14,301 nucleotides of DNA from Oopsacas minuta (lineage: Eukaryota > Animalia > Porifera). The stretch is taken from NCBI GenBank assembly GCA_024704765.1, contig JAKMXF010000052.1, positions 32,485 to 46,785 of the forward strand, read 5' to 3'. Positions 1 through 14,301 of this stretch are shown piece after piece; within the stretch, counting starts at the first letter, position 1; the number at the start of each line of letters is the position of its first letter. The notes below the pieces were generated by a model that saw nothing but the letters and a program-made list of their open reading frames with translations, had not been told where the DNA came from and did not search any database. The position numbers and the translations under genes are program-made.

Positions 1-221
1 TCCCTAAGTAGCTAATAATGAACACAAATAAATACTCCCAGAGCCATAAGGTAGCGAATAAATTCCTAATCCCCTCCCAATGGTACTCTTTCTAACTAAT
101 AAAATATAAAGTGAGTGTGAAATTTATGCTAATTTTATGATTGGATGGAGTTTTGCTGGATTGATTATAATTAATCTTTGTAAAATGGCATATGGTTGGA
201 TTTTTTTCTTGTATTTTCTCC

Positions 222-390
222 ATTTTCGATCATAGTTCTCATTTTTGATCAAAATTCTCCAATATTTCGATCAAGGTTCGACTGGAGACATTTTAGTGGA
301 ACTTTGATCAAAATTTGCCTTTTTCATCATTTGATCAAAGTTGGACATAAGAAATTCTGATCAAAGTTCTACAAAAAATTCGATCAAAAT
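222..390. repeat. Degenerate array of 7 TT(T/C)GATCAAA(G/A)TT-like motifs
   Basis: GATCA cores at 228, 247, 269, 306, 333, 359 and 382, with spacings of 19-37 nt. Confidence 0.7.
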
Positions 391-684
391 ATACAGATGC
401 AATTGATAATACGAAAAATTCTATCTACAGTATTCTGCCCCCTTACAATTATATTTTTTTCCTGTCGATACTACTTCTGTGATTAAGATACCCGGATAGG
501 AGGATAACAGTATTAAAGAGGAGGTTCTATGTGTAGGTTTTTATCCCGGATATATTGCTGATGAATTGCGTGAATGTTGCTATAATGGAACTTATGGGCC
601 CAAAGCTTTAAGCTTTGTGATGAAAGAGACGGGGACGCGAAGTTCCGATGAGTATTTTTTGCATTATTATATGTATCTTATATA

Positions 685-1614
685 CAGGGTGCGGCAAAAG
701 TTTTGTCCCATGGTTTGACAATCAATTATACATAACTATAGTGGAATAATTGCAACCTTATAGGCCCATAATCTATATTGATGTATGTTTACTGAAGAAC
801 TAAAGCATTCTCTCTATTACTAACAAATATTTCTAATTAGAGACATGGAAGCCAAAAGGTCACAAACTTTAGAATTATTTCGTGCAGAGAGGTCCCCAGG
901 CGAGATTTTGAAAATTCTTCAGAGAAAGAATGGGGTAGAAAGTTGATATATCGTACTATCCAGAGATAAAAGGAAACTGGAAGCTTGATAGACAGAGCTC
1001 GAAGTGGTCGTCCGCGTAATGTAAGGACACGAGAACTAAAGGCGAAGATGGAGAAAAGAATCGTCCGAAATTCCCGGCGTTCCATGCGGAAAATGTCTCG
1101 TGACTTTGGAATAAGCTCTAGATCTATTGGACGCGTAGTGCACGATGACCTAGGGTTAAAGTCTCTCAAGCGCGGAAAGTTCAGATGCTTACAAAGGCCA
1201 TTAGAGTAAAGCGGCTGCAAAGAAGTCGATGTCTGTTATTGCGTGCCGCCCAATCAGTCGTTAACAAAATATTGTTCTCCGATGAGAAATTGCTCACAAT
1301 TCAAGAGGTTTCCAACCCTCAGAATGATCGTATCATCTCAAGCAGCGTCCAAGACATCCCAGAACAACTTCGATTCATACCGAGAAGGCAAAAGCCAGCT
1401 TCGGTCATGGTAGGGGGGAAATCTCTGCAAACTCCCGGACTAATCTTATTTTTGTTCCGTCTGGTGTGAAAATCAATTCGAAAACCTATCGTTAACTCAT
1501 TCTGGATCCTGAAGTGAAGGGTTTCGGTTGTAAGAACTTTGGAAATACGAGTTGGACCTTCCAGCAGGATGGAGCTCCAGCTCATACAGCTAACGCTACC
1601 CAACAGTGGTTCGA
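685..1614 (+). mobile_element. Element G: maT (DD37D-like) Tc1/mariner transposon, 3' part cut off at the N
   Basis: TA at 683-684 is followed by a TIR-like CAGGGTGCGGCAAAAGTTTTG, similar to the TIR of element E. A transposase remnant follows. The partner TIR is absent because of the N at 1615. Confidence 0.85.
845..1614 (+). pseudogene. maT-type transposase pseudogene (element G)
   Basis: Reads MEAKRSQ...RSGRPR...ILFSDEK...QNDRI...SVMV(W)G...KINSKTY...WTFQQDGAPAHTA across several frameshifts and stops. The third catalytic residue lies beyond the N, so the family call rests on the other motifs. Confidence 0.9.
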
Positions 1615-1615
1615 N
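1615..1615. other. Single N, probable contig join or assembly gap
   Basis: Unrelated elements lie on each side (G transposase, then Transib A tail) with no TSD between them. Confidence 0.8.
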
Positions 1616-1998
1616 ATTTAAAGGATGTATTTGTTCGATTGATTTCTCACAGTGATCCCATGCTGTTAATGAATCGCAAGTTTTCTATTCCAAGGCCTCC
1701 ATCTAGCCAAGGACTTAGAAGTAGCCAAGATATTTTAGTGAACACCCTTATTCGTGATCATGAAGATCATAATGATGATTAAAAGTAAACCTCTCAATCG
1801 ATTAATAGAAAATTTGGGGAATTTTCACACCTCAGATAGGTGACAATGACGTCATAACTTTGTCACCTGAAGGGAGAGAGATAAATTGATACAATTCGAT
1901 TCGTTGGGTCAAAAACCTATATGACAATAATACATTTTGAGGACCTATGTGCCATCAAAATGCCTATTTCCACATTCTGACCATTTCGTGCCACTGTG
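1616..1998 (+). mobile_element. Transib A, 3' end including the transposase C-terminus
   Basis: 1618-1782 reads LKDVFVRLISHSDPML...DD*, matching IMDIFVRLTSQSYPTL of Transib B at 9/16 positions. The end is CACTGTG (1992-1998), followed by the 5-bp TSD AAGTG (1999-2003). Confidence 0.88.
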
Positions 1999-2741
1999 AA
2001 GTGGCTTTTGTGTAACCTGAATATGTGCTTTTGTGCCCCAATAAATGTTGCTATGTGAATTTACTTGACCGTCAAGGTGGAAATGAGCTTCATCACTTGT
2101 CCACAAGTCTGACAAGAATCCCTGGCATTCCTCAACCTTGCGAATTAAAACGTTGACCATATCTAGTCTCCTGGTAATGTCAGTTGCTGTAAGCTTGTGG
2201 CATATCTGTATCCTGTAAGGAAACATGCCTAGATCTTGTTTCAGCACTCTGAGCATTGTGGTTCTCGAAATTTTGCAAACATTTCCAAAACTTTGTGAAC
2301 GCATTCAGGATGAACGTCTGGGAGATTGCTCCATTGACTTGCGGATCATGGCTATAACCTCTGGTGTGCGGATCATGGCTATAACCTCCGGTGTGCGGAT
2401 TGTAGGCCACCCACACGGGGTATGGCGCCCGTCATACTGCTTGTCTAGGTTCTTGACAGTCCCTTTACTCATAAACTTCAGAAACCACTTGAGAATAGCC
2501 GATCTGGAGGGTGTGTTATCAGTCCCAAACTGTTGTCGGTTGGTTTCATGAATTTTCAAGAAACTGGCCTTCTTCAAATACAGCTCTACGCAAAATGCTC
2601 GCTGCTGGCATGTCCACAACCTGGTAGTTGCTCTTTCAGGAGTATAGTTTGACATATCTAGAATATTAAATGGGTGCAATATATGACGTGGGATGGCATG
2701 CTCAAAAGCTAAAAGTGTTTCCAACCTTTTGAACCACCCAG
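1999..2741 (-). mobile_element. rosa (DD41D) Tc1/mariner element, 5' half with N-terminal transposase remnant (about 2655 to 2004)
   Basis: TIR 2714-2739 is the exact reverse complement of 13509-13534 (26 bp). Protein reads MSNYTPE...QRAFCVELY...LGMFPYRIQ...WTSDEAHFHLDGQVN...QKPL and stops at the Transib A TSD. Confidence 0.9.
2341..2400. repeat. In-frame 27-bp tandem duplication (IRTPEVIAM twice) in the rosa transposase
   Basis: GCGGATCATGGCTATAACCTC(T/C)GGTGT at 2341-2367 and 2368-2394, one mismatch between copies, plus a partial third copy. Confidence 0.95.
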
Positions 2742-2743
2742 CA

Positions 2744-3089
2744 CTTGATTTTAGATATCTTATGTTCACGAAATATGTACAAGATACAGTTATGGGAAAT
2801 AAGATATTTAGAATTAGCACAGTCGAAATATATAAAGTACACCAGATCAGTAACATTCGATTCTGTAATTGCTCCTACAGGTTCATTGAAATTGTGGCTA
2901 AATTTGGAAATCATAAAGCAGCAATTTTCCCATCAATATTTCGCATCTTTGAAGAAGAAACTTTACAGCTTCTAGGGTCTCAATCGCTTAGATACTTTAA
3001 ATGAGAATCATTTAAACAATAAAAAAAGAAATGAAACCATCAAATACGGAATCAATTTTTTGTCTACTCTTTGCTTCTCAACCACTGTG
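2744..3089 (-). mobile_element. Transib B, 5' end
   Basis: CACTGTG at 3083-3089 is followed by TAACG (3090-3094), the same 5-mer that precedes CACAGTA at 10570. The segment abuts the rosa TIR, whose TA TSD reads CA at 2742-2743. Confidence 0.85.
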
Positions 3090-3519
3090 TAACGTCCTAT
3101 TTGCTATTTGTCTGTAGGATATCGCCTGCTTTCTGATTATTATCTGATTGACCCTCTGCTTCAGTGCTGTGGTACGAACAAATCGTGGTCGACCAGAACG
3201 AGGCATGTCTTTCACTGTCTCATACTTGTTGTATCTTGAAATAGTCCGATAAATAAAAGATCGTGGATAATTTTTCGACCCGAGTGATTTCAATATTCCT
3301 ACTTGTCCATGTCGATTCAACCAAAGTTGGCTAATTGCAGACCTCTTAGCCTCAATAGGTTTAATAAGACACAGTATTACAGTAAGCTTGGAACCAATGT
3401 TGTAGTATGATATATAATAGAGTCACATAGAATAGTTGAATCAGAAATGACATCGAAAATGGTTGCGTAATAAAGTTTCTGCAATTCGAATTTCGTTGCA
3501 GAACTTTTGGCTCACTTTG
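3090..3519 (-). mobile_element. Element E (maT, DD37D-like), 5' part with N-terminal transposase remnant
   Basis: TIR 3495-3519 matches 8377-8401 at 22/25 positions; TA at 3520-3521. Protein reads (I)EAKRSAI...FIYRTISRY...RSGRPR...RQIANRTL and continues at 10564 once Transib B is removed. Confidence 0.9.
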
Positions 3520-3700
3520 TATGAAAGTTAGTTATCTTAACTTTTAAGAACTGTACATGACAAGCCGTCTGGTTCCAGATTCACATGTCCCCGACGTGAG
3601 GGGTCCATATCCCTTCAGAATATGTACATTTACGCCTATGGAAAAAGTTTACGTGTTGTCTTACAAGGTTGGTAGGTTTATCCATGTGAAAAATCTAGCT

Positions 3701-3719
3701 GTTAAAACCTGGTTTTAAC
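3701..3719. repeat. 19-bp palindrome GTTAAAACC-T-GGTTTTAAC
   Basis: Perfect 9-bp arms with a 1-nt centre. A nearby 11-bp inverted repeat lies at 3749-3759 / 3825-3835. Confidence 0.9.
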
Positions 3720-4419
3720 CGTCCTATCTACAACCTCTTGTGTGGACAAAACTGGACAAACCCCTATATCAATTCAGGTTTTGTTTGGTTATGTCCAGGT
3801 AATTTATTGAATATATATTAGGCCTTGTCCAGTTTACTAGTGTTTTAAATAATCTTTGTTTTCTTATGTTCTATCAGGTTTCCAAATTATAGTAGAACCC
3901 CCATAAACTAACACTGGAAGTCCTGCAAAATCTGACAATTTTATATACCAATAAGCGTTGGACACTGCAGAGTAATACACTGCATGATAAGGCGATTTTG
4001 ATAAATCGACAGATTTTATATTTATCAAGAGTATGTGCGACATTAGCACCGATACTGTCGCACGCATTGTTCAATTTCATGAAGTTTTGGTTTTGTCCGG
4101 TGCTCACCAGATTTTGTTCACTGTCCCCTCCAAACCTCAATCCAGAATATATTTATCCTGCTCTACCAGCTCGATCGAGAAAGGTTTTTTTCAAATTGTA
4201 TAGTTGTATTGTTATCCTGTACCGTAATTATATTTGATTTGTAACGTGATTATGTATGCTACTGTATTAATTATTATTTAAATCTTTGTTTGAGTCCTCT
4301 CCTTCTATTACAATAATTCCCAATAAATTGTTATTAGTGTTGTGAATAGCTTCATGTCATTATCAAACAATTTACCTTATCCACAAGTGTTCCAAAAGTT
4401 CAAGTCAAAGACTATATAA

Positions 4420-4479
4420 TGTGAGGTTTGCAATTAACATCGTGGCTATGCGAAATATCGAAGGCACTTGGTTGCTCAT
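4420..4479 (+). pseudogene. Degenerate C2H2 zinc-finger remnant, probably the N-terminus of the recombinase gene
   Basis: CEVCN*HRGYAKYRRHLVAH (C-x2-C-x11-H-x3-H) with one in-frame stop, on the same strand as the recombinase. Confidence 0.45.
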
Positions 4480-5059
4480 GTTAATAATGGTAAATTCCTT
4501 TGCAGAAAGTATACAAAATATTGTTCAAGTTCGCCAAACAAGATGTGATACAAAATATAAAAATTCAACAAAATTACAGTCAGGATAAAGATGTAATTTT
4601 CGTAATGAATTGAGTGTAGAATTTAAACGTATAGTATTGGATATTAAACTACATCTTGTCACAGTTCATAAGTTATGCAAATTCAGTCAAATTTGAAGAG
4701 TTAGAGTCAGAAGTGTTGAGACAAAAGCAATTGAAAGACTTACAAAATTCTCTATAATGGACAATATGGAAATGAATAATATTGTAAACCCATTGAATAA
4801 TTCAACGATACGATCAGAATAAATGCCAGATGATTCACTTGTGTATTGCAATGAATTCGATTATCAGAGTGTACTCCACATTTGAATATATCACCATTTG
4901 AGATCAGTTCTGGAGATGAATTTGATTCGGAAACTATTACATCAGACGTACTCTTAACACTTCTAGGACATGTAAGTTGGGTTGTTGGTCAAGGAAGGTA
5001 AGAAGTTAATAGAAGTTTTCCATGATAACATTGATCGTTGCTCAGCTGCTTCAGGTTTA

Positions 5060-6718
5060 TAGATCGTGAGCTGATAATTCAAGAATTCCAATCATTTTTA
5101 CTTCACAAGGGGAGGCGGTGGTAGAAAAACACGCCAGTTAAAGGTGATATGTGTCAATTTGATCTGTAGTTAATGAACGTGGTTGGCATCAGCTGTGGGA
5201 TCCTAATCAACTCAATCACTATGTCAGTTCTGCTACATGTAGTCCGTCAACAATGTATTGTCGTTTGCGTGTATACGAAAGATTTATTCGCTTTCTGAGA
5301 ATGCAGATACCTTCACTGCTACCTACTGTAGAACAGTTGAAAGGAATAGATTCTATGTTGTGCTATTTAAAAGAAGCAATTGGAAAAGATCGTCATTTGC
5401 GAATAAAGGATACGATGGCAGTTAGTCGAGAACGTATGCCAAAGTCTTTTGATGTATTACGTTTATGGCATTCACGTCGTGGATTGGTTGAAGTTACACA
5501 GCAATTTGTACATATTGACGAGTAACGAAGGATATCAGTGAGTTTGTGTTTATGCAACTGCATAATTATCTTATAGTTAAAATTCTAATAGCAACCGCTC
5601 AACGTTCTGGAATAATTGAGGGAATGCTGATTAAAGAGGTGTTAGATACAGAAGGTAATTCAAAATGTGACAACCTCGTATATATTTACGTTGCAAATCA
5701 TAAGACAGGATCTCTTCAAGCTGCTATTATTTATCTCGATGTTGAAATCTATTTTTACCTTGTCACTATGATTACGACAGTTCTTCCCTTGTTATCATCT
5801 ATTAGCGATATCTCTTCGCGTGATGAAAAGAACTGTCATGTCTTTCAGACATGGACTTCTGATAGATTACGTACAAGTAGCATAACCACTTGTTTGCGTT
5901 CAGGATTGAAACATTTTGGTATTCATGATCCCGATGCCTGCCCTACGAATTATCGTAAAGCAGCCTCTACATTGATCAGCATGCACAAACCTTCAATGCA
6001 AGAATCACTTAGTCAATTTATGTGTCATGCTCGTTCAACAACTGAGCGACACTACCGTCATCATGTGTCCCATAGGGGATTGTCCTCGGGTTTCAATGAA
6101 CTGGAGAAATGTCAAGCTCTGCCTAGCAATGACGATTTTAGTACCACATCTGAGAAGAGTCTTAGTAACCGATCTTCTAAGCCTACTACTCAAATGGTTA
6201 CACATTCTGATAATGTCACTGAACAAATTAATGAGCCAAAAAGTTCTAATGCTGTTTAAGATGATCATATTGTTGACTCGGATAATGATTTGGACGATAC
6301 TTTATCAGGCATTTCCATGTGTCCATGGATATCAATAGTGATTCAGAAAGATCATGTCTGATTGGTGATTCAGCTTTTCAGTTCAGTACATGTACACCTT
6401 CTGAAATCTCACATGTTTCTGTTCCCTCTTAGCCTTTAAATGACCCCCGATACACTTGTAAGCGAAATGGTGAAAAAGCATATTTGTGGATCAATTCCAA
6501 GAAGATACTTTTTTTTCTCAACTTTCGGTAATTTGATTGATAATGCATTACACCATATTCCTGTTGCAGCTAGCGAGGTTTAGTGTTAGCTTGGAGTACA
6601 GAACAATTTTTCCCTTATGGATTAACTTAGTTAACAAGTTTGGCCAATCTTTGGCCTTGAAAAAAGTTACAGATAAGATACGGACGTTTGCTCGAAATAA
6701 TCGAGTGAAGAAGTAAAC
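5060..6718 (+). pseudogene. Tyrosine recombinase pseudogene, Crypton-like
   Basis: ORF 5546-6259 carries TAQRSG (R), HKTG (K), TNYRK (HxxR-like), FMCH (H) and TERHY (Y). Upstream broken frames read FL..RGGGGRK and PSTMYCRLRVYERFIRFL, resembling a core-binding domain. An acidic linker and a KKVTDKIRT tail run to about 6718. Outer boundaries are approximate. Confidence 0.8.
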
Positions 6719-7034
6719 AATGCGAAGTTAGGAATTGTGTAGGATTTTTAACTGGTTAGCAGACGTCTAGGTCTGTAACGCTAGNCGAATATAGACTACA
6801 CAATATATAGGAGCGGGAAAGAGTATACAATTTATGACAATATATTTGTGTGGTCGAATACTTTTGTCCATTGACTGTATATTTGTTTCCATAGATAGGG
6901 GCATAAATATATGTAATATCCCAATGCTGTCCAGCGTCAAAATTGAATTATAATTTTGGACGCCACCATTTTGGCTTGAAGGACCATTTGCAAATTGACA
7001 ATGGCCTTACCGACAGGACAGCTGAATTAGTTTA

Positions 7035-8374
7035 CAGGGTGTTTCATAATTGATGCCCTATTCAGATTTAACATACTTTATAGAATACCCATTAGTACTA
7101 TTTTACTAGTTGGACTATTTAGCATATATCTCAATAATATGACTGCGTAGTAGCTTTTTACGTATCTTGCTTCATTCTAAACTATATTTTTCATTAGCAT
7201 ATTTGAATAATTGTATTCTATTAGTTGATACAAAGAAAATGGTCAAAGAACAGACTATTCAAACTCGTAATAGAGCAATTGGGATTTTGCAGGGTGGGTT
7301 GACCAAGAAATCGGTTGCTCAACGGATTGGAGTTAATATCCGAACAGTTCGTCGTTGGTGGTTATGCTTTTTTGGAGGTCAGTAGCTCAAAAACATAAGG
7401 GGTCGTGGCCAAAAACATCCGTCCCAATCCCAGCAAAGTTAGTCATCACTTCCACCCAGAAAAAACACCAATCAACCAAATCCATCTCTCGGAAGTTGAA
7501 ATCCAAGGGATATTCAATCTCATGCAGCATCGTATATCGCCATTTACGGAATACCCTTAACTTCAAGGCATATAAACGCCAGCAGCAACCCAAATTAACC
7601 GATAAACAGAAAGAAAACCGATTGAAATTCTGTAAAGCATGTAAAGACTGGACAACAGAGGTTTGGAAAAGGGTTATTTTCTCTGATGAATGCCCCTTTG
7701 AACTTATCCATGCACCAAATCGGTAGAATGATCGAATTTGGGCACCTGACAAGTCAAATATTCAACCAGTAGAACTGGTGAAACACCCTACTAAAATACA
7801 GGTGTGGGGGATGATCTCTTACGCAGCTGTCTCCGATTTGCACATGATAGATCCTGGACAAACAATAACTGGAGATTACTATGTGAACGAAAATCTGACA
7901 AAGACTCTTTGTGTCACATATAAATGAAAACGAAAAACTGGATCCACTATCCAGAGAAAGATAGTACACAACATGTCTCATTCAATTTTCCAACAAGACT
8001 GTGCACCAGCCCATCACTCGAAAAAGTCTCAAGAATGGTTAAAAAATAATCTGCCTTCGTTCTGGGAGAATGGTATTTGGCCTGGCAACTCGCCAGATCT
8101 TAATCCAATAAAATGTATGGGCAATAATGAAAAGTGAGATGGAAACTATGGCTCCTCCCAACAATCTGAAAATGCTTGAAAATAACATAAAACTGGCCTG
8201 GCCAAGACTTTCGTGTGATATTATAGAGTCGTTATATAATGGGATGCCAAATAGAGTAAAGAAGTGCATCAAACTACATGGTAGTTACATTACAAAGTGA
8301 ATTAATTGATTGGTTGCTATTAGTGCTGCGTTAATTCATTGTGTATGATAGGGCATCAATTATGAAACACCCTG
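7035..8374 (+). mobile_element. Element F: full-length (1340 bp) Tc1-like transposon with DD37E spacing
   Basis: Perfect 26-bp TIRs CAGGGTGTTTCATAATTGATGCCCTA (7035-7060 / 8349-8374) and TA TSDs at 7033-7034 and 8375-8376. Confidence 0.97.
7239..8300 (+). pseudogene. Transposase pseudogene of F
   Basis: MVKEQ...VIFSDE...NDRIW...VWGMIS...FQQDCAPAH...WPGNSPDLNPI(E). There are 37 residues between the second D and the inferred E, which was lost in a 1-nt deletion. Several stops and frameshifts. Confidence 0.92.
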
Positions 8375-8376
8375 TA

Positions 8377-8868
8377 CAGGGTGAGCCAAAAGTTTTGCAA
8401 CAAACTTAACATTATTTAATACTCAATGTATGATGCTATGTATTAAGAAATTTCGTCATATATGAATTAAATGAATATATTAATTAGTTCTAAATCCTTG
8501 TTCCTAAAATATGAGAGCTAATTCATTTCAAATCTCTTGCCTCTCGCTTTGATGTACATTTTCAATCATTCAGGGAATTTTTGCATGCTAGCGCTGCTTC
8601 CTCCAGGTCTAAATCATTCCATGAACGAAGAATTGCCCTTTTCAAAGCCTGAACTGACTTATGAATGTGGTTGTTTATTATTGCTTCCATTCTACCCGAC
8701 AAATAGTAATCACAGGGGTTGAGGTCTGGGGTTGAATGGGGCTATTCATCCTTGTTCAAAAAATTAGGGATGTTGTTAGAAAGCTAGTCTTGATTAATCT
8801 TAACTGTATAACTGGGCTCGTCCTGCTGAAACAACCAATTTTCTCCATTCATGAAGGTATTACTTATA
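8377..8868 (-). mobile_element. Element E, 3' part (catalytic C-terminus and TIR)
   Basis: TIR CAGGGTGAGCCAAAAGTTTTGCAAC at 8377-8401. Protein reads WLFQQD...TPDLNPCDYYL...GKRFE. Spacing between the last two Ds is 36 as observed, inferred to be 37 before a small deletion. Confidence 0.9.
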
Positions 8869-10199
8869 CAGTGTGTCCCATAAAAAACTGAATAGGTAAA
8901 TCATTTCAAAGAATATTATTATTCGAAGATTTTTCCAATGTTTTCCGAAATATCTAAAGTAATTTAGTGGTCCTTCAGTATTTTATCTTATAACTCCTAC
9001 TTTCCTGAACCAGCTGTCATCTTTTGGGCATGGAAGCCCATTAAGGTCGAAGAAAATCTGTATCTATCGCCTCCCTAATTTTCAATAGTTGTTATTTGAG
9101 GTCTCGAATATTTTTAGGGTTGCGTTTGATTAATTCTAACTTAATCCAGGCGAACAAATTTCAATAGGTTTAACATCTGGACTTTGACTTGGCCAGTCTA
9201 TTCTGTTTTTGTTTCATATTTTTGTCAATCCATGCCTTGGTTAGTTTGGCTGTGTAATTTGGGTTATTATCCTACACCAAAAACCACTCAGAACGATGAA
9301 AAACAGTTGCTTGTGTTATCATGTGCCCTCTCTAGTATATTCACAAGGAGAGCTGCTGTGAGTATTTCTTGGAAAATACATAGTGAAAACGTTCCTACAG
9401 ACAAAAAGCTGCCCAAATGTTGACTTTTTGGGTATGTTCCACTGTTGTTCGCAGCCTCTCAGTACCTTCCTTGGTCCACATGCGAATTCTCCCACGTGCG
9501 ATTCAAATCGAAGCCTCATCGGCGAATATAGCATGTTGCCAATCATTTTTAAGATTTTTCTCTCCTCATTCAAGTCGTGATATTCGATTTATCTTAGATA
9601 GTAGAGGAATGGGGCTAGGGTAGGGCTTCGTATACCTTAACTTCTTCAAAGCACGTGCAACCGTATTCTTTGGGGTGGTAACTGGACACTTATCTGCCAT
9701 AGCTCTAAGAGAAATGTAACGGGTTCTCCGAATTTGTTGTGCGATACTGTTCGTTATTAATGGGAGTAATTTCCCTGGCCTCCCACTCCCTTTTCTTCGT
9801 TTAATTGGCAAACATTCACTTATTCGGGATTTTAGGTTGTAAACCGTTGATAATGAGACACCTACAATTCTAGATATTCCTTAACTGAGTGTTTATTCCC
9901 CTTTGGAAGTATAATTGCGTGTTCCCTTTTCTCAGTCTGAGACATGGTGAAAAATAAATGCTATTAAATCAGAATGAACATATAGATATAAATGATTATA
10001 GCAAAAGTGTTTGTGTCATGATGATGCAATAATAAATATGTGCAAAGATTTTTATAATATATGGGAAATGTATTCCCAATAAAAACATGACTTAATGGAA
10101 TATAAAATTTTAAGTAGATATGTCTAATACAAACTATGAAACTCATAAAATGCTAGATGTAAGATAATTGAATAAATTCAGATTTTATGGGACATACTG
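8869..10199 (-). mobile_element. Element D: full-length (1331 bp) Tc1-family transposon inserted in E; transposase pseudogene about 9945 to 8975
   Basis: Imperfect TIRs CAGT(G/A)TGTCCCATAAAA(AA/T)CTGAAT, TA TSDs at 8867-8868 and 10200-10201. Motifs GSGRP, IFADEAS, DNNPNYTAK and DWPSQSPDVKPIE (about DD34-36E; a frameshift prevents an exact count). Removing D restores KHVLPISNTF in E. Confidence 0.92.
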
Positions 10200-10569
10200 T
10201 AGGCAGAACATGTTTAGATAGAATCAGTTTCTGCTATAAATGGTGTTAATTTTGGCGTCCTCTGGAACAAAAACCATGCTTGTTTTCCCTTTTGCCGATA
10301 TTCCAGCCCATACCATCACAGACTTTGGATGTAAGGTTTTTGCAACATGTTTAAATTCCCTAGGTATGTTTTCACGCGATATAGATTAACACACGCGAGT
10401 TTTGGCTCTTGTATTTTTCCTCGATGCTCCATAGTTTCTCCTCTGAAAATACGATATTTTCATGATCAACATTTTTGAGACGGGTCACGAGCATATGACA
10501 ACGTTGCAATCTTTTCCCTATTATGAGTGGAGTTGAAGCTTTGGTTTTAGTTTTTGTTAGAAATTAACG
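10200..10569 (-). mobile_element. Element E, middle part
   Basis: KRLQRC...NIVFSEEK...HPKSVMVWAGIS.KGKT..VFVP...KIN. Bounded by the TA TSD of D and the TAACG TSD of Transib B (10565-10569). Confidence 0.9.
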
Positions 10570-10942
10570 CACAGTAGTTTGATAGGGCAGTTAGTAAAGA
10601 ATAGCTATTTGGTGTGAGATAACAATGTGAATGTACTATTTACATATAGATTATTAAATATAAGGAACCAATACATCTTGTCATAACAAGTATATGGCCT
10701 AAAATTTCCAAGTTATGATGTCATTGACATATGTGAAACTTTAAATTTTCTTCAGTAAATACATTTTACTCGACTTTATTGCCATAAAATCTATTAATTA
10801 CAAATGGGTTATCCGTATTTGGCAATCACCTTAAACTTAGCACTTTGGTTCTAGGGCTTGTATTTATAGAGTTATGAGGTCATACTTATGATGGAATTTA
10901 TCTTATTGATTTACAAAATATACACTATATTCATACTTAAGT

Positions 10943-13056
10943 TCATGATAGGCAATCTGTATTGGAGGTTAAAGTCGTGAATAAAGTTTGTATACTAGTT
11001 TTCTGATTGTTCATAGCATTGCAGCATTTAGATCTCGTTGTGTGTCCAGATTGACCACATCGTTCACAAGTCAAAATTGTTCGATAGTTTACTAAGGTTG
11101 GGTAACTTTGAGAGGTTAATCTGACGAAGATATCCATAATATTGGTCTCAAAACTAACTTTACGAGCTAAATTCTCCCGATATTTTCTAACTGATTTGGT
11201 GCATGATTCTTTGCCTTCTGCTAAAAATGCCTTTAAGCCACAGCTGGAATTCGACTCACGTATTAATTCCTCGGAATGGGCTAAGAGCTTGTGCAGGGTT
11301 GGAGTCATGCTAGCCCAGGGGAAAGAATCTAAGATTACAAGGTAGGTATCCTTACACAATTTTCCCAATTCCAAAATGTTAGCCTTGTGACTTGAATTGA
11401 ATACCCGAAGAATGGCTGAAAGCTGAGTATGTATCTTTGATAAGATTAGGCGATATTGTATTGCTACAGTTGATAGAATGCATTCAAGGTATTCAGTTTC
11501 ATCAGAAAAGGCTCTTCTAGCAACATTCCCTGTTGAGGTGGTTCCACCGCTAGAATTAGGCTGGTCAACCTTTAATCCTGTCTTCTCCTGAATAAATGTT
11601 TGAAGGAATTTCATTGACTCCTTGATAACTGGTGAAGTTGGGGACCAGGTAAACTTTTCGATGCGTAGATGATATACCAGCAAATTAAACCACCTAAAAT
11701 TGGTTTAATTGTGTGAAGATAAATTCTCAATGATCAATGGAGTGCTAGATTACTTACCTAAATACGCCTGTGTAAGAATGAAGCTGAGATGCTGGATGCA
11801 TGTTAATCTCTGAAATTGGTTGATGAGTTAACTTGAAGCGTTCATTAGTCGAAAGAGCAAAGAACGACTCAATGTCATCAATTTGTGTAAATAACTCGAT
11901 TGCATCTGTGATATTTCTGTTGATGGGGAACCTTTCAAGAACTTAATTCCGGTCCTTCAGATCTTTATACGTGGAAGTGCACATCTGACAACTGGCTCCT
12001 CCAGCTCCAGAGAGAATGGCTGCCATCTTCCCATCAAACATTGAGCGATAATATCGACATTGACAACACCATTTTCTAAAGGAATCCCATTTTGCAACAT
12101 CGCTGTATCGGGATTAATCATAGTTTCCATGAAGGTACGAATATTTTCTTCGCATTCTGTCGCAGCGCAGAGAAAATAGGTCTTTGAGAGAAGTGTGGAT
12201 TAGGGGATTTATTCTGCCAAACAATCCTGTTAGTTACAGTGTGGATGGAGATGGGCTTGAAACCAAACAGAATGAAGGTTTGGTGAAAGTATTAGTTGTC
12301 TGCTGGTTGTAGATAGTGTGACAACCAGAACCATCTAAGCCATCTGCGATTTTAAATGTGAGCGGGAATTCTTCACTTGTGGGCGATCTACCATTGAGAA
12401 TATTCTTTCCAGGGTTTTCTGAACTTGAAGACAATATGGTGCGTGTGTGCCTATTGGTTTACCTGGATTAGGATACAAAGTTATACTGGAACGCGAAATC
12501 ATGACATCTCTCAGATTAGCAAACTTACTGTAAGATGGGAATCTATATTGTCTGGTAGAAGTGTGTGACGTAGTTGAGTGTATTTTCGTCTGCCCACTTG
12601 AAGTAAATCCAGTAGGAATAAGGCTTTATCAACTGGAACATGCTTGTTACTGAGGTTACAGAATCTTCCACTGACAATAATCTCTTTGGCTACCGTAGCA
12701 ACCTGACAATCATTCTCCTCATTTGTTCAATAGTTGTAATGAGAGTGTTGCAATGCTCATTTCTGTAGTACTCAATAATTGAGAGTGACTAAATGCATTT
12801 CTAGCAGACTTGATAATCGAATACGCTATTGTTGCAGAGATAGATCATCAAGATGCTTTCTATGACTAACTGAATGAATGGGAACTTCACCATCATCAGA
12901 AGACGACTCTAGTACATCACAAACATGATTTTTCTTTAACTCAGGTTTCTTGGGAATGTTAGAATGCCGCCATTCTCCTTCTAAACAATCTAAAGATCTC
13001 TTCGCCTTCTTGAATCTGTCACGAATTCTTAACAGCAACGTTTCCAAGAGTTTCAT
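10943..13056 (-). pseudogene. Transib/RAG1-core-like transposase pseudogene
   Basis: Motifs GLDGSG (first D), WQNKSP...RPIF, MFDGKM (second D), SCQMC and LHKLLAH (zinc ligands), GNVARRAF, AEGKES (catalytic E) and a C-terminal CERCGQSGHTTRSKCC. Multiple stops and frameshifts upstream of the open frame 10943-11683. The true start may lie further upstream. Confidence 0.9.
11694..11757 (-). other. 64-nt spliceosomal intron in the Transib B transposase gene
   Basis: AG|GTAAGT...ATTTTAG|G. Removal fuses LHSYTGVF-R-WFNLLVYHL in frame, resembling the Transib LH.W.R.F..LL motif. Confidence 0.8.
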
Positions 13057-13506
13057 ATAATCAGTCTATTTCAAAGTGTTCTTTGAAATATTTCGTCGTT
13101 TTTAAGACACAATTAATATTGTCTTTCAGGATTCTGACCTATTCGAGGAGGGACTTTGGAAAAGTTAACTCTTGTGTCATTATTTTCAAGAAATTCCGAA
13201 AAATATGTTGTATTATTCAGTAGATTATATATATAAGTCACTATAATAAATTTCAAGAAAGAAATTCAATACTATTTCATTCCATTGTTGCAGTATGCTA
13301 AAATGGGAATTTCCTAGCAACGAAAAGTTGTAATTGAATGTCAATGAAAATTATTGGCTGCGCACTATTTCGGGTTTTGTAGCTTTAGATTATGTTTTTA
13401 GGAATCGTAACGCGTGTATCCGATTCATTTTGCGCTGTTGCTTTGTGCTGTTTATTTTTCCTGACACTTTAAGTATTCCTCTTTGTAAAATTCTGCATGG
13501 ATTTTA

Positions 13507-14181
13507 CCGGGTGGTTCAAAAGGTTGGAAACACTATATGCATTTTCCCTTCATTCCCCCAATATTTCGATGAACATCAATGTAACATATTTAATGTCTAC
13601 TCAAAATCTAATTTTAAATATGTGCTAAGTTTAAGCATCCAGGCTCCATAGGAAGTGGTGTTTTAGGGCATCTGCTCGAGGTGCCTACCGTTTACCTACT
13701 GACATTTGCGTAGTCTCAGGATAAAATTCTGCATAACATTATGGAGAACATCTCTTTTTATGGCCCCTATCTCCTCTATGATCTTTTCCTTGAGTTGGGC
13801 AATGTTCCTGGGCTTTGATGCATAGACCCGATCCTTGAGAAACCCCCATAACAAATAATCTGAGGGACTCAAGTCTGGAGAAAGGGGTGGCCATTCGATC
13901 GCACACTTTTTACTGATAATCCGCGACTTAAAATGATCTTTCAACCACTTGATTGTGCTGTTCGACGTATGGGGAGTAGCTCCATCCTGCTGCAAATACT
14001 GCCTAGTCCTTCTTGTGCCACATGTAGGATCTAGCTCCTCCCAAAACCTCTCCAAGATTACTATGTATCGCTCATAGTTCACAGTTACAGTTATCCCATT
14101 TTCATTTTTAAAATTAGAACGGTTCAATAATTTTCTTTCCTGATAGTGCTGCCCAAACACTCACTTTTGGGGAGTGAAGTG
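13507..14181 (-). mobile_element. rosa (DD41D) element, 3' half with catalytic C-terminus
   Basis: TA followed by TIR CCGGGTGGTTCAAAAGGTTGGAAACACT. Protein reads LHSPKVSVWA...VTVN.ERY...QQDGATPH...WPPLSPDLSPSD, with 41 residues between the last two Ds. TSD AAGTG at 14177-14181. Confidence 0.92.
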
Positions 14182-14301
14182 CACAGTGGCACGGCATATG
14201 GAAATAGGTGAAAAAAATATAACCTCAAATTGCTTTATAGTGTTGATACTTGAATTCAGCACCCCCACAAACCTCGGAAAACATTTGACATCTCTACAAT
14301 A
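14182..14301 (+). mobile_element. Transib A, 5' end (runs off the window)
   Basis: CACAGTGGCACG...TGGAAATAGG mirrors the end at 1963-1998 and is preceded by the same AAGTG TSD. Confidence 0.88.

Follow-up and report, generated by a model that had tools for sequence, protein, structure and literature searches.

Nested DNA transposons at the contig end

The window analysed here (the whole stretch of 14,301 nucleotides) is the final 14.3 kb of contig JAKMXF010000052.1 in assembly GCA_024704765.1, with window position 14301 coinciding with the end of the contig, and it is a nest of dead DNA transposons of the glass sponge Oopsacas minuta. Its components are two Transib elements, A and B, and a mariner-like element, M. 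Transib B is represented by a 346-bp 5′ portion (2744–3089, minus strand; 92% identity to loci L002 and L003 7757–8101) and a 3′ portion (10570–13504, minus strand; 94% identity to L002 and L003 8104–11046), the latter holding a broken RAG1-like transposase gene with a C-terminal CCHC knuckle, which was mapped by tblastn and translation from ~13180 down to 10946 on the minus strand. The B 5′ end (3064–3089, minus strand) reads CACAGTG, a 10-nt spacer and AAAGAGTAG (family consensus AAAGAATAG) and lies inside a read-derived contig that spans 3037–3856 with zero differences, while the 3′ end (10570–10604, plus strand) reads CACAGTA, a decayed heptamer, followed by a 19-nt spacer and AAAGAATAG. 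The target duplication TAACG is found at 3090–3094 and 10565–10569. This copy of B is decayed in the final letter of one heptamer, in one inner-block position and in its reading frame; uninterrupted copies measure 3290 bp.

Element M comprises a 5′ half (1999–2743, minus strand; Pfam DUF4817 helix-turn-helix domain, E 5e-10), which is interrupted by A, and a 3′ half (13505–14181, minus strand) with a weak Pfam match to the C-terminal part of DDE_3; an inverted-repeat search placed its arms at 2704–2739 and 13509–13544. Transib A is present in the window as 383 + 120 bp only. The 383-bp 3′ portion (1616–1998, plus strand) consists of the final ~54 codons of a RAG1-like transposase (1621–1779, plus strand), a 3′ untranslated part with a hairpin (8-bp stem around TGACGTCA, 1839–1868) and the 3′ end (CACAGTG, 19-nt spacer, TGGAAATAGG; 1963–1998, minus strand). 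The 120-bp 5′ portion (14182–14301, plus strand), truncated by the contig end, begins with CACAGTG, a 10-nt spacer and TGGAAATAGG (14182–14208, plus strand), and the left copy of the target duplication AAGTG (14177–14181) is identical to the right copy (1999–2003).

Because the rest of the A transposase is absent from the window, the orientation of A rests on its coding tail and its relatives. The C-terminal part of L006 matches window 1621–1749 (tblastn), the tail is 56% identical to P0223, the layout of the 5′ end recurs in L009, L010 and L011, and the L010 3′ end is homologous to that of A, with a spacer of 19 nt as well. At a loose end at 1616 in a read-derived contig the transposase frame runs on upstream, and the summed contig depth of the A 3′ portion is ~35–50× that of the flank. 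Together with the matches of its coding tail and ends to RAG1-like elements in L006, L009 and L010, these data indicate that A is a member of a multi-copy family with a RAG1-like gene.

Within the window the A and B end pairs each point outward, and the ends pair only under a cyclic reading (tandem or circular); no read-derived contig spans the N join at position 1615. Transib B (3.3 kb, minus strand, duplication TAACG) would have been the first element, M would have entered B at a TA, and Transib A (duplication AAGTG) would then have inserted into M; B is continuous in L002, and the M insertion falls at a 2-bp gap of that alignment. We assign a probability of about 0.75 to the reading that these are nested dead transposons, with A and B drawn from two related sponge Transib clades that share the same end design.

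A two-part terminal signal

All four CACAGTG/A ends of the first-pass annotation were read in the sequence as described, and the 5-bp duplications beside them are exact matches (AAGTG for A, TAACG for B). The motif ARTAG lies at nt 22–26 in both short ends and at nt 31–35 in both long ends. If the four motifs were coincidental, gathered around CACAGTG heptamers that are common in AT-rich DNA full of repeats, the heptamer count alone would raise no objection, as it is not significant (4 observed in the window against 1.25 expected; ≥4 in 12/200 shuffles), and one of the four heptamers, at 1648, sits within the A coding tail; the inner match of the window B copy beyond nt 12 (8/9) is likewise reached in 284/2000 shuffles. 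Of 2000 shuffles, 23 reach a common 9-mer past nt 12 for A, and 4–11 do so for intact B, A2 and C copies. The signal derives from the two-part structure rather than from the heptamer count, and the two exact 5-bp duplications add to it. Against coincidence stand the exact duplications at both pairs, the RAG1-like gene between the ends and the independent copies elsewhere that share the ends but have different duplications; copies in L002, L003, L004, L007, L009 and L011 refute it, and we give it next to no weight.

Transposase identity and predicted domains

The RAG1-like transposase, the 5-bp duplications and the inverted ends with a CAC heptamer place A and B in the Transib superfamily, as first proposed. 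In phmmer searches against solved structures, the best relative of B was HzTransib (6pqn; E 4e-10 and 2e-7), with BbRAG1L (6b40) also matching, and the A tail and ends match L006, L009 and L010; the Pfam RAG1 match falls below its cut-off (17.9–22 bits versus 25). Asp284, in a G-x-D-G-S-G motif, is nearly invariant (alignment A1), and the B tail ‘AEGKES’ aligns to the ‘SEEASE’ stretch of HzTransib, the window copy being broken; we tentatively read D284 and the ‘AEGKES’ stretch as the sites of the first D and the final E of the DDE triad. The divergence of A and B was also borne out: the B-type C-terminal region shows ~51% identity to the A2 sister family (A itself being comparable by its ~54-codon tail only), and the tail of B carries a cysteine knuckle (CERCGQSGHTTRSKCC; C-x2-C-G-x2-G-H-x6-C-C, with the consensus CxxCxxxGHxxxxC among relatives) that is absent from the A-clade tails of the window, P0223, P0064, P0097 and P0230.

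Sequence searches detected no nonamer-binding domain. In the predicted fold, however, the N-terminal part of the B family matched RAG1 at Z ~20, and model residues 104–170 aligned with the RAG1 nonamer-binding domain (3gna_A 389–456) over 67/68 residues (rmsd 2.6 Å, Z 7.1); full RAG1 chains align to the model from residues 104–119. The model thus predicts a RAG1-type nonamer-binding domain for the B-family transposase, a claim limited to that family, and recognition of the inner block is its probable role. The model further contains an additional three-helix region at the N terminus, weakly like mariner helix-turn-helix domains (Z 4.2). Within the uninterrupted 3290-bp B copies the called genes are RAG1-like pieces only, and in complete copies of 2.9–3.6 kb no RAG2-like kelch gene was called, nor is there room for one.

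Spacer lengths among related copies

The census of recognisable ends covered ~190 kb of related loci. A 10-nt spacer was found at 11/11 5′ ends, and all recognisable 3′ ends had 19 nt (families A1, B, B2 and C) or 20 nt (the sister family A2, 10/20 in three copies from two assemblies), so that free variation of spacer length was not what we found. The offset previously taken as a constant 9 nt is 9 or 10. Individual relatives fit this picture (B2 in L007 and A1b in L010, 10/19; C in L004, offset 9 nt), the spacers of C reading 9/18 if its inner block is 10 nt and 10/19 if it is 9 nt. In every case the short end lies upstream of the transposase gene, as the first-pass annotation had claimed. 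Duplications in relatives are CTCTT and CCTAC (uninterrupted B copies), CATGA (C in L004), TATAG and AACCA (A2 copies of 2.9–3.0 kb in L009 and L011) and GTGTA; a different 5-bp duplication at each site shows that copies with the unequal-end layout have transposed. In L002, a non-autonomous A-like element of 933 bp (duplication TATAA) shows by eye a 5′-like end and a 3′-like end, and its inner-block match of 7/9 is not above chance (1468/2000 shuffles reach 7/9).

Each end carries a terminal block of 12–13 nt (the heptamer CACAGTG and ~5 family-specific bases) and a TAG-ending inner block of 9–10 nt, whose end falls at nt 26 upstream of the gene and at nt 35 downstream (36 in A2). In all families seen the two conserved elements stand at either of two separations that differ by about one helical turn, and in most families an identical 9–10-mer serves as the inner block at both ends; in L005, from another assembly, the 5′ and 3′ inner blocks are unlike and their expected positions were assigned only by homology to other families. 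The 5′ spacer sequences have diverged (GCATA, CCCCC, TTTGC, GAAGC, AATGC and others) at constant length. Similarity among 3′ ends in the A, B, B2 and C clades extends to about nt 55 and includes AAATGG (nt 13–18) and AGATAG (near nt 49–54); the 5′ ends have in common another, A-rich motif, at nt 29–36. Since the 5′ ends are homologous between families, and likewise the 3′ ends, the unequal-end layout is inherited, and the two families, once counted as separate witnesses to it, are not independent. A conserved motif within the long spacer (AAATGG, nt 13–18) means that it is not neutral as the spacer of an RSS is.

How the unequal ends might be used

On the mechanism we propose, a transposase dimer would cut at the heptamer, and a RAG1-type nonamer-binding domain, predicted for the B family only, would bind the inner block; in B, the CCHC tail may contact the bases adjoining the heptamer. 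A hinged domain dimer, by analogy with RAG, could span the end difference of 9–10 bp (about one turn) without RAG2. A pairing rule in which 10/19 is favoured over 10/10 or 19/19 is a candidate reading only. That a sponge Transib using one protein, equipped with a RAG1-type nonamer-binding domain and lacking a RAG2 partner, enforces the pairing of a short with a long end about one helical turn apart is a proposal we hold tentatively, judging it somewhat more doubtful than probable. The conserved motif in the long spacer is equally compatible with pure geometry and with an additional binding site specific to that end.

The two ends may instead differ in function because extra binding sites are particular to each, as is the case for the P element, Tn7 and Mu. 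The offset would then be a by-product of descent rather than a geometric rule of the 12/23 kind, and the extra 9–10 nt of the 3′ end would belong to a recognition element specific to that end, bound perhaps by a host factor or by the N-terminal helical domain. The likeness of the 3′ ends to about nt 55 across the A, B, B2 and C clades, the separate A-rich motif of the 5′ ends, the differing inner blocks of L005 and the three-helix region would all suit such an arrangement, but the helix-turn-helix likeness of that region is only weak, and in most families the same 9–10-mer occupies the inner block at both ends, which points to a single domain reading the two ends at different distances. We consider functionally different ends unlikely.

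Slightly less likely again is that the asymmetry is a tolerated accident, an ancestral 9-bp indel in one end of an element whose enzyme relies mainly on the terminal 12–17 bp, with the placement of the inner block having little effect. This is the published view for RAGL-B transposons, in which the terminal 15–17 bp and the CTT* tail dominate and asymmetry is of little import (PMC7204232); one ancestral event would be enough for families that are all related, and the 20-nt spacer of A2 implies that a 1-nt change is tolerated. Yet the sequence of the 5′ spacer has changed freely while its length stayed fixed in families ~50% identical in protein, the inner blocks have been held identical at both ends within families, and an asymmetry of 9–11 bp with the same polarity occurs in insects, a pelagophyte and a hemichordate (PMC1131882, PMC9435367, PMC10462144).

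Comparison with known systems

The first-pass annotation had conceded that asymmetric ends are not new in principle, and rightly so, as such Transib and RAG-like ends have been described, including AanRAGL with 4/13 (9-bp offset; PMC9435367, PMC1131882, PMC10462144). RSS12-like 5′ and RSS23-like 3′ ends are known for Transib5 of Drosophila and for Transib2_AG and TransibN1–N3_AG of Anopheles (Kapitonov and Jurka 2005, PMC1131882). These insect Transibs resemble the sponge elements in their single RAG1-like gene, 5-bp duplication, CAC-type heptamer and two-part ends with the short spacer 5′ and the long spacer 3′; they differ in offset (~11 bp, 12/23 ±1, versus 9–10 bp, 10/19 or 10/20) and inner element (an A-rich nonamer versus a TAG-ending block), and the sponge heptamer is exactly CACAGTG, in a sponge host (PMC1131882). 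Tao et al. 2022 state that asymmetric ends and a CTT1 tail are general to Subgroup I Transibs (PMC9435367). Asymmetric ends (10/19 or 10/20) are found in all sponge families seen; as a possible counterpart of the CTT1 (CTT*) zinc-knuckle tail B has a CCHC knuckle, and the sponge A clade has no knuckle. The ends of AanRAGL (Aureococcus), with a 13-bp terminal and a 10-bp inner element 4/13 bp apart, match the sponge ends in block design and in their 9-bp offset (in the sponge, a 12–13-nt block, 5/14 or 3/12 nt, and a 9–10-nt block), but AanRAGL has a RAG2-like gene in addition (PMC9435367). A ctenophore Transib in the supplement of Tao et al. 2022 has CACAGTGGGGAT, an unequal spacer and ATGACATTAAG; that paper and its available supplements name no sponge (PMC9435367). 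The ends of PflRAGL-A of Ptychodera flava, studied by Martin et al. 2023, share with the sponge ends a heptamer, an adjoining conserved region (TR2), an asymmetric spacer (10 bp) and an inner nonamer-like block, and its RAG1-like protein has the nonamer-binding domain that is predicted in sponge B; unlike the sponge elements, PflRAGL-A encodes RAG2L and has a GRPR/K motif and an A/T-rich nonamer, where the sponge B family has S-H-R-K near the position of that motif and a TAG-ending block (PMC10462144).

HzTransib (Helicoverpa zea, PDB 6pqn and related), the closest solved relative of B by sequence, shares the fold of its catalytic core with the sponge model (Z 16.6), and its solved chains align only from model residue 179 on, so that no counterpart of the sponge region resembling the nonamer-binding domain is aligned. 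V(D)J RSSs and the sponge ends have in common an identical heptamer, CACAGTG, a two-part signal and two classes of spacer that differ by about one helical turn, and the RAG1 nonamer-binding domain would be homologous to that predicted in the sponge B family. RSSs differ in that they are not transposon ends in the genome, have spacers of 12 and 23 bp and require RAG2, whereas the long sponge spacer is conserved in sequence. The 12/23 rule of RAG1–RAG2 has been demonstrated by experiment, while for the sponge ends a pairing rule is a candidate.

Significance

The origin of the V(D)J 12/23 rule is debated: it was either brought by RAG2 or inherited from transposon ends. As asymmetric Transib and RAG-like ends and the idea of an ancestral asymmetry have already been published, the overall picture is unchanged. 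A 12/23-like rule in the RAG1-like transposases of the earliest-branching animals, if true, would predate any RAG2 partner and would run against the view that the rule came with RAG2 (PMC4840297). Our literature search found no published Transib description for sponges, and the present data contribute, from a non-bilaterian phylum, several Transib families that are related to one another and in part young, and that keep a 9–10-bp end asymmetry and, in the modelled B family, a predicted RAG1-like nonamer-binding domain. With many young copies in O. minuta, these families offer comparative material and candidate substrates for biochemistry.

Unequal ends of two elements

The two elements of the window, A and B, each carry a short-spacer 5' end, upstream of the gene, and a long-spacer 3' end, downstream of it. 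Read directly, the A ends are CACAGTG-GCACGGCATA-TGGAAATAGG (5') and CACAGTG-GCACGAAATGGTCAGAATG-TGGAAATAGG (3'), and those of B are CACAGTG-GTTGAGAAGC-AAAGAGTAG (5') and CACAGTA-GTTTGATAGGGCAGTTAGT-AAAGAATAG (3'); the sequence agrees exactly at all four with the first-pass annotation, which had proposed a '10/19 rule' of unequal, RSS-like ends. The initial 10–12 nt are common to both ends of each element, after which the spacer measures 5 nt or 14 nt, depending on the end, before the inner block begins. Exact 5-bp target duplications accompany both pairs (AAGTG at 14177-14181 and 1999-2003 for A; TAACG at 3090-3094 and 10565-10569 for B). The number of heptamers in the window is by itself not significant (4 found, 1.25 expected); the shared inner 9-mer of A was matched in 23 of 2000 shuffles, and that of intact B, A2 and C copies, A2 being a sister family of A and C a further related family, in 4–11 of 2000. 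A CACAGTG at 1648 was rejected as an element end: it falls within the coding sequence of the A tail (…SHSDP…), where the heptamer arises by chance.

A hairpin at 1839-1868, some 135 bp inward of the A 3' end, has an 8-bp stem (GGTGACAA…TTGTCACC) enclosing TGACGTCA, the core motif of CRE/ATF sites. An 18-nt stretch identical to this region occurs in the related locus L006 (8739-8756) at an equal distance from an A2 3' end, with shorter matches in L004 and L002.

Outward-facing ends and nested insertions

Both end pairs point outward in the window: A has its 3' end closing at 1998, the body of the element extending leftward, and its 5' end opening at 14182, the body extending rightward, and the B ends at 3089 and 10570 are arranged in the same manner. 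The pairs become coherent only when 14181 and 1999 are treated as joined across A. On this cyclic reading the minus strand runs through the B 5' part (3089 to 2744), a mariner-like element, M, interrupted by A (2743 to 1999, then 14181 to 13505), and the B 3' part (13504 to 10570); M includes a DUF4817 helix-turn-helix domain as well as the C-terminal region of DDE_3. Uninterrupted B copies in L002 and L003 (7757-11046, 3290 bp; duplications CTCTT and CCTAC) differ in alignment from the two B parts of the window by a 2-bp gap alone, at M's site, and the nest order is confirmed because these two unbroken copies align across M. Read-derived contigs aligned to 1-6000, which yielded summed depths and one junction, include one that spans the B 5' end together with the adjoining flank, at flank depth (~45), and a loose end at 2743 indicates that B copies without M exist.

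The cyclic unit (1616-14301) may be a tandem repeat or a circle, or it may reflect an assembly cycle that passes through high-copy A. Its break positions are A itself and a single N at 1615, which no read-derived contig bridges and at which a Tc1/mariner-like piece (683-1615) to its left and the A tail to its right each continue into other sequence. Bearing on a tandem duplication as the source of the outward ends, the protein P0001 is present once only in the assembly, and flank depth (~45) equals the depth of 401-600. Summed contig depth, ~35–50x flank for the A 3' part and ~12–18x flank for B, gives a rough indication that both elements are multi-copy.

The window has further repeats and ORFs. 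A mariner/Tc1-like element of 1344 bp (7033-8376) is bounded by perfect inverted ends of 29 bp (TACAGGGTG…); its transposase is broken and matches HTH_Tnp_Tc3_2 at 7355-7726. Fragments of related ends occur at 683-705, 3489-3521 and 8375-8407. ORFs at 5163-6256 (+) weakly match a phage integrase (tyrosine recombinase; E 0.011), and 1-400 is a very high-copy repeat of short 'GATCAAA' type units (summed depth 2000–6500 vs ~45 in the flank) with numerous read-derived joints between copies.

A and B are Transibs of two clades

The window comprises the final 14,301 bases of JAKMXF010000052.1 (46,785 bp; assembly GCA_024704765.1) and closes at the contig end, so that the A 5' end (14182) lies only 120 bp from it. 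A is represented by 1616-1998 and 14182-14301 only. The contig, from the glass sponge Oopsacas minuta, encodes the protein LOD99_10705, part of which is matched at 100% identity by the RAG1-like ORF of B (10946-11704, minus strand) across 99% of the ORF. Pfam matches of the window's ORFs to RAG1 were sub-threshold only, and Transib membership therefore rests on solved-structure search and fold. The best solved relative of both the B ORF and a 480-residue N-terminal piece from L002 is the Helicoverpa zea Transib transposase (E 4e-10 and 2e-7, respectively), with amphioxus RAG1L second. For A, the initial 160 bp of the 3' portion encode the last ~54 transposase residues (LKDVFVRLISHSDP…), which share 56% identity with O. 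minuta protein P0223 and are also similar to the A2 protein P0064; a read-derived loose end at 1616 extends this tail upstream (…LARKFSFEEN, parallel to NLARKVSFETN of B). A-type ends accompany RAG1-like genes in L006, L009 (duplication TATAG), L010 and L011 (duplication AACCA), and the B-type C-terminal region is ~51% identical to its A2 counterpart. The solved relatives and the A-type loci with RAG1-like genes thus place A and B as Transibs of two clades, and the earlier description of two divergent Transibs stands.

The C-terminal tail differs between the clades, both of which have asymmetric ends. That of B (10946-11100, minus strand) contains CERCGQSGHTTRSKCC, a CCHC knuckle like that of CTT*/CTT1 tails, and no such cysteine knuckle is present in the A-clade tails (window 1621-1779 (+) and proteins P0223, P0064, P0097 and P0230).

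Spacer lengths across related loci

Across ~190 kb of related loci we searched for heptamers with any of three inner blocks 3–30 nt downstream of them. The 5' spacer was 10 nt in 11/11 ends, its sequence varying by family (GCATA, CCCCC, TTTGC, GAAGC, AATGC) at constant length, and the 10 real 3' ends had spacers of 19 nt (one in A1, an A-clade family; five in B and the related family B2; one in C) or 20 nt (three in A2, from two assemblies). The TAG of the inner block accordingly falls at nt 24–26 of 5' ends and nt 33–35 of 3' ends (34–36 in A2). Five further matches were rejected on account of degenerate heptamers, a one-base inner-block mismatch and no element context. Given these lengths, the spacers do not vary freely (free variation would have counted against the proposed rule), and wherever the gene of an element is seen, the short spacer lies on its upstream side. 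The offset is not fixed at 9 nt as had been claimed, being 9 or 10 nt, with A2 at 10/20. The indels taken from the read-derived contigs are the best-supported ones only, and rare variants of spacer length may exist besides.

A strict end-pair search (perfect duplication, similar tips) returned none for L006, L007 or L008, owing to a decayed heptamer, a one-base duplication slip and two head-to-head copies, respectively; no matching duplication was found for the two ends in L010. The head-to-head copies in L008 belong to B2; their 5'-type end (6596) and 3'-type end (9397) both read on the minus strand, and one of the copies has no visible 5' end. A 933-bp non-autonomous A-like element in L002 (2011-2943, duplication TATAA) has by eye one end of each type, its inner-block match of 7/9 being reached in 1468/2000 shuffles and thus not above chance.

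Shared descent of the ends

The 3' ends are mutually alignable to ~nt 55, with AAATGG at nt 13–18 and AGATAG near nt 49–54, and the 5' ends have in common an A-rich stretch at nt 29–36. The long 'spacer' of the 3' ends is, as judged by alignment, itself conserved. This mutual likeness indicates that the layout was inherited, and the families, the two compared in the first-pass annotation included, are not independent evidence of it. In L005, from another assembly, one element has inner blocks that are unlike each other, and it was considered as an exception to the sharing of this block; on alignment its 5' inner block resembles that of family C and its 3' inner block that of B, both at the usual positions.

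A predicted nonamer-binding domain

An AlphaFold model of the 480 N-terminal residues of the B-family protein (mean pLDDT 81) resembles RAG1 (Z ~20) and HzTransib (Z 16.6) in fold. Model residues 104–170 superpose on the DNA-bound RAG1 nonamer-binding domain (3gna 389–456; 67/68 aligned, rmsd 2.6 Å, Z 7.1). For RAG1 chains containing this domain the alignment starts at model residues 102–119, whereas for those lacking it, and for HzTransib, it starts at residue 179 or beyond. Sequence search of the N-terminal region gave no match to the domain, which is seen only in the predicted structure. Ahead of it, three N-terminal helices (B-family residues 1–65, L002 8428-8620) weakly resemble the helix-turn-helix DNA-binding domains of mariner Mos1 and TnsB (Z ~4) and could, on the model, form an accessory DNA-binding domain.

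In RAG, a hinged nonamer-binding-domain dimer absorbs the 12/23 difference (PMC10462144). By analogy, the predicted domain would recognize the inner block with its terminal TAG at either distance, cleavage would be directed by the heptamer, and the knuckle tail of B may touch the bases adjoining the heptamer, a contact described for the enzyme of amphioxus (PMC9435367, PMC7204232).

Comparison with known ends

Transib families with an RSS12-like 5' end and an RSS23-like 3' end were described by Kapitonov and Jurka (PMC1131882), and their end polarity is the same as in the sponge elements. Tao et al. (PMC9435367) report asymmetric ends and a CTT1 tail for all Subgroup I Transibs, a ctenophore Transib of like construction in their supplement, and AanRAGL ends in which a 13-bp and a 10-bp element are separated by 4 or 13 bp, a design identical to that of the sponge elements and with the identical 9-bp offset. 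In Martin et al. (PMC10462144) the ends comprise a heptamer, TR2, spacers asymmetric by 10 bp and a nonamer, and their asymmetry is argued to be ancestral. No sponge Transib was found in the papers that were searched. The observation of the first-pass annotation is confirmed and its interpretation partly supported: the sponge elements follow a known design in a new host phylum, to which the predicted RAG1-type nonamer-binding domain of the B family would make a modest addition.

What the first reader, a model, noticed from the sequence alone, without database searches (positions are those of the whole stretch)
1616..14301. The whole four-level transposon nest is circularly permuted
Seen directly: four split elements have matching halves in swapped order. 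Transib A: TSD AAGTG at 14177-14181 and 1999-2003; joining restores rosa QKPL-HSPKV. rosa: TIRs at 13507 and 2741. Transib B: TSD TAACG at 10565-10569 and 3090-3094; joining restores E ANRTL-IS. Element E: TIRs at 8377 and 3519, both with TA. Moving 1616-3521 to after 14301 gives a perfectly concentric nest. The segment is therefore one unit (over 12.7 kb plus the unseen interior of A) of a head-to-tail tandem repeat, an opened circle, or a mis-ordered assembly. Ordinary insertion alone cannot produce this order. Which explanation holds is inference.
Basis: partly seen in the sequence, partly recalled or inferred. Interest (0 to 1): 0.88.

Follow-up and report, generated by a model that had tools for sequence, protein, structure and literature searches.

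The report
Transposon nest scrambled by assembly error
The swapped halves of the four nested jumping genes are real in the database record, but they exist only because the pieces of this sponge genome scaffold were written in reverse order; in the animal the nest is almost certainly an ordinary one.

Summary
All four split elements have matching ends, matching target-site duplications and restorable reading frames, in swapped order.

The cause is the assembly, not biology. The window is the last 14,301 nt of Oopsacas minuta scaffold JAKMXF010000052.1. It consists of three contigs joined by single Ns: X 1-1614, Y 1616-6784 and Z 6786-14301. Z ends the scaffold, 120 nt inside Transib A.

- **Reads contradict the Y|Z join.** Independent contigs of the reads do not cross N6785. 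Y's end runs on into other sequence, and Z starts inside a very high-copy repeat.
- **The whole scaffold is reversed.** Across its eight pieces, the end of a later piece repeatedly overlaps the start of the piece written before it: 319 nt at 100%, 69 nt at 100%, and 135 nt at 98.5%. No overlap exists in file order.
- **A second element is rebuilt the same way.** Joining X to the earlier piece T restores a complete 1,310-bp mariner.
- **The gap sizes fit.** The two long N runs (1547 and 934) both match a mate-pair orientation error, giving one apparent insert of about 3.9-4.0 kb.

The true order is therefore Z, a gap inside Transib A, then Y, which makes the nest concentric. Nothing supports a tandem repeat or a circle.

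The parts
1..1614 (+). Contig X. It holds 682 nt of flank and then the 5' 932 nt of a mariner-like element that begins at 683. The rest of this element is not in the window. It lies in contig T, record 25950-30937, which is written before X in the scaffold.
   Evidence: X's last 319 nt equal T's first 319 nt at 100%. X+T gives a 1,310-bp element with right TIR CAGAACTTTTGCCGCACCCTGTA and an ORF reading ...WPPSCPDLYPMDY.
1615..1615 (.). Single N: a scaffold join that is not a true adjacency (X|Y).
   Evidence: X demonstrably continues in contig T, not in 1616 onward.
1616..1998 (.). Right terminal 383 nt of Transib A, and the start of contig Y.
   Evidence: It ends ...CGTGCCACTGTG, the inverse of CACAGTGGCACG at 14182.
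1999..2003 (.). Target-site duplication AAGTG of Transib A, right copy.
2004..2741 (-). rosa-type mariner, N-terminal half of the transposase on the minus strand.
   Evidence: TIR arm at 2704-2739. The frame continues into 14176 downward.
2742..3089 (.). Right part of Transib B.
   Evidence: It ends CACTGTG at 3083-3089 beside TAACG.
3090..3094 (.). Target-site duplication TAACG of Transib B, right copy.
3095..3521 (-). Mariner-like element E, N-terminal part, with its TIR and TA.
   Evidence: Inverted arm at 3489-3521. HTH_32 hit. Frame restored.
3522..6784 (+). Host or backbone DNA to the right of the nest. It carries gene LOD99_10704 (window 5301-6259), a candidate tyrosine recombinase. Contig Y ends at 6784.
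   Evidence: P0001 is 100% identical and its gene position comes. Word depth is flat at about 42 in X1. Read contigs run past 6784 into TAC, then a 43-nt repeat of 6714-6756, then up to about 500 nt that are not on the laid stretch.
6785..6785 (.). Single N: the false join (Y|Z) that creates the apparent permutation.
   Evidence: No contig in three runs bridges it, and both sides run on into other sequence.
6786..6880 (+). 3' end of a very high-copy Tc1/mariner-type repeat. This is the start of contig Z and the true start of the scaffold.
   Evidence: Summed word depth is about 97,000, against about 42 alongside. There are many different continuations after 6879-6883. A second copy in contig R carries the same 30 nt that reads show before 6786.
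6881..7032 (.). Host DNA to the left of the nest. Before the F and E insertions it was contiguous with 3522 onward through one TA.
   Evidence: TA flanks of F and E.
7033..8376 (+). Mariner-like element F, with perfect 29-nt TIRs. Its right TA is also E's left TA.
   Evidence: Inverted repeat I2 is 100% complementary. HTH_Tnp_Tc3_2 hit. Word depth is 2-4 times its neighbours.
8377..10564 (-). Element E, C-terminal part (8377-8866 and 10202-10564), interrupted by mariner-like element G (8867-10201).
   Evidence: Inverted repeats I3 and I12. Removing G restores ...NGENWLFQQD.
10565..10569 (.). Target-site duplication TAACG of Transib B, left copy.
10570..13506 (-). Left part of Transib B, with its RAG1-like transposase gene.
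   Evidence: It begins CACAGTAG. Weak RAG1 Pfam hit. A 420-aa gene is called at window 10943-13056.
13507..14176 (-). rosa-type mariner, C-terminal half.
   Evidence: TIR arm at 13509-13544. DDE_3 hit.
14177..14181 (.). Target-site duplication AAGTG of Transib A, left copy.
14182..14301 (.). Left terminal 120 nt of Transib A. This is the end of contig Z and of the scaffold record.
   Evidence: It begins CACAGTGGCACG. The record ends at 46785, which is window 14301.

Best explanation
The permutation is an assembly artefact. In scaffold JAKMXF010000052.1 of the Oopsacas minuta assembly GCA_024704765.1, the contigs keep their orientation but are written in reversed order. Equivalently, each contig is flipped in place.

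The window holds three such contigs in file order X, Y, Z. In the genome the order is Z, then the unassembled interior of Transib A, then Y, then a gap, then X. Read that way the locus is ordinary:
- Mariner-like elements F and E sit side by side at one TA in host DNA.
- E carries the mariner-like element G and Transib B.
- Transib B carries a rosa-type mariner.
- That mariner carries Transib A.

The likely cause, which is inferred, is a library-orientation error during SSPACE scaffolding with the Nextera mate-pair data. Either true outward-facing mate pairs were treated as inward-facing, or inward-facing contaminant pairs were treated as mate pairs. Either error swaps contig order while keeping orientation.
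For: 1. **Breakpoints are contig ends.** The permuted segment starts at 1616, just after the N at 1615. It ends at 14301, which is the end of the 46,785-nt record. Its only internal N is at 6785.
2. **Reads reject the Y|Z join.** In all three runs one contig at local depth passes 6784 without branching. It continues with TAC, then 43 nt repeating 6714-6756, then up to about 500 further letters. Contigs entering 6786 come from ...TATTCTATGCAAATTACTAGATTGCAGCTA. That sequence is the body of the same high-copy repeat seen in contig R.
3. **Overlaps run in reversed order.** X's end equals T's start (319 nt, 100%). T's end equals R's start (69 nt, 100%). Q's end matches P's start (135 nt, 98.5%). 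None of the seven joins overlaps in file order.
4. **X to T rebuilds a complete mariner** of 1,310 bp, with its TIR and the C-terminal WPPSCPDLYPMDY motif.
5. **The chain X to T to R rules out tandem repeats of file-order blocks.** Only a reversal fits it.
6. **Gap arithmetic agrees.** For a swapped pair, the written gap should equal 2I minus the true gap minus the two contig lengths. The 1547-N gap gives I = 3915 and the 934-N gap gives I = 3978. Four of the five single-N joins have summed contig lengths large enough to predict a negative gap, which fits a single N. The fifth, X|Y, does so only if the true Y-to-X gap is at least about 1.1 kb (lengths; my arithmetic).
7. **The methods fit.** The paper reports a Nextera Mate Pair library, and SSPACE, pilon and GapFiller run on all selected Illumina reads.
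Against: - No read or contig was seen to span Transib A from 14301 to 1616. The Z-to-Y adjacency therefore rests on the four-fold transposon restoration and on the pattern in the rest of the scaffold.
- Three joins show no overlap in either order: P to piece 0, R to Q, and Y to X.
- The orientation-error mechanism is inferred from two gap sizes and the methods text, not from the scaffolder's logs.
- Logan contigs show presence, not absence, so a rare junction form could have been dropped.
- No single-copy baseline was available, so depth alone cannot exclude a twofold duplication.
Confidence: 0.94

Rival explanations
1. A real head-to-tail tandem duplication of a unit longer than 12.7 kb (nest plus spacer), collapsed by the assembler. 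The window would run from mid-A in one copy to mid-A in the next.
For: The halves match exactly. Depths of the E-right, backbone and E-left parts are similar, about 27-45, as expected if all belong to one repeated unit.
Against: - The required unit-to-unit junction runs through N6785, and no contig joins the two sides.
- The single contig leaving 6784 does not branch.
- All breakpoints coincide with contig ends.
- The same swap affects unrelated neighbouring contigs, and the X to T to R chain cannot be produced by tandem repeats.
- Allele-specific contigs sit at about half the local depth (18-25 against about 42), as in plain diploid single-copy DNA.
Confidence: 0.03
2. An extrachromosomal or re-integrated circle, for example one made by the tyrosine-recombinase (Crypton-like) gene in the spacer, opened inside Transib A.
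For: The spacer encodes LOD99_10704. Elements of that kind are thought to move through circles (general knowledge).
Against: - The circle-closing junction is the unsupported N6785 join.
- Pfam finds no recombinase domain at E <= 0.01.
- The scaffold-wide reversal explains the order without any circle.
Confidence: 0.01
3. A local mis-join at a collapsed repeat, for example through multi-copy element F or the high-copy repeat at 6786, rather than a scaffold-wide order reversal.
For: Z starts in a repeat with summed word depth about 97,000, and F has 2-4 times the neighbouring depth. Repeats commonly cause false links.
Against: This is also an artefact, so the verdict would not change. It does not explain why three other contig pairs overlap in reversed order, or why two gap sizes give the same constant.
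Confidence: 0.02

Closest known systems
Mis-scaffolding from mate-pair library orientation (outward-facing mate pairs confused with inward-facing paired-end reads) in SSPACE-type scaffolders
   Same: Contig order is swapped while orientation is kept. The breakpoints lie at N joins. Unclosed or negative gaps are left as a single N. The positive gap sizes fit 2I - g - LA - LB with I of about 3.9-4.0 kb. The paper used Nextera Mate Pair data with SSPACE and GapFiller.
   Different: The library settings actually used are not stated in the text I read, so this mechanism is inferred. Whether other scaffolds are affected was not tested: the two other loci I sampled had no Ns.
Nested insertion clusters of DNA transposons (Tc1/mariner and Transib)
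   Same: After re-ordering, each element has paired TIRs and a duplicated target site (5 bp for the Transibs, TA for E, F and G). Each interrupts the reading frame of its host element cleanly.
   Different: Nothing unusual remains. The interior of Transib A is unassembled, so its length and coding capacity are unknown.
Tandem duplications or circular DNA carrying transposons
   Same: Both would also give circularly permuted element halves in a linear record.
   Different: The defining junction is not supported by reads, and depth gives no sign of extra copies.

Membership tests
Scaffold order/orientation artefact | Breakpoints of the anomaly coincide with contig ends or gap characters | tested here: met
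   Ns lie at 1615 and 6785. The window is preceded by a 1547-N run, and 14301 is the end of the record.
Scaffold order/orientation artefact | Independent read contigs do not support the written join | tested here: met
   No contig bridges 6785 in the three runs, and both sides continue into other sequence. All three runs come from one sample, possibly the one that was assembled.
Scaffold order/orientation artefact | Sequence continuity is restored by the alternative order | tested here: met
   Overlaps of 319 nt, 69 nt and 135 nt appear in reversed order and none in file order. One mariner (X+T) and the four-level nest (Z then Y) are restored.
Scaffold order/orientation artefact | Direct evidence for the true adjacency 14301 to 1616 (reads spanning Transib A) | not tested
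Tandem duplication | Reads crossing the junction from the end of one unit to the start of the next | tested here: not met
   a contig passes 6784 unbranched into other sequence, and none enters 6786 from Y.
Tandem duplication | Depth about twice single-copy | tested here: inconclusive
   Depth is flat at about 42 with allele-like contigs at 18-25, but no single-copy baseline was available.
Transib (elements A and B) | 5-bp target-site duplication and CACAGTG-type termini | tested here: met
   AAGTG and TAACG are each duplicated, and all four ends begin CACAGT.
Transib (elements A and B) | RAG1-like DDE transposase | tested here: inconclusive
   For B, the RAG1 Pfam hit has E = 8.9e-4 at 17.9 bits, below the cut-off of 25. 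For A, the interior is missing.
Tc1/mariner (rosa-type element, E, F, G, X) | TA target site, 25-35-nt TIRs, DDE/D transposase with an HTH N-terminus | tested here: met
   Domain hits are HTH_Tnp_Tc3_2 for F and G, HTH_32 for E and DDE_3 for rosa. Motifs PLHSPKVSVW, WLFQQD and WPPSCPDLYPMDY appear. The right flank of the rosa element reads CA, not TA.

The most novel reading that the evidence does not exclude
Besides the scaffold error, the animal might really carry a second, head-to-tail or circular copy of the nest plus its recombinase-bearing flank. In that case some molecules would join Y's end to Z's start through a gap that holds the high-copy repeat.
Probability: 0.03. Interest if true: 0.5.

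Novelty: not a real feature. Interest (0 to 1): 0.07.

Why it matters
There is no biological novelty here. The value is practical. At least this scaffold of the only public Oopsacas minuta assembly has its contigs in reversed order. Such an error manufactures 'circularly permuted' transposons, genes with exons out of order, and segments bracketed by short identical direct repeats.

The scan's own notes list 26 'permuted' items in this genome, and another item bracketed by a 122-bp direct repeat. Those notes are unchecked. Each should be tested against this artefact before any biological reading is given.

Tried and rejected
- **X continuing past N1615.** I suspected that 1616-1800 continued mariner X, because of a weak 'PPSS' resemblance by eye. 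tblastx showed no homology there, and the true continuation turned up in contig T.
- **Exact look-up of ten window ORFs** in the protein collection found nothing. A homology search was needed to reach the record.
- **Two other O. minuta loci**, L005 and L006, were fetched to see whether the reversal is assembly-wide. Neither contains an N, so they gave no test.
- **An ungapped overlap script** missed the Q-to-P overlap because it contains one indel. BLAST found it.
- **Depth as a copy-number test** was inconclusive for lack of a baseline.
- **Pfam** gave no family for the backbone ORFs, so the 'Crypton-like' label stays untested.
- **The A. vastus genome paper** has no mention of misassembly in the O. 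minuta assembly in the passages I searched.
Full report
**1. The observation**

The window has Ns only at 1615 and 6785. The claimed landmarks are all present.

| Element | Evidence |
|---|---|
| Transib A | AAGTG at 14177-14181 and 1999-2003; both ends read CACAGTGGCACG |
| Transib B | TAACG at 10565-10569 and 3090-3094; ends begin CACAGT |
| rosa-type mariner | 36-nt inverted arms at 13509-13544 and 2704-2739, 89% complementary |
| Element E | 33-nt arms at 8375-8407 and 3489-3521, 85% complementary, each beside TA |

Joining the halves restores canonical transposase sequence. For rosa it reads ...QKPLHSPKVSVWAALS. For E it reads ...YRQIANRTLISNKN. The Pfam hits on the pieces are weak and below the curated cut-offs, but consistent: DDE_3 for rosa, RAG1 for B, HTH_32 for E, and HTH_Tnp_Tc3_2 for two further mariner-like elements.

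Those two elements were not in the finding.

**2. Where the window lies**

A homology search with the 237-aa ORF of the spacer found a 100% identical protein, LOD99_10704 of Oopsacas minuta. Its contig is JAKMXF010000052.1 of GCA_024704765.1, 46,785 nt long. The window is record 32485-46785. It follows a 1547-N run directly and ends at the end of the record.

I fetched the rest of the record. It has eight pieces:

| Piece | Record coordinates | Gap written after it |
|---|---|---|
| piece 0 | 1-6684 | N |
| P | 6686-16329 | N |
| Q | 16331-22911 | N |
| R | 22913-25015 | 934 N |
| T | 25950-30937 | 1547 N |
| X | 32485-34098 | N |
| Y | 34100-39268 | N |
| Z | 39270-46785 | end of record |

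The 'permuted unit' therefore starts at the first base of contig Y and ends at the last base of contig Z. Its interior join is the N between them.

**3. What the reads say about N6785**

I laid Logan contigs of three runs on 3000-8900. All three runs come from one sample and one study.
- No contig bridges 6785.
- In each run one contig, at the local depth (40.8, 50.1 and 262.9), passes 6784 without branching. It continues with TAC, then 43 nt repeating 6714-6756, then more sequence, up to about 500 nt in X1, that is not on the laid stretch.
- Contigs entering 6786 come from ...TATTCTATGCAAATTACTAGATTGCAGCTA.
- The bin holding 6786-6880 has a summed word depth of about 97,000, against about 42 alongside. 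Many different continuations follow 6879-6883. Z therefore begins inside a very high-copy Tc1/mariner-type repeat.
- A second copy of that repeat in contig R carries the same 30 nt before the matching point, 27 of 30 identical. Reads entering 6786 therefore come from the repeat's own body, not from Y.

The written join Y|Z is not a sequence adjacency.

**4. The whole scaffold is reversed**

I compared the terminal 400 nt of all pieces.
- X's last 319 nt equal T's first 319 nt, at 100%.
- T's last 69 nt equal R's first 69 nt, at 100%.
- Q's last 134 nt match P's positions 6-140, at 98.5%.

In every case the end of the later-written piece overlaps the start of the earlier-written piece. No pair overlaps in file order.

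Merging X with T rebuilds a complete 1,310-bp mariner, with right TIR CAGAACTTTTGCCGCACCCTGTA and the C-terminal motif WPPSCPDLYPMDY. N1615 is therefore a false adjacency too.

The chain X to T to R cannot come from tandem repeats of file-order blocks. Only a reversal of order with orientation kept fits it. Under that reversal Z precedes Y, and the four split elements become a plain concentric nest.

The overlap of 6691-6825 with 22778-22911 also explains the neighbouring note s1-315901, 'joining 22911 to 6826'. That note gave me the lead.

**5. Likely cause (inferred)**

The genome paper reports Illumina paired-end and Nextera Mate Pair libraries. It describes a hybrid SPAdes assembly, then SSPACE, pilon and GapFiller run on all selected Illumina reads (PMC10280926).

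From general knowledge, confusing the inward and outward read orientation of a library makes a scaffolder swap two contigs while keeping their orientation. For a true order A then B with gap g, the written gap becomes 2I - g - LA - LB. Equivalently, it is the assumed insert plus the contaminant insert, minus g, LA and LB.
- The 1547-N gap gives 2I = 1547 - 319 + 1614 + 4988 = 7830.
- The 934-N gap gives 2I = 934 - 69 + 4988 + 2103 = 7956.
- So I is 3.92 and 3.98 kb from two independent gaps (lengths).

Four of the five single-N joins have summed contig lengths well above that constant. They predict negative gaps, which fits a single N; that such pipelines write a single N for an unclosed or negative gap is from my memory of them. 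For X|Y the same arithmetic predicts a true Y-to-X gap of at least about 1.1 kb. That fits the more than 540 nt of unplaced sequence that follows 6784 in the reads.

**6. What is really there**

In corrected order the locus reads as follows:
- the end of a high-copy repeat (6786-6880);
- host DNA (6881-7032);
- TA, then F, then TA;
- element E, which contains G and Transib B; B contains the rosa-type mariner, and that mariner contains Transib A;
- TA;
- host DNA with LOD99_10704 (3522-6784).

Transib A is represented by 120 nt on its left and 383 nt on its right, and its interior is unassembled. This is an ordinary cluster of nested insertions.

**7. What remains open**

- No read was seen to span Transib A.
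- Three joins show no overlap in either order.
- Copy number could not be calibrated.
- Whether other scaffolds share the fault was not tested, because the two sampled loci had no Ns.

The scan's notes list many 'permuted' items in this genome. They are unchecked, but they make an assembly-wide fault worth testing. I put a real tandem duplication or a circle at about 4% together.

Noticed in passing
record JAKMXF010000052.1, all seven N joins (L001-L004, L007): The contig order of the whole scaffold appears reversed relative to contig orientation. Two N-run lengths (1547 and 934) give the same constant, about 7.8-8.0 kb, under a library-orientation error. The fault may be assembly-wide, and it could explain the many 'permuted' notes on this genome.
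   Followed up: partly
window 6786-6880; also record 24622-24729 (contig R, inverted): This is the end of a Tc1/mariner-type repeat, ...GGTCGAATACTTTTGTCCATTGACTGTATA. Its summed word depth is about 97,000, against about 42 for neighbouring DNA. It is probably a MITE-like family with a very high copy number.
   Followed up: partly
window 6714-6784: Read contigs continue after 6784 with TAC and a second copy of 6714-6756. This indicates a tandem repeat with a period of about 74 nt, and the assembled contig stops there.
   Followed up: no
window 5301-6259 (gene LOD99_10704): This 271-aa hypothetical protein looks by eye like a tyrosine recombinase (AQRSG ... HKTG ... NYRKAA ... MCHARSTTERHY), but it has no Pfam hit at E <= 0.01. 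It has 49-72% identical relatives on long ENA contigs of up to 834 kb, so it belongs to a family.
   Followed up: partly
window 4949-5047 and 7169-7238: Read contigs of the same sample replace these stretches of 99 and 70 nt with sequence too different to align. They also differ from the record at many single sites at full depth. These are allelic differences or polishing errors in the record.
   Followed up: no
window 7033-8376: Mariner-like element F has perfect 29-nt TIRs and 2-4 times the neighbouring word depth, so it is a young multi-copy family. Its reading frame is nevertheless broken by several stops.
   Followed up: no
window 14182-14230 and 1950-1998: The two ends of Transib A share CACAGTGGCACG and a TGGAAATAGG box, placed at different distances from the tip. 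Another note on this window discusses this asymmetry.
   Followed up: no
window 2741-2743 and 13505-13506: The rosa-type mariner is flanked by TA on one side and CA on the other, so its TA duplication is not intact.
   Followed up: no
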